Positions 1 through 64,000 are shown, counted from the first letter of the stretch. The stretch: DNA of 64,000 nucleotides from an uncultured archaeon (GCA_963810275.1 CAWENF010000004.1:32001-96000), one strand, 5' to 3'. Translations and numbers: made by a program. Notes: generated by a model from the letters alone, not told the origin.

Positions 1-40
1 ATGTCTTTTGCGCCTCCCTATTTTACTATTAATCTGATTT

Positions 41-56
41 TTCTGAATATTCAGAA
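41..56. promoter_or_regulatory. perfect 16-bp palindrome, candidate operator
   Basis: TTCTGAATATTCAGAA lies just upstream of a TATA-like TTTATA (79-84) that precedes the AbrB-like/arsM pair. Confidence 0.5.
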
Positions 57-102
57 GAGTTTATTTGTGCTCCAGTCCTTTATACCCAACTGTGACCCAG
101 AA

Positions 103-360
103 ATGTCTTGTTGTGGAGACGACACTTGCAGAATAGACTCAGTAATTACAATGGACCAAAAAGGTCAAATCGTCTTACCAAAAGACCTGCGAGAAAAAGC
201 CAACATCAAACCCAACGAAAAACTCGCAGTAGTAGCCTGCGAAACAAACGGTGAAGTCTGCTGCATCACCCTCATAAAAGCAGACCGCTTAGTTGGCGCC
301 GTCACCAAAACACTAAGACCCCTCCTAAAACCCTTAACTCAGAAAGAGGAAAAAACCTAA
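103..360 (+). CDS. AbrB/MazE/SpoVT-family Cys-rich DNA-binding protein (HgcC-like)
   Basis: ATG at 103 sits about 20 nt after the TATA box; swapped-hairpin motif TMDQKGQIVLPKDLREKANI; Cys pairs MSCC and VCC; stop overlaps the arsM start (TAATG). Confidence 0.75.
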   Translation: MSCCGDDTCRIDSVITMDQKGQIVLPKDLREKANIKPNEKLAVVACETNGEVCCITLIKADRLVGAVTKTLRPLLKPLTQKEEKT

Positions 361-1190
361 TGAAAGACAAAAAAATCAAAAAAATAGTTAGAAACCGATA
401 CGCCAAAGTAGCAAAAACCAGCTGCTCCTGTTGTGCCTCAAGCATAAGCTGCTGCTCCGCCCCATCTACAGGCGCACAAGTAAGCAAACTTGTAGGCTAT
501 AGCCAAGAAGAAATGAATTCAGTTCCAGAAGGCGCCAACTTAGGGCTAGGATGCGGTAACCCAACTGCCGTGGTATCGCTCAAACTGGGTGAAAGAGTCC
601 TCGATTTAGGCTCTGGTGCGGGTTTCGACTGCTTTTTGGCAGCAAAAAAAGTTGGCGAGCAAGGCAAAGTGATAGGTGTAGACATGACACCTGAAATGCT
701 CGATAAAGCCAGAGCAAACGCCGCCAAAGGCAAATATACAAACGTTGAATTTCGCTTGGGCGAAATTGAAAACCTTCCTGCCGCCGACAACTCCGTTGAC
801 GTCATAATCTCGAACTGCGTAATTAACCTCTCCATAAACAAGAAACGTATTTTCGAGGAGGCCTACCGAGTGTTGGCCACAGATGGTCGATTGATGGTTT
901 CCGATATTGTATTGTTAAAGCCGCTGCCAGTAGCAATCAAGAATAACGTTGAGGCATACGCTGGGTGCATTGCTGGCGCTGAACTTAAAGACCTCTATCT
1001 AAAGTACATCGCAGACGCAGGGTTTAGTGACGTGGAAGTGCTTGAAGAGAAGACATATCCGCTTGAGTATATAATTAGCGAAGATGCTTTCAAGGGAACT
1101 CTTGACAAATTGGACGTTTCCAAAGAAGAGCTCAAAGCGACTGCTAACTCAATTGTAAGCATCAAAGTTTCAGCATCCAAAAAGCCTTAA
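360..1190 (+). CDS. arsM: arsenite S-adenosylmethionine methyltransferase
   Basis: LGLGCGNP, SAM motif VLDLGSGAGFDC, IISNCVINL, AGCIAGA, Cys-rich N-terminus. Confidence 0.92.
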   Translation: MKDKKIKKIVRNRYAKVAKTSCSCCASSISCCSAPSTGAQVSKLVGYSQEEMNSVPEGANLGLGCGNPTAVVSLKLGERVLDLGSGAGFDCFLAAKKVGEQGKVIGVDMTPEMLDKARANAAKGKYTNVEFRLGEIENLPAADNSVDVIISNCVINLSINKKRIFEEAYRVLATDGRLMVSDIVLLKPLPVAIKNNVEAYAGCIAGAELKDLYLKYIADAGFSDVEVLEEKTYPLEYIISEDAFKGTLDKLDVSKEELKATANSIVSIKVSASKKP

Positions 1191-1413
1191 GCCGATGTGT
1201 AACAAAGCGTTCCCAAAAAACCTAACTTCCAGCGCCATCCGCTGAAACGTCAGTCCAAACACCACCCTGCCCCAAACCCAGACTTCTTTCTGGCGACAAA
1301 ACCTTATCCAATCCTCTTCTAGTTTTCACTCCATTATATTGCTAAATACGTTTTTATTTGACAACAAACTCAAACAAATGTTTAGTGCCCTTGTCTACAT
1401 CTTCAAAGTCCAT

Positions 1414-1427
1414 AAAAACGTTTATAT
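1414..1427 (+). promoter_or_regulatory. BRE/TATA of the rpo operon
   Basis: AAAAACG-TTTATAT about 170 nt upstream of the rpo2 TTG start. Confidence 0.45.
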
Positions 1428-1594
1428 GTATGGTGTGCAGCATCTGTTTGTGCTCTTAGAAAAGTTTGGAGAACCCTTTTTCGACGTTGGCAACCCCAGC
1501 ATCGGAGGAAATGCAGGATTGAAAAACACCCCCCTAAATCAAAATCACAGTATTCATTTTAGTTTCAGGCTAAATTTATGGGAGAACTAAAAAC

Positions 1595-4500
1595 TTGACA
1601 AATACACAAAAAATATCAAAAGACGATGTTCACAATCTACTTAAAACCTTCTTTGCAGAAAAAGGATTAGTCCGCCAGCATCTCGACAGCTATAACGAGT
1701 TCATCGACCATGGACTTCAAGAAGTTGTCGACGAAGTTAACGAAATCCCCATCGAAGTGCCCGAAAGCCCCTACAAAGTTAAACTCGGCCAAATATGGGT
1801 CATTGACCCACAAAGCCGCATCACCGGTCCGTATGCAACCGAAGTAGACGGTACAAAACACGAAATCTACCCTATGGAAGCACGACTAAGAAACTTGGCG
1901 TACTCCGCACCAATCGCGCTTGAAATGACCCCCATCATTGACGGTCGCGAACAAGACACTGAACTAGTATACATCGGAAACATACCCGTTATGCTGAAGA
2001 GCAAACTTTGTTTCCTCAGCCAACTCAGCCGCGAGGAACTCATCGCTGCCGGCGAAGACCCAGATGATCAAGGCGGATACTTCGTCGTCAACGGCTCTGA
2101 ACGCGTTATTGTAGCTATGGAAGACCTTGCACCAAACCGTGTTATCGTCGACATTGACGATAAAGGCACCAGTCCAATTTATCAAGCTAAAATCTTCTCA
2201 ACAACAGTCGGCTTCAGAGCAAGAATCGAGCTCAAACTCAAGTCAGACGACGCAATCTACGTCACTATGCCCGGAGTCCCAACAGAAATCCCGTTCGTCG
2301 TCATCATGCGCGCTCTGAGCATGGAAAAAGACATCGATATCGCCGAAGCCGTATCCCTAGACAGCGACATCCAAGCCCACCTCGGCGCATCCTTCGAAAA
2401 AGCCATCGGCGTCGACACACCCCAAGATGCTATTCTCTTCATCGGCAACCGTGTTGCCCACGGACAAGTTGAAGAATACAGGCTCCAGAAAGCAGAAACC
2501 GCTCTAGACAAAAACTTCTTGCCGCACTTGGGCAGAAGCGACAAAAACCGCCGTGAAAAAGCCATTTTCCTCGGAGAAATGGCATATCGAGTCATCCAAC
2601 TTAAAATGGACAGGCGTACACCAGACGACAAAGACCACTTCAAAAATAAACGTCTAAGACTCGGGGGTCCCCTACTTGCAGACCTTTTCCGTGTTTCCTT
2701 CCGTAACTTGACACGCGACATTAAGTACCAGCTTGAACGAATAGGCGTTAAAGGGCCAATAATCACCGTGTCAGCCGCTGTCCGACCCGGAATAATAACT
2801 GAGCGTTTCCAGCATGCACTCGCCACAGGCAACTGGGGCAGAGGTAGAGTCGGCATTACCCAGCTACTGGACCGCACAAACTACATCTCAACCCTAAGCC
2901 ACCTCAGAAGGCTCCAGTCCCCCCTTTCCAGAAGCCAGCCGAACTTCGAAGCCAGAGACTTACACCCAACTCATTGGGGACGCTTATGCCCCAACGAGAC
3001 ACCTGAAGGCTCAAACTGTGGTCTCGTAAAAAACCTAGCATTATCAGCATCAATCGCCGTCGGAGTAAACCCTGACCGCATCCGCCAGTTGCTCTTCGAA
3101 ATGGGCACAGTCCCAGCATACGAAGCTACCAACGAACTACGCATTAACGGCGCAAAAGTATTCGTCGACGGAAACATCATAGGTTACTGCAACGACCCAC
3201 AGGAAATGGTGCAAAGTTTCCGCCAGAAACGCAGAGCAAACGAAATCTCAACAGAAGTCAACATAACCTATTTTAGCCGCGACCAAACCGAAACTGCGGA
3301 AGTCCACGCAAACTGCGACGAAGGACGCGTCAGACGCCCACTCATCATCGTAGAAAACGGCGTACCAAAACTTCAACCTAAGCACTTCGAGAAAATCGGC
3401 TCAGGCGAATGGACATGGGAAGACGTCATCAAAAACGGCTTAGTCGAGTACCTCGACGCTGAAGAAGAGGAAAACGCCTACATCGCATTAGACTACGGCG
3501 AAATTAAACCCCAAACATCACACTCCGAAATCGCCACATACACAATCCTTGGCATCTGCGCCTCAACAATCCCCTACCCCGAACACAACCAGTCACCACG
3601 TAATTCATACCAATCAGCAATGGCTAAACAGGCCCTTGGTGTGTACGGCACAAACTTCCACCATCGTGTCGACAGCCGCAGTCACATCCTGCACTACCCA
3701 CAAGTCCCCTTGGTGCAAACAGAAAACATGGATGTCATGGGCTACAAACAACGCCCGACAGGTCAAAACTGCGTTGTCGCAGTCTTGAGCTTCGAAGGCT
3801 ACAATATGGAAGATGCTATCATATTCAACAAAGCCTCAATTGAACGCGGACTAGCACGCAGCACATTCTACCGAATCTACGAAGCCGAATGTCGACAATA
3901 CTTCGGCGGACTCAAAGACAAATTCACAGTCCCCGAAGCAGGCACCCGAGGCTACAGAGGCGAACAATACTACCGCCTACTCGAACCAGACGGAATCATC
4001 AGCCTCGAAAGTCAAGTGGTCGGTGGAGATGTCTTAATTGGCAGAATCAGCCCGCCCCGTTTCCTTGAGGAATACAAGGAATTTGAAGTCAAAGGTCCCA
4101 GCATGCGCGACACATCGGTTGACATGCGCCCCAGCGAAACAGGGACCGTAGATGGCATATTTATCACCGAATCAGGCGAAGGTAGCCAACTCGTCAAAGT
4201 CCGAGTCAGAGACCAACGTGTCCCTGAACTGGGTGATAAATTCGCTTCACGTCACGGACAGAAAGGAGTCATCGGCTTAATCGTTCCACAAGAAGACCTT
4301 CCATTCACAGAGGAAGGCATGGTTCCAGACCTAATCATCAATCCACACGCTATTCCTAGCCGTATGACCATCGGGCAGTTCATCGAATCACTTGCAGGCA
4401 AAGCAGCTGCAGCACGGGGAAAACCAGCTGACGGCACACCATTTAGCAACGAAGGACCAGACGAAGTACGCAAAAACCTCGTCAAACTCGGATTCAGCCA

Positions 4501-4969
4501 CACGGGTAGTGAAGTATTCTACAACGGCACATCAGGCGAGAAATTCGTTGCCGACGTCTTCGTAGGTATAGTTTACTACCAGAAACTGCACCACATGGTT
4601 GCAGACAAGATTCACGCCCGCGCTCGTGGTCAAGTACAGATGCTTACACGCCAGCCAACTGAAGGCCGCGCCAGAGGCGGTGGTCTTAGATTCGGAGAAA
4701 TGGAGCGCGACTGCCTCATCGGACACGGTGCAGCTATGCTACTACGCGACAGATTGCTGGAGGAGTCGGACAAATACACACTATACATATGCGAGAACTG
4801 CGGACAAATCGCATACTTTGACATGAAGCAACGCCGCTACGTCTGCAAAATCTGCGACGAAAAAGCCAAGATTGCCCCAGTAATCGTCTCATACGCTTTC
4901 AAGCTTCTCTTACAGGAACTTCAAAGTCTATGTATCACCCCCAAACTAAAACTCAAGGAGAAAGCCTAA
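1595..4969 (+). CDS. rpoB: DNA-directed RNA polymerase subunit B (Rpo2, unsplit)
   Basis: Motifs ETPEG, GYNMEDA, GDKFASRHGQKG, GGLRFGEMERD and a C-terminal Zn ribbon; 1124 aa; TTG start after GGGAG. Confidence 0.98.
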   Translation: MTNTQKISKDDVHNLLKTFFAEKGLVRQHLDSYNEFIDHGLQEVVDEVNEIPIEVPESPYKVKLGQIWVIDPQSRITGPYATEVDGTKHEIYPMEARLRNLAYSAPIALEMTPIIDGREQDTELVYIGNIPVMLKSKLCFLSQLSREELIAAGEDPDDQGGYFVVNGSERVIVAMEDLAPNRVIVDIDDKGTSPIYQAKIFSTTVGFRARIELKLKSDDAIYVTMPGVPTEIPFVVIMRALSMEKDIDIAEAVSLDSDIQAHLGASFEKAIGVDTPQDAILFIGNRVAHGQVEEYRLQKAETALDKNFLPHLGRSDKNRREKAIFLGEMAYRVIQLKMDRRTPDDKDHFKNKRLRLGGPLLADLFRVSFRNLTRDIKYQLERIGVKGPIITVSAAVRPGIITERFQHALATGNWGRGRVGITQLLDRTNYISTLSHLRRLQSPLSRSQPNFEARDLHPTHWGRLCPNETPEGSNCGLVKNLALSASIAVGVNPDRIRQLLFEMGTVPAYEATNELRINGAKVFVDGNIIGYCNDPQEMVQSFRQKRRANEISTEVNITYFSRDQTETAEVHANCDEGRVRRPLIIVENGVPKLQPKHFEKIGSGEWTWEDVIKNGLVEYLDAEEEENAYIALDYGEIKPQTSHSEIATYTILGICASTIPYPEHNQSPRNSYQSAMAKQALGVYGTNFHHRVDSRSHILHYPQVPLVQTENMDVMGYKQRPTGQNCVVAVLSFEGYNMEDAIIFNKASIERGLARSTFYRIYEAECRQYFGGLKDKFTVPEAGTRGYRGEQYYRLLEPDGIISLESQVVGGDVLIGRISPPRFLEEYKEFEVKGPSMRDTSVDMRPSETGTVDGIFITESGEGSQLVKVRVRDQRVPELGDKFASRHGQKGVIGLIVPQEDLPFTEEGMVPDLIINPHAIPSRMTIGQFIESLAGKAAAARGKPADGTPFSNEGPDEVRKNLVKLGFSHTGSEVFYNGTSGEKFVADVFVGIVYYQKLHHMVADKIHARARGQVQMLTRQPTEGRARGGGLRFGEMERDCLIGHGAAMLLRDRLLEESDKYTLYICENCGQIAYFDMKQRRYVCKICDEKAKIAPVIVSYAFKLLLQELQSLCITPKLKLKEKA

Positions 4970-4970
4970 G

Positions 4971-7900
4971 ATGGCACAAACGGAAGAATTAATCCACAAA
5001 GTAGTAGATGAAATCTCGTTCGGCTTAATCTCACCCAAAGACCTCAGAAAACAATCTGTCGTAGAAATCCAAACTCCAGACACTTACGACGAAGACGGCG
5101 CACCCATCACTGCCGGCCTAATGGACGGCAGACTGGGCACACTTGAACCCCGCCAACGTTGCAAAACATGCGGCAACACCGCGATCCGTTGCCCCGGACA
5201 CTTCGGTCATATCGAACTAGCCGTACCAATCGTACACATTGAATTCACTAAAATCATCTTTGACCTCCTCAAATCCACCTGCCGGACGTGCGGACGCATT
5301 CTTCTCAGAGAAGAAGAAGCCAAAAAAGCATGCCAAAAAATTGAAAGATACAACGAGCTTTTGGGTGCAATTCCCGATGAAGTTTACAAAGAAATCATGA
5401 CTGACATCAAAGCCAAACAGTGTCCGTACTGCGCCGCAGCCCAATTCAAAATCACGTTTGAGAAGCCAACTAAATTCATCGAACAGACCGAATCAGGTTC
5501 TGAGCCGCTTACACCAAGCATGATTCGCGAACGCCTTGAACGTATCAGCGATGAAGACTTGGAAGTTTTGGGCTTCAACCCCAAAGTCGCACGGCCTGAG
5601 TGGATGGTTCTTCAGGTTTTGCCTGTTCCGCCAGTATATGTGCGTCCCTCAATCACTCTCGAATCAGGTATCCGTAGTGAGGACGACTTAACTCACAAAC
5701 TGGTTGACATCATCCGCATTAACCAGCGTCTCAAGGAGAACATGGAGGCAGGCGCCCCAACGCTTATCATCCAAGACCTCTCCGAGCTGCTCCAGTACCA
5801 CGTTACCACCTATTTTAACAACGAGGCCTCAGGTATTCCACCTGCACGCCACAGAAGCGGCAGAGCGCTAAAAACGATTAGTCAACGCTTAAAGGGTAAG
5901 GAAGGCCGATTTAGAAGCAATCTTTCAGGCAAACGTGTCGACTTCAGCGCCCGCACTGTAATCTCACCTGACCCTAACTTGGATATTAACGAGGTCGGTG
6001 TCCCCCGCGACGTAGCCATGCGCCTTAGTGTTCCAGAGAAAGTCACAGCTTGGAACCTTGAGGAAATGAAAAAACTCGTCGTCAACGGACCCGAAACCTA
6101 CCCAGGTGCGCTATACATAATTCGCCCAGATGGTAAACGTATTCGCCTCGAATTCGTCGTAGACCGCACAAAAATCGCTGAAGCAGTCGAACTCGGCTTC
6201 GTAGTTGAGCGCCACCTCAAAAACGGCGACATCGCAATCTTCAACCGTCAGCCCTCACTTCACCGCATGTCCATCATGGCCCACTACGTTAGAGTTCTGC
6301 CATACAAGACTTTCCGCATGCACCTCTGCGTCTGCCCACCATACAACGCAGACTTTGACGGCGACGAAATGAACCTCCACGTCCCACAAAGTGAGGAAGC
6401 CCGAACCGAGTCTTTGCTGCTTATGCAGGTGCAAGACCAAATTCTCTCACCTAGATTTGGCGGTCCAATCATCGGCGCCATCAGAGACTTCATTACAGGA
6501 GCATACTATTTCACTAAACGCGGTAACTACCTTACCCGTGGACAAGCTGATCGCATTCTAACAACCACTAGCTACCAAGGTGATTTGCCTGAACCCGAAA
6601 TCAAAGATCCCGAACCTCTTTGGTCAGGTAAACAAATCTTTAGCCTCTTCCTCCCTGAAACCTTGAACTACGTCCTTAAAGCCAATATTTGCCAAGGATG
6701 CAACAAATGCGAAGAAGAACTATGCAAACACGACGCCTATGTGGTCGTCAGAAATGGCCAACTCGTCAGCGGCATTATTGACCGTCGCAGCATCGGTTCA
6801 GAGCAGTCAGAAAGTTTGCTTCACAGAATTATAAAAGACTACGGCACACAGGCAGGCAGAGAATTCCTAAACAACATTACTCATATGCTCAAAACCTTCA
6901 TTTCGTTACGAGGCTTCAGCTACACCTATGACCAACTTGTCCTCTCGCCCCGCGCTCGCAACCGTATGGCAAAAACCATGGAACGAACTCAGAAGAAAAT
7001 CGATGAGCACATCGAAAACTTCCGAAACGGTACCCTGCCACGACTCCCCGGTCAGACCATGGAAGAATCCTTTGAGATTTACGTAATGCATGAGCTATCA
7101 ACCGCTCGTGACGAGTCAGGTAAGATTGCAGATGACGACTTTACTTTAGAGAACGCAGGCATCGTCATGACCCGTACAGGAGCAAGAGGCAGCAGTCTAA
7201 ACATCGGCCAGATGGCGGCTTGTGTCGGTCAGCAGTCAGTCCGTGGCAAACGTATCTTAAGAGGATACGCAGGACGCGCTCTGCCACACTTTGTTGCAAA
7301 CGATCCTCGCCCAAAAGCAAGAGGTTTTGTCTACAACAGTTACCAAACAGGCTTGGACGCAATAGAGTTCTTCTTCCACGCTATGGGTGGCAGGGAAGGT
7401 CTCGTCGACACAGCGGTCCGTACGCAGCAGAGCGGCTACATGCAGCGCAGGCTCATCAACGCACTTGAACACATCAGGCTTGAATACGACAGCACAGTTC
7501 GTGACAGCGCAGGCGACATTATCCAGTTCCGCTACGGCGAAGACGGCGTGGACCCTGCTAAAAGCGATCACGGCAAAGCAGTCAACGTCAGACGACTCAT
7601 TGACCAAGTTCGTTTAGGTGAAGAGAAAGGCGCCGAACCAGCCTCATTTGACTTTGTCAAGAAGCAACTCAAAAGTGTCGAAGGGCAAATTACTCCAATT
7701 CTGCTAGCACAGCTTAAACAGGGCTTCCAAAAATACAAACTCAGCGAGAAAGGCGTTGAGAAAGCCGTTACGATAACTGCCCAGCAGTACAAACGCGCTT
7801 TGATGGAGCCAGGCGAAGCAGTCGGTATCGTCGCAGCTCAATCAATCGGTGAGCCCGGCACTCAGATGACTCTTAGAACTTTCCACTATGCGGGTGTCAA

Positions 7901-8807
7901 AGAACAAAACGTTACCTTAGGTTTGCCTCGACTAATCGAAATTGTGGACGCCCGCAGAATTCCATCTACCCCAATTCAAACAATCTACCTAAATGGAGAT
8001 CACGGTAAAAGCAAAGAAGCCGCAGTCGAAGTAGCACGCAATATTATCTACACCAGTGTCGAGAACATTGCGTCAGCAATCTACGAAGACCCCGTCCGCG
8101 AAGAAATCATCATTGAAATCAGTAAACAAATGATGGACGACCGCAACATAACTATGGATGAACTCCGTGAACGCCTCGAGCTGCAAAACGCGACAGTTAC
8201 AATTACCGACACAACAGTTGAAATCAAACCCAAGAAAGTCGAACAAATTAAGCGTATGATGACTAAAATCCCAGGCTACCAAGTAAAAGGTGTTCCAGAC
8301 ATCAAACGTGTCTTGGTTACTGAGGAAAGCGGCGAATGGGTTATCCGTACTGACGGTTCTAACCTTGCAAAGGTATTGGAAGTTGAAGGCGTCGATACAT
8401 CACGCACAACCACCAACAACATCCACGAAATTGCCAAGACATTGGGCGTTGAAGCCAGCCGCAACGCACTGGTTAACGAAGCTAAAGGTGTGCTCGAAGA
8501 CCAAGGCTTAGACGTTGACGTCCGTCACGTGATGCTTGTTGCAGACATGATGACTACCACCGGAGACGTTCAGCAAATCGGTCGCCACGGCATCAGCGGC
8601 AAAAAAGCCAGTGTTCTTGCCCGCGCCGCATTCGAAATCACGGTTCCAAATATCGTTGAAGCAGCAGTGAAAGGTGAAAGTGATCCCTTAGCTGGAGTAA
8701 CAGAAAACGTTATAGTTGGGCAATCCATACCAATCGGCACAGGCTTAGTAGAACTCTACATGTCAACTTTCGAACGTCAAAGTAAAGATGGAGGAAAAAC
8801 AGAATAA
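4971..8807 (+). CDS. rpoA1: DNA-directed RNA polymerase subunit A, fused A'+A'' (Rpo1N+Rpo1C)
   Basis: CPGHFGHIEL, catalytic NADFDGD, and the A''-type GEPGTQMTL and RAAFE motifs all lie in one 1278-aa ORF. Confidence 0.97.
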   Translation: MAQTEELIHKVVDEISFGLISPKDLRKQSVVEIQTPDTYDEDGAPITAGLMDGRLGTLEPRQRCKTCGNTAIRCPGHFGHIELAVPIVHIEFTKIIFDLLKSTCRTCGRILLREEEAKKACQKIERYNELLGAIPDEVYKEIMTDIKAKQCPYCAAAQFKITFEKPTKFIEQTESGSEPLTPSMIRERLERISDEDLEVLGFNPKVARPEWMVLQVLPVPPVYVRPSITLESGIRSEDDLTHKLVDIIRINQRLKENMEAGAPTLIIQDLSELLQYHVTTYFNNEASGIPPARHRSGRALKTISQRLKGKEGRFRSNLSGKRVDFSARTVISPDPNLDINEVGVPRDVAMRLSVPEKVTAWNLEEMKKLVVNGPETYPGALYIIRPDGKRIRLEFVVDRTKIAEAVELGFVVERHLKNGDIAIFNRQPSLHRMSIMAHYVRVLPYKTFRMHLCVCPPYNADFDGDEMNLHVPQSEEARTESLLLMQVQDQILSPRFGGPIIGAIRDFITGAYYFTKRGNYLTRGQADRILTTTSYQGDLPEPEIKDPEPLWSGKQIFSLFLPETLNYVLKANICQGCNKCEEELCKHDAYVVVRNGQLVSGIIDRRSIGSEQSESLLHRIIKDYGTQAGREFLNNITHMLKTFISLRGFSYTYDQLVLSPRARNRMAKTMERTQKKIDEHIENFRNGTLPRLPGQTMEESFEIYVMHELSTARDESGKIADDDFTLENAGIVMTRTGARGSSLNIGQMAACVGQQSVRGKRILRGYAGRALPHFVANDPRPKARGFVYNSYQTGLDAIEFFFHAMGGREGLVDTAVRTQQSGYMQRRLINALEHIRLEYDSTVRDSAGDIIQFRYGEDGVDPAKSDHGKAVNVRRLIDQVRLGEEKGAEPASFDFVKKQLKSVEGQITPILLAQLKQGFQKYKLSEKGVEKAVTITAQQYKRALMEPGEAVGIVAAQSIGEPGTQMTLRTFHYAGVKEQNVTLGLPRLIEIVDARRIPSTPIQTIYLNGDHGKSKEAAVEVARNIIYTSVENIASAIYEDPVREEIIIEISKQMMDDRNITMDELRERLELQNATVTITDTTVEIKPKKVEQIKRMMTKIPGYQVKGVPDIKRVLVTEESGEWVIRTDGSNLAKVLEVEGVDTSRTTTNNIHEIAKTLGVEASRNALVNEAKGVLEDQGLDVDVRHVMLVADMMTTTGDVQQIGRHGISGKKASVLARAAFEITVPNIVEAAVKGESDPLAGVTENVIVGQSIPIGTGLVELYMSTFERQSKDGGKTE

Positions 8808-9109
8808 TGATAGACATAGATAAAGCATTAGCGTCAGCAGTGAAAACTGGTAAGGTATCCTTCGGAGCCAACACCGCATTGCAGAACGCCAAAACCGGCA
8901 AAGCTAAGATGATAGTTTTAGCTTCAAACTGTCCAAAAGACATAAAAGAACAAGTTGAGTACTATGGAGAAATCTCCAAAGTCCCCGTTATTACATACAA
9001 AGGCACTTCAATTGACCTCGCTGAAGTCTGTAGCAAACTCTTCATCATCTCCGCTATGAGTATACGGGAAACAGGGGACTCTGAAATTCTCAAAGTAATC
9101 GATCAATAA
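8807..9109 (+). CDS. rpl30e: 50S ribosomal protein L30e
   Basis: AVKTGKVSFG...IVLASNCP...GDSEIL; canonical position after rpoA. Confidence 0.95.
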   Translation: MIDIDKALASAVKTGKVSFGANTALQNAKTGKAKMIVLASNCPKDIKEQVEYYGEISKVPVITYKGTSIDLAEVCSKLFIISAMSIRETGDSEILKVIDQ

Positions 9110-9136
9110 AAATGGTAAAGGGAGGAGAAAAGTAAA

Positions 9137-9574
9137 CTGACATCTGGCATAAAGATTACCTGCGACGAAATGCGCTACATAGCCCTCTTTGAAAGCATAA
9201 GTGGAGCCAGCGTCAAAGACTGCATAATCGACGAAGAACAGGAACGAGCCATCTTCATAGTCAACCAAGGTCAAGTCGGCGTAGCGATAGGTAAAGGTGG
9301 ACGCAATATCCACACTCTTGAACGCATGACCGGCAAGAAACATGAAATCATTGAGTTCAGCGAGGACCCAGCTACATTCATGAAAAACGCTCTTAAACCT
9401 GCTGCAGTCAGAGAAATCCGCGTTAGCGAACGCACCGACGGTAAAAAGATGGCCGTAATAACTGTTAACCCTAAAGACAAGGGTGTCGCGATAGGTAAGA
9501 ACGGCAAGAACGCCGAGCGTTTGCGCTTTTTGGCAAAAAGGTACTTTGACATTCAGAACGTAAGCATCACCTAA
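9137..9574 (+). CDS. nusA: archaeal NusA (two KH domains); start probably CTG at 9137 (first ATG at 9170)
   Basis: EMRYIALFE and two AIGKxG KH motifs; the conserved IKIT segment lies upstream of the first ATG; GGAGG at 9121-9125. Confidence 0.9.
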   Translation: MTSGIKITCDEMRYIALFESISGASVKDCIIDEEQERAIFIVNQGQVGVAIGKGGRNIHTLERMTGKKHEIIEFSEDPATFMKNALKPAAVREIRVSERTDGKKMAVITVNPKDKGVAIGKNGKNAERLRFLAKRYFDIQNVSIT

Positions 9575-10030
9575 GCCTACGCCGCACTGTCGGTTTGGCT
9601 AGGCGATGAAACGTCATTGAACGCAATATCATAGTAACAAGCCTGTTTCCTAAACCGTGAATTAGCTCTCTACTGTTTTAGCACGTGCCAGGTGATGTCG
9701 CTTTTTTTCATTTTACTCTTTTACATAATTAAACACATATGACGCAGTATCAAACACCTATTTTTAGCTGAAAATCTGAATTATTCGATTAATAAATATC
9801 ATTAAATGTGCCATTCAAGACCAGTTTTTCACTGTAGGTTTTGGATTTACAAAGTCTCCTGAAATAATGTTTTTTTTCCATAAACGAAGCAAATATCCAG
9901 TATTGTTTCCGTCTGTTTACCTTTTGTCAGCAATGTCTTATGAAATCTATACCTGACACATTTGAAAAAGAGGAAAGTTTAATACAAAAACACCTGCTAT
10001 TAACATTAGCTTGAAAGGTCGATAATTCAA

Positions 10031-10507
10031 ATGAAAACTGCGACAGTAATTTGGATTATTTTTGCAAGTATTTTTATAGGTATTTTCATAGTAGCAGGGC
10101 TCATATATTTTGAAGTGCCTTCCAAATTCGTGAATCCATTAAATGATGGGAATATAGTAATTAATTATCAGACAGAAAAAGTATCTCAGTATGAAGGCAG
10201 CTACATTATAGAACCAAAAGTTGGTTATACATTTTTGAAAGTGGACCTTTTTGTAGAGAACAATGGATACAACGAATTTTATTCAGGTTGTTTGAGTGAT
10301 TTGTCCTTAAATGCAGATAATGTAGAATATCATTGTTGTTCTCGGGTATCACACAATAATTACAATTTTCTTCCAACTACATTATCAAAGGGTGGTTCTT
10401 GGAATGGAACCATTGTGTATGAAATTCCAGCATATACATTAGAGTATTATTTGTATGTTAACGATCATTTGACTGATTATAAAATTGTGTTTAACTGTTT
10501 AGATTAG
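10031..10507 (+). CDS. membrane-anchored DUF4352-like (Ig-fold) protein
   Basis: N-terminal TM helix; PKVGYTFLKVDLFVENNG and LSKGGSWNGTIVYEIP patterns; AT-rich. Confidence 0.55.
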   Translation: MKTATVIWIIFASIFIGIFIVAGLIYFEVPSKFVNPLNDGNIVINYQTEKVSQYEGSYIIEPKVGYTFLKVDLFVENNGYNEFYSGCLSDLSLNADNVEYHCCSRVSHNNYNFLPTTLSKGGSWNGTIVYEIPAYTLEYYLYVNDHLTDYKIVFNCLD

Positions 10508-10540
10508 AGTGTATTTTGTCTGCTACGAATCCTTTCAGAC

Positions 10541-10640
10541 GACGGTCAAACGTCTTGATCGCCGTAGCGATGGCCCCTTAAGGGTACCACGCACTCCTCC
10601 TCGACACAACGACAACTGGTCACCGAACAATTTGACCATC
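10541..10640 (-). ncRNA. candidate structured RNA or miniature inverted-repeat element
   Basis: 10-bp terminal stem plus nested stems; the mismatches become G-U pairs on the minus strand; GC-rich inside an AT-rich region. Confidence 0.3.
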
Positions 10641-10691
10641 TATAAAAATATTAAAATAAATTCATTAAAAAAAGGAAAAAGCATCGTGCCT

Positions 10692-11081
10692 CTATACATG
10701 TAAAGTTACTTCTATGTTAGCACTTAAGGGAACATCGAAAGAGTTGCCATATAAGTAAAAGTCGGCATACGATGTAGCTACAATAATTGTAAATTCCATC
10801 GTAGAGTTCCAACTACCAGACGTAGTATCTTCATTTAGTGAAATTACAGCAGTTCCATTATCTTTTGTATTGACCCAACTAGTTTTAGCGGTAGCATCTT
10901 TCGGATTTGTTCCCTCGTAGAGCATAACATCAGCATCTCTGACAGGGTTACCTGTTGAATCCACAACTTTGACAAATACTTGGGCTTCTCTTGGTGTCAT
11001 AGCAGCAAGAACAGGTGCAACAATCGCAATCACTACTGAAATCGCCAGAAGTGCAGTAAGAGCTATTCCTATTTCTTTCAT
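10692..11081 (-). CDS. secreted hypothetical protein with carboxypeptidase-regulatory-like beta-sandwich
   Basis: Signal peptide; VKVVDSTGNPVRDADVML...TKDNGTA; GGTGA RBS upstream. Confidence 0.55.
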   Translation of the reverse strand: MKEIGIALTALLAISVVIAIVAPVLAAMTPREAQVFVKVVDSTGNPVRDADVMLYEGTNPKDATAKTSWVNTKDNGTAVISLNEDTTSGSWNSTMEFTIIVATSYADFYLYGNSFDVPLSANIEVTLHV

Positions 11082-11463
11082 CTATTCACCCTCTAAGACG
11101 ATATTTCTCTAGTAATTGCCTATGCATTAAAGTGATATTCCAGAAATGGTAGTATATCTATTAGCTAATCTGAAATATCCTAAATCTATGCGGCAAATTC
11201 TCCTCGAGTTCGATATGCACTTAATCGCAATTTAGAAATCAACTGGTTCAGTTGAATGATTTAGGATTAGGCTGATCAGTAAAGAATTTTCTTTAAGGCA
11301 ATCGCCCAATAAATTAACTTTTTCAGGCACAGTAGAAACCCCTAATTCGCAATAAAAAAGAAAGGGATAAAAATTGCGAGAGATTTCGCCATTTTTCTCC
11401 GTTTTAGTTAAATAAGAGACTAATCCACTACTATTTTCTAACAATAGAGGCAAATAATTAATC

Positions 11464-13383
11464 ATGCTTATCCAGGAACTTATTGTCGAGAACTTTATGA
11501 GTTATGAGTACGCTCGCGTGCCATTTAAATCGGGCGTCAACATAATTGGGGGACCGAATGGTGCAGGCAAATCTAGTCTGCTACTTGCCATATCGGTGGG
11601 TTTGGGGCAGACCAGCACCGAGCGCAGCCGCAAACTTAGCGACCTAATCCGATGGGGCCAAGACCAAGCCCGCGTCACACTCATTTTAGATAATCAAAAA
11701 CAGGGTGCAAGAAGACCTGAACAAAAATACAACAAAGACCATCTCTTCCTAACACGGTTTTTGCGCAGAGACGGCAAATACTGGTTTGAACTCGAAAACA
11801 AAGTCGCCAGCAAACAGGACGTGGAACGCTTGTTGGGCAAGTTCGGTGTGGACCCAAACAATATGCTAATCATAATGCACCAGAATATGGTGGAACAGTT
11901 TAGTGTGCAAAGTAACGTCACCAAACTTCACATGGTAGAAGAAGCCGTGGGTTTGGAGCCTTTCCGCGAGAACGTTGTGCAAGCAAAAACAAAACTAACT
12001 CGCATCCTCACTCAGGAGGAATCTGTTGGGAAACTGCTTGAGCAGGCAGAGCAGACACTCAACTACTGGCGCGAGCAGTACGAGAAGTTTCAGGAGAAAA
12101 AGCAGCTTCAACTCAAACGACGTTTTCTTGACCGCGAATTATTATGGGCTGAGGTGGAACGACGAGAAACCATCGTAAAGGCGTTGCAGACTAACCATAA
12201 CAAGACGCAGGTTGCATTGGCTAAAATCGAGGACGAACGACAATCCCTAATTGGTGAGTTGGACGGGCACCAGACCCAGCAGAAGACGCTTCGCAGCCAA
12301 ATGCGGGGCTTGTTTGATGAGCGGCTGGATTTGGAGAGAAGAATCGCTCAGAACCAGTCGCAGTTTTCGCTCGTGGAGCAGTTGATATCCGAAGCCGAGA
12401 TGCTTGAAAAAGTCGTTGACACCAGCCTGTTTAAGCTGCTACGGGTTGATAGCCTGCGCGAAATGCTTGAGGTATCTCAAAAGCAAATAAAGACAACAAC
12501 AGAACAGATTCAGGATAACCAGTCCAAACTCCAAAAGCTGGAAACAAACACCGATAAAATTGCCGCTTACTCACTGGATAAACGGGTAACCATTGCCCTT
12601 TTAAATTTCCGCCGCGACCGAGCAGTAAAAGACCGTGAAAACACCGAAAAACAGCTAAAAGAGGTGCAGGACAACCTTGCCGCTGCAGTTGCAAAAGCAC
12701 AGGAATCGGGCGAACGCATAGCAGTGCTAAAATCCACCTCTGAAATCCAGGAGGAAATGGGCTTAACCGATGGCCACCTTCAAGCGTTGCAGGGTGTATC
12801 GGAGGAGATTGAGCGCCAATATGAGTCATACTCCAAACTGTATTTGGAGCTTAAGGAGAAGGCGCAGTTGGTGGCTGAGAACCGCGAGAAGACTCTTGAG
12901 GAAGTGAAGACTCGGTTTGTGGCTTGGCGCAGTGTTATGGAAAACCTCATTGACCGTGTGAATGTGGAATACCAGCGCATAATGAGCCAAACCCTTGCCA
13001 CAGGCGAGGTGTTACTGTCGAACCCTCAGGACATCGAAACTGCCGGGCTAGAAATCTATGTTGGCTTCAAAGGTAGCAAACCAGTCGCGTTGGACGCCTA
13101 CACGCAGAGTGGCGGTGAACGTACAACCGCTACCATGGGCTTTCTACTTGCTTTACAGCAGCATGTGCGTAGTCCCTTCCGAGCAGTGGACGAATATGAC
13201 ATCCACATGGACCCCAAAAACCGGGAAATGATAGCCAAAGTCCTTGTAGCAATTATTAAAGACGCTGCCTCGCAGTACGTCGTCATCACGCCCAGCCAAA
13301 TAACATTTGCCCAACGCGACGCAAACGTCATAACAGTGCAGAACTTGGAGGGCAAATCCGCAGTGCGCGAGGTGGTCAACTAA
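11464..13383 (+). CDS. short SMC-family ATPase, Smc5/6-like
   Basis: Walker A GPNGAGKS, Q-loop IMHQN, long coiled coil, signature QSGGERT, Walker B/D-loop PFRAVDEYDIHMDPKN, SQYVVITP. Confidence 0.88.
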   Translation: MLIQELIVENFMSYEYARVPFKSGVNIIGGPNGAGKSSLLLAISVGLGQTSTERSRKLSDLIRWGQDQARVTLILDNQKQGARRPEQKYNKDHLFLTRFLRRDGKYWFELENKVASKQDVERLLGKFGVDPNNMLIIMHQNMVEQFSVQSNVTKLHMVEEAVGLEPFRENVVQAKTKLTRILTQEESVGKLLEQAEQTLNYWREQYEKFQEKKQLQLKRRFLDRELLWAEVERRETIVKALQTNHNKTQVALAKIEDERQSLIGELDGHQTQQKTLRSQMRGLFDERLDLERRIAQNQSQFSLVEQLISEAEMLEKVVDTSLFKLLRVDSLREMLEVSQKQIKTTTEQIQDNQSKLQKLETNTDKIAAYSLDKRVTIALLNFRRDRAVKDRENTEKQLKEVQDNLAAAVAKAQESGERIAVLKSTSEIQEEMGLTDGHLQALQGVSEEIERQYESYSKLYLELKEKAQLVAENREKTLEEVKTRFVAWRSVMENLIDRVNVEYQRIMSQTLATGEVLLSNPQDIETAGLEIYVGFKGSKPVALDAYTQSGGERTTATMGFLLALQQHVRSPFRAVDEYDIHMDPKNREMIAKVLVAIIKDAASQYVVITPSQITFAQRDANVITVQNLEGKSAVREVVN

Positions 13384-14208
13384 TGACGTCAAAAGAATCG
13401 CATGAGAAGCGTGTGGGCAAAGAGCGCCTGCAAGTTATCATCGACATGTGCACTGCGATTGAAACCCGTCAAGTTGATCCCTTCACGCTAAACGTTGACG
13501 ACATCATCGGTGTGGTGCAACAATATTTTCCTCACTGGAACCATCTTGAGGAGCTTAAACTCGACGCCGAAGCACTCCACCACCTTGCGTCTGTAGTGAA
13601 GATACAGAGCGAATGGGTTAAGCACCGCTCTACCTCACTCTACACCGACCCTTTTCTGCTGGAAGAGAAAGATTCGCCAGACCAGCAAGCAAGGAATGCT
13701 TGACGTGTTCGCCTCCGCTTGGACACCTCTGGTGGAGTCTGAGCAGCTCACCCTAAACGCTTTGTCGCAGGGTCTGTTGTACTGGGAGGCACTGCCGCCT
13801 TTGGGCAACCGCTGGAAAGACATCAACGTCTCCGCAGTGGATGCGGGGCAAGTTAGCCGCGATGAGTTGGTTAAGCAGCGGGTGTTGGGCGAACGCGAAT
13901 TCGGCGAGGAACTTGACTGCTACTGGCGCCAACTTAAAGACAAAGCGGCTGAGCACGGCGGAAAAATAGCGTATTGGGATTTTATCGGTGCTGCCACGTA
14001 TGAGGAGACGGTTCAACGTGCTTTTCTCACAGCTTTCCTAGTAACATATGGGTATGCCACGCTGGAAGTTGACAGACTCGAAGAAACTATCACAATCATT
14101 CCACTGGAAACCCCCAGAACCGAAGCCCTATCTGTGCAGTCAACCTCCGTCCCAATTGCGGTCTCGGTGGAGGACTATCAGAACTGGAGAGAAGGAAAAC
14201 AATCATGA
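13383..14208 (+). CDS. kleisin (ScpA/Nse4-like); split by one extra base near 13668-13671
   Basis: N-terminal VDPFTLNVDDII...AEALHHLASVVKIQS and C-terminal winged helix YEETVQRAFLTAFLVTYGYATL match the ScpA layout; removing one A joins EEK-IRQTSKQGMLDVF. Confidence 0.7.
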
Positions 14209-14816
14209 GTACCCGCAAAAAAGGAGTATATGCAGGCAAAATCAAAAAAGCCACTCAGATGCTGTTCTATAAGCGCCACGCTAAACCTGGCGTGAAGGGC
14301 TGGGAACTCCACAAGGCGCTGGGCAGCGATTACCCTAAGGTGCTTGACGTCTTGGATGATTACCTAAAACCGATGGATTTGCAGGTTAAAACCGTTTTTG
14401 AGGAGGAAAAAACCCCCGAGAAGCCATCGATGGAAGAGCTAGATACAGCCCGTTTCTTTATCGCCCTACGCGACGTGGCTACAAAGGACAAGTTGATGGG
14501 CTGGCGAGTTGATGACCTCGCAGGCTTAGCAGTCACAATAAGCTACATAGTCGCTAAAAAGGGTCAGGCGCCAAGAAAAGACGTCGAGAAGCTGTTGAGT
14601 GAGAAAATCGCTAACTGGAAAGTCGGCTTAAACCTTGACCGCTACATCCGAAACGGCTACCTATCTCAAGACGACAAAGGGCAACTGTATTTGGATTGGC
14701 GCACGCGGGCTGAGGTGGACCAGAAGAAACTGATTGACATGCTGCTTTCGGCCGAAAAACAGGGTTCTGCTAACGAGGCGGATGCCGGCTCCTCTGGTTT
14801 GGGCGCTGAAGACTAA
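14205..14816 (+). CDS. tandem winged-helix KITE subunit (ScpB/Nse1/Nse3-like)
   Basis: ATGA overlap with the kleisin; two WH-like units; C-terminal LDRYIRNGYL...LYLDWRTRAEV resembles the Nse1/MAGE WH-B end. Confidence 0.62.
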   Translation: MSTRKKGVYAGKIKKATQMLFYKRHAKPGVKGWELHKALGSDYPKVLDVLDDYLKPMDLQVKTVFEEEKTPEKPSMEELDTARFFIALRDVATKDKLMGWRVDDLAGLAVTISYIVAKKGQAPRKDVEKLLSEKIANWKVGLNLDRYIRNGYLSQDDKGQLYLDWRTRAEVDQKKLIDMLLSAEKQGSANEADAGSSGLGAED

Positions 14817-14842
14817 GCGCTTTTTTTGTTTCTTTTCTTCTC
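14817..14842 (+). terminator. oligo-T terminator after the SMC operon
   Basis: TTTTTTTTGTTTCTTTTCTTCT immediately after the stop codon. Confidence 0.5.
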
Positions 14843-14908
14843 AAAAAATATAACATGATAAATTTTAAATATATTTATGAACAGCTTAGGCTTAAGCAGG
14901 CTCACTAA

Positions 14909-15490
14909 ATGGCTAAAACTTGGACAAAAAACGACCTAATCTTAGGAGTAATCCTCCCCATAATCGTAGTCTTCGTAATCGTGCTAATCTCAAAAATCCC
15001 CTCCCTAATCGGCGGCGAACCCGGCTTAGCCATCGGGTTAACCATGGAACTCCTCGAGTTAGTCGTCATAGTTGGCGTTCCCCTATCTTTGGGGCTTTTG
15101 TGGAACCAGTGGGCAGGTGGAGCAAGCGGTTTCCTCATGGGCACTTTCTATGCACTCTACTGGCAAAACAGCTTTCACGGCATACCAGGTTCAGGCACCG
15201 TTCTGTTAGCCTACATCTTAAGCCCCATGCTAATTGGCTACATGGCAGGCTCCCTAAACCACCGCTCCGACAACTTCAAACGCGTTTTAATCTCCAGTGT
15301 AGTTGCTTCAACCATCGGCGGATTTGTGCTCTTTGGAATTTTTCAGATGTCAACAGCAAATGTTGTTACTGGCTGGGATGGGCTGGCCTTGACTGTCTTG
15401 GCTAGAATTATCGCTGCATTGCTAACAGCTGTGGTGGTCAAAATTTTCTTCTGGTATGGGATGGGTGCTCAAAAACATCCAGTTTCTTGA
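14909..15490 (+). CDS. polytopic membrane protein, ECF S-component-like
   Basis: About 6 hydrophobic helices; Gly-rich WAGGASGFLMG and LIGYMAG. Confidence 0.5.
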   Translation: MAKTWTKNDLILGVILPIIVVFVIVLISKIPSLIGGEPGLAIGLTMELLELVVIVGVPLSLGLLWNQWAGGASGFLMGTFYALYWQNSFHGIPGSGTVLLAYILSPMLIGYMAGSLNHRSDNFKRVLISSVVASTIGGFVLFGIFQMSTANVVTGWDGLALTVLARIIAALLTAVVVKIFFWYGMGAQKHPVS

Positions 15491-15510
15491 CTTCGAGGAA
15501 AGTGGTTTGT

Positions 15511-15672
15511 TTGGAAAAAATATTTTGTGACAAAAAAACATGCATTAATTATAAGAATGGTTACTGTTATTTGAAAAATCCTGAAAAAGTCGGTACAGAC
15601 TGCCTTGAATACAAGGATGCCTTAGATTTTCTTAGGCTAAAAGCGGATGCAGTACGAGGTACTCTTGGCTAA
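15511..15672 (+). CDS. small Cys-rich hypothetical protein (DUF1540-like spacing)
   Basis: KIFCDKKTCINYKNGYC...DCLEY; TTG start at 15511 after GAGG/GTGG (ORF track starts at 15487). Confidence 0.4.
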   Translation: MEKIFCDKKTCINYKNGYCYLKNPEKVGTDCLEYKDALDFLRLKADAVRGTLG

Positions 15673-15685
15673 ATGTCTTTTGCAT

Positions 15686-16171
15686 TTATTTTTGGTTTAT
15701 TGTTGTGGGTTCAGCAAAATACTTTGTTATCCACGTTTTGATTTCTTCCCTTGCTTTTCGGAAAGCTGCGAGCTTTTCTTCTTCGGAGCCCTCCACCTCT
15801 GAAGGATCAACAAAGCCGTGAACGATGTAATTTTTGGTTTTATGCAGCCTCGAAGTGATAATGGCGGGTTTTCCTACGGTCATGGGCGAGTTGCACAGGG
15901 CACAAAGTGTTTTAGCGCTGCTTTTACACACGGAGACGGCGAGATCAATTTCGGTCTCTCCGAATTCATCGATGCTTTTGGAGTACTGTTTCGAAATGTC
16001 CATGCCTATTTCTGCCATAACTGTCACGGCGAGGGGGTTGATTTGCGTGGGGCTGGTCCCAGCGCTGTACACGTTGTATTTGTCGCCAAAAACGTGGCGC
16101 AGAAGACCTTCTGCCATTTGAGAACGGGCAGAGTTGTGAGTGCAGATGAAGAGGATTTTGGTTTTACTCAA
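15686..16171 (-). CDS. arsC: arsenate reductase, LMW-PTP (thioredoxin-type) family
   Basis: P-loop ILFICTHNSARSQMAEG, SAGT, FVDPS...FRKAREEI. Confidence 0.88.
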   Translation of the reverse strand: MSKTKILFICTHNSARSQMAEGLLRHVFGDKYNVYSAGTSPTQINPLAVTVMAEIGMDISKQYSKSIDEFGETEIDLAVSVCKSSAKTLCALCNSPMTVGKPAIITSRLHKTKNYIVHGFVDPSEVEGSEEEKLAAFRKAREEIKTWITKYFAEPTTINQK

Positions 16172-16180
16172 CGCTCATGC

Positions 16181-16462
16181 CTATGCTTTAGGCTTTAATT
16201 TGTCGATTAATGCTTTCGTTTCTTGTTCATCGGGGTGCGTGATGGCGCCAGCGGGGCAGATGGTTTCACACCCGTGGCAGAATACTACGCAGCGGTTGGG
16301 GTTTACTACAGTGCGTTTTTTTCCGTTTTGTTCTTCGGTTCGGAAGGCTTTGGTGTGGCAGAACTCTACGCATTTGCCGCAGGCGGTGCATTTAGCGGCG
16401 TCGATTTGGGGGTCCCATGGGATTTGGTTGCGGGGGATTCCTTGGTAGTGTGTTTCTGTCAT
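16181..16462 (-). CDS. 2x[4Fe-4S] ferredoxin-like protein
   Basis: CTACGKCVEFC and CVVFCHGCETICP; ATG at 16462. Confidence 0.85.
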   Translation of the reverse strand: MTETHYQGIPRNQIPWDPQIDAAKCTACGKCVEFCHTKAFRTEEQNGKKRTVVNPNRCVVFCHGCETICPAGAITHPDEQETKALIDKLKPKA

Positions 16463-16482
16463 GTGTTTTTCACACACCTACA

Positions 16483-16518
16483 ATATTCATAACAACTTTT
16501 AAATATTGTTATAAATAT
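16483..16518. promoter_or_regulatory. 36-bp imperfect palindrome centred on TTTAAA; probable ArsR operator over a divergent promoter
   Basis: ATATTCATAACAA-N10-TTGTTATAAATAT (12 of 13 bases complementary) between arsR and the ferredoxin-arsC genes. Confidence 0.7.
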
Positions 16519-16529
16519 ATGTGAAAACC

Positions 16530-16856
16530 ATGCCGTTAACAACCCAAAACCTAAGCCGCTTCAAAGCCAACATCCACCACGCCTTGGCCGACCCTATACG
16601 TCTCGAAATTCTCGCTTACCTTCGAGACGGCGAAAAATGTGTCTGTGAAATAGTGCCACATCTGGGTCTCGTTCAGCCTCTCGTTTCGAGGCACCTAAAA
16701 ATTCTCAAAGATGCTGGAGTGGTTAGCTGCCGAAAAGATGGAACAAAACGAATGTATGCCATAGTAGACCAACGAATATTCAATGCCATCGATGCATTAA
16801 CTCCGGAGCTAATGAGTGGACTGACAAAAGCAAAATTAGAAAATGTAATTCGCTAA
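16530..16856 (+). CDS. arsR: ArsR/SmtB metalloregulator
   Basis: HALADPIRLEIL, EKCVCEI metal box, SRHLKILKDAG. Confidence 0.9.
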   Translation: MPLTTQNLSRFKANIHHALADPIRLEILAYLRDGEKCVCEIVPHLGLVQPLVSRHLKILKDAGVVSCRKDGTKRMYAIVDQRIFNAIDALTPELMSGLTKAKLENVIR

Positions 16857-16913
16857 AATGCAGCTGTCTGAGTATTTACATAACATTAACCGTTAGAAAA
16901 GGATGTAAAAAAA

Positions 16914-18197
16914 ATGAAAAAACAAATAATAAGTATCTTATGTTTGGCTATTATTGTATCTCCAATTTTCATGCAGATTGATGCCGTATCAAGTTACTCA
17001 GTCGATGATTGGCCTATGTTTCGAGGCAACCTCAATCACACTGGGGCTTCGTCTACGGCGCCTGCAACAACAAGCGATGTGCTTTGGCAATTAGATATGG
17101 GTATACCATTAGGTTCATCTGTTGCAATCGTTGATAGCAAAATTTATGTCGGAACAAACGCTGGCTCTGTCTATTGTATAGATGCAGCTGATGGCACTCA
17201 AGAATGGAAGATTAGCCTTAGTCAGTCATATCAAGCAGCTATAAGCTCCTCAATCGCGGTTGATAATAGTAAACTTTACTTTGGCTGCTATAATGGTGCA
17301 GTTTACTGTCTTGATGCAGAAACAGGTGAACAAATATGGTACTATGGAACCGATGACAGCATTCAGTCTTCGCCCGCAGTAGCAACCGGTCGAGTTTATA
17401 TTGGTTCTTGGGATGGAAAGGTATACTGTTTTGATGCAGATAACGGCTCTAAGTTATGGAATTACACTACAGGCGCCCTAGTAGACTCATCCCCCGCCGT
17501 TGTTGACGGTAAAGTGTATGTTGGCTCAGCTGATAGTAACGTGTATTGCTTAAGTGCAGATACAGGGGAAAAAATCTGGAGTTACGCAACAGGAAGCGTT
17601 ATACAATCTTCTCCCGCAGTTGTCGACGGCAAAGTCTACATCGGTTCTCATGACAATAATGTCTATTGCTTAAACGCTATAACTGGAGAAAAAATTTGGA
17701 GTTATCAAGAAAATGGATTGGTAGATTCTTCACCTGCTGTAGTTAATGGATATGTCTACGTCGGCTCGGGCGTGTTAGAAGATAACACTGATAAAAACGT
17801 CTACTGTTTAAACGCAGATACTGGCGAGAAAGTCTGGGAATACGAAACATATGACGGCGTTTATTCATCTCCAACTGTTGTTGGTAGTTATCTCTACGTC
17901 GGTGGCTGGGACAGTAACCTTTACTGCTTAAACGCTACAACTGGACAAAGTATATGGATATTTACAACTGGTCATAGCATAAGTGCTTCGCCATCAGTAT
18001 CAAATGGTGTTGTATACATTACTTCCTGGGACCATTATATCTATGCATTAGGAACACAAGTAAAATCAAATGCCTCTACTGAAATACCGTTTTGGGCAAT
18101 AGGTCTTGGGATAGTGGTTGTTGCAGCTGTGGCTGCGGCTTTAGCCTTTAATTTTGTAATTCGCAAGAAGCCGAAAACTGAGGAACCAAAAAGGTAA
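16914..18197 (+). CDS. PQQ-like (BamB-type) beta-propeller surface protein
   Basis: Signal peptide, WPMFRGN, about 8 repeats of SSPAVVDGKVYVGS..VYCL.A.TGEKIW, C-terminal TM plus basic tail. Confidence 0.88.
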   Translation: MKKQIISILCLAIIVSPIFMQIDAVSSYSVDDWPMFRGNLNHTGASSTAPATTSDVLWQLDMGIPLGSSVAIVDSKIYVGTNAGSVYCIDAADGTQEWKISLSQSYQAAISSSIAVDNSKLYFGCYNGAVYCLDAETGEQIWYYGTDDSIQSSPAVATGRVYIGSWDGKVYCFDADNGSKLWNYTTGALVDSSPAVVDGKVYVGSADSNVYCLSADTGEKIWSYATGSVIQSSPAVVDGKVYIGSHDNNVYCLNAITGEKIWSYQENGLVDSSPAVVNGYVYVGSGVLEDNTDKNVYCLNADTGEKVWEYETYDGVYSSPTVVGSYLYVGGWDSNLYCLNATTGQSIWIFTTGHSISASPSVSNGVVYITSWDHYIYALGTQVKSNASTEIPFWAIGLGIVVVAAVAAALAFNFVIRKKPKTEEPKR

Positions 18198-18279
18198 CTT
18201 CGCTATATTCATCTTTTTTATTTTTGTTAGGCTATTCGAAAGGTAAAGAAAATCCAAAGATAAAAAGGCAGCTTAAAGC

Positions 18280-19287
18280 TTAAGCCCTTAGCGGCGCCAG
18301 ATACACAATGATTGCCAGAGCCGCCAGTAGAGTTGCCAGAAGGATTATGGAGTAGGTGGAGCGGCGTCTTGCTTCACCTTTTTTGTAGTAGCCGCTTGGC
18401 GACACCCCCATGATGCGCAACATAAGCGTGCAGCCGAACTCAAGTCCGAAAAGGTAAACTAATGTCAAAATTAAAGCACCAAAAAATGCAATTTCGTTAA
18501 GATTTGCGAGTTCTATACCTGCGACGGTTGCGGGGGGAACCAGCGCCACGGATATGACAACGCCCAGCAGATTCTCGGGTAACGCCACGCGGAAAGCCAA
18601 CCCCGCCGACACGCCGATGACTAAGGCAATGAACACATCCAGTATACTGACTTGGGAGCGTATTGCGATTTGCTCGTTGGATATCGGAACCGAAATGAAC
18701 TGCTGCGCCACAAACGTCGCCAGTGCGGACAGCACAACAACCAGAACTATAAGCACTAACACGGTGAATTGGCTTGTCAGAAGCTTTTTTGGTTTGCCCA
18801 AATTCCCGTTAACAGCTATGGCGTTGACGGGTCCAAGCATGGGGGGTATGAGCATACCGCCGATAATGATAACCACATTGTTTAGCAGTAGCCCAGCTAA
18901 TGCGATAAGTGTTGCAAGCGCCGTCATAGCCACCAAATCCACGCGTAGCCGCGTATAGCGGTTAGTGCTCTCAACCAGCTTCTCAGTGGGGTTAGGCGCT
19001 GACTGAGACTTTGAGGCTTTTTCTTTGAGTCTATCCATAAAACTCGAAGTTACGCCCTCAACAGCCAGCAGACTTATCATGTTTTTCTTCTGGCGTAAAT
19101 CAACAGCTGGCGTAACATGATCCAAGGTTTTTTCTGCTAATTCGTCGGGAACCAGCGCAGAGTAGCTACTGCATTCTTCCCCCTCAACGTCCACGCTTGT
19201 ATGCACGTAGAGTAAGCCAAGGTCTTTTAGGGTTTCTTCAATCAGCGGCGCCTCTTTTTGAATGACGATAACTTCGATTTTTTTCAA
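18280..19287 (-). CDS. TIGR00341/DUF389 membrane protein
   Basis: IIIGGMLIPPMLGP and GVVISVALVPPA motifs; multiple TM helices. Confidence 0.8.
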   Translation of the reverse strand: MKKIEVIVIQKEAPLIEETLKDLGLLYVHTSVDVEGEECSSYSALVPDELAEKTLDHVTPAVDLRQKKNMISLLAVEGVTSSFMDRLKEKASKSQSAPNPTEKLVESTNRYTRLRVDLVAMTALATLIALAGLLLNNVVIIIGGMLIPPMLGPVNAIAVNGNLGKPKKLLTSQFTVLVLIVLVVVLSALATFVAQQFISVPISNEQIAIRSQVSILDVFIALVIGVSAGLAFRVALPENLLGVVISVALVPPATVAGIELANLNEIAFFGALILTLVYLFGLEFGCTLMLRIMGVSPSGYYKKGEARRRSTYSIILLATLLAALAIIVYLAPLRA

Positions 19288-19518
19288 AAAACATCACTAA
19301 AGAAGCTGGAAGTTTAATGACCAGAAATACCAAAATAGGACTCTCAAAGTAACATATATTTTTTTTCTTATAGTAGTGACCTGGTGGCTCTGCTTCCAAC
19401 ATACTAACTACAATAAGTAGGGAAGGGGAAGAATGTGCAATGGACAACAGAAGGCAGGCGAAATTGCTGTTTATAATACTAAAAAGATAAAACACACCCC
19501 AAACCCATACCGTAACTG

Positions 19519-22416
19519 ATGCAACCCCAAACCCCAAACGTTTACGCATTGCTCGCCAAACCTGTGCGGGACGCAGCCGCCCAACAGGGCCTAGTAGCGC
19601 CCACGTTGCCCCAAACCAAAGCCTTCCCACATATCCTCAACGGTGAAAACGTCTTGCTGATTGCGCCAACGGGCACAGGAAAAACCGAAGCCGTAATACT
19701 CCCAATTCTATCCAAACTGGTAGAACAGAAAGCGGAAAGCCCCCAACCCATCGGTATTCAGCTCCTTTACATCACTCCGCTGCGCGCCCTAAACCGCGAC
19801 ATGCTACGGCGGCTTATGCACTGGGGACAACAACTCAGCATCGGCGTGGAGGTCAGGCATGGTGACACCGAACAAAAAATCAGGCGCCTACAAGCCAAAA
19901 AACCACCCCAAATCCTCGTAACTACACCTGAAACCCTCCAAGCGATTCTTCCCGGACAGCAAATGCGCCGACACCTCAAAAATGTACAATGGGTGGTTGT
20001 GGACGAAGTTCACGACTTAGCTGGCAGCAAACGAGGCGCACAACTCTCGCTGGGACTGGAGCGGCTACGTATGGCAACGGCGAGTGAGTTCCAGCGCATC
20101 GGACTTTCAGCCACAATCGGCAACCCAAAAGAAATCGCCGCTTACCTTGCTGGAAGCCGCCGCAGAATCGCCGTCGTCAAAGTCTCAACAGAGAAGTGCT
20201 ACCGCTACACCGTAGAGTTCCCCACGCCAACAGACGCAGACTACGATTTAGCCGCCAAACTCGATGCTTCACCCGAAGCAGCAGCACGCATACACCGCAT
20301 CCTCGAACTTGTTGACTCGCACGTTTCCACATTAATTTTCGTTAACAGCCGCACGGTCGCCGAAGTACTCGGTCACAAACTGGCAACGCTGGGACGAGAG
20401 GATATTGCAGTGCATCATGGCTCTATCTCAAAAGAGGAACGTATCCAAATCGAGGACCAATTCAAAGCTGGGCAACTAAAAGCCATCATCTGCACGAGTA
20501 CGCTGGAGCTGGGTATCGACGTGGGGCAGGTGGATTTGGTGGTGCAGTACATGTCACCCCGCCAAGTTAGCAGTCTTGTTCAGCGGGTTGGACGAAGCGG
20601 ACACAGTCTTGGGCGTGAGTCAGAGGGTGTAATCGTAACGGTGTATCCTGACGATATGCTTGAGGCGTTGGCGTCAGTTAAGAACGCTAAAGCGGGGCTG
20701 GTGGAACCCATTGGGATGCATACTGGCGCGTTGGATGTTTTGGCGCATCAAATTGCTGGCACCCTGATGGATAGCGGGGACCCCCTAACCGTAGCGGAAA
20801 TAGGCACTCTCGTGCGCAGAAGCAGCCTCTACCGCCGCTTCTCCAAAACCCAGTTTTTGGACCTACTGCGCTTTTTAGACAGCCTCAACCAAATAAGATT
20901 AAACGAAGACGAGACAGTTTTGACTAAAACCAGAAAAACCCGACCCTACTACTATGAAAACCTATCAATGATACCAGATGAACGCCGCTACCCCGTCATA
21001 AACGTCATATCTGATTGCAAAATCGGCACTCTCGGAGACGAATTCATGGCTCTCCACGCCCGAATCGGATTGAGTTTTATCATGAAGGGCAAGGTTTGGC
21101 GTATTGTGCAGATCGAGGAGGAAGTGGGCATTGTTCATGTGGTGCCGTCTGAGGATCCGTTGGCGTCGGTTCCGGGTTGGGACGGCGAACTACTGCCTGT
21201 GTCTTTTGATTTGGCGCAACAAACCGGTAAGGATAGAGAAAAAATCGCTGCCACACTAAACCAGACGGGCTCAATGGAAGTAGCGTCGGAGATATTGTCT
21301 AAAGAGTTAGGTTCAGATAAAGCCAGCATGCAAAACGCCATCGCTGAAATACACGAACAAATCCAAAACAGTGCTCCTCTGCCCACACAAAACCACATTG
21401 TTTTAGAAGTCTATGACCGCTATCTCGTCGTACACGCCTGTTTTGGCGAACTTGTAAACAAAGCCTTGGGCGGAGTCTTCGACGCAGTGCTCTCTGAGCG
21501 GGAATTGATAAGCGGTTGGTGGACAGACGGCTACCGCATCCTAATTGAAGCCCCCAAAAAACTTAACAAATACGAACTCGCCAAGCTACCCGAAACACTC
21601 TTCAACCTATCCGACGATTTATTCGATGCCGCTTTCAACCGCTATCTTGACGCTAAATTCCCGTTTGGGTACAAAATGAAGTTTGTGGCAGAACGCTTCG
21701 GCGCCCTCCCACGGGGTAAAACGATGAGTTACCAGCGCCAAGCCGAACTCAAATCTCGTTTCGACAACACACCTATTCACCGCGAAACCATCCGCGAGGC
21801 GCTCATGGAAAAAGTTGACCTTGAAAAAGCCAAACAAGTCCTACACGGCATATCAGCAGGTAAAATCAAAGTCTCCACCTACCTAAGCCTCGAGAAGCCC
21901 TCACCATTAGCGTACCACATTTTGTCACGTTACAGTGAAGTCACCGAACTCAAGGCGCCCGAAAAAGTCATAGTGGACAACATTGGCAAACTTAAAATGG
22001 CTATAGACGCTCGAGAAGTCAAGCTGCTATGCATGAAGTGCGGCGAATGGACGACAACGCAGAAAATCCGTGACCTTCCCGAGGAACCCTGCTGCGGGAA
22101 CTGCGGATCAGGACTTTTGGCGCCTTTGTACCGCAGCCAAGACCTCGCTCACCTGCAGGATTCTTTGAAGCGACGGCGGGACGCTAAAGAGCTAACACCC
22201 GAAGAACTAAAAGAGCTTAGCCAAGCACGACGCAAAGCGGATTTGTTTTTAAGTTACGGCAAACAGGCGGCTCGTGCGATGCAGGTTAAGGGCGTGGGTC
22301 CAGAGACGGCGTCGCGAATACTGGGCAAGATGCATCCCGACGAGGATACGTTCTATTTGGATTTGCTTAAGGCAAAGATTCAGTTTTTGCGAACAAGAGA
22401 ATACTGGGATAAATAG
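19519..22416 (+). CDS. lhr: Lhr-family SF2 (DEVH) helicase with C-terminal Zn ribbon/HhH
   Basis: APTGTGKT, ITPLRALNRD, DEVH, GLSAT, TSTLELGID, QRVGRSGH; CMKC and CCGNC; GVGPETA. Confidence 0.9.
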   Translation: MQPQTPNVYALLAKPVRDAAAQQGLVAPTLPQTKAFPHILNGENVLLIAPTGTGKTEAVILPILSKLVEQKAESPQPIGIQLLYITPLRALNRDMLRRLMHWGQQLSIGVEVRHGDTEQKIRRLQAKKPPQILVTTPETLQAILPGQQMRRHLKNVQWVVVDEVHDLAGSKRGAQLSLGLERLRMATASEFQRIGLSATIGNPKEIAAYLAGSRRRIAVVKVSTEKCYRYTVEFPTPTDADYDLAAKLDASPEAAARIHRILELVDSHVSTLIFVNSRTVAEVLGHKLATLGREDIAVHHGSISKEERIQIEDQFKAGQLKAIICTSTLELGIDVGQVDLVVQYMSPRQVSSLVQRVGRSGHSLGRESEGVIVTVYPDDMLEALASVKNAKAGLVEPIGMHTGALDVLAHQIAGTLMDSGDPLTVAEIGTLVRRSSLYRRFSKTQFLDLLRFLDSLNQIRLNEDETVLTKTRKTRPYYYENLSMIPDERRYPVINVISDCKIGTLGDEFMALHARIGLSFIMKGKVWRIVQIEEEVGIVHVVPSEDPLASVPGWDGELLPVSFDLAQQTGKDREKIAATLNQTGSMEVASEILSKELGSDKASMQNAIAEIHEQIQNSAPLPTQNHIVLEVYDRYLVVHACFGELVNKALGGVFDAVLSERELISGWWTDGYRILIEAPKKLNKYELAKLPETLFNLSDDLFDAAFNRYLDAKFPFGYKMKFVAERFGALPRGKTMSYQRQAELKSRFDNTPIHRETIREALMEKVDLEKAKQVLHGISAGKIKVSTYLSLEKPSPLAYHILSRYSEVTELKAPEKVIVDNIGKLKMAIDAREVKLLCMKCGEWTTTQKIRDLPEEPCCGNCGSGLLAPLYRSQDLAHLQDSLKRRRDAKELTPEELKELSQARRKADLFLSYGKQAARAMQVKGVGPETASRILGKMHPDEDTFYLDLLKAKIQFLRTREYWDK

Positions 22417-22475
22417 CTGGGTTTGTGCGATAAGGATTTTAAGGTTTCAACCCGTTTACTGTTAAGGAACCTTTC

Positions 22476-23201
22476 ATGTCCATCAAAGTTGTCCTCTTCG
22501 ACATGTTCGATACACTTATGCTTATTGAGAAAGACCACGAATTTTACCAGCCTGCTCTTCAACGCGCCCACCACTACCTACAAAACCATGGTGTGACAGT
22601 GGCTTACGAGCGGTTCCAAGCAGTATACATAGAGGAGCGAGACAAGCTCTATGCCCAAGCGGACGCCAAACTTGAGGAACCCCACTTTAACGTCCGCTTC
22701 GCCAAAACGCTACAGAAACTCGGCTACAACTATGACGACCAAGACCCTGTTGTGGCTGCGGCGACTTGCGAGTTCGGCGATGAATTCAGCAAATACGTTA
22801 AAATAGACGAGAACGCAGCTGCCACGCTCGAGGTGCTTAGCGGCAAGTTCCGGCTGGGTTTAGTCTCAAACTTTGCCATCCCCGAAACTGTAGATAAACT
22901 CCTAAAAGTCGCCGGCATCTACCGCTACTTTGATGTCCTTGTGGTTTCGGGGGCAGTTAACAAACGCAAACCCCACCCCCGAATATTCCAAGCTGCTCTT
23001 GAACCCTTGGGTGTTGAGGCGGCAGAGGCAGTTTTTGTAGGTGACACTGTGGACGCTGACGTGGAAGGCCCTAAAGCAGTCGGCATGCACGCCATCTACA
23101 TTGAACGTCGAACCCAGAAAATAGAAAAGTCAGTCCCTGACAAAATAATCAAAACGCTTTCAGAGTTGCCTTTGGCAATTAGTAGCTTAACTGAAAATTA
23201 G
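22476..23201 (+). CDS. HAD-superfamily hydrolase
   Basis: FDMFDTL, VSN, KPHPRIF, FVGDTVDAD. Confidence 0.88.
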   Translation: MSIKVVLFDMFDTLMLIEKDHEFYQPALQRAHHYLQNHGVTVAYERFQAVYIEERDKLYAQADAKLEEPHFNVRFAKTLQKLGYNYDDQDPVVAAATCEFGDEFSKYVKIDENAAATLEVLSGKFRLGLVSNFAIPETVDKLLKVAGIYRYFDVLVVSGAVNKRKPHPRIFQAALEPLGVEAAEAVFVGDTVDADVEGPKAVGMHAIYIERRTQKIEKSVPDKIIKTLSELPLAISSLTEN

Positions 23202-23530
23202 AATACGCTTGATTTCTTATCTGAGTTTTTCCCTATGAGTTTTAGGAGTTCTCGATGGGTTTGGAGGTAATCCATGCCTTTTTGGGTGATTTCGTATATT
23301 TCTTTGTCGTGGATGACTATTTGGGTGATTAGTTCTTTCTTTATAAGAAAATCGAGGTAACCGTTTAGTAGGGTGTAGCTTAGGTTTGCTTGGTACATGA
23401 TCTGAGTTTTGAGGGCGCCTTTTTTTGAGATTTCAAGCATTTTGGCAATTATGCTTACTTGATCTCTTCTGTGACGTTTTGTATCGAGCAAATCCTGTGT
23501 GCACCGATATATGCCAAATCGTACGGACAT
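23198..23530 (-). CDS. archaeal winged-helix protein (HTH_45/DUF4364-like)
   Basis: RRDQVSIIAKML...KTQIMYQANLSY...YEITQKG. Confidence 0.8.
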   Translation of the reverse strand: MSVRFGIYRCTQDLLDTKRHRRDQVSIIAKMLEISKKGALKTQIMYQANLSYTLLNGYLDFLIKKELITQIVIHDKEIYEITQKGMDYLQTHRELLKLIGKNSDKKSSVF

Positions 23531-23663
23531 TACTTATATATTTTTCATTAGATATAATATGGCTAAGCAAAAGCATGATCTATTTTTTAATGTGTCTATA
23601 TATAATGGATTTTCCCTGTTCATATTATGAAGAAAACCTTTAGTAATAATAAATGGTGAAAAA

Positions 23664-24161
23664 ATGTTAATTGGCACAGTATCTGACTCACACGACAACC
23701 TTCCCCTTATTGACCGAGCAGTCCAAATTCTAAACATCTACAAAACAGACTTGGTACTACACGCAGGCGACTACGTCTCACCCTTCACAATTTCCCACTT
23801 TGCCAAACTCAACTGCCCCTTAATCGGCGTGTTCGGAAACAACGATGGCGACCACGCATTTTTAAAACAACGCTTCAGCGAAACCAAAAATTGTACGCTA
23901 CATGAACGGTTCACAACCCTAAACGTAGAAGGCTACAAAATCGCTCTGCTGCACGGACACGAAACTGAACTTTTAAACACTATAATCGAAGCAGGAACTT
24001 TCAACGCCGTCGTACATGGTCATAGCCACAACAAAGGCATTTCTCAAGTAGGAAAAACATTGACAGTGAACCCTGGCGAACTTTGTGGGTACCTCACTGG
24101 AAAATCCACTGTTGCAGTGCTGGATACCTCTAGAAACGTAGCCCAAATTGTTGAACTTTAA
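23664..24161 (+). CDS. MJ0936/YfcE-type metallophosphoesterase
   Basis: SDSHDN, HAGD, GNND, HG, GHSH, NPG. Confidence 0.9.
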   Translation: MLIGTVSDSHDNLPLIDRAVQILNIYKTDLVLHAGDYVSPFTISHFAKLNCPLIGVFGNNDGDHAFLKQRFSETKNCTLHERFTTLNVEGYKIALLHGHETELLNTIIEAGTFNAVVHGHSHNKGISQVGKTLTVNPGELCGYLTGKSTVAVLDTSRNVAQIVEL

Positions 24162-24386
24162 AGCTGTGTTTCTGTAAAGTTTCAGTCACATAGCTTTATG
24201 TAAACAGCATACCCTTACGGACCACAGTAGCATTTGGAGAATGGCTGTTTCGGTTCGAAACCTTGAAAACAAAAAGGCAAAATGACTGTTGAGAAAGCTG
24301 CACACATGAGTGGGCATAAAGTTAATAAGCTTGTTGAAGAAGCAAATCGCACGAACAGGAATGACCCTAAGAAGGTTCTAAATGAT

Positions 24387-24647
24387 TCATGGGTTTTCCC
24401 ACGTCTCGATAAGCGCTACCACGGCTTTGGCCCTAGCTGAGTCGCTGAAGCGGTACATATGTACGCGGCCGTACACCCGCACCTCCAGTATCCCTTCGGT
24501 TTCCAAAATTTTTAGGTGCTCCGCGGTTGCTGAGTAGTTCATATTTATTTTGCTAGCGATTTTTGAAACGTTTAGCTGTTGCAAAGTGTAGATTAACTTA
24601 AGAATTCTCATGCGGGGCTTAGACGAGAAGACCTCTTCAATCTCCAC
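24387..24647 (-). CDS. small ArsR-like winged-helix protein coupled to cdc6
   Basis: EEVFSSKPRMRILKL...HLKILETEGIL; GTG start overlaps the cdc6 stop. Confidence 0.75.
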   Translation of the reverse strand: MEIEEVFSSKPRMRILKLIYTLQQLNVSKIASKINMNYSATAEHLKILETEGILEVRVYGRVHMYRFSDSARAKAVVALIETWENP

Positions 24648-25851
24648 GCCCAGCACCTTTCTCTCTTTCCAGATTCGCCGCCATTTCCCGCTCCAACTCC
24701 ACAGATGGAATCGTGGGTAAACTAATGCGGTTAGTGCGTCCTCGCGACTCCGAAGCGCCTACTTCAGTTTTTAAAACCCCGAGTTTGTCAAGATACTGTA
24801 CGTAATTCCAGATTTGCGTGTGACTTTTAGTGGACTCCTCAAATTCCTCGCAGACTACACCATAAGCTTTCTCTGCTTCGCCAATGCTGACGTAGGCTTC
24901 AGGGTTCTCTTTAAAGTACCGTGCGATTGCGAGCAGGAATAGTTTTTCGTGGAAACTCAACGAGGCGAGTTCGCTGCGACGCAGTGTGGGGACAATGGCT
25001 GAGACTGCGTTTCGGACGCATTCAGCCGCCACCGCCGATAAGTCGGCTGCATCGGCGTATTTACCCGCTCGCCATAACAACTCGATGCCGAAGCGTGCGT
25101 TGCCCGTCTCCGAGTGTGCCAACTCAGCCACCAAATCTACCACGTCATCGTCTACTGTGCCCAACTCGAACGCTAAAGCGACGCGACAGTTTAGGATATC
25201 AATAAGCTGGGGTTTGCCATAGCGTTCCAACCGGATGATACTTCTTTGCAGTGTACTTTGGGCGCTTTCGTCAAGCTTCCTAATAGCCTCCAAGTTGCGC
25301 ATGATAAAAATGAACGAGAGGCGCTGAGGTTTGCCCTGCCGCATCTCTGACAGCCTCGTCAACTTGTAAACCGCGTCTGAGCCTTCTTTTTCGATTAGGC
25401 TGTCAAACTCGTCCAGCGCAAGAACCATCGTTGCCTCTTCCTCATCAAGCACTTGCATTAGAGTGCCCATGATTTCTTCAGCACCATATCCGCGTGCAGG
25501 GAAGTTTGGGCGAAACACAGAAACCGCTCTATGCATAATGGGCTGCAGGGCGCCGCGAAATTCGCGACAATTAACATGTACATAATTAAATTTTTGTCCT
25601 CTACGTCGAGACTGCGAAGTCAGATCTGCACCGAAATGCTGCGCCAACGCCGTTTTGCCTGTACCAACATCACCCGTCAAAATCACTCGTTGCGCCATAC
25701 GGTCGGGACAATGCAATACGAACCCGAAAAACTCCATTAGAAGACGTTGTTCTTTTTCGCGGTGCGGCAGCTCTGCTGGAATGTAGTTTATGTCCAGTTT
25801 CGATTCATCTTTGAATACAGTTTGGCGCGCTGCCACTTTTATGGTCTCCAT
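24637..25851 (-). CDS. cdc6: Orc1/Cdc6 replication initiator
   Basis: YIPAELPHRE, Walker A GDVGTGKT, Walker B LDEFD, GNAR sensor, C-terminal WH with RGRT. Confidence 0.95.
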   Translation of the reverse strand: METIKVAARQTVFKDESKLDINYIPAELPHREKEQRLLMEFFGFVLHCPDRMAQRVILTGDVGTGKTALAQHFGADLTSQSRRRGQKFNYVHVNCREFRGALQPIMHRAVSVFRPNFPARGYGAEEIMGTLMQVLDEEEATMVLALDEFDSLIEKEGSDAVYKLTRLSEMRQGKPQRLSFIFIMRNLEAIRKLDESAQSTLQRSIIRLERYGKPQLIDILNCRVALAFELGTVDDDVVDLVAELAHSETGNARFGIELLWRAGKYADAADLSAVAAECVRNAVSAIVPTLRRSELASLSFHEKLFLLAIARYFKENPEAYVSIGEAEKAYGVVCEEFEESTKSHTQIWNYVQYLDKLGVLKTEVGASESRGRTNRISLPTIPSVELEREMAANLEREKGAGRGD

Positions 25852-25854
25852 GAT

Positions 25855-25956
25855 AGCTGTTGCAGTTTGGTTATTTTACGTTTTGGAATTCAAGAACCTT
25901 TTAGGCTTAGCAACCCCAGATTAAGGTGGGGTGTAACCTTTATAACTGCAACAGCT
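25855..25956. repeat. 13-bp perfect inverted repeat pair upstream of cdc6
   Basis: AGCTGTTGCAGTT (25855-25867) and AACTGCAACAGCT (25944-25956). Confidence 0.75.
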
Positions 25957-26205
25957 GAATTGATGAAGCAAACAGGCAAACCCTTTACATGTGATACGGC
26001 TATGTATACGATGTTTGATTGGGTCCCAGAGATTTTGTCGCTTACCCTGAACAATCCAAGCTAAGGTAACGAGTAACCCGCCCCGCAACCCTAATCTACC
26101 ATGTTTTGGTATCTACAAAACGTTTCTAGACCGTCAAATTTGAGTGTGATTTCTAAACAAAACACTAATAAATGAATACTGCAATCCATATTTTCCGACA
26201 CAGCA

Positions 26206-26772
26206 ATGATACCGAAATATTTCTTTTTCACAAAAGGTGTTGGTAAACACAAAGAACAACTCCAATCATTCGAACTCGCACTACGCGACGCAGGCATCCA
26301 GCATTGTAACCTAGTCAGCGTGTCCAGTATCGTGCCTCCAGGCTGCAAACTTGTCACCCGCGAAAAAGGACTAGAAATGATTCACCCAGGCGAAATCACC
26401 TTTGTGGTCATTGCACGTAACGCAACTAACGAACCTCACCGTCTGGTAGCTTCCTCTATCGGCGTAGCTATTCCATCTGGCAAAAACCAGTACGGCTACC
26501 TGTCTGAGCACCACAGCTTTGGACAAACCGACGAAACAGCAGGCGACTACGCTGAAGACCTCGCAGCCACAATGTTAGCCACTACAATGGGCATTCAATT
26601 CGATCCCGAAACAGCATGGGATGAACGCAAAAAAATCTTCAAAACCACCGGTTTAATCATAAAAACCGACAACACCACCCAATCTGCTGCAGGCGACAAG
26701 AATGGACTTTGGACCACCACAGTTGCAGCAGCGGTACTTGTTCCTCCAGAAAACGGAGAAATAAAAGATTAA
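26206..26772 (+). CDS. pdaD: pyruvoyl-dependent arginine decarboxylase
   Basis: [23 protein letters not shown] (Ser-Ser cleavage site); GYLSEHH. Confidence 0.93.
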
Positions 26773-26789
26773 AAAGAAAAGACAAACTA

Positions 26790-26818
26790 AGCAAGTCTTT
26801 GGGACTTGCTAATTTTCT
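26790..26818 (+). terminator. hairpin plus T-tract after pdaD
   Basis: AGCAAGTC-TTTGG-GACTTGCT followed by AATTTTCT. Confidence 0.5.
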
Positions 26819-27011
26819 CAGCCTTTAATATATCGTTTTCTTGTAGCTGTTTATTCTTTCAAATTCCATACATAAATATGCTGGAAATTCTTTTGACCTA
26901 TGAAAGGTTCCATTGCTCGATGCTTTTACACCGTCTTTTTTGTTTCCTTGGCAGTGAAGCGGGGATTAATACAATCCAAAGATGATACATACAAAATAAC
27001 TGGTATTCTTG

Positions 27012-27797
27012 TTAATTTAAATGGAAGAATGATTCCAATCTTGAGTTTTCGGCTTTCTTCAGTACTTTTGCGCATTCTTTGGGGTTTAAGGCTTTAAACT
27101 CCAGTCCCATCTGTTCTAGTATCCGTTGCACGTCTTTACCTAGCGCTGGCGCCACGAGGACTGCGCGAACCGGCTTTGTGGCTTTCGCTTTAATCGGCTC
27201 AATGTACTTTGCCAATTGGAGGGCTGCTTCTTTAGATGCAGTTCTGCGCTTCACCTCGACGATTACAAGTTTGCCGTTCTTATCTTCGCCGTATATGTCT
27301 ACGAAGCCGGGTTCCACATGCTTCTCCCAGCTAATCGGCTTAAACCCTTCCTCAAGCAGCGACGGCTTAAGCAGAATCGCCCTGTGCATGTCATCTTCAC
27401 TGGCGTGCAACGTAAATTCGCCGCTGTCTTGAAGATTTAGAGCGGTTACTCCAATGATGGTTTTAAATGTGACTTTTACGCTTTCGCGGGGCTTCTGGCG
27501 AACCCCATGAACTTCAAGTGTGCCATCTTTGATTTCTACATGGAACACGCTGCCGCTGGGCTGCCAATTCACCGGTTCATACCCTACAGGGCGATGCACA
27601 AGCAGGCTGCCATCAGATTTCACAATTAGCAGCCGTTCACCATACTCTAACGTCGAGTTTGCCCGACCAGCATAAACCACTCTGCACTCGCCAGCAACCA
27701 CCAGTGTTCTGCGTTGCGCAATCGTTTTTTCGATGTTTACTGCTGCTTCAGCTAACTCGGGATGTGTTAAACATGCAACTTTGTTGCTTACCGCCAA
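27012..27797 (-). CDS. nucS: endonuclease NucS/EndoMS
   Basis: YAGRANSTL, KSDGSLLVH, PVNWQP, VDIYG...VEVKR...QLAKY; probable TTG start at 27797 after AGGTGG. Confidence 0.92.
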   Translation of the reverse strand: MAVSNKVACLTHPELAEAAVNIEKTIAQRRTLVVAGECRVVYAGRANSTLEYGERLLIVKSDGSLLVHRPVGYEPVNWQPSGSVFHVEIKDGTLEVHGVRQKPRESVKVTFKTIIGVTALNLQDSGEFTLHASEDDMHRAILLKPSLLEEGFKPISWEKHVEPGFVDIYGEDKNGKLVIVEVKRRTASKEAALQLAKYIEPIKAKATKPVRAVLVAPALGKDVQRILEQMGLEFKALNPKECAKVLKKAENSRLESFFHLN

Positions 27798-27858
27798 ATT
27801 GATGCGCCACCTATTTAGGATGCATTGAGGGTACATAAGATTTCTTGAGGTAAACAAG

Positions 27859-28410
27859 TTGTCGGCTTGGATCCAGAAGCGGGGCGTAATGGAACGTTAC
27901 GACGCAACATCGGAGGGTTACGATGAGCTCTACGGGGCGGAGCAGAAACGAAAATTCCAAAAAGCCTTGGAGCATGCAGATGCGAAAGGCAAGGCGGTTC
28001 TGGACGTGGGGTGTGGCAGCGGCTTGTTCTTCAGTAACGTAGCGGGGCAAGCCCAGTTGGTGGTTGGAGTCGACGTTTCTCGTGGTCTTCTAAAAAAAGC
28101 CAAAATGCATAGTCGTGGCTTTGGCGATGTCGAAGTGATTTTGGCGGATGCTGATCATTTGCCATTCCGAGCTGAGTTTTTCGGCGCAGTTTTTGCTTTT
28201 ACTGTTTTGCAGAATATGCCTAAACCCGAAGAAACATTGAGTGAGTTCAAGCGGGTTTCCTCAGTGGGGCGCCCAGTTGTAGTGACAGGCCTGAAAAAAG
28301 CGTTCGAACTGACAAAATTCATGGACATCCTCGAAACAAGCGGTATGAAGCTTGCAGCGTTTGTAGACGAGGACGCCATTAACTGTTATATCGCAACATT
28401 AACCGCTTAA
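27859..28410 (+). CDS. class I SAM-dependent methyltransferase
   Basis: VLDVGCGSG, GVDVS, ADADHLPF. Confidence 0.85.
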   Translation: MSAWIQKRGVMERYDATSEGYDELYGAEQKRKFQKALEHADAKGKAVLDVGCGSGLFFSNVAGQAQLVVGVDVSRGLLKKAKMHSRGFGDVEVILADADHLPFRAEFFGAVFAFTVLQNMPKPEETLSEFKRVSSVGRPVVVTGLKKAFELTKFMDILETSGMKLAAFVDEDAINCYIATLTA

Positions 28411-29682
28411 CAGCTGTACATCCGCCACTTGGCCTGTATCTGCCCAAACCCCCACAGCTGCCATGTTCAATCCGCCCGTGTAGTTTGTTTCCAAATTCAT
28501 CAAAATATACCAATATGGGACAAGCGCCACCGAGTACCCTCGCGGATGCGGCAGCATCTCAACCGAAACCGTGTCTGCTGCTGTGAAGCCGCTGATTTCC
28601 GTGCCGTTAAGTATCCAAATCAAGGTTTTAAGGTGGTCTTTTGCGATTTGGACGGCTTGGTTTTGCTCGACATTTGCTTCGGTGTTGGCTACTGTGAACA
28701 GAAAGTATCCGTCAGTTACTGCCGATAAGACGCTGTCATCAAATGTCATGCGGAGGCTTTTAGAGTTGAAGTCCACATCTTCTTTGGTGTACATCCATAG
28801 GAATTCTGCAGCAGTGCCTTGCAAGGTGATTTGCAGTTTCAGGTCTCCTGCGGTTACGGTTGTGAGTTCGCCGTCGGTGGCGTTTACCGTGTTAAGGAGG
28901 CTTAGCATTTCGGATAAATATTTGTCTCTGCTGTAGGCAATGTATCTGTCAAGGGCTGCTTTAGCGGCTTCTAACGTGTCACTGGGTGGATTTTCTGTTA
29001 ACTGAGGGCTGGATTGGGCTGCGACAAGCTGGTATCGGCTGAGATGGTTCTCTCTGAAACGCAAACTAACATCCAAATTGCCATATGGGCTTACAAACGA
29101 GTACCTGAGCACCTCTTCGGCTACCTCAAAGTCGCCCCTATACTCCAACGTGTTGCTGAGGAGTGAAATCTTGTACTGGTTAGTATCAAGCAGCACTACG
29201 TCACGCAGCAGGTCGGCGATTTTGCCCGCGCCGATACCCCACGAAAGCAACTGTTGGTTCTCCGCTTCGACTCGTCTCTGTTCCTCACCCATCCTTGCCA
29301 TCTCACTGTACTGGTAGAAACCAAAACTTGACAGCAACAGCACAATAATCATAAGCGCTGCAAAGGCGGCTTTCCATTTGCGTGCCAGCTTTTTAGGGCG
29401 GCGCCTTTCCAATTCAGGCGCTTCCTGCACACCCTTCATGGCCTGCACGGTGGCTCTGCCAAAACTCGACAACATGTATTGCCCAATTTCTGTTTTCGTT
29501 AACAGTTCTCCGAGACTTTCAAGGTGGTATGTTAAGTGGCTACTGGATATTCCGAGTTGCTCAACGATTTCCATAAAAGTCATGGGTTTGTCGTTTAGCA
29601 TGCGTAGGATGCGGCGGCGCACTGGGTGTTTCAGGGATTTGAACATGATGGAGTAGATTTCTTCTTCGTTGCTGTTACCCAT
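28399..29682 (-). CDS. ArsR-type wHTH + single TM + extracellular domain (membrane-anchored regulator)
   Basis: FKSLKHPVRRRILRML...SSSHLTYHLESL; TM AAFAALMIIVLLLSSFGFY; about 300-aa soluble C-terminal region. Confidence 0.75.
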   Translation of the reverse strand: MGNSNEEEIYSIMFKSLKHPVRRRILRMLNDKPMTFMEIVEQLGISSSHLTYHLESLGELLTKTEIGQYMLSSFGRATVQAMKGVQEAPELERRRPKKLARKWKAAFAALMIIVLLLSSFGFYQYSEMARMGEEQRRVEAENQQLLSWGIGAGKIADLLRDVVLLDTNQYKISLLSNTLEYRGDFEVAEEVLRYSFVSPYGNLDVSLRFRENHLSRYQLVAAQSSPQLTENPPSDTLEAAKAALDRYIAYSRDKYLSEMLSLLNTVNATDGELTTVTAGDLKLQITLQGTAAEFLWMYTKEDVDFNSKSLRMTFDDSVLSAVTDGYFLFTVANTEANVEQNQAVQIAKDHLKTLIWILNGTEISGFTAADTVSVEMLPHPRGYSVALVPYWYILMNLETNYTGGLNMAAVGVWADTGQVADVQLLSG

Positions 29683-30014
29683 GGCCCGATTCCGTTTTGT
29701 AATATGGAGTTTGGGTGTATAAAATTTGCTAAAGAAACGATGCTTCGAAATCTATGTATTCAGATCCTTCTTGAGCTTTGGGGTAGTTAATTTGAGGTAT
29801 GTAACGCTCTATTGTATGTTAGCATCCGTTTTACGGGCTTTTTGGCGCTTGCTCCCCTGTTTGTTGTCCTTATTGTATTCTGAGGTTTCTGAGGTTTTTG
29901 GGTAGGATTCTGGAAAAGTTTAATATGGGCTAAACGCGAAGGGAACATAAGTCAAGTCCAAGTGACCATTGTGCAATGATTCGGGCTTGACCAAGAAAAT
30001 GGGAGCTGGGGAAA

Positions 30015-30338
30015 ATGAACCTAAAGCTATACGCAATCAAAAACATTAGCTGCCCTCGACTTGAGCAAATTCAGCTTGTAGTAGTTGACCTAGACAAAAG
30101 CAAACATTACCCTCTCAACTTCGTCTGCGTGCTGCCAAGGTACTTCCGGATCTTGGAGAAACGTAGCAGCAAATTTGCCAAGCTATTCGGAGAAAGAAGC
30201 TTGCTAACCGCCAAAAAACTATTGGTGAATGCTCAGTCTGAAGAGGCAGACCCAGAAATCCAAACAGTGATACAACGTCGAATAAAAGACATAGACGCCA
30301 AAAATAACACTGCACCAGCGCAATGTGCAATGCAGTAA
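30015..30338 (+). CDS. hypothetical protein
   Basis: Has its own TATA (about 29919-29925), a GGGAG RBS and a downstream terminator hairpin. Confidence 0.6.
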   Translation: MNLKLYAIKNISCPRLEQIQLVVVDLDKSKHYPLNFVCVLPRYFRILEKRSSKFAKLFGERSLLTAKKLLVNAQSEEADPEIQTVIQRRIKDIDAKNNTAPAQCAMQ

Positions 30339-30359
30339 CCGTTTCTGAAGGTTAGTTTG

Positions 30360-30400
30360 CCTCTAAATCTTTGGGTTTAGAGGTTACTTCTAATTTTTTG
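30360..30400 (+). terminator. hairpin plus T-tract
   Basis: CCTCTAAATC-TTTG-GGTTTAGAGG then TAATTTTTTG. Confidence 0.55.
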
Positions 30401-30608
30401 TTTGAAACAAAATCAGTTAGCTTATTCTCCTGCTTGGCACACGCAACATTAGTTACCGCAAACACCCGCTCACATTAGATACACATACCCGATTCCATCT
30501 GTATGTCAAGAAACGTTGACAAGGGCTAAGTCAAGAAATCTATACAAGAACACTTTATGGCCAAACCTAACCTAAGAGAAAAATGGTCCTTAACGCTCTT
30601 AGTGTGTG

Positions 30609-31817
30609 CTATTTGATTGAAAGAAGTAGGGAAATGAGATATTTGTTTTCAACTAAGCCGTAGCTGCCTTTCTTAGCTGACATCTCATCATATTTTTCCA
30701 CTCCATCAGGCTTCAAACCGGGTGCCGAAATTGCGAAAGGCACGGGATCGCGGCTGTGCGTGCGCAATTCGATGGGCGTAGAGTGATCTGGCAGCACGGC
30801 AATTGCGTAGGGTTCAGTCATGCCATCCATGATTCTGCCTATGCAGCGACGATCAAGGTCTTCGATTGTTTTGACTTTAAGCTTGACGTCGCCAACATGC
30901 CCTGCCTCATCAGGCGCCTCCACATGCACAAAAACCAAGTCCTTGGTTTTTAGCGCTTCTATGGCGGCGTCAGCTTTGCCCTCATAGTTAGTATCAAAAA
31001 GCCCTGTAGCGCCCTCGACTGTTATGATTTCCATACCCGCGTAGGAACCAATGCCCTTAACTAAGTCAACAGCGGAAATCACAGCGGATTCTACTCCGTA
31101 CTTTTCTTTAATCGTGGGCATAGATGGTTTTTTACCACCTCCCCAAAACCAAATCAGATTCCCAGGATTTTTTGCTTCCATTTCTCGTGCAATGTTGACG
31201 GGGTGCTCACGTAAAATCTCACGTGAACCAACAATCATGTCTTGGAGCATTCTGGCATCTTTTTCCGCCCGTTCCGTAGTTGCCTTTGGTAAAACATCCG
31301 AAATTGGTAGACCTCTCGCGTCATGAGGTGGCACGCACTGGATCTCTTCAGGATGAGGGAAATCTCGCAGAATAAGGAAATGGCGGTAATCTAAACCTAC
31401 GTAGAACTCGATTTTGCCTTTATGGTGGTAGACTTTTTTTATGGCTGCTATGAGTTCGGCGGCTTCCTCGGTAGAGATGTGCCCAGCGGAGTAGTCTGCA
31501 ATGGCTTGTTTTTCTTCAGTGATGAGGTTGCATCTGAACGCCGAATCGTTTGGACCCAAATCTATCCCCCGTGACGGCACTTCCAAGGGCCCGCGACCAG
31601 TGTTGTATATACGTGGGTCGTAGCCTAAAACTGAGCAGATGGCTGTGTCGGAGCCAGGTGTGCACTCGTCGGGCACGTTTCTGATTAGGCCGCTTCTGCC
31701 TTTGGCTGCGATGGCGTTCATGTTGGGTTTAGATGCTGCTTGGAGAGGCGTTTTATTATCTAACTCAGCTATAGGGTAGTCGGACATGCCGTCGCCAACC
31801 ACTAGTATATATTTCAC
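30609..31817 (-). CDS. apgM: cofactor-independent phosphoglycerate mutase (archaeal type)
   Basis: GDGMSD, KTPLQAA, PGSDTA, GRGPLE, HVEAPDEAGH, PDHSTP. Confidence 0.93.
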   Translation of the reverse strand: MKYILVVGDGMSDYPIAELDNKTPLQAASKPNMNAIAAKGRSGLIRNVPDECTPGSDTAICSVLGYDPRIYNTGRGPLEVPSRGIDLGPNDSAFRCNLITEEKQAIADYSAGHISTEEAAELIAAIKKVYHHKGKIEFYVGLDYRHFLILRDFPHPEEIQCVPPHDARGLPISDVLPKATTERAEKDARMLQDMIVGSREILREHPVNIAREMEAKNPGNLIWFWGGGKKPSMPTIKEKYGVESAVISAVDLVKGIGSYAGMEIITVEGATGLFDTNYEGKADAAIEALKTKDLVFVHVEAPDEAGHVGDVKLKVKTIEDLDRRCIGRIMDGMTEPYAIAVLPDHSTPIELRTHSRDPVPFAISAPGLKPDGVEKYDEMSAKKGSYGLVENKYLISLLLSIK

Positions 31818-32043
31818 TGCAATTCACCATTCGTGTTGTCAGATTAAGGCAGTCCCGTATTTATCTGCTATCCATCGCTCATACCCTACCATAAGTTTGG
31901 GCTGACGACTACTTATGAGACTTCAGCAGTAGGTTGAATTTTGATTTGTAATTAGTAACTCTTTTTATGCTCGGTTTATCGTGTATTGCTTAATGAGTAA
32001 TACTAAACTATAGACGTGAACTTTTGAGGGGAAAAAGAGTCCA

Positions 32044-34009
32044 ATGAACGAGCCGACAGAAAACTATGCAAACGCCATAGTCATTAGCGCAACAATAAAA
32101 GAAACCGTCGACAAAACCGCCCTAATTGGACTTCTAAAAACCTACAATATAGACACCAAACCAGTAGAGAGCCCAGAAGTCTTCAGTCGGAGATGCAATC
32201 CCCACCCTGCGGAAAGTCAAAACCGTCCTTCCCGAAGCCTTCTACAAAGACTTAGCCACAAAACTTGGTATGTCCTACATCAGCCAACAAGAAGTCAAAG
32301 ACCTCTACCAACAAGAACAAAAAAGCAAACTCGTCTCCATCCTCCCATACCCCATAATTAGCAAATACAAAGTCATACCCATAGAGATAAGCGGTTCCAA
32401 GGTGGATTTAGCCGTCGACAACCCCCTAGACCGCCGTGTCATAGTGACGCTTCAGTATCTTTTCAGCACATACCACATCAACCTACACGTTGCATCCACC
32501 AACGCCATCGATTGGGCAATAGATAACATATATAACAAAATCCACAAAAAAACCGCTATGCTTGACCTTTTCAACCGCTCCCCCGACCAGTCAGCTCACC
32601 GCGTGCTCTATCCTATCCAGAAATACTTCCTAATAGCAACTATCGCCGCCATAACAGTTGCAGCCATAGTAAACTCAGCAGTTACTTTAATGGCGCTCTT
32701 TGCATTCATAAGCATCGGGTATTTCCTTGTCAACCCTATAAAAATCTACATTTCTGTTCGCGGATTTAAAGGTGGTAGGGCACCAACCCGCATCAACAAA
32801 GCAGAGTTGGAGTCGACGCAGGACGAAGACTTACCTGTTTACACGATCCTCATTCCTGTTTTCCAAGAAGCTGATATGTTAGCGCAAATCATGCGAAACA
32901 TGTACAAACTCAATTATCCAAAAAGCAAAATGGACATAAAAATTCTAATGGAAGAGTTCGACGAGGAAACAATCAACGAAGCCAAAGCCATAGGCCTGTT
33001 CGGATTTCCCACAAAAAAAGTCGACGAAATACCTGAAGAAAAATATTTCGAATTTCTGGCACTTTTTGATCCAATAATCATTCCGAGCGCAAAGATAACA
33101 ACTAAACCGCGCGCCTGTAACTATGGTTTACTGCGTGCGAAAGGCGAGTTATGTGTCATCTACGACGCCGAAGATAACCCTGACCCTGACCAGCTAAAAA
33201 AAGCCGCCATAGTTTTCATGCGTTCTCCAGACGAGGTCGTCTGCCTTCAATCAAAACTAAACTTCTACAACGCCGACGAAAAGACCCTAAGCAAATGGTT
33301 TAGTATCGAATACGCCAACTGGTACGAATTTTACCTCCAAGGTTTAGATTTACTTGACGTACCGATCCCCCTTGGCGGAACCAGCAATCACTTCCGTAAA
33401 AAAGGTCTTGACGAATTAGGTCGATGGGACCCCTACAATGTAACCGAAGACGCCGACTTAGGCATTCGACTAGCGCGTCGAAGACTAAAAACCGAAATGA
33501 TTGACAGCACGACCCTTGAGGAAGCCACCCTAACCCCTAAAGCTTGGGTGGTTCAACGGTCTCGTTGGTATAAGGGTCATGTGCAGACTTTTCTTGTTCA
33601 CTTGCGTAGTCCGCGCAAACTTTACAAAGATTTAGGCGCCAAAAAATTTGCTAAACTACTATTGACCTTTGGAGCAGGCGTTTTTATCCCACTGATTAAT
33701 CCTATTTTATGGGTTATTCTGGCGGTATCGCTTATTTTGCCTGTCTTCAGTTGGCTTATACCAAGCTACCTTATCCCTCTAAGCGTTTTTAATTTAATTA
33801 TAGGTAACCTCTCATACCTAGCAATCTACGTAGTTTCCTGTGTTAAACTCAAAAAATATCGCTACATTTCCTACGCGTTGATTATGCCACTTTATTGGGT
33901 GCTTATGAGTTTTGCTGCTTGGCGTGGATTCCTGCAGTTGTTCATTAAGCCGTTTCACTGGGATAAAACTCAGCATGGTCTCTCCAAAGTCACCCAACCA
34001 ACGAAATAA
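32044..34009 (+). CDS. processive GT2 glycosyltransferase with N-terminal PilB/GspE-N (T2SSE_N)-like domain; frameshift near 32170
   Basis: TKPRACNYG, YDAED, GGTSNHF, VTEDADLG, QRSRW and C-terminal TMs; N-terminal LATKLGMSYI...KYKVIPIE...LAVDNPLD...AIDNIY. Confidence 0.8.
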
Positions 34010-34069
34010 GCCTTAGACGGGTTTATTTATCCCCAAATCTTTTAAGATTAAATCTCTCTAACGGATTCT

Positions 34070-34828
34070 ATGCAAAACATTAACCCGCTCTTTATGCTTC
34101 AACCCATACTCGTCATCGCCTTCTCAGTTGCAATCATGGCTTACTGGCACCGAAAACGCCATTTCCACGCCAATGTCTGGCTTTACACTCTAATCGCTTA
34201 TGGTGCAGCCATCGCCCTCAAATATGCCATCCAAATCCCCACCATTGACGCAGTTAACGCACTTGGTAACCCCTACGTGTTGGGCGCATACTATGGAGTT
34301 CAAACCATGATTCTAGAAGTCGGTTTGGCATACGTTATTGCTCAATACGCATTCAACAAGGGCAAAATGGACCGCAGAGATGCTGAGGCTTATGGTTCAG
34401 GCCTAGCTTTCTGGGAAAATGTCGGATTAATAAGTGCACTTAGCCTTGTCAACCTTATGGCATACTACTTCATCCTATCTGGCACAGGATCCATCGCAGA
34501 TTTAACTTACAACCAGCTAATCACCAATGCTCCTGCGCTCTTCTCGTCAAACACAACAGCTCTTGGACTGGTGGCTTTGGGTTTGCTGGAACGATTTTCA
34601 TCCGCTTTAATCCATATTGCGTGGGGATACCTCTGCGTTATGGCAGTGGTGCACAAAAACAAAAAGCTATTCCTTATTGCGTTGCCGATGGGCTTTGTTG
34701 ATTTCTTAGTTCCCTTTGCAATCGGCTCGCTTGTGCTCTTTGAGGCGGTGATTTTCGCACTGGCAGCCCTGTCCGTGTTTGTAGCATGGTACGCAATCAA
34801 AAAAGTTGAGCAGAAACAGGCAGGTTAA
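34070..34828 (+). CDS. YhfC/PrsW-like intramembrane glutamic protease
   Basis: ILEVG, AYGSGLAFWEN, LERFSSALIH; multiple TMs. Confidence 0.7.
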   Translation: MQNINPLFMLQPILVIAFSVAIMAYWHRKRHFHANVWLYTLIAYGAAIALKYAIQIPTIDAVNALGNPYVLGAYYGVQTMILEVGLAYVIAQYAFNKGKMDRRDAEAYGSGLAFWENVGLISALSLVNLMAYYFILSGTGSIADLTYNQLITNAPALFSSNTTALGLVALGLLERFSSALIHIAWGYLCVMAVVHKNKKLFLIALPMGFVDFLVPFAIGSLVLFEAVIFALAALSVFVAWYAIKKVEQKQAG

Positions 34829-35221
34829 ACGCTGCCATCCCCAGCCTCTCCCCCAACACCCGTTGTTTAGCTTCTCGAAAATAGTATTCACAAATTCGCG
34901 AGTTAACTTGTCGAGAAAGTATTATGTCGCTTGAGACAGCTGGAGAAAAAACCAGATAGTGCATGAATAGGGTGGGGTTAAACGCCAAGCAGATTATCCA
35001 TGAGCGAAACGTGTACGCTACTCAGGCGCCCTTATGTTACTATCCAGCAATGGACCCGTGAAACAGGTAGTAACTGCATTGCGGCGCAGAAAACAGACGC
35101 CAAGAATCTTAATGTTGTCGAACTGCGGAAGTGCCTTAGCTAACTTAATTCCCTAATATAGCTATATAAAAAATTTTATATGTTAGGCTTCGCCTTCTTG
35201 CTTAAGAGTAGTTGATTGTTT

Positions 35222-36200
35222 ATGTCTGTTAAAATAACCTCAGATTATGTAGGGATGCTAAACAAAGCTGTTGAACGCGAAATCGGTGTTTCCCTTCAAT
35301 ATATTTTGCAGCACGCAAAAATGGAGAAACTGATGCGTAAAACGATACCAGAAAACATACTTTTAGATAAAACCACTTACGACGCTATAGGTAAAATGTT
35401 TGAAGAAATCTCAATTGCAGAGATGAAACACGCTGCAGACATAATGGAACGCATCTACTACCTTGGAGGAGAAGCCACAACTAAATCCAGTGAAATCACC
35501 GTCGGCAGCTCGATAAGCGAATTCGCCAAACTCGGCGTCAAGGCAGAAGAAGAAGCATTAACTCTTTATCGCGAAATCATTGTACAAGCAGGAAATATAG
35601 GCGACTGGAATACTCGTGAACTTTTCGAACGAATTTACAAAGAGGAAGAAGACCACTTATTCAAATTCCAAGAGTATACTGCATTCCAAGACGAAAAAGA
35701 CGAACAAAGCACAGTAGCAATGCCTGAGTGGCGCAAAATCTACACTGAAGAATATTTTGCTTTGCTCAACAAGGCGGTTGCAGCCGAAATAACCGGCATC
35801 GTCCAGTACACTAACCAGCATGAGAAAGCAGCAGCACTTAAGCTACGCATGAAAGATTCCGCATTAGAAGCAGTGTCTGCACAAACAAAGCTGAAGTCGT
35901 CAGCAAACTCCTGAAAAGTGTGTTCATGCAGGAGATGGACCACCTGGAGAAAATCACCGAACGTATCTACCTACTCGAAGGAGAAGCAGTTGCCAAAGCA
36001 GACCCCTTGCCAGTTGTCGGCAACACAGCACAGGAATTTATTTGCTTGACCACAAGCTTGAGAGCGACACAATTTCGCTTTACCGTAAAATCATTGCTAA
36101 AGCCGTGGAGCTTGGGGACACAACGACCAAGACTATGTTTGAAAACATCATAATGCAAGAAGAAGAGCACTTCTGGTCATTTGACGACTACGTGAAGTAA
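35222..36200 (+). CDS. tandem two-domain bacterioferritin-like protein; frameshifts near 35880 and 36042
   Basis: Two copies of LNKAV..EI...QY..QH, EMKH/EMDH..ERIY.L.GE, and EEDH/EEEH. Confidence 0.75.
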
Positions 36201-36443
36201 CTGCTTCACTTCTTTTATTTTTTAGAAAATAATTCTTTTTTAGCAGATTCTTTTGTTCTTTCACGCAACCTCCGTTCCAATATATGATAAACGTTCTTCA
36301 TCATCAAAAATACATTTTTTTAAAAATAACCTATAAACCAAAAATTGCTGAAACCTTTTTCCGAAACCTATAATTTGCTTCAAATCAAACCTTACATGTA
36401 ACAGAGCAAACAGCTTTGTCTATCAATTTTCAAAGTGACCTTT

Positions 36444-39331
<2,888 letters not shown>

Positions 39332-39450
39332 AGTCTTGTTGATGAAGAGTGAGAAGCTTCTCCTTTCTCCTCGATTTCTCCTTAATCTTTCTTCTCAAAC
39401 ACTTAATCCCGATTCAGCTTATTAATCGCTGTTTCCATTTTCGATATATG

Positions 39451-39822
39451 TCACTGCTGGTCAGGCTCCAAATCCATATAGCACTGCTCGGTGAACCTTG
39501 GAGTGCAGACGCAATAAAATACTAGATCTGTGGTGCCAGTGTTGGTAATTTTTTGTGAAATCAGAGGGGGAATAACTACTACATCGCCCACCGTAACCTC
39601 TGCTGGCTCCAAGTCGCCGACTCTAACTATGGCTTGACCTTGGGTGATTATGTAGATTTCTTGTACGCCTTGTTTTAGTTGGTGGGCTTTAGTGGTGATT
39701 CCTGGTTTTATTGTTGCACGTGCAATTGATACTGCTGGGTCGCTGTGGTTTTCAGCTATATAGCATCTCTCAGGAGTTAGGTATTCGTTTGGGGTTTGGG
39801 CTTTGATGATTTTTGGCTTCAT
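39451..39822 (-). CDS. cupin-domain protein
   Basis: SIARATIKPG...EIYIITQG...GDVVVIPP...FYCVCTPRF. Confidence 0.8.
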   Translation of the reverse strand: MKPKIIKAQTPNEYLTPERCYIAENHSDPAVSIARATIKPGITTKAHQLKQGVQEIYIITQGQAIVRVGDLEPAEVTVGDVVVIPPLISQKITNTGTTDLVFYCVCTPRFTEQCYMDLEPDQQ

Positions 39823-40066
39823 TTTCTAGGTTTTCTCCAAGCGATTTTGGCTTGGGCGCCCATTTTTTGTTGTATTTAGGGGTGTTTTGGGTTTTTTAAT
39901 TATATTGTTTGCGCAAGCCTTAACCAATGTATTTATTTACGTAGAAATCGGGTTTTTTGGCGAAAAAGAGCTGTTTTGCTTGTTTTGTTGTCGGTGTTTT
40001 TGTGTATTTTGCTTGAAGTTGCTTAAGGGATTGATGGGGAATTTGTAGTTTATATGTAAAAATAAC

Positions 40067-40122
40067 TTATATAGGCGCTAAGGGTAGTGTATTCTTGAGC
40101 TTGTTGGCACTACGTCTAAGGA
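40067..40122 (+). promoter_or_regulatory. TATA box followed by two NrdR-box-like sites
   Basis: TTATATA at 40067-40073; GCGCTAAGGGTAGTGT (40075-40090) and GCACTACGTCTAAGGA (40107-40122), 32 bp apart. Confidence 0.65.
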
Positions 40123-40143
40123 ATAGCGAGCATGTATTAACAT

Positions 40144-40611
40144 ATGAGATGTCCATACTGCAACTCAGAAAACTCAAAAACACTTGAAACACGCGACTCC
40201 CCAGAGAACACTACACGCAGACGAAAAGAATGCGTCAACTGCGGCAAACGTTACACCACCTACGAATATCTGGAAACCGTTGAGCTCGTGGTACGTAAAA
40301 AAGATGGCGACCTCCAACGGTTTGACGTCAACAAAATCATAGGCGGACTGCAGAAAGCCTGTGAGAAACGCCCCGTAACCATGAGCCAAATCAACGAGTT
40401 AGCAGACAAAGTCCGCCAAGACTTGATGAATAAAGGAACTGAGGAAGTCGCATCCGCAGAAATCGGCGATTTAATAATGAAGTACCTCAAAAAAGTGGAT
40501 CGGATCGCCTACATTCGTTTCGCTTCGGTTTACAAGCAATTTGAAGAGCCTGAAGATTTCAGGCGATTAATCTCGGAAGTGAAGAAAAATGAAGTTCGTA
40601 CTAAAACGTGA
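40144..40611 (+). CDS. nrdR: transcriptional repressor NrdR
   Basis: MRCPYC...TRRRKECVNCGKRYTTYE Zn ribbon, ATP cone, AYIRFASVY. Confidence 0.95.
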   Translation: MRCPYCNSENSKTLETRDSPENTTRRRKECVNCGKRYTTYEYLETVELVVRKKDGDLQRFDVNKIIGGLQKACEKRPVTMSQINELADKVRQDLMNKGTEEVASAEIGDLIMKYLKKVDRIAYIRFASVYKQFEEPEDFRRLISEVKKNEVRTKT

Positions 40612-42716
40612 TAGTAAATTAGAACCCTTTGACCAAGAACGCATTACAGTAGCCATTTACAAAGCTGCAAAAGCAGTCGGCGGTAAAGATAAAGAGCAGG
40701 CTAAAAAAATTAGTGACGACGTCGTAGCTGAACTTAACCGACTCTATGGCGATGACGGTGTCCCCACAGTTGAGGAAATTCAGGATCTCGTAGAAAAATG
40801 CCTCATCGAAAACGGACACGCCCAAACAGCCAAAGCCTACATCCTCTACCGCAAACAACACAACGACATGCGCGAGTTAGCGGCACTTCTGAGCAGCTCC
40901 GACATGGTCGACCAGTATATAGAAGTAGAAGACTGGCGCGTAAAAGAAAACAGCAACATGAGCTACTCATTGCAAGGCTTAAACAACTACCTCTCTTCAA
41001 CAGTCATCGCTAAGTACTGGATCGCCCGTATATACCCCGAAGACATCGCAGCAGCCCACTTCTCAGGTGACATTCACATCCACGACCTAGGCGTCTTGGG
41101 ACCATACTGTGTAGGCTGGGACGTCTCAGACCTCCTCTTATCTGGATTTGGTGGAGTGCACGGCAAAATCGAGAGCAAACCCGCCAAACACTTCCGAACC
41201 GCCCTTGGACAAGTGGTGAATTTCTTTTACACCCTTCAAGGCGAAGCAGCAGGTGCGCAGGCGTTTAGCAACTTCGACTCCTACCTTGCACCTTTCATAC
41301 GCTACGACCACCTAAACCAAAGAGACGTTGAACAGGCACTGCAAGAATTCTTCTTCAACATGAACGTGCCCACCCGCGTCGGCTTCCAAACCCCATTCAC
41401 AAACCTCACCTTAGACCTGAACGTACCCGAATTCATGAAAGACGACGCCGTCATATACAACGGAAAAGTCACAGGTGACACCTACGGCGACTTCTCAAAA
41501 GAAATGGAGATGTTCAATCTCGCCTTTGCCAAAGGTATGGAGCAGGGCGACTCAAAAGGGCGCGTTTTTACCTTCCCCATCCCAACCTACAACATCACCA
41601 AGGACTTTGACTGGGATTCGCCAACTTCACAGGCAATCTTTGAAGTAACCGCCAAGTATGGTGTGCCGTACTTTAGCAACTTTGTTAACAGCGACATGAA
41701 ACCCGAAGATGTCCGTAGCATGTGTTGCCGACTACGCATCGACAATCGTGAGCTGCGCAAACGAGGCGGTGGCTTCTTTGGCGCTAATCCCCTCACAGGC
41801 AGCATAGGCGTAGTAACGTTGAACCTGCCCCGGGTCGGCTATCTCTCAAGGGACGAGGATGATTTCTTTGAGAAACTCAGCGGGCTTATGGAAACTGCTA
41901 AAACCAGCCTCGAACTCAAACGCAAAGTACTCGAAGGCTTCACTGAGAAAGGTCTTTACCCTTACTCGCGCCGCTACCTTCGTCACGTCAAAGAAGGGCA
42001 CGACCGATATTGGAAGAACCACTTCTCCACAATCGGCATAGTCGGTGTCAACGAAGCCATCCTAAACCTGCTTGGGCAAAACATCGCCTCCAAAGACGGA
42101 CAAGCATTCGCAGTAAAGATGCTAACCTATATGCGTCAACGCCTCTCAGAGTACCAGGAGGAAACAGGCGCCATCTACAACCTCGAAGCCACACCCGCCG
42201 AGGGTACCGCCTACCGCCTTGCGCGCCTTGACCGCAAACGCTACCAGCGACATAATTTTTGCCAATCAAAGACAAATCGTGTCCGAGCATGCTGAGCCTT
42301 TCTACACGAACTCGTCTCAATTGCCCGTGGACTTCTCAGGCGACCTATTCGAAGCACTTGAGCATCAGGAATCTTTGCAGACACTCTACACTGGTGGAAC
42401 AGTCTTCCACATCTTCCTAGGTGAACGCCTGCCCACCTGGAAATCCGCTGCGGAACTCATCAAAAAAGTTAGCTGGAACTCACGCCTACCTTACTTCACG
42501 CTGTCGCCTACGTTTAGCATTTGCCCGACACACGGATACACAGCAGGCGAACATCGAGTTTGCCCCACGTGTGGCTCAAGAAGCGAAATATACAGCCGTG
42601 TCGTCGGTTACCTGCGTCCCGTTGATCAATGGAACGACGGTAAACAAGCAGAGTTTGGCATGCGTACGACCTTTGACCGCTCAACAGTAACAAAAACAGC
42701 GCCGATAATAGCTTAG
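40589..42716 (+). CDS. nrdD: class III anaerobic ribonucleoside-triphosphate reductase with ATP cone; frameshift near 42244
   Basis: VLKRD ATP cone, IHIHDL, SMCCRL, EATPAEG; the C-terminal CPTH/CPTC and glycyl-radical RVVGYL motifs are in the second frame. Confidence 0.92.
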
Positions 42717-42730
42717 GTGAACCTTCCTAA

Positions 42731-43408
42731 ATGAAGTTCAGCGGACTGCAAAAAACCAGCTTGCTTGATTTCCCAGACCGGATCGCCTCTGTTCTTTTCA
42801 CGCCAGGATGTAACCTACGGTGCCCCTACTGTCACAACTGGAAAATAGCCATCGACCCTCAACCTCCCTTTCTACAGGAAGGCGCTGCATTAAACATTCT
42901 GCTAAGCCGCAAACGTTACGTGGACTCCGTGGTTATCACAGGTGGCGAACCTTGTATGCACAAGGAGCTGCCGCGCTTTATTGCTAAGCTCAAAGAAAAC
43001 GGGTTTGCAGTGAAATTGGATACTAACGGTTTTTTCCCCGAGGTTTTAAGGGAGTGTATGGATAGGGTCAGCTACATTGCGTTGGACCTTAAGACTTCAC
43101 CCCAAAAGTATACACTGCTTGGCGCAGACGATACTGAAGGGTTGATGCGTTCAATCGAGCTTCTCAAATCGGGTTCGGTGCCTTTTGAGTTCCGAACCAC
43201 TGTTGTGCCTGAAATCGTAGAAGCTGCCGACATCCCTATAATGGGCGAACTGTCGAAGGGAGCAAAAACTTATGCACTGCAGCAGTTTATCCCGGACAGC
43301 ACACTTGATAAGCGGTGCCAAAACGTAAAGCCGTACGCACCTGAAGAAATCGCTGGCTTTGCTGAAGTGCTAAAAAAATATGTCGCCTACGTGGTTCTAC
43401 GGTTTTAG
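42731..43408 (+). CDS. nrdG: anaerobic RNR activating radical-SAM enzyme
   Basis: GCNLRCPYCHN, ITGGEP, LDTNG, EFRTT. Confidence 0.92.
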   Translation: MKFSGLQKTSLLDFPDRIASVLFTPGCNLRCPYCHNWKIAIDPQPPFLQEGAALNILLSRKRYVDSVVITGGEPCMHKELPRFIAKLKENGFAVKLDTNGFFPEVLRECMDRVSYIALDLKTSPQKYTLLGADDTEGLMRSIELLKSGSVPFEFRTTVVPEIVEAADIPIMGELSKGAKTYALQQFIPDSTLDKRCQNVKPYAPEEIAGFAEVLKKYVAYVVLRF

Positions 43409-43577
43409 CTCTCTGTTTTAACCCTCTTTCTATTGTTTTTGCTGCCTGAAATGTCCTTAACCAGGGGGTTTATATTTCATCCTTTACCTGGGTTCGTGGC
43501 GGCTTATCCAGAAGATTTAAGTTCATAGTCCGTATTGAAAGACCACTAAAACCCCAAACATAATCTGCAACATATGT

Positions 43578-43656
43578 GGGGCCGTCGTCTAGCTTGGATT
43601 AGGATACTTGCTTGGGGTGCAAGCGATCCTGAGTTCGAATCTCAGCGGCCCCACCA
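43578..43656 (+). tRNA. tRNA-Pro(GGG), intronless, CCA encoded
   Basis: Acceptor stem GGGGCCG/CGGCCCC, anticodon arm CTTGC-TTGGGGT-GCAAG, T arm CTGAG-TTCGAAT-CTCAG, ACCA end. Confidence 0.95.
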
Positions 43657-44278
43657 TACTAATAACACACAAAGAGTTTATCGAATAACGGTTAAGTTCA
43701 CGTTATTGTGTTATGTTAACGGTTCTTCGATGCCTATTATAATAGTCTAATGCAAGATAGTGGTAAATATTACTAAACGACGACTAAGATACCGAACATG
43801 ATTGAATCCCCAAAATTATAATTGATTTGTAAATTCACTGGTGTCAAATTTTGCATGATTCAAATATTTTTTTGCTTTTCTGGGTAAGGTGTGAAACACT
43901 GCTTTTTCTTTGTGGCTGAAAGGGGGGTAGCTTCGCACACTTTTCGTTTAGACTACTTTTTTGATCTGCTCTGTCCATCTGGGTTTTTGTATCGTCTTGC
44001 TTTGATTTTTGCTTAGCTGTTGCTTTTTCCAACGGAAGTTGGTTTAGTCACAAGCATAGTTAGCGGTTTCTGTGGGATACTTCCTTTTGTGTGCTGAAAA
44101 ATTTTTCTTACTAATCTTTTGGCTTTTAACTGTTGATTCATGATTTTGGGCTGCGTGTTGTTTTGTTTTTAATTAGGAGGGAAAAACAGCTGTTAACAAA
44201 GCATTTAGTATTGATACATGTTTCCGGCGAGTCTTAAATAGCCAGCTCGACTGTATGTTTACTATAGGAGACTCTAGA

Positions 44279-44476
44279 TTGGCTGGCGAATTCGAAAAAC
44301 GAGTAAAAGAGCTAAAGCTTGACCCTAAATTCGAGAAAACAATTCTTGAAATGTTCAACGAAGCCTCTAACGAAGACCCTTGCATGAAATGCGGCTCAAA
44401 AGAAGGATGCGAGAACTTTAAGTGGCACAAAAAATATCTCAACACCGATCAATGCGGCTGCGAGTTCTGTCCATAG
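44279..44476 (+). CDS. small Cys-rich hypothetical protein
   Basis: AGGAG RBS before TTG at 44279; DPCMKCGSKEGC...QCGCEFCP. Confidence 0.55.
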   Translation: MAGEFEKRVKELKLDPKFEKTILEMFNEASNEDPCMKCGSKEGCENFKWHKKYLNTDQCGCEFCP

Positions 44477-44751
44477 ACTCTAATTTTTCAAAAGTTTTAG
44501 CGTAATCTCAATTATTGTTTCATTTTTTGGCTTTGAGCGCTTTATCGAGGTTTATATTTTTTGGTTTTCACCGACATAAAAGCCCCAGTTTATAGAAAGC
44601 ATTTAAATGCTGCTCGAGCCGTTTAGCAAAGAATATCTACATGCGTTTGTACCTGAATCTACAGGGTGAACTCGCAAACCAAATCTGGGGAGATATGGTT
44701 TTGCTTGTCACTGTATGCAGCTTGGGTGTATAGGCTGTATGTGGAAGTGAA

Positions 44752-45891
44752 TTGACTATGTGTGAAAACAATGAAAAAGCAGTTATCCGCGGCTTAAGAG
44801 ACGTCGCTGCGGCCGAAACAAGAATTAGTTTCGTAAACCCGAATGGGTCCCTTTACTATTTAGGCTACAACATAGATGACTTTGTTGGAAATGCCAAGTA
44901 CTCCGAAATAGCGTATTTGCTTATACACCGGAAGCTGCCCAACGAACAGGAACTCATTGACTTCAGCGACCAACTTTTTAAAGAAATGCATTTACCAGAG
45001 GCTATAGTTAAAAGCATTAAGAACACGCCCAAAAATTGTCACCCCATGGACGTGTTGCGCACCGAAGTTTCACATTTAGGTGAGTACGATCCAGACAACG
45101 GCGACTACTCACAGGCAGCAAACCTGCGCCGAGCCATACGATTAGTTGCTCAGGTGCCCACGATTGTTGCTACACTTCACCGAACACGGCAGGGACTTCC
45201 TGTTCCTGAACCAAAAAAAGAGTTTGCATTCAGCCAAAACTTCCTTTATCTATTCAAAGGCTCAGAACCCGACGAAAAAGAAGAAAGCGTCATTCACCGC
45301 TACATGATTCTTCACGCCGACCACGGCTTCAACGCCTCCACATTTGCTGCCCGTGTAACCGCAAGTACAAACTCTGATATGTACTCAGCCATAACCTCCG
45401 CTATCGGAACGCTTAAGGGGCCACTGCACGGGGGCGCAAGCGAGAAAGTCATGGATATGCTTGACGAAATAAACATTGAAGAAGAAGTCGAAGAGTACAT
45501 TCAGGGCTTGTTGGATGAGAAAAAGAAAATAATGGGCTTCGGTCACCGCGTCTACAAAACCCAAGACCCTCGCACTAAGCACCTCAGACTCATAGTGGAG
45601 GACTTTGCTCATCGTGAACGCTCTTTGGGGTTGTACAACCGCTGTATGAAAATTGAGCAGCTGGTCTACGAGAAAAAACAGATTTACCCCAACGTGGACT
45701 TCTACGCAGCTGTCGCAATGGACGCCCTAGACGTGCCAAAAACGTTCTTCCCGCTGTTCTTTGCGTCTAGCAGAATATCTGGCTGGGTAGCTCACGTGCT
45801 TGAGCAGTACGAAGATGCGGTGCTTCTGCGTCCACAGGGTCACTACGTCGGCGACTTCGAATGTAAGTTTATCCCAATCGAAGAACGCTAA
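44752..45891 (+). CDS. gltA: citrate synthase (Si-type, short form)
   Basis: HADHGFNASTFAAR, LKGPLHGGA, MGFGHRVYK..DPR, YPNVDFY. Confidence 0.93.
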   Translation: MTMCENNEKAVIRGLRDVAAAETRISFVNPNGSLYYLGYNIDDFVGNAKYSEIAYLLIHRKLPNEQELIDFSDQLFKEMHLPEAIVKSIKNTPKNCHPMDVLRTEVSHLGEYDPDNGDYSQAANLRRAIRLVAQVPTIVATLHRTRQGLPVPEPKKEFAFSQNFLYLFKGSEPDEKEESVIHRYMILHADHGFNASTFAARVTASTNSDMYSAITSAIGTLKGPLHGGASEKVMDMLDEINIEEEVEEYIQGLLDEKKKIMGFGHRVYKTQDPRTKHLRLIVEDFAHRERSLGLYNRCMKIEQLVYEKKQIYPNVDFYAAVAMDALDVPKTFFPLFFASSRISGWVAHVLEQYEDAVLLRPQGHYVGDFECKFIPIEER

Positions 45892-45955
45892 AAACCTTTC
45901 TTCTTTTTTATTTTTACATTGATTCCCTAAACAGATAAAACAGATTTTTCGCCTT

Positions 45956-47441
45956 TTAGAATACTGAAGTCAGGAAATGCATAATCACATCTGGGAATAT
46001 ACCGATTAATAATGAAATCACCGCCAAGGCACAAAGTGGCGCTGTCATAACAAGCGGGGCTTCTTTGACGTTTTTCATTTCTTCTTTTAGGGGTCCGAAG
46101 AAGATGCGTACTGTCAGGCCAGAACGTGTAAGCTGAAGTGAGGAATGTTGCAAATATGCCTACCACTGCAAGTATCAGAAGGCGGTGCCTGGTCAAGCCC
46201 TGCGTAAAGACGCCCGTGAACAGTATCCATTCTGCTTGGAAACCACTTAGCGGCGGGATAGCTGACAGGATCATGGCGCCCAATATGCATAGTGTTGCGG
46301 TTAGCGGCATTTTTTGGGCTAAGCCGCCCATTTCTTTGATGTTTCTTGTGCCTGTCTGTGTTACAAGTATGCCTGCCACTGAGAACAGGATAGCTTTGCC
46401 TATGATGTGGCTTATGAAGTAGAATACGCCTCCTTCGACGCCTATAGCGTTCATGCTGGCTAACCCCAGAATCGAGTAGGCGGTTTGTCCAATGGTAGAG
46501 CAGGCGAAGAGGCGTTTGATATCATTTTGCCCTATAGTCAGATATGCGCCGTAGAGCATGGTGATTACTGCGAGCGCCATAAGCGGCAGACTAAACACTT
46601 GGAATATGCCCAGCATATTCTGGTAGAGCAGCCGCGCAATCATGTATGTGCCAAAGCCCACGATGGTAGCCAATACGGCGGCGATGGATGTTGGGTGTTC
46701 TGCGTGGACGAGCGGCAGCCATACGTGGAAGCCAAACGTAGCCATCTTAACCAATAAGCCGATGAGGATTAACCCGCATACCAGCAGTCCCAGTTCGCCG
46801 GACAAAGCCGAAAGTGAGGTTATAGCGAAGCTTCCTGTGTTGACTGCGGCGATTACTGCGCCGATTAGGAATACGACTGCTCCTATTTGTGTCCAGACAA
46901 ACGACATCATGGCGATGCGGTGGCGGTCGTTGTAGCCAAAAACGTCCATTAAAACGTAGAATGGAATTAAGCCTGACTCTAAGAAGAGGAATAGCTCGAT
47001 GGTGTTGGTTGATAGGGCTCCTCCGATTAAGCCGACTGGGAACAGTAGAAACAGTGAATAGTAGAGTGCGTAGGTACCAGGTTTTTCTTTGCCGTAGAGG
47101 TGGTCGATTCGGTGGTCCATGTAGTTTACTGAGTAGATTGCCATAGCGGCGCAGATTATACTCATAGCTAACGCGACGGGGATGCTTAAGCCGTCTGCGA
47201 GTAACCCAAAATCAAGTTGGAACACAATTGTTCCCCAAGCATAGGACTCGGTTACTGTGCCGCCTTGGGTCCATATCTGCACCGCAACAACAGCTAAGAG
47301 GGCGACCTGATAGAGGATTGCTGCGGCGGCTATCCAGCCAGTGTTTCTCTTAAGATGCTTACCCAACAATGCGCAGGCGACTGCTGCAATTAAAGGCACA
47401 ATTACTGCTTGTAAAAGCATTGCGGGAATTGGGATAATCAT
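45956..47441 (-). CDS. NuoM/MrpD-like antiporter subunit; frameshift near 46115
   Basis: VKMATFGFHVWLPLVHAEHP, DIKRLFACST, PPLSGFQAE; the true C-terminus EAPLVMTAPL...GIFP lies in the 45956 frame. Confidence 0.85.
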
Positions 47442-49526
47442 CTATATGAATCCTCCCAGCCATAGTATAATCAGGATAACCACAAGAATAACCAAGAAGT
47501 ACACCATGTTGATTCTGAGTTTTCCAGTCTGAAGCTTTCTGAAAACACCGCTAAGTCCCTTAAAGCCTCCGGCTATGCCGAAGTTGATGGCTTGGTTTAG
47601 CGGGTTTTCAATGTACTTCTGAACCAAAGGCGCAAGACGAGTTGTGGGCTCCACAAAGGCTTTCATGTAGAACTCATTGATGTACCAGCGGTTCCACAAA
47701 AACTTGTAAAGACCTCTAAGCACACTGCTTTTTGCTACGATGGCATCAGGGTTAGATTTGCTGGATATGTAGAATCGGTAAGCTGGGACTGCACCTATAA
47801 CAATCATAAGCGTAGACGCTATGGCTACCACGATTTCCAAACTCAAACCGTTAAGCACCGTGTGCGTGACGGCAGTTTCGCCTGCTATGGTCAACCCAAA
47901 CGAATATACATAGTAGTTTTGGAATGCGCCTGTCAGGTAGTCGTTTGCTATGGGTCCAATTAAGCCTATAAGAACCGTTAAAACCGCCAAAATAGCATAC
48001 GGCAGCACAAGCATCCAGTGCCCCTCTTCACCGTGAACGTGGTCTGTTTGGTCAACATGGTCCTCAAATTCGTGTTCGCGATGGACGTTGCCGTCTGGAG
48101 GTCCAGTGTGGAACACCAACCCCATTATCCTGATAGAGTAAAAAGCTGTAAAGATAACTGATATCAAGGCTACGGCGAAGATTGCGTACTGCCCACTTTC
48201 AAAGCAGGCTAACAATATGCTGTCTTTACTCCAGAAGCCTGAGAGCGGGAACAGCCCCATAAGCGCCAAGGCGCCTATCCACATGAAAGTCCACGTATAA
48301 CGCATCTTTTTTGGGTTCAAGTTCATTTCGTGCAGATAAATAGAGCCGGAAGCGTGGATAACTACGCCTGCGCACAGGAAGAGTACAACTTTGAAGATGC
48401 CATGATTTATCAAGAAGAAGATCGATGATGAGGTCCCCGCCACAAGCGTGTCAGAGCTCAAACCAGCGATGCCCAATGCGAGTATCATGTAACCGATGGT
48501 GCTCATAGTAGAGTACGCTAATGCTTTTTTGAGTTCTTTAGCTACAATTGCTTGTGTGCCCCCCATAAACGCTGTGAAGCCACCGATGACTGCTGCTAAG
48601 ATGAAGAATGTTAGTGCTTCGGGGATGGCGGGGGTTGTTACCCATGCGGCGAAGAAGAATATTGGGAGCATGCGGGCGATTAGGTAGACTCCTGCTTTGA
48701 CCATGGTGGCTGCGTGGATTAGGGCGGATACGGGGGTGGGGCCTGACATTGCTTCGGGTAGCCATTCGTGGAATGGGAACTGCGCTGACTTCGCAAAGGG
48801 TCCGAGGAGCAGCAGCACGCAGGTCAACGCTAGGATGCCGGGGGTTGATGCCATCTGTGGAAGCCAGGTGCCCGCCGTCTGCATCAGCTCCAAGAAGTTG
48901 AAGGTGTGAGCATAAAGATAGAGGATAATGATTCCAGCGAGTAAGGCGGTGTCTCCAAATGTGGTAATGAGCAGCGCTTTTAGTCCGTTGCGGCTTGGCT
49001 TCTGGAACGGAAACGGAGCGGGTCCACCTATCCAGTGTTTCTTTTCATCACGGTAGTAGTAGCCGATTAAGCCGAAGCTGCAGATGCTAACCAGCTTCCA
49101 CCCCACGAACATCATGATAAAGTTGTCCGCCAAAACCAGTAGCAGCATGGATGCCATGAAGAGCTGCATGAAGAACCAGAAACGTGCGATGCCGGAGTCG
49201 TCTTCCATGTACTTGGTGGAGTAAACCATGATCAGGAAGCTTAGGAAAGCTACTATGTTGGCAATTATTATGCTCAATGTATCTACGAGTAAGCCTGCGT
49301 TGACTTGGGCGCCTGCGATGCTCACCCAGAACAGGGATTGGTCGATGGTTTGATTGCTAAACAACGTGGGGAGCATGAGTAGCGTCATAACCCAGCCCAC
49401 CGCAGTCGTTGTGATTACGGTAGCGTTCATGACTTTGCGGTTAACCTTATTTAACACAAGTGCGGCTAAGGCTCCGATAACTGGGAAAATCCAGCATAGC
49501 CACGGTGCAATATCGATTATCTGCAT
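47442..49526 (-). CDS. NuoL/MrpA-like antiporter subunit
   Basis: AKSAQFPFHEWLPEAMSGPTPVSALIHAATMVKAG, SGFWSKD, amphipathic C-terminal helix. Confidence 0.92.
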   Translation of the reverse strand: MQIIDIAPWLCWIFPVIGALAALVLNKVNRKVMNATVITTTAVGWVMTLLMLPTLFSNQTIDQSLFWVSIAGAQVNAGLLVDTLSIIIANIVAFLSFLIMVYSTKYMEDDSGIARFWFFMQLFMASMLLLVLADNFIMMFVGWKLVSICSFGLIGYYYRDEKKHWIGGPAPFPFQKPSRNGLKALLITTFGDTALLAGIIILYLYAHTFNFLELMQTAGTWLPQMASTPGILALTCVLLLLGPFAKSAQFPFHEWLPEAMSGPTPVSALIHAATMVKAGVYLIARMLPIFFFAAWVTTPAIPEALTFFILAAVIGGFTAFMGGTQAIVAKELKKALAYSTMSTIGYMILALGIAGLSSDTLVAGTSSSIFFLINHGIFKVVLFLCAGVVIHASGSIYLHEMNLNPKKMRYTWTFMWIGALALMGLFPLSGFWSKDSILLACFESGQYAIFAVALISVIFTAFYSIRIMGLVFHTGPPDGNVHREHEFEDHVDQTDHVHGEEGHWMLVLPYAILAVLTVLIGLIGPIANDYLTGAFQNYYVYSFGLTIAGETAVTHTVLNGLSLEIVVAIASTLMIVIGAVPAYRFYISSKSNPDAIVAKSSVLRGLYKFLWNRWYINEFYMKAFVEPTTRLAPLVQKYIENPLNQAINFGIAGGFKGLSGVFRKLQTGKLRINMVYFLVILVVILIILWLGGFI

Positions 49527-50994
49527 TTAGGCGGCGCCTCCAAATGCTGTTAAAGCGTTGGCTGCGTTTTGGGCAAACGTAACCAGCGGGTCTGGGTAAA
49601 CTCCAAGTAAAACGATGAATACTGTTAGGGCACATATGGGGATGAGCATCAGGTATGGTGCTTCTTTTGTCTGCTCAACCTTCGGCGAAGATATGGGTTG
49701 AATCAGGGTGTAGATAATGCGCAAGTAGAAGCCGCCCGAAATAATCACGTTAATCAAAAGGGCAAATCCTAGCCACGTCATATCCGCCGCCACCGTCGAC
49801 GAGAACAATGTGAGTTCGCCTGGGAAGCCGTTTAGAGGCGGCAACCCCACCAAGGCGGCAACAGAAAACGCTAAGGCAAGGGCTGTTAAAGGCATTTTGC
49901 GTCCCACGCCCTGCATCTCGGAGAGATCATGTGTTCCAAGTCGGTAAATAATAGCTCCTGCGCAGAGAAAAGCTGCACCCTTCATTATGGCGTGGTTGAA
50001 GAACTGCAAAAAAGTCCCAGTTAAACCCATCTGGGTTCCTACAGCTAATCCGACTAGCATGTAGCCGACTTGTCCTATACTTGAGTATGCGAGCATGCGT
50101 TTCAGGTCGGTCTGCATCAGGGCGGTTACGTTGCCTACAATCATCGTTATGACTGCGAGTACAGCGAGCAAGGGTGCCCAGACCGCTTGAATGGATAGGA
50201 AAGATGTAAAAAAGACTTTGGCTAAGGCGAAAATACCTGGACCAATTACTATACCTGCTAGTATGGCGGATATAGGTGCAGGCGCAGCGGTGTAGGCGTC
50301 GGGCAGCCAAGTATGCAGGGGGAAAACCGCTGCTTTAACACCGAAACCCAAGAAGATGAATAGTGCTGCCATATATATCCATCCGTTTGGGGCCGCACCT
50401 GCTACTGAGGCGTTGAGTCCCTCAAAGTTAACGGTGCCAGATAACCCGTAGAGAAGGGATATTCCAAAGAGAGCTGTTGCGGAGCCTGCTGCGCTCATGA
50501 TTAAGAATTTGAAGCTGGCTTCAATTTGCACGTTTTCTTCTTTGAAGAATGCGACTAGTGCGTAGGATGAGATTGACATTAGCTCCCAGAAAACGAACAA
50601 AATCAGCAGGTCGCCTGCGAAGACGATTCCGATCATGCCGCTGATTAGGGACAGGATTAGTGTGTAGTAGAAGGGTGATTCGGCTTTGTTTTTGGCGTAG
50701 GTCACCGAGTATATGGTTGCCGCAATGCCTAAGCCCAGAAAGATAGTTGCCATAAAGATGCTTAAGGTGTCTACTCGTAGCGTTGCCCACGCCATGTCGT
50801 TGCTAGGGACATAAACCACCCTAGCACTAGTACATTTGCTTGTACAAATCGTACAAGCCGTACCCAACCGCTGACAGAGCAATTACGGTGAAGGCTCCCA
50901 AAACTTTATTTCTGTGCTGTTTGGGCGTCAACCAGCCTACTATGGGGGAAACAACAGTGAATAGTAAAAGTAAATCAAACGGTAACGTAAACAA
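49527..50994 (-). CDS. NuoN/MrpD-like antiporter subunit; frameshift near 50820
   Basis: FWELMS, KAAVFPLHTWLPDAYTAAP, DLKRMLAYSSIGQ; N-terminus from TTG at 50994 in another frame. Confidence 0.85.
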
Positions 50995-51002
50995 TCCTTT
51001 TC

Positions 51003-51320
51003 TTACCCCCTCAACTTCCTTAACTCGTCAGAATCTAGTGTTCCATAATGCCGATAAATCAAAACAACAACCGCCAATGCCACTGCACTTAACGCACCCG
51101 CTAAACCGATGGAGATGCTTGCAAACGAGTGCCCCATGGAATCTACAAAGCCTGGGTTGGCGTAGGCTGCAAACGTGATGAAGTTGATGTTCGCTGCATT
51201 AATCAGCATTTCAACTGCCCAATAATCAGGCGAATCAAGTTGCGTTTTGTCGCTAAACAATATATTCCGAGTATGTAAAGAGTCGAAAGAGAAGATGAGC
51301 CAGTAGGCAAGGTCAAGCAT
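51003..51320 (-). CDS. NuoK/MrpC-like subunit (internal compensating indels)
   Basis: VEMLINAANINFITF...IYRHYGTLDSDELRKLRG; GGAGG RBS. Confidence 0.75.
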   Translation of the reverse strand: MLDLAYWLIFSFDSLHTRNILFSDKTQLDSPDYWAVEMLINAANINFITFAAYANPGFVDSMGHSFASISIGLAGALSAVALAVVVLIYRHYGTLDSDELRKLRG

Positions 51321-51589
51321 GCGTTTTTCTCCTCCGTTTTTCAATAAGCCCAACGTTGCTGCTGCAGCTGCAAACAACACAAATGCTTGAGCAATCAAGG
51401 CTAATCCGTCTTTGTTCCACATAAATCGGCTGTCTTCGGCGCCAACTTCACCGTTTACGCTAACAAAGCTGCCTGTCTGGTTTGAGGCATGGAAAACTGG
51501 GAACTCTTGCTGGAACGCCACAACTGAAAACAACGCACAGCCAAAACGGCAAATATGACTGCTACAAGAAATGCGGCATTTAGCTTCAT
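51313..51589 (-). CDS. NuoJ C-terminal-half-like membrane subunit (frameshifted)
   Basis: FMWNKDGLALIAQAFVLFAAAAATLGLL; position between the J-like and K-like genes. Confidence 0.5.
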
Positions 51590-51848
51590 TTTTTGCCTCC
51601 TTGCTGGTCGTCAACATTACTGCTGCCAAGAAAATGCGCGACGACTGCGCCTGCGTATATTAGGATTTGGAAAACAGCGACGTAGGGGGCGTTAAGAAGC
51701 CAGAACAATCCGCCGATAGCTGATGCACATGCCGCAAAAACCAATTACTGCAGTGTAAGATATTTTTTGCTTCGATAGTGAAAAGTGCAAGAAGTATTGT
51801 TGCAATCATTAGAGCAACCTGTAATACTTCATCTAGCGCTTACCCCAT
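51586..51848 (-). CDS. NuoJ N-terminal-half-like subunit (frameshifted)
   Basis: Reconstructed LFWLLNAPYVAVFQILIYAGAVV...AVML. Confidence 0.65.
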
Positions 51849-51905
51849 CCCCTATATTACAGTTTAAAACAAAAACTTAATAGGAGGCTTTAAACTTTTT
51901 CGCAA

Positions 51906-52253
51906 ATGGGCGGCAATGATGACGAAAGTCTTGCATACATTTTGCCGCTTGTTTTCATAGTTTCGCTAATTTCTGCGCTATCATTATACATGAGTCGGCG
52001 GGAAGGTTGTCACCGAAAAATAAACCAACTCCGAGCAAACTACTCGTATAGCTGCGGCGAAATAGCTCCTGCAAAAGAGGCTAAACTGGATTTGGAACGG
52101 TTTCTAACATTTGCCGTTTACTTTCTAATCTTTGACGTTTTAGCATTCGTCACTATGACTTCTTTCTATGCTACAGACTTCATGCCTGTCGTTTACTCTT
52201 TAATTGTGTTGGTGGCAGTGGGCATGCTGATTTTTGCTGAAAAAACGCTCTAA
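51906..52253 (+). CDS. NuoA-like subunit
   Basis: YSCGE...FAVYFLIFDV; three TMs. Confidence 0.75.
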   Translation: MGGNDDESLAYILPLVFIVSLISALSLYMSRREGCHRKINQLRANYSYSCGEIAPAKEAKLDLERFLTFAVYFLIFDVLAFVTMTSFYATDFMPVVYSLIVLVAVGMLIFAEKTL

Positions 52254-52368
52254 AAACCCTCAAATAGTTTTCCATTAAACTAGTTGAAATAATCATTTTT
52301 CCTGTTCATTCAATCGATAATATTAAAAGCTGCGAACGAGTATTCAACGATCCTGAAGGCGCTTAGGA

Positions 52369-53338
52369 ACGATTGCACTCGACATCTTAAGCATCATCGT
52401 CTTTCCAGGTGTATTATTCCTGCTTCTGCTGGCGTTTTTCTACGAGTGGATAGATAGAAAAACCTACGCTAAAATCCAAAACCGCTACGGACCGCTAAAA
52501 GCTGGTCCAGCTGGACTTCTGCAGCCCTTCGCTGACTTCGTTAAAGTTGCTATCCAAAGAAGACATAGCACCCGCAGCATGCGACAGACTTCTTGTTTAC
52601 TGCAACACCTATAATTTACCTCACCTGCCTTTAGTGGCGCTATTTCTTGGTCCCAATAGCAAGTTCCACAGCCATAGCTGCATTTGAAGGTGATTTAGTT
52701 TTTGTTATGTTCATCTTCTCACTCATGATAATCACGGTGTTTTTGGCGGCTGGAGTTCCAGAAACCGTTATAGTACAATTGGTGGTGTCCGCGCTATGTT
52801 GCAGATGATGAGTTTTGAAATCCCCATGGCGCTCGCACTTGAGTGGACCAGCAATTGCAGCAAAAAGCCTCTCTATTAGCACGATTTCTCAGTGGCAAGA
52901 TACGCAGACTTGGTTGGTTATTCTTCAGCCCATCGGATTTGTTGATTTTGGTTATTTGTTTGATGGCGGAGTTGAAACTGCCCCCTTTAATATTCCCGAG
53001 TCGGAGTCAGAAATTGTGGCGGGTTGGCGTACCGAATTCAGCGGCAGAAAATTTGCGCTGATACGCTTGGGCAAAAATCTCGAACTCGTCTTAGCCTCAG
53101 CTCTTAATCGCAGCACTATACTCTAGGCGGCATAAACGATTTATTCTTCATACCAGCCGCAATAGTCATATTTTTAATAAAAACCATCGTACTCGTGGTG
53201 CTATTGCTCTCCTTCCTAAGAGCAATATTCGCGCGGTTACGCCTTGACCAATCAATCGCAGGCATGTGGCGATACCTCTTACCACTGGCTATCCTTCAGA
53301 TAATCTTAGTAGAATTCGGAATAGGCATAATGATCTAA
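52369..53338 (+). CDS. NuoH/HycD-like membrane subunit, heavily frameshifted
   Basis: EWIDRKTYAKIQNRYGP...GLLQPFADFVK, PFNIPESESEIVAGWRTEFSG, FARLRLDQ; start codon unclear. Confidence 0.75.
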
Positions 53339-53363
53339 AACTTGAGTTTTGCCAGGTGGTTGC

Positions 53364-53763
53364 TTAAGGATTTTGAGTTACTTCGGTGCTTACGTGTTTT
53401 CGTGGCTCAGGCTTAATTACCAAGGTGTTCTTGTTCGTAGCAGCTAACTCGAAAGACTTCGCAAGCCCAAACACCTTCCTTGGGCAAGTTTCAGCACATT
53501 GATAACAAAAGATGCAGTGGTCAAATGGATCAGAGGTCGCTTTTTACCCGTCAACCATAACCATTTCGATGGCGTTAGTAGGACATTCTCTGGCGCACAA
53601 GGTGCAGCTAATGCACTTATCAAGATCCAAGCACTTGTTTTCCTCGGAAACACTTCGCCACAGACGCAGAGACTTCAGGATACTTTTGTGTGGCGCGTTT
53701 TTTGAACAGATTGGCGAAGGCATCTCTTGCGAGTCTTGTGGAATAGTGTTTGCCAGTCATCAT
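53364..53763 (-). CDS. NuoI/HycF-like 2x[4Fe-4S] subunit, frameshifted
   Basis: Reconstructed ATQKYP...FRGKQ..DKCISCTLCARECP...CIFCYQCAETCP. Confidence 0.72.
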
Positions 53764-53767
53764 TCAC

Positions 53768-55354
53768 TTACCTGTCGGTGCATGAGAAGCATGGGTCTAA
53801 ACTTACAAAGTTCACGGGACAATCCGCCAAGTTTTGACCAATTGCGGTTTTTAGGAATGAAGGCAGGTTTGCGTAGGTTGGTGTGCGGACTTTTACCCTG
53901 TCAGGGTTTAGGGTTCCGTTGCTTTTCACGTAGTAAAATAATTCGCCTCTGGGTGCTTCTATGGTGGCTATGGCTTCGCCTTCAGGTACCAAACGTGGAA
54001 TCGTAGTTTTTATGGGTCCTTCAGGCAAGTGGTCAAGGGCATACTCGATTATGTTTATGCTCTCTTCCACTTCATCCATTCGGACATTCATTCTCGCCCA
54101 TGTATCTCCTTCTTTGTACACAATTTCGTTGAATGGAATTTCGCCATAAGCTTCGTAGGGCTCGTCTTTTCTTACGTCGATCTCTAGACCTGAACCTCTC
54201 GCAACTGGACCAACAACGCAGTATTTTATTGCGTCTTCTTTAGAAAGCAAGCCTACACCTTCCGTTCGCAGCCTGATTGACTGATTGTTTTGGTAGGTCT
54301 CTCTATAGCCTGGGACTTTTTTGCGTAGTTCTTCAAGGGTTTGTTTGATTTTGGGAAAGTCAGCTGGGTTTAGGTCTCTGCGTACGCCGCCCAAACATAT
54401 GGTCGATGAATATACTCGGTTGCCGCTTGTTAACTCGATGAGGTCCATGATTGGCTCGCGGTCCCGCCAGAAGTATTGGAAAAGTGTTTCGTAACCCATC
54501 TCTAGGCATGCATGCCCCAACGTAAGCAGGTGGCTATGCAGTCTGTTTAACTCTAGTGTTATGGTTCGTATGTACTTGGCTCTTTGAGGTACATCAGTAT
54601 CTAATATTTCTTCTACTGCCGCTGCGAAGGTCCTGGCGTGAGCAGCGTTGCATATTCCACAGATGCGTTCTACAAGGTATACGTCTCTTGGATAGGTGCG
54701 GGACTCGGCCGCTTTCTCGATGCCTCTGTGAACGTAGCCTATCCGTGGGTCAACGTTAGTTACGATTTCCCCTGCAACAGTAACCGAAAGTTTTTCGGGC
54801 TCAATTAACGCTGGATGCTGGGGACCAATGATGACTTTAAAAGTATTCTCGTCTTCCTCTTCTGGCTTTGGTGGAATAGGGTTTAGCTTCACGTTTTGTG
54901 TATTAACGTCTTTTCTTAAGGGGTAAACTCCTTCTGGCCAGTTTTCAGCAAGCAAAAAATGCCCAGACAACTGGTTGCCTTCAAAGACTATGCCCAGAAG
55001 ATCGGTTCCTTCCAATTCAGCGAATGTGGCGCCTGGAATCAAGTCGGCTATGGACGAGATTGTAGGTTTGCTTTTTGGGACTTGAATTTTAATGGTCAGG
55101 TAGCCTTTGGTTAGGCGCATGTGATAGTATGCGCCGAGTTTTTCGCCTAAGTCAAGGCCTGTGATGGTTACAAGTTGTGTTTTGGAGTCTGCGGCGAGCA
55201 GTGTTTTGATAATTTCTATTAACTGGTTTGGTTCGGCTTGGATGGCGGCCAACCCGAGTTGATTTGGCTGGATTTGTATGTTGGTTCCTTTGAATTGACT
55301 TTCAAGAAAGTCGATTATACCCGTTTTTTGGAGGTTTTGAGATTTTTGAGTCAT
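53768..55354 (-). CDS. group 4 [NiFe]-hydrogenase large subunit fused to a NuoC-like domain
   Basis: GPQHP, GYVHRGIEK, L1 ERICGIC, EAPRGE, L2 DPCFSCTDR; N-terminal NuoC domain ending YPLRKD. Confidence 0.9.
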   Translation of the reverse strand: MTQKSQNLQKTGIIDFLESQFKGTNIQIQPNQLGLAAIQAEPNQLIEIIKTLLAADSKTQLVTITGLDLGEKLGAYYHMRLTKGYLTIKIQVPKSKPTISSIADLIPGATFAELEGTDLLGIVFEGNQLSGHFLLAENWPEGVYPLRKDVNTQNVKLNPIPPKPEEEDENTFKVIIGPQHPALIEPEKLSVTVAGEIVTNVDPRIGYVHRGIEKAAESRTYPRDVYLVERICGICNAAHARTFAAAVEEILDTDVPQRAKYIRTITLELNRLHSHLLTLGHACLEMGYETLFQYFWRDREPIMDLIELTSGNRVYSSTICLGGVRRDLNPADFPKIKQTLEELRKKVPGYRETYQNNQSIRLRTEGVGLLSKEDAIKYCVVGPVARGSGLEIDVRKDEPYEAYGEIPFNEIVYKEGDTWARMNVRMDEVEESINIIEYALDHLPEGPIKTTIPRLVPEGEAIATIEAPRGELFYYVKSNGTLNPDRVKVRTPTYANLPSFLKTAIGQNLADCPVNFVSLDPCFSCTDR

Positions 55355-55602
55355 CTTCTAAGCCTGATGGTACAGAAGGAACAAGCATATTTCTCAGTAA
55401 CTATTGGGCTTCGCCACTGTGCAAATAACAAATGCAAATGACAGCCCAAATCCAAACGTACCTTATTCAATACGGTTCCTGTTATGTATATTCTTTGTCC
55501 TTCAGTATCGACTTTTTTAATTTAAAAGTAAAATATCAAGTTTATTAACAACTTCAATTCAAAAATGCCGTTTACCCATCGACAGTTGATTATCCTTGAA
55601 CA

Positions 55603-56076
55603 TTAGTAGAAAAAACTGCCAACCCTACGCCGAATTCTTCGCGCGGAAAACAATAAATCCCGAACATCAACTGGCAAATGCACATCCTGCCAACATCTTT
55701 CCGCCTCCACCGACCCACCAACCGCCTTCACAGCCTTCAAAGCATAAAGCGCCGCCCCCAAACTGTGGTCTGCCATATGTGCTGTCGCAACCGCATGCCC
55801 CATGCTACGAGCCACAGCCTCCGAAGCCGTATCCGAAACCTCCCTTGCCAGTTTGTGGCAGTTCGCAGCGGCTTTTCGTGCTTCGCCAACCGTTGCTTTA
55901 CCCTCAGCCCATGATTTGCCTACTTCGAGGGCATTTTGAAGGCGATGGTCCATAGTTTCCCCGAAGTAAGGAAATACATGTTCGGCGCAACGGCAAGCCC
56001 AAAACATCAACAATTGATGCTGCTGTTTTGTGAGTGGTCCTCCTCTGTGTTGTGCGATGAAGCGTTTGTCCCTCAT
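55603..56076 (-). CDS. Imm5-like 'putative immunity protein' family
   Basis: WACRCAEHV...ARSMGHAVATAHMADHSLGAALYALKA...ERCWQ. Confidence 0.7.
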   Translation of the reverse strand: MRDKRFIAQHRGGPLTKQQHQLLMFWACRCAEHVFPYFGETMDHRLQNALEVGKSWAEGKATVGEARKAAANCHKLAREVSDTASEAVARSMGHAVATAHMADHSLGAALYALKAVKAVGGSVEAERCWQDVHLPVDVRDLLFSARRIRRRVGSFFY

Positions 56077-56273
56077 TTGCTTAAAACCTTTTTTATTGCA
56101 GTAGATCAACAGGAAAATGGAATTTTAAGGATTGCCTAAAAATGAAACGGCTGATAGATCGGTAAGGGCCCGCATATAATTGTAGTGTGCAACTTTAAGG
56201 TTTTTAGGTGTCTTGTGGTGGAGGTGGCGGATTCAGAGTGATAAAACGCGTAATTTACATGGGGTTGTTATTC

Positions 56274-56828
56274 TTAATTTTGTTTTAATGTTAAAGCGTA
56301 TTTGCTAGCAATTTCCATAAGCACGTTTATGTTACGTGTAGTTGCCTTCGTTTTTAATTTCACCTCAACGAAGTGGTTGGGTAGTGCTCCTTCTCCACCG
56401 CCGTGGGTGACGCTGTAAACCTCTCGCCCTAGAATCTTGACTACAAGTGCGGTTGATTTGGGGATCGTAGCGGGCAGCGGTAGCGGAAAATCTGATGCTT
56501 GCGCAAGGAAAGTAACCAAGAAGCTTGCACCCTCTTTGTTCTGCCCTTTGAATGTGTCCAATTTAAGCATTGATTTAAGTTCGTTTATGCTACGAATGAA
56601 AACAGACACATCATATCCTAACACATCTTTGAGTGTAGCTTCAATTTTTGGAGCTAATTCCTGTGAGTTGTCTTCTGGGATTTCGAAGATTACGTTTCCG
56701 CTTTGCCTAAACGTCGCAGCACCTTCAACACCCGCTCTCTTAAACGCCTCTAGTAGCTGTTCCTTAGTAACTCGGTGTTCACCAACGTTGATTCCCCTCA
56801 AAAAAGCAACAAAACGCGACATACCCAA
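56274..56828 (-). CDS. DUF1697 family protein
   Basis: FVAFLRGINVG, TFRQSGNVIF, ATTRNIN. Confidence 0.85.
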   Translation of the reverse strand: MGMSRFVAFLRGINVGEHRVTKEQLLEAFKRAGVEGAATFRQSGNVIFEIPEDNSQELAPKIEATLKDVLGYDVSVFIRSINELKSMLKLDTFKGQNKEGASFLVTFLAQASDFPLPLPATIPKSTALVVKILGREVYSVTHGGGEGALPNHFVEVKLKTKATTRNINVLMEIASKYALTLKQN

Positions 56829-56850
56829 AACTGTGCCGTATACCCAATTA

Positions 56851-57888
56851 TTAACTTATGTCCGATATAGACAGCCAGTTCCTTGACAAAAAAACTGTCG
56901 AGTCCCCAAACTTTAGACTCAAGCAACCTTTTTCCGGGCACATTTCAACACATCGCAAGCAAAGCAGGCACATCTGAGTGTCCACTTTTCCACCGCTACG
57001 CTCGTAGACTTCTGTAACCTGTGCAGGACATACCCTCTTGCAGATGCCGCATTTTGTGCATTTCTCTTTTTCTTTGCTTAGGCGAAGAAGAGGCATCCAC
57101 TTCAAGGCTTTAAACCGATTAACTGCGGCGATGGAAACGCCTGTGGGGCAGAAACGGCACCAGAACCTGCGTACTTTGAACGAAACCGCCAACACCGTTA
57201 CCACAAACACATACGAGAGCACCAATGCGGCTCCACTGTTGCCTTGAAGATAGAGAAGGATTTCACCGACATAAGGAAACGTGACATAATTGTTCCCAAC
57301 CTCAAAGAGAGCTCCAAACGGCGGCTTCCACGGCAAAAGTAGCGGTTGCAATGGTTCAAGGAGGAAAGCGTAGTGCGTAAAGGGTGGGTATAGTGTAAAA
57401 AAGTTGGTGAGGTCGGCTAATGCTGATGCTCCAATAAAAAAGCTGGGCACAGCCAACAACAAAATCGCTGCTGCTACAACGTATCTCGAATTGTGCAGTA
57501 TGCAATTTAGTTTGTCTGGAAGCTGCCCGTGCCCGACATGCAAAGCCTTACGTATCACAGTGGTGATATCCATGTAGAAGCCCAGCGGGCACATCCAGCC
57601 GCAGAAAACCCGCCCGAAAAACGCCGTAGATCCCAAAACCAGAAGCAGTAGTAGCCCTTTCCAGACGGCAATTATCGAGATATAGAAGATTAAGAGCAGA
57701 AATAGCAGTTGAATGGTGAAGCGCAGGTGGCTGACCTTTCGGGTTTTGTCTCTAAATATTTTGCAAATTCCTCCTAAAACGCCACGCTTTTCTTTTGAGT
57801 TGAGGGTTGCTCTATGTTTAAGTAGGTTTCCTAGAATCGCAAAAATGGGTATGTAATTCAGCTTCGAGGATTGGGGAAGTTTACCCAT
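56851..57888 (-). CDS. NapH/MauN-type membrane polyferredoxin
   Basis: GRVFCGWMCPLG, RFWCRFCPTG, CTKCGICKRVCP, CLLCLRCVEMCP; start uncertain. Confidence 0.82.
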   Translation of the reverse strand: MGKLPQSSKLNYIPIFAILGNLLKHRATLNSKEKRGVLGGICKIFRDKTRKVSHLRFTIQLLFLLLIFYISIIAVWKGLLLLLVLGSTAFFGRVFCGWMCPLGFYMDITTVIRKALHVGHGQLPDKLNCILHNSRYVVAAAILLLAVPSFFIGASALADLTNFFTLYPPFTHYAFLLEPLQPLLLPWKPPFGALFEVGNNYVTFPYVGEILLYLQGNSGAALVLSYVFVVTVLAVSFKVRRFWCRFCPTGVSIAAVNRFKALKWMPLLRLSKEKEKCTKCGICKRVCPAQVTEVYERSGGKVDTQMCLLCLRCVEMCPEKGCLSLKFGDSTVFLSRNWLSISDIS

Positions 57889-57929
57889 AAAGGCTTAATG
57901 TTTCTGCATATATTTGCTATTGAGCGCTT

Positions 57930-58691
57930 ATGGAAATGCTTGAAGTTAAAGACTTATCTGTTAAAGTCGAGGATAAACTTATACTAAAAAACCTCAACTT
58001 TAACTTAAAAGACCGAGCAAGCCACATCCTGTTTGGACCCAACGGCTCAGGTAAAACAACCCTGATAAGCACCTTGATGGGTTTGCCTGGTTATGATGTT
58101 GCCTCAGGAAAAATATTTTTCAAAGGTGTTGACATAACCCATAAATCCGTTGATGAACGCGCCAAGCTCGGCATAATTGTCAGTTTCCAGAATCCACCTG
58201 AAATCACTGGCGTGAAGTTAGGTGACCTGCTCAAGCTATGTCTTGGCAAAGCCGCCAGTGAAGACTTTAGTCTTGGAGAGAAGGAGAAAATCGAGGCGTT
58301 TCGACTTACAAATTTCCTTAATCGCGATGTCAATATGGGTTTCAGTGGCGGTGAACGTAAACGAAGCGAAATCTTGCAGCTTATATTCCTTAAGCCTCAG
58401 TTGCTTTTGCTTGATGAACCTGACTCCGGTGTAGACGTGGAGAGTCTACGGATGATTAGCATTGAAATTGAAAAGTACATTGAAGCTTCAGGTGCTTCAG
58501 CACTTATAATCACTCATAAGGGAGATATTTTGGAATACATCAAGGCATCCTTTGGCTGTATATTACTTAAGGGGGAGTTCCACTGTTTCAAAGACCCGAT
58601 GCGGATCTATAATGATATTAAAGAAGTTGGCTACGAGGAATGCGTGGCTTGTAGAATAAGAACAAATGAGGGATGGAAAAATGTCAAGTGA
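57930..58691 (+). CDS. sufC: Fe-S assembly ABC ATPase SufC (SmsC-type)
   Basis: GPNGSGKT, FQNPPEI, GFSGGERKRSE, LDEPDSGVD, C-terminal ECVAC. Confidence 0.9.
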   Translation: MEMLEVKDLSVKVEDKLILKNLNFNLKDRASHILFGPNGSGKTTLISTLMGLPGYDVASGKIFFKGVDITHKSVDERAKLGIIVSFQNPPEITGVKLGDLLKLCLGKAASEDFSLGEKEKIEAFRLTNFLNRDVNMGFSGGERKRSEILQLIFLKPQLLLLDEPDSGVDVESLRMISIEIEKYIEASGASALIITHKGDILEYIKASFGCILLKGEFHCFKDPMRIYNDIKEVGYEECVACRIRTNEGWKNVK

Positions 58692-59805
58692 AAGTGACTT
58701 AACTAAAATTCCACATGCAATCTTAGAAGAAGCTCAGAAGGCTGGGTTGGAACTTCAAGACAAGAACCGTTCAGGAACCTATATCCATGTGGATCAAGAA
58801 ACCATCACATCCAAAGTCAACGAAGCCTACGAGGGCAAACTTGAACTCATGGACATTAAAGCTGCGCTCAAAAAGTATCCGTGGCTTGAAGAATATCGCT
58901 GGAAACTGGTGGACAAAAACAAAGATGAATACACCAAAAAAGTGGCGAAGGATTTTAGCGGTGGCTACTTTATGCGTATCAAAAAAGGTGCGGAAATCGC
59001 TTTTCCGTTGCAGAGTTGTCTCCTTATTACTAAGCGTAACCTGGAGCAGCGTGTACACAACATAATCATCGCAGAGGAAGACTCCAAAGTACACATAATC
59101 ACCAGCTGCGTGCAGCACTCAACCGTGCCAAACGCTTCTCATTTGGGTGTCTCGGAAATCTATGTTAAGAATGGTGCTATGTTGAACTTTACGATGATTC
59201 ACCAGTGGAGCGAGCAGACATTAGTGCGTCCAAGAAGCGCTGCAGAAGTCGAAGACAACGCCACTTTCGTCAGCAACTATGTGTGTATGCAGCCTGTCCG
59301 AGACACGCAAATGTACCCTGTTGCGTTCTGCAAGGGCGAGAACAGCCGAGCCAGCTTTAACAGCATCCTGTATGGGCATAAAAACAGCTTCCTAGACGTA
59401 GGCTCCAAAGCAGTCCTAACAGGCAAGGAAAGCAAGGCTGAGATGGTTAGCCGTGCAATCGCCCGTGAAGGCTCAAAGATGATTGTGCGGGGCATGATTG
59501 AAGGACATGTTCCCGACTGCAAAGGACATTTGGAATGCAAGGGCTTAATAATGGATAACTTGTCGTTTATGCAGTCTGTTCCGGAGCTTATTGCTACTAA
59601 GAATGGTGTTGAAATCACTCATGAGGCGGCGGTGGGTAAAATCAGCGAGAAAGAAATCACATATTTGATGACTCGTAGGTTGTCTCGGGAACAGGCGGTT
59701 TCACTGATTATCCGTGGCTTTATGGACGTGTCAATTTTGGGTTTGCCCGACGCTTTAAACAAGGAAATCAAGACAATCGTGGATACGTCGGCAGAAGCAG
59801 AATAG
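58681..59805 (+). CDS. sufB: Fe-S scaffold SufB/SufD family (SmsB-type)
   Basis: QRVHNIIIAEE, GHLECKGL, THEAAVGKI...YLMTR...IIRGF. Confidence 0.9.
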   Translation: MSSESDLTKIPHAILEEAQKAGLELQDKNRSGTYIHVDQETITSKVNEAYEGKLELMDIKAALKKYPWLEEYRWKLVDKNKDEYTKKVAKDFSGGYFMRIKKGAEIAFPLQSCLLITKRNLEQRVHNIIIAEEDSKVHIITSCVQHSTVPNASHLGVSEIYVKNGAMLNFTMIHQWSEQTLVRPRSAAEVEDNATFVSNYVCMQPVRDTQMYPVAFCKGENSRASFNSILYGHKNSFLDVGSKAVLTGKESKAEMVSRAIAREGSKMIVRGMIEGHVPDCKGHLECKGLIMDNLSFMQSVPELIATKNGVEITHEAAVGKISEKEITYLMTRRLSREQAVSLIIRGFMDVSILGLPDALNKEIKTIVDTSAEAE

Positions 59806-60086
59806 ATGCTTCTATTCTCTTCCATTTGCTGTTTTTGTATTCCTCTTCATACGGATGTGAGTTCCTGGGGCACAGCAGGACTGTAGCTGAATGCTTTTGT
59901 TTGGATCTGAATTTTCTCTCAGTGCCTGTTATTGCGGGTAGCGGTTTTTTCTCGCACATTATGCAATGGCTACCAATGGTTATGTATATGGCGCCATTTC
60001 CCGGAGCTATACGACGATGTTTGCTTGTTTGCTGGTATGCTTTTTATTCTGCCACATCATAAATCTGTAACTACAGAGAGGAACAT

Positions 60087-61268
60087 TTGTTGAATGGGAA
60101 ACCACTGGTCAGCATCATCGGCGCTGGCATGAGCAAATTCGGAAAACAAGAAGGCCTCCTTGGAAGAGAAATTTTCGGAGAAGCAGCCGCAGAAGCGTTT
60201 AGCCGCTGCCCTAAACTAGATCCCAAAAAAGACGTTCAAGCCCTCTTTGTTGGGCACATGGGCGAGAACTACGAGCATCAAGGGCACACAGGTGCAACCA
60301 TGGCAGACTGGATTGGTCTGCGGGGGGTCCCTGCAACTAGAATCGAAGCCGCCTGCGGCAGCGGTGGCGTGGCATTGCGCACGGGCATCTATGCGGTGCT
60401 ATCAGGATTAGCCGATGTCGCAGTTGTGGGGGGCGTGGAGAAGATGACTCACCGAACCACCGCCGAAGTCACTGAGTACCTTGCGATGGCTGCTGATTAT
60501 CCCTTTGAGCAGTTCCACGGCATCACATTCCCAGGCTTGTTTGCCATGATGGCAACCGCCCACATGCATCAATACGGCACCACCGAAGCCCAAATTGGTA
60601 AAGTCGCCGTCAAAAACCATCACCATGGCACCTTAAACCCCAAGGCACACATGCAAAAAGAGGTGCCGCTTGAAACCGTGTTGAGCTCAAAATACGTGGC
60701 GTGGCCGCTTAAACTTTACGACTGTAGCCTGATTACGGACGGCGCAAGTTGCATTGTATTAACCAAACCCGAGCTTGCTAAAAAATACACAGACCAAGCC
60801 GTGGACATAGTTGGAAGCGGACAAGCAAGCGACGCCATAGGACTCTACGAACGCGATAGTTTGACCTCACTCAAATCCACCAAACTCGCCTCCAAAACTG
60901 CATATGAGATGGCAGGCGTCACCCCCGAGCAGGTTAATCTCGCAGAGGTGCATGACTGCTTTACCATAGCTGAGCTTATAGCCTACGAAGACCTCGGGTT
61001 CTGCTCTGTCGGCGAAGGTGGTAAACTTGTCGAAAGCGGTGCAACCACACTTGGCGGCAAAATCCCAATTAACACTAGCGGCGGCTTAAAATCCAAAGGA
61101 CACCCAGTAGGTGCAACAGGAACCGCCCAAGCATACGAAATGTACCTTCAACTCACCAGTCAAGCCAGTGCACGCCAAGTCAAAGATGCACGGGTCGGCT
61201 TAACACATAACATCGGCGGCTCCGGTGCTACGGCGGCTGTGCACATTTACAGGAGAGACCAACAATGA
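60087..61268 (+). CDS. archaeal-type thiolase (acetyl-CoA C-acyltransferase)
   Basis: EAACGSG, DCSLITDG, EVHDCF, KGHPVGATG. Confidence 0.9.
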   Translation: MLNGKPLVSIIGAGMSKFGKQEGLLGREIFGEAAAEAFSRCPKLDPKKDVQALFVGHMGENYEHQGHTGATMADWIGLRGVPATRIEAACGSGGVALRTGIYAVLSGLADVAVVGGVEKMTHRTTAEVTEYLAMAADYPFEQFHGITFPGLFAMMATAHMHQYGTTEAQIGKVAVKNHHHGTLNPKAHMQKEVPLETVLSSKYVAWPLKLYDCSLITDGASCIVLTKPELAKKYTDQAVDIVGSGQASDAIGLYERDSLTSLKSTKLASKTAYEMAGVTPEQVNLAEVHDCFTIAELIAYEDLGFCSVGEGGKLVESGATTLGGKIPINTSGGLKSKGHPVGATGTAQAYEMYLQLTSQASARQVKDARVGLTHNIGGSGATAAVHIYRRDQQ

Positions 61269-61666
61269 GCACTCCAACTAAAGCGTTCACGATTGAGCAG
61301 TTTTACAAGTACCTAAACCAAGGTAAACTGATGGCTGGCAAATGCGTGAAATGCAGCAAAATCCAATTGCCCCCCCGCCCGCTCTGCGACAACTGTTACT
61401 CGCAGGAGTTCACATGGGTTGAGGTTCAAGGTAAAGGCAAACTTCTAACTTATACTGTAATCAACATTGCGCCACAACAGTTCCAAGGCTTGGCGCCATA
61501 CGCGGTTGGCATCGTCGAGTTTGAGCGTGGCTTGCGGATTCCGGGCATGATTCAGTTAGCGCAGGAGAAGCTACGAATTGGTATGGACCTTGCAATTGAC
61601 TTTGGCACTTGCAGTCAGCCGCAGACTTGGCCTGCTTGGCAGCGGTACTGTTTTAAGTCTCTCTAA
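61265..61666 (+). CDS. DUF35 Zn-ribbon/OB-fold thiolase partner
   Basis: CVKC...PPRPLCDNC...GKLLTYTVI...PYAVGIVE; ATGA overlap with the thiolase. Confidence 0.88.
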   Translation: MSTPTKAFTIEQFYKYLNQGKLMAGKCVKCSKIQLPPRPLCDNCYSQEFTWVEVQGKGKLLTYTVINIAPQQFQGLAPYAVGIVEFERGLRIPGMIQLAQEKLRIGMDLAIDFGTCSQPQTWPAWQRYCFKSL

Positions 61667-61731
61667 TTATTTTGTTTTTCTTCTTTATTTTTTTGTTTAA
61701 TTTTTTTTACTCCCTACTGAATGCATAAAGT

Positions 61732-61748
61732 ACTTTGTAATGCAAAGT
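61732..61748. promoter_or_regulatory. palindromic operator ACTTTG-N5-CAAAGT
   Basis: Lies upstream of a membrane protein/wHTH pair; partial AAAGTAC copies flank it. Confidence 0.55.
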
Positions 61749-61785
61749 TTTTGAAAAGTACTCTGTGTATCTTCATTGAATAAAA

Positions 61786-62388
61786 ATGGTGCAAATAGAC
61801 CTTAAAGAAATCCAACGAAAAGCATACACATCCTACCACCAAGATGGCCTAATTGATATATTAGCCAGCGCCTAAATCGTCTACTTCTCTATCGGTATTC
61901 TCCTTGATTTACTCTACGCCTTTTCAATGGGAAGCATACTGCCTGTATTTCTTATTTCCAAAGTACTCCCCCATCTGGATTGCTGCCAAACAAAAATCGC
62001 AATACCCCGTGTAGGCTACGTCAACTTCGGCAAAAGAACCAAACCAAAAATCGAAGTTCTCTTAAGCGGCATAGCAGGTTTCGACTTTGCCATTCTGTTC
62101 GTTTTCCTTTTCTCCGCCAGAGCCTCACCATGGCTTGACCTTGCAACCCAAAACAGTATGATACTATTGGGTTTAGCTATCTTAGTCTTTGTACCTCTTG
62201 CCGGATATGCCATGGGGCTCAAACGGTTCTACGCCTACGGTGTCTTGACGTTTATATTGAATACAGCAGGGCAACTTTTAGGCATCTTCTTTGCCTACAT
62301 ATTGCTCGCGATAAGCTTAACCCTGATGGAAACTGGATTCGAATTGTTGGCTCAGTTCATCAAAAAGTACCCGTTGAAAGGAGGCTAA
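61786..62388 (+). pseudogene. membrane protein with an in-frame TAA at 61873-61875 (possible sequencing error)
   Basis: MVQIDLKEIQRKAYTSYHQDGLIDI continues in frame past TAA into the 61927 ORF (PRVGYVNF, TMs). Confidence 0.55.
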
Positions 62389-62392
62389 ACAC

Positions 62393-62715
62393 GTGTCTTG
62401 TAGCGAAGAAGACGGTATCCAGGACGTAGACCGCCTAATCCACGAACCCAATAGACTCCAGATAATGGCGCAGCTCTACGGGGTTCAAAGGGTGGGCTTT
62501 CTCTTTCTGCAGAACCAAACGAGGCTGACACCGGGCAACCTCTCAGTACACCTAAGCAAACTCCAAGCCGCAAACTATCTAGAGGTCCCCAAGGGGTTTA
62601 TTGACAAAAAACCGCACACGCTCTCGCTTTAACACAGAAAGGTAGCGAAGCCTTCAAAAGTTACCTAGAAAAAGTCAAACGTTTCGTAAACAAAATTCCT
62701 GAATTCAAGCGGTGA
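62393..62715 (+). CDS. HTH_34/MarR-like winged-helix regulator; frameshift near 62625
   Basis: DRLIHEPNRLQIM...LTPGNLSVHLSKL...; the C-terminus LTQKGSEAFKSY lies in the next frame. Confidence 0.75.
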
Positions 62716-62942
62716 CTTAAATGGTGAGGCACCGTACAGCTTGGATGAAGAATCCTCGTTTTCAGGAAGAACGGAAAAAACTCCAGTTGCAAATGGATAC
62801 CTCGCCAGTCAGCTAACGCTTGTTTGTTCAATTAAAGTTTTTTTGGCGAAATATGCTTCGCTTAAAATCGTATCAGATCTTTTGCAGTGGCTCCAGAAAA
62901 GCCTATTTGGTTTGTTTGTGCTTTTATTTTTGGGAAATCTCC

Positions 62943-63569
62943 TTGCCAGATGAAGACAAAATATGCGTTATATCCTGCAGTGTACTAAAAAAGGAGCTGA
63001 AAAAGCTCAAAACTGAAGGAAAAATTGAGGCTGAATTATTATTTGTATCAAAAAACTTCCACGTAGACTACAACATGATAGAGAATAATCTGCGCAAAGT
63101 TATAGAACACACCAAACAAAGATTCGATGGAAAAATCGTGTTGGTGTATGGTGACCTGTGTTTGGGTATGAATGGCGAAATGCAACGACTTGCCGACGAA
63201 TACGGTGTTGCCAAGGTAGATGCGCTAAACTGCATTGATTGCCAGTTGGGCGGAGGCGGCAAATCCATTGCTGCAGACCCTGAGCAGAACTTGATGTTCA
63301 TGGGACCGGGTATGATTGAGTTTTTCGTGGACATGAGGCGTCTCTTATCGGAGCAGGGCGTGGGTGCAGAGCATTTCTCTGCAATGTATAGCGGAATTAA
63401 GGGTGCGGTGTTGCTGGACACTCTCGATGAGGCAGAAGACTGCATTGCAGCGTTTAAATCAGTTGGGTTGCCTCTTGAATTGCTTGAGGTTCGCAGAATC
63501 GGCTGCTGTAACGTGCATAAGGTGGTAAGGGAAGCCATAGAGCGCAGTCAAACTAGAAAACCCATTTAG
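62943..63569 (+). CDS. DUF1638 domain protein
   Basis: VISCSVLKKEL, FHVD, LVYGDLC, NCIDCQLG; probable TTG start at 62943. Confidence 0.7.
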   Translation: MPDEDKICVISCSVLKKELKKLKTEGKIEAELLFVSKNFHVDYNMIENNLRKVIEHTKQRFDGKIVLVYGDLCLGMNGEMQRLADEYGVAKVDALNCIDCQLGGGGKSIAADPEQNLMFMGPGMIEFFVDMRRLLSEQGVGAEHFSAMYSGIKGAVLLDTLDEAEDCIAAFKSVGLPLELLEVRRIGCCNVHKVVREAIERSQTRKPI

Positions 63570-63677
63570 CCACGTAATTAGTTAATCAGCCGTTTCTGAG
63601 TTTTTATTTTTTACACCGCAACTGTTAAAGAATCATCTGTGTAAATATCTAAGCGGAACCTCGAGGATGTGCCACTT

Positions 63678-64000
63678 ATGACCCAACAACCAGAGTTCAC
63701 CCCATCTTCCTCTCCAGCCAAACGCGTCGACGATTGGAAATCAAGGCTCATCGACTTATCCCGAAGAAATAACCTGCTCTACTTTAAAAGTACCAGACGC
63801 AGCAACCTTACAATCACACAACCAGACTCACAGAAAATCTTTGACGGTTTAGTCACCAAGAAACACCGTCTTGAATTTTATCTTCCACCTGAATCATCTG
63901 TTTTGGAGAAGGTGAAAAGAAAATCCCCTGTTCAGGCTAACGCAAAAACAAAGGGTGTGAAAGAGAGAACTAAAGAAAACGAAGCCATATCGGAACCTAA
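63678..64000 (+). CDS. N-terminus of a DUF4011-domain protein (runs off the window)
   Basis: Not in the ORF track; open frame MTQQPEF...VDDWKSRLIDLSRRNNLLYFK to the window end. Confidence 0.75.
   Translation, partial: MTQQPEFTPSSSPAKRVDDWKSRLIDLSRRNNLLYFKSTRRSNLTITQPDSQKIFDGLVTKKHRLEFYLPPESSVLEKVKRKSPVQANAKTKGVKERTKENEAISEP

Follow-up and report, generated by a model that had tools for sequence, protein, structure and literature searches.

Which kind of SMC complex is encoded by three overlapping genes in an uncultured archaeon, and does it serve the upkeep of the chromosome or the defence of the cell? The locus occupies positions 11464-14816 of the window, a stretch of 64,000 nt, and comprises three co-oriented genes, for an SMC ATPase, a kleisin and a tandem winged-helix protein. 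We read it, with a probability of about 0.85, as the form taken in Bathyarchaeia by the archaeal 'SMC5/6-related' SMC complex, with one operon specifying a Smc5/6-type SMC together with an Nse4-like kleisin and a KITE subunit like Nse1/Nse3(MAGE), and most likely with a housekeeping role. Complexes of this kind have already been published, in TACK and Asgard archaea (van Hooff et al.) and as a clade of archaeal SMC proteins (Yoshinaga and Inagaki, 2021).

Operon layout, kleisin and KITE subunits

The genes are coupled by TAATG (13381-13385) at the SMC/kleisin junction and by ATGA (14205-14208) at the kleisin/KITE junction, and an oligo-T tract closes the operon, as described in a previous reading of this DNA made from the sequence alone (hereafter, the sequence-only reading). 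After the stop codon of the KITE gene (TAA, 14814-14816) come GCGC and seven consecutive T. The stem-loop and T run are likely the transcription end of the operon, in a region where seven terminator-like sites were counted against a shuffle mean of 5.6. At the other end, a TATA-like box and a ribosome-binding site (GAGG, 11447-11450) are possible. Synteny held when surveyed: the order of SMC, kleisin and third gene was kept in the 25 plus-strand loci of relatives that had enough flanking sequence (25/25), and because it recurs in this way the three-gene arrangement is not due to chance.

Table 1. Features of the operon, in positions of the window.
Feature	Position	Strand	Evidence
Possible TATA-like box TTAAATAA, ~50 nt upstream of the SMC start	11408..11415	+	Read from sequence only
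Short Smc5/6-like SMC ATPase, 639 aa	11464..13383	+	Pfam SMC_N 1.2e-33; PDB matches; AF2; head tree
N-terminal portion of the Nse4-like kleisin, in frame 0 (residues 1 to ~96 when unbroken)	13383..13671	+	82% identity to P0122
Kleisin frameshift, one extra base	~13668-13671	+	DNA comparison with 12 relatives
Centre and C-terminal winged helix of the Nse4-like kleisin, in frame +1	13672..14208	+	Nse4_C; 87% identity to P0122
KITE subunit, 203 aa, tandem winged helix like Nse1/Nse3/MAGE	14205..14816	+	AF2, Foldseek, VIA-align, complex model
Likely transcription end: stem-loop (14801-14822) overlapping the stop codon, and T7	14801..14827	+	Consensus match only

The second gene is split into an ORF of 106 aa (13383-13703), which ends at a premature stop (13701-13703), and one of 170 aa in frame +1 (13696-14208). 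Sequence comparisons support its identification as an Nse4-like kleisin with an Nse4-type C-terminal winged helix. The Pfam model Nse4_C matched the window kleisin piece with an E-value of 1.7e-4 (22.2 bits) and the intact homologue P0122 with one of 5.2e-5 (23.9 bits), both under the gathering score of 26. Among the members of the kleisin alignment, 17 of 23 matched it at E ≤ 0.1 (best 3.4e-7). Many of the 120 homologues listed for the kleisin carry a precomputed PF08743 annotation, and NCBI names one homologue 'non-structural maintenance of chromosomes element 4'. When the kleisin profile was compared with the PDB, the significant matches were Nse4/EID3 only (E 0.0025-0.013), followed by a weak match to the ScpA N-terminus (E 0.29, profile positions 14-76), the sole hint of an N-terminal domain that would bind the SMC neck, and the ESM Atlas returned a eukaryotic Nse4 cluster at 0.91. 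The C-terminal winged-helix pattern that had been noticed in this gene was thus recovered both by Nse4_C and by the Nse4 chains of the profile search.

The product of the third gene has a basic N-terminus and an acidic tail, and carries the LYLDWRTRAE segment. Its AF2 model (pLDDT 79) consists of tandem winged helices. The top Foldseek matches were 7dg2_C and 7dg2_A, from an Nse1-Nse3-Nse4 entry (5e-5), and the eight matches at E ≤ 0.001 were all KITE-family entries (Nse1-Nse3-Nse4, MAGE-G1/NSE1, JetABC and MAGE-A4); further matches included JetB (8as8_C, 3.1e-4; 8dk1_E/F), ScpB and MukE. A wide VIA-align search, independent of Foldseek, gave 7dg2_A (Z 11.1, 169 aligned), 7qcd_E (10.3) and MAGEG1 (9.9), over spans of 154-182 residues, and then ScpB (8.7). 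MAGE clusters were also found in the Atlas, at 0.92-0.95. By sequence, the KITE profile had no significant match among PDB chains, the best one (E 0.016) being an unrelated surface antigen. Altogether, the model and the tops of both fold searches bear out the suggestion of a tandem winged helix like that of Nse1/Nse3(MAGE), and with Nse4_C on gene 2 and this fold on gene 3 the two genes are of the kleisin and KITE kind. An assignment of the third gene as an Nse1 orthologue was considered and rejected, since a RING-like zinc domain is absent from its 203 aa, which include no cysteine; we describe it as a generic Nse1/3-like KITE.

A model of the kleisin with two KITE copies gave an ipSAE of 0.64 (runs 0.62, 0.64 and 0.65), compared with 0.00 for the best of three controls. 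The mark that it passed is reached by 116 of 157 solved complexes and by 2 of 215 mismatched pairs, a calibration outside which the present model falls, having used its own alignments. The runs shared at least 75% of contacts, with a partner pLDDT of at least 76, and the modelled interface comprised kleisin residues 87-139, which touch both KITE copies. The pass may reflect memory of, or likeness to, solved Nse1/3/4 and ScpAB structures. As a prediction, the model supports a role of gene 3 as a KITE carried on the central segment of the kleisin.

The single indel suspected in gene 2 is real, and comparison with the DNA of 12 relatives allowed us to place it: the window has GAGAAAGATT at 13665-13674, where the relatives have GAGAAGATT, GAAAAAATC or similar. 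The kleisin is thereby truncated at residue 96-100, in the segment that binds the KITE in the model. If the frameshift were real in the organism, the complex would be inactive in this strain and the operon would be decaying. We consider such decay rather unlikely, even if the assembly does carry the +1 frameshift in this sensitive segment and among public runs none was found to hold the stretch in full (best share of words, 0.45). The kleisin pieces are otherwise sound, aligning to intact homologues of 272-278 aa without further defect, and the SMC and KITE genes are intact. Moreover, the kleisin is a single open frame in all 34 relatives having the gene, and the contigs of the three public runs that cover the site (95-99% alike) lack the extra base, leaving out one letter at 13667. 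The base lengthens a short A run, and an extra base in such a run is a common kind of assembly error. Its absence from relatives and from public contigs makes an assembly error or a private mutation the most likely source of the kleisin frameshift.

Genomic neighbourhood and distribution

The operon lies among rpoB, rpoA, L30e and a gene for a NusA-like KH protein. Inspection of the domains of the neighbours revealed no adjacent gene for a JetD/Toprim-like or other nuclease, confirming what the sequence-only reading had stated about JetD, and no Nse2 or Nse5/6 was seen adjoining the operon. We then compared genomes at three depths, each sample including the genome under study. Of the 41 genomes sampled as relatives, 35 had the kleisin; in the class sample the KITE was present in 97 of 121 genomes, and in the phylum sample 88 of 151 gave strong SMC matches (E ≤ 1e-64). 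Conservation of the operon genes is high, the best 120 homologues listed having 78-100% identity. In one family the Smc5/6-like SMC was found in all 15 genomes, and a canonical SMC was not found, with the query used, in any of the five genomes searched.

These results bear on the possibility that the locus is an SMC system directed against plasmids or viruses, of the Wadjet/JetABC or Lamassu type, whose nuclease has been lost or lies elsewhere, and not a chromosome-maintenance complex. JetABC has the same three-part layout and JetB chains are among the fold matches of the KITE; the SMC has weak PADLOC matches to LmuB (4.2e-18) and JetC (2.7e-5; 20.6 bits, with no stretch passing alone), and human Smc5/6 restricts extrachromosomal DNA, according to a part of PMC10586767. 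We regard a defence system as quite improbable, however. The PADLOC matches of the SMC are generic ATPase ones and no PADLOC model matches the kleisin or the KITE; Nse1/Nse3 rank above JetB in both fold searches; the locus stands beside an RNA polymerase/L30e/NusA-like cluster with no nuclease next to it, not in a defence island; and its genes are highly conserved, present in most sampled genomes and, in the family just described, found where canonical SMC was not. The neighbours and the distribution in this family argue for housekeeping and against defence, and the most likely role of the complex is to maintain the chromosome as a housekeeping machine, beside the canonical Smc-ScpAB of the genome. 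Sensing of foreign DNA, which had also been put forward for this locus, might be a further property of the complex.

Head and arms of the SMC subunit

All the head motifs that the sequence-only reading had quoted as closer to Smc5/Smc6 were found: ENFMSY (residue 9), GPNGAGKSS (30), VGLG (45) and QSGGER (548), followed in the C-terminal head by FRAVDEYD (572), HMDPKNRE (581) and SQYVVITP (603). The ABC-ATPase set is complete, Walker A, Q-loop, signature and Walker B/D-loop all being there, and GPNGAGKSS, Q140, QSGGER and D576-E577 are invariant in an alignment of 28 sequences. The C-terminal head motifs are of the Smc5/6 type, DE[FY]D..MD..NR and Q[YF]..ITP, and not LDEVDAALD and ..ITH; in HMMER alignments with human and yeast Smc6, the SMC matched SGGERS...SPFR.LDEFDVYMD..NR and Q..ITP. 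The top 10 PDB sequences in a phmmer search were Smc6 and Smc5, the best at 2.3e-27 versus 2.2e-24 for Pyrococcus Smc, and with the family profile the scores were 266 bits for Smc6, 262 for Smc5, 235 for Smc2, 227 for Pyrococcus Smc and 64 for Rad50. A search of 1.84 billion representatives gave, after the archaeal family itself, proteins of ~1050-1130 aa; seven of 20 looked-up non-family matches were named SMC5 or SMC6 and none was named as another SMC subfamily, the first matches outside the family being eukaryotic proteins that carry the SMC5 or SMC6 name in their sources. The fold search with the SMC model placed Pyrococcus Smc first (5.5e-22) and Smc6 second, and did not separate the subfamilies.

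We then built a careful maximum-likelihood tree of the head domain (52 rows, 304 head columns), rooted on the Rad50-like protein of the genome, an outgroup that forms one very long branch (5.39). In this tree, which was made without Smc1-4 or bacterial SMC and with eukaryotic rows picked as matches to the window SMC, a 99/98 branch gathered the window SMC, all short forms, four longer archaeal relatives and 13 eukaryotic SMC5/6. Nine canonical archaeal SMC fell outside this branch, and a quick tree agreed with the grouping (SH-aLRT 98). The window SMC is thus found with SMC5/6, as the earlier reading anticipated, and not with Rad50-like or canonical proteins, and the sequence comparisons support a head that belongs with the Smc5/6 clade, apart from canonical archaeal SMC and from Rad50.

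The same genome has a separate operon, on contig C14, that encodes a canonical SMC (1184 aa, SMC_hinge 1.5e-19), a 235-aa ScpA-like protein that matches ScpA/Rad21, and ScpB (1.5e-34). Used as a control, this canonical SMC matched Pyrococcus and Bacillus Smc as well as Smc1-4, with no Smc5/6 among 44 matches at E ≤ 1e-20; it reads LDEVDAHLD and QFIVISL. Could the locus simply be a second canonical archaeal Smc-ScpAB that has diverged, with no special tie to Smc5/6? SMC_prok_A is the top NCBIfam model of the window SMC, Pyrococcus Smc comes near in the PDB search and first in the fold search, and ScpB and ScpA are among the lower matches. A second copy is nonetheless very improbable, as the SMC_prok_A score, 163.7 bits, is below the cut-off of 729.4, the head tree parts the SMC from the nine canonical ones at 99/98, and the C-terminal motifs are of the Smc5/6 type whereas the canonical protein has its own. 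Furthermore, the kleisin matches Nse4_C where the canonical one matches ScpA/Rad21, and no ScpA/ScpB Pfam match was found on the kleisin or KITE genes of the 11464-14816 operon, compared with 1.5e-34 for the ScpB of the canonical operon.

According to its AF2 model (pLDDT 88.6), the SMC consists of an N-head (~1-160), an outgoing helix (165-317), an apex loop (318-325), return helices (326-509) and a C-head (510-639), the arm being an antiparallel coiled coil of ~150 residues, roughly 22 nm, closed by a loop of 8 residues. No hinge domain was found in the model or by Pfam SMC_hinge, which does detect the canonical SMC of this genome, and there is no zinc hook, the whole protein having zero cysteines. 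All 49 short family representatives examined have 429-563 aa between the heads; three long relatives bear a mid-protein CxxC. The SMC therefore appears to be unusually short and, as modelled, without the usual hinge. Given the head phylogeny on one side and the missing hinge on the other, we file it under the Smc5/6 clade with an atypical architecture. Arm length and hinge are not mentioned in the bioRxiv main text of van Hooff et al., whose supplements may cover Bathyarchaeia and such features, nor is a short hinge-less architecture discussed in the part of Yoshinaga and Inagaki (2021) available to us. That the SMC is a zinc-hook protein (Rad50 or ASRP/ClsN/Sph) beside two unrelated genes is scarcely credible despite its 639 aa and ClsN-like short coiled coil (PMC9764264, in part), its weak NCBIfam matches to Rad50 (74.3 bits) and ASRP (57.9 bits) and the CxxC of the long relatives, since these scores are far under the cut-offs (700 and 300), Rad50 reaches 64 bits against 266 for Smc6 by family profile, a protein without any cysteine cannot have a hook, and its neighbours are a kleisin and a KITE, modelled together and syntenic everywhere tested.

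Proposed mechanism and comparison with known systems

Extrapolating from the homologous Smc5/6 and Smc-ScpAB, two SMC heads would engage on two ATP, bridged by one kleisin whose N-terminal helices would sit at one neck and whose C-terminal winged helix would sit at the other cap. A KITE dimer would ride on the central segment of the kleisin, the head/KITE module would clamp DNA, and ATP turnover would power DNA entrapment or translocation. As no hinge was found, dimerisation of the SMC would have to come from the heads, the kleisin and the KITE, or else from a contact at the apex that has escaped recognition. On the side of the arms, neither hinge nor hook was found that would close the presumed homodimeric ring.

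The locus shares with eukaryotic Smc5/6 the SGGER, DE[FY]D..MD..NR and Q[YF]..ITP head motifs, the Nse4_C winged helix, a MAGE/Nse-like tandem winged-helix KITE and, in the model, the position of the KITEs on the middle of the kleisin. In contrast, it has a single SMC gene where the eukaryotic complex has two, and a single KITE gene in place of Nse1 and Nse3, its SMC measures 639 aa without a hinge domain versus ~1050-1130 aa, and its KITE has no RING. Prokaryotic Smc-ScpAB resembles it in the order of the SMC, kleisin and kite genes, in the presumed SMC and KITE homodimers and in overall mechanism, but belongs to another head-tree clade, and this genome has a Smc-ScpA-ScpB of its own, whose SMC has 1184 aa and a Pfam hinge. 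Wadjet JetABC(D) and MukBEF have the same SMC-kleisin-KITE layout, and JetB and MukE are among the weaker KITE fold matches; the present locus, however, has no JetD, PADLOC matches neither its kleisin nor its KITE, and by score the SMC head is not JetC- or MukB-like. ClsN (68 kDa, about 350 aa of coiled coil; PMC9764264, in part) and the other ASRP are likewise small archaeal SMC-superfamily proteins with a short coiled coil. The sequence-only reading was wrong in counting ClsN as Smc5/6-related: ClsN is in the ASRP family, a separate clade that dimerises by a zinc hook, as parts of PMC9389158 and PMC9764264 describe. Unlike these proteins, the window SMC has no cysteine, stays at 57.9 bits for ASRP where the cut-off is 300, and is partnered by a kleisin and a KITE.

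Yoshinaga and Inagaki (2021), in the part available to us, define a SMC5/6-related aSMC clade in which 66 of 80 members are from TACK, Candidatus Bathyarchaeota included, and which often coexists with canonical SMC. Its grouping with SMC5 and SMC6 is reproduced by our head tree; their account, as far as that part goes, concerns the SMC protein only, with no archaeal kleisin or kite partners found. Such partners are part of the SMC5/6-related SMC-kleisin-kite operons that van Hooff et al. describe in TACK and Asgard archaea in their bioRxiv main text. Both those operons and the present one combine, in a single operon, a SMC5/6-related SMC, a kleisin that branches with Nse4 and an Nse1/3-like kite, and in both cases a second, condensin/cohesin-related operon is found alongside. 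To the extent of that text there is no essential difference, and the window locus is an instance of the kind.

Operon layout and genomic setting

The three genes are coupled by the overlaps TAATG (13381-13385) and ATGA (14205-14208), and a T7 tract follows the TAA stop codon of the last of them (14814-14816), all as the sequence-only reading had described. Every motif quoted in that reading was also found; those of gene 1 lie at residues 9, 30, 45, 548, 572, 581 and 603, and that of gene 3 lies close to the end of the protein. The order SMC, kleisin, third gene was retained in all 25 loci of relatives that lie on the plus strand with enough flanking sequence.

Coordinates of the SMC-kleisin-KITE operon in the window
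Feature	Position	Strand	Description
Gene 1, SMC	11464-13383	+	ORF, 639 aa
Gene 2, kleisin, two ORFs in different frames	13383-13703; 13696-14208	+	106 aa; 170 aa
Gene 3, KITE	14205-14816	+	ORF, 203 aa

On the upstream side of the operon are rpoB, rpoA (unsplit), L30e and a gene for a NusA-like KH protein, and on the downstream side a membrane protein gene, a low-molecular-weight phosphatase/ArsC-like gene and ArsR. No nuclease gene adjoins the operon, in agreement with the earlier statement that a JetD-like nuclease is not adjacent, and PADLOC gave only generic ATPase matches to the gene 1 SMC. This setting is not a defence island. RNA polymerase subunit A, which is divided into A′ and A″ in many archaea, is here encoded by a single ORF of 1278 aa with Rpb1 domains 1-5 (window 4971-8807, plus strand), flanked by rpoB and the genes for L30e and the NusA-like KH protein.

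An SMC head of the Smc5/6 type

Gene 1 encodes an SMC-superfamily ATPase (Pfam SMC_N, 1.2e-33) that scores under every NCBIfam equivalog cut-off (SMC_prok_A, 163.7 bits for a cut-off of 729.4; Rad50, 74.3 for 700; ASRP, 57.9 for 300). Among PDB sequences its ten best matches were Smc6 and Smc5 (2.3e-27 to 2.1e-24), in alignments spanning SGGER, SPFR.(V/L)DE(Y/F)D(I/V).MD..NR and Q(Y/F)..(I/L)TP, and a 28-sequence profile of the family scored 266 bits with Smc6, 262 with Smc5, 235 with Smc2, 227 with Pyrococcus Smc and 64 with Rad50. The canonical SMC of the same genome (1184 aa, contig C14), used as a control, matched Pyrococcus and Bacillus Smc and Smc1-4, and Smc5/6 were absent among its 44 matches at E<=1e-20. 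A filter-free search of 1.84 billion representatives returned 8137 matches at E<=0.001, 127 of them at E<=1e-30, and the first matches past the archaeal family were proteins of 1024-1129 aa with ∼25% identity. We looked up 20 proteins from this search: five were long archaeal relatives, and the other 15 comprised seven in clusters named SMC5 or SMC6 (insects, fungi, nematode, tick), four with other eukaryotic names and four nameless. Foldseek with the SMC model did not distinguish the SMC subfamilies.

Head trees were computed after the N- and C-terminal parts of the head had been aligned separately and concatenated. A quick tree of 61 rows, without the Rad50-like row and protein P0374, which the motif pattern had missed, split canonical SMC from all others (SH-aLRT 98). 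A more careful tree (52 rows, 304 columns, LG+C20+F+G4 with PMSF, rooted on the Rad50-like protein of the genome) was built without P0374 and ten further rows set aside beforehand, namely four short forms (archaeal SMCs of gene 1's size class), four long proteins without names and the two long branches P0382 and P0322. Here, a branch with support 99/98 united 42 rows (24 short forms including that of the window, 5 longer archaeal proteins and 13 eukaryotic SMC5/6) and left 9 canonical archaeal SMC outside, in a sampling without Smc1-4 and bacterial SMC, with eukaryotic rows picked as matches of the query and one very long branch as outgroup. Eukaryotic SMC5 and SMC6 formed a clade (98/93) in a polytomy with archaeal short-form lineages, within a branch supported at 100/98. 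Within that sampling, the proposed likeness of the gene 1 head to eukaryotic SMC5/6, apart from canonical archaeal SMC, was thus upheld, in line with published trees.

Kleisin and KITE partners

The C-terminal piece of gene 2 matched Pfam Nse4_C (E 1.7e-4) with 22.2 bits, slightly below the gathering score of 26, and, of the 23 rows in the kleisin alignment, 17 match the same model at E<=0.1 (best 3.4e-7). Precomputed PF08743 matches exist for many of the homologues listed, one of which is named 'non-structural maintenance of chromosomes element 4' at NCBI, and the ESM Atlas placed a eukaryotic Nse4 cluster at 0.91. When the family profile was compared with the PDB, five sequences were matched, four from Nse4 or the paralogous EID3 (E 0.0025-0.013) and one from ScpA, in its N-terminal domain. 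Because this last match reached only E 0.29, the sequence points only weakly to an N-terminal SMC-binding domain; Pfam and NCBIfam gave nothing meaningful on the N-terminal piece. Gene 2 is therefore a kleisin as had been proposed, on the strength of its Nse4_C and Nse4/EID3 matches, and weakly so in its N-terminal part.

The sequence-only reading had repaired one indel in gene 2, and DNA comparison with 12 relatives located it: a short A run is longer by a single base, so that positions 13665-13674 read GAGAAAGATT in the window and GAGAAGATT or synonymous variants in the relatives. The two pieces are 82% and 87% identical to P0122, an intact homologue, and show no further defect when compared with intact homologues, nearly all of which are single ORFs of 272-278 aa. 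The kleisin is present, in one open frame each, in 34 of a sample of 40 related genomes, and a two-piece kleisin occurs only in the window's genome, leaving aside a broken extra copy in the relative G010. Logan contigs 95-99% alike from all three public runs that cover the site (four runs examined), each holding at most 0.45 of the sampled words, have one letter fewer at 13667; no RNA run was listed in the public-run search with the window's sampled words. Programmed +1 frameshifting was considered and rejected, since the extra base is missing from both relatives and related contigs. The frameshift, which falls inside kleisin residues 87-139, the modelled KITE-contact stretch, is most likely either an assembly error or a mutation private to this genome, rather than a feature of the gene. 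The relative G010 holds an intact kleisin and, ∼1.8 kb off in the same orientation, another copy in two pieces corresponding to residues 3-227 and 225-272 (G010:C16:585-1399 and 3176-3991), a pattern that either a local duplication followed by decay or an artefact of assembly could explain.

Gene 3 had no match in Pfam, NCBIfam or PADLOC, and its profile found nothing significant among PDB sequences (best E 0.016, unrelated), while 3618 homologues were retrieved at E<=0.001, the best 120 being 78-100% identical, which marks it as highly conserved. AF2 models the protein as a tandem winged helix (pLDDT 79). Foldseek gave eight matches at E<=0.001, to 7dg2_C and 7dg2_A (an Nse1-Nse3-Nse4 entry), MAGE-G1/NSE1, JetB and MAGE-A4, with ScpB and MukE next down. 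Independently, VIA-align against 48,161 representative chains ranked 7dg2_A first (Z 11.1, 169 residues aligned), followed by 7qcd_E of the Smc5/6 holocomplex (Z 10.3, 182 residues) and MAGEG1 (9.9, 154), with ScpB at 8.7. The Atlas returned archaeal 'putative MAGE domain' and eukaryotic MAGE clusters at 0.92-0.95. The suggested resemblance to the Nse1/Nse3/MAGE tandem winged helix was accordingly recovered by AF2, Foldseek and VIA-align, and gene 3 is an Nse1/3-like KITE; it is not an Nse1 orthologue, because it lacks a RING and contains no cysteine. Two close homologues, P0013 and P0014, carry the JGI label 'vancomycin resistance protein YoaR', which looks like an annotation error given the KITE fold and context.

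We modelled two copies of the gene 3 protein together with a single intact kleisin, P0122, to which the C-terminal piece in the window is 87% identical. The model, built on our own alignments and thus outside the calibration of the score, reached 0.64 (runs 0.62, 0.64 and 0.65), and the best of three controls 0.00; the mark applied is reached by 116 of 157 solved complexes and 2 of 215 mismatched pairs. Runs shared at least 75% of contacts, with a partner pLDDT of at least 76, and in the model both KITE copies contact kleisin residues 87-139, where the protein is most conserved. The model supports a kleisin that would bind two KITE copies, although the pass may reflect likeness, since solved Nse1/3/4 and ScpAB complexes exist.

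Short arms, distribution and known systems

In the AF2 model of gene 1 (mean pLDDT 88.6), two head halves are joined by one helix (165-317), a low-confidence loop (318-325) and return helices (326-415, 425-441 and 449-509), so that a globular hinge would have no room, and the model shows no sign of one. The arm of 153 helical residues would measure ∼22 nm, if each residue adds 0.15 nm, against an estimated length in canonical SMC of ∼50 nm. Pfam SMC_hinge had no match in gene 1 and matched the canonical SMC of the same genome at 1.5e-19; it is also missing from most eukaryotic SMC5/6 matches of gene 1, which makes it uninformative on these proteins and on the long archaeal relatives. Gene 1 contains no cysteine, which excludes a zinc hook. 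In the 28-sequence alignment, conservation is lowest at the apex, whose length also varies. The 150 best representatives include 73 full-length proteins, of which 49 have 548-685 aa, with 429-563 aa from Walker A to the signature motif, and none of these 49 has a CxxC between the two. The short architecture is therefore the norm of the family.

Longer relatives also occur. P0257, P0258 and P0270 (1016-1047 aa; the first two in clusters named Candidatus Bathyarchaeota) conserve C-[DE]-[KR]-C-G-S exactly mid-protein (residues 531, 542 and 522), like a Rad50/ASRP zinc hook but with an Smc5/6-type head; the mid-regions of P0257 and P0270 align to the centre of the NCBIfam ASRP model, and all three fall within the short-form clade of the head tree, beside P0249 (100/98). 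P0335, of intermediate length (835 aa), has a clear SMC_hinge match (4.6e-11) and lies at the base of the Smc5/6-like clade. Its hinge and basal position hint that the short forms came to their plain-loop apex by secondary loss.

The window's genome has another operon with the same gene order, canonical SMC-kleisin-ScpB (G000:C14:91700-96720; locus L054 1219-6222, minus strand), with a ScpA-like kleisin of 235 aa (ScpA, E 1.9e-4; Rad21_Rec8, E 0.0087) and a ScpB of 251 aa (1.5e-34). The Pfam ScpA model had no match in a search of the whole genome, and this kleisin was located by its position and weak match. The gene 3 KITE was found in 97 of 121 genomes of the class sample, and strong matches to the Smc5/6-like SMC (E<=1e-64), in frames mostly of 580-700 aa, in 88 of 151 genomes of the phylum sample, the window's own included in both counts. 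The two SMC types are spread patchily among families: both occur in some, f38 has strong matches to canonical SMC alone, f44 has the Smc5/6-like SMC in 15/15 genomes and the canonical one in 0/5, and f47 has neither (0/13 and 0/4). Since the only SMC found in the f44 lineage is the Smc5/6-like form, this distribution argues for a housekeeping chromosome role of the operon.

We put at roughly 40% the probability that the Smc5/6-like SMC of Bathyarchaeia and of much of the phylum is a natural 'mini-SMC', with arms of ∼22 nm meeting in a plain loop without hinge or zinc hook, any ring held only by heads, kleisin and KITE dimer, and serving as the sole SMC found in some lineages. If so, the apex would be an exchangeable module, as one head type carries a plain loop, a CxxC (close relatives) or a hinge (eukaryotes), and this would be the smallest natural system for studying how DNA entrapment and loop extrusion depend on a hinge and long arms. 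Very short arms, apparently without a hinge, on a clear Smc5/6-type head, kept across many lineages, could matter to SMC researchers, and a small three-protein relative of Smc5/6, thermostable or easily expressed, would be an attractive structural and single-molecule model.

The archaeal Smc5/6-like SMC-kleisin-KITE system is itself already known. The preprint of Yoshinaga & Inagaki (10.1101/2021.05.15.444277) defines an 'SMC5/6-related aSMC' with 80 homologues, 66 of them from TACK, and places Bathyarchaeota in a clade adjoining SMC5+6; that of van Hooff et al. describes one archaeal SMC operon as SMC5/6-related, with an Nse4-related kleisin and an Nse1/3-like kite. Neither the main texts of these two preprints nor a full-text literature search yielded a description of the missing hinge or short arm, and the literature found held no biochemical characterisation of such complexes. 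The remaining interest thus seems to lie in the short, apparently hinge-less arm and in a complex seemingly unstudied by experiment. The sequence-only reading was confirmed as an observation and right in substance as an interpretation, except that it had counted ClsN as Smc5/6-related; according to PMC9389158 and PMC9764264, ClsN belongs to the zinc-hook ASRP family, a clade apart. The presence of Smc5/6-like and canonical Smc-ScpAB operons in one genome supports the published scenario in which the SMC operon duplicated before eukaryotes and adds little to it, and the locus is a clear instance of the archaeal complex regarded as ancestral to eukaryotic Smc5/6.
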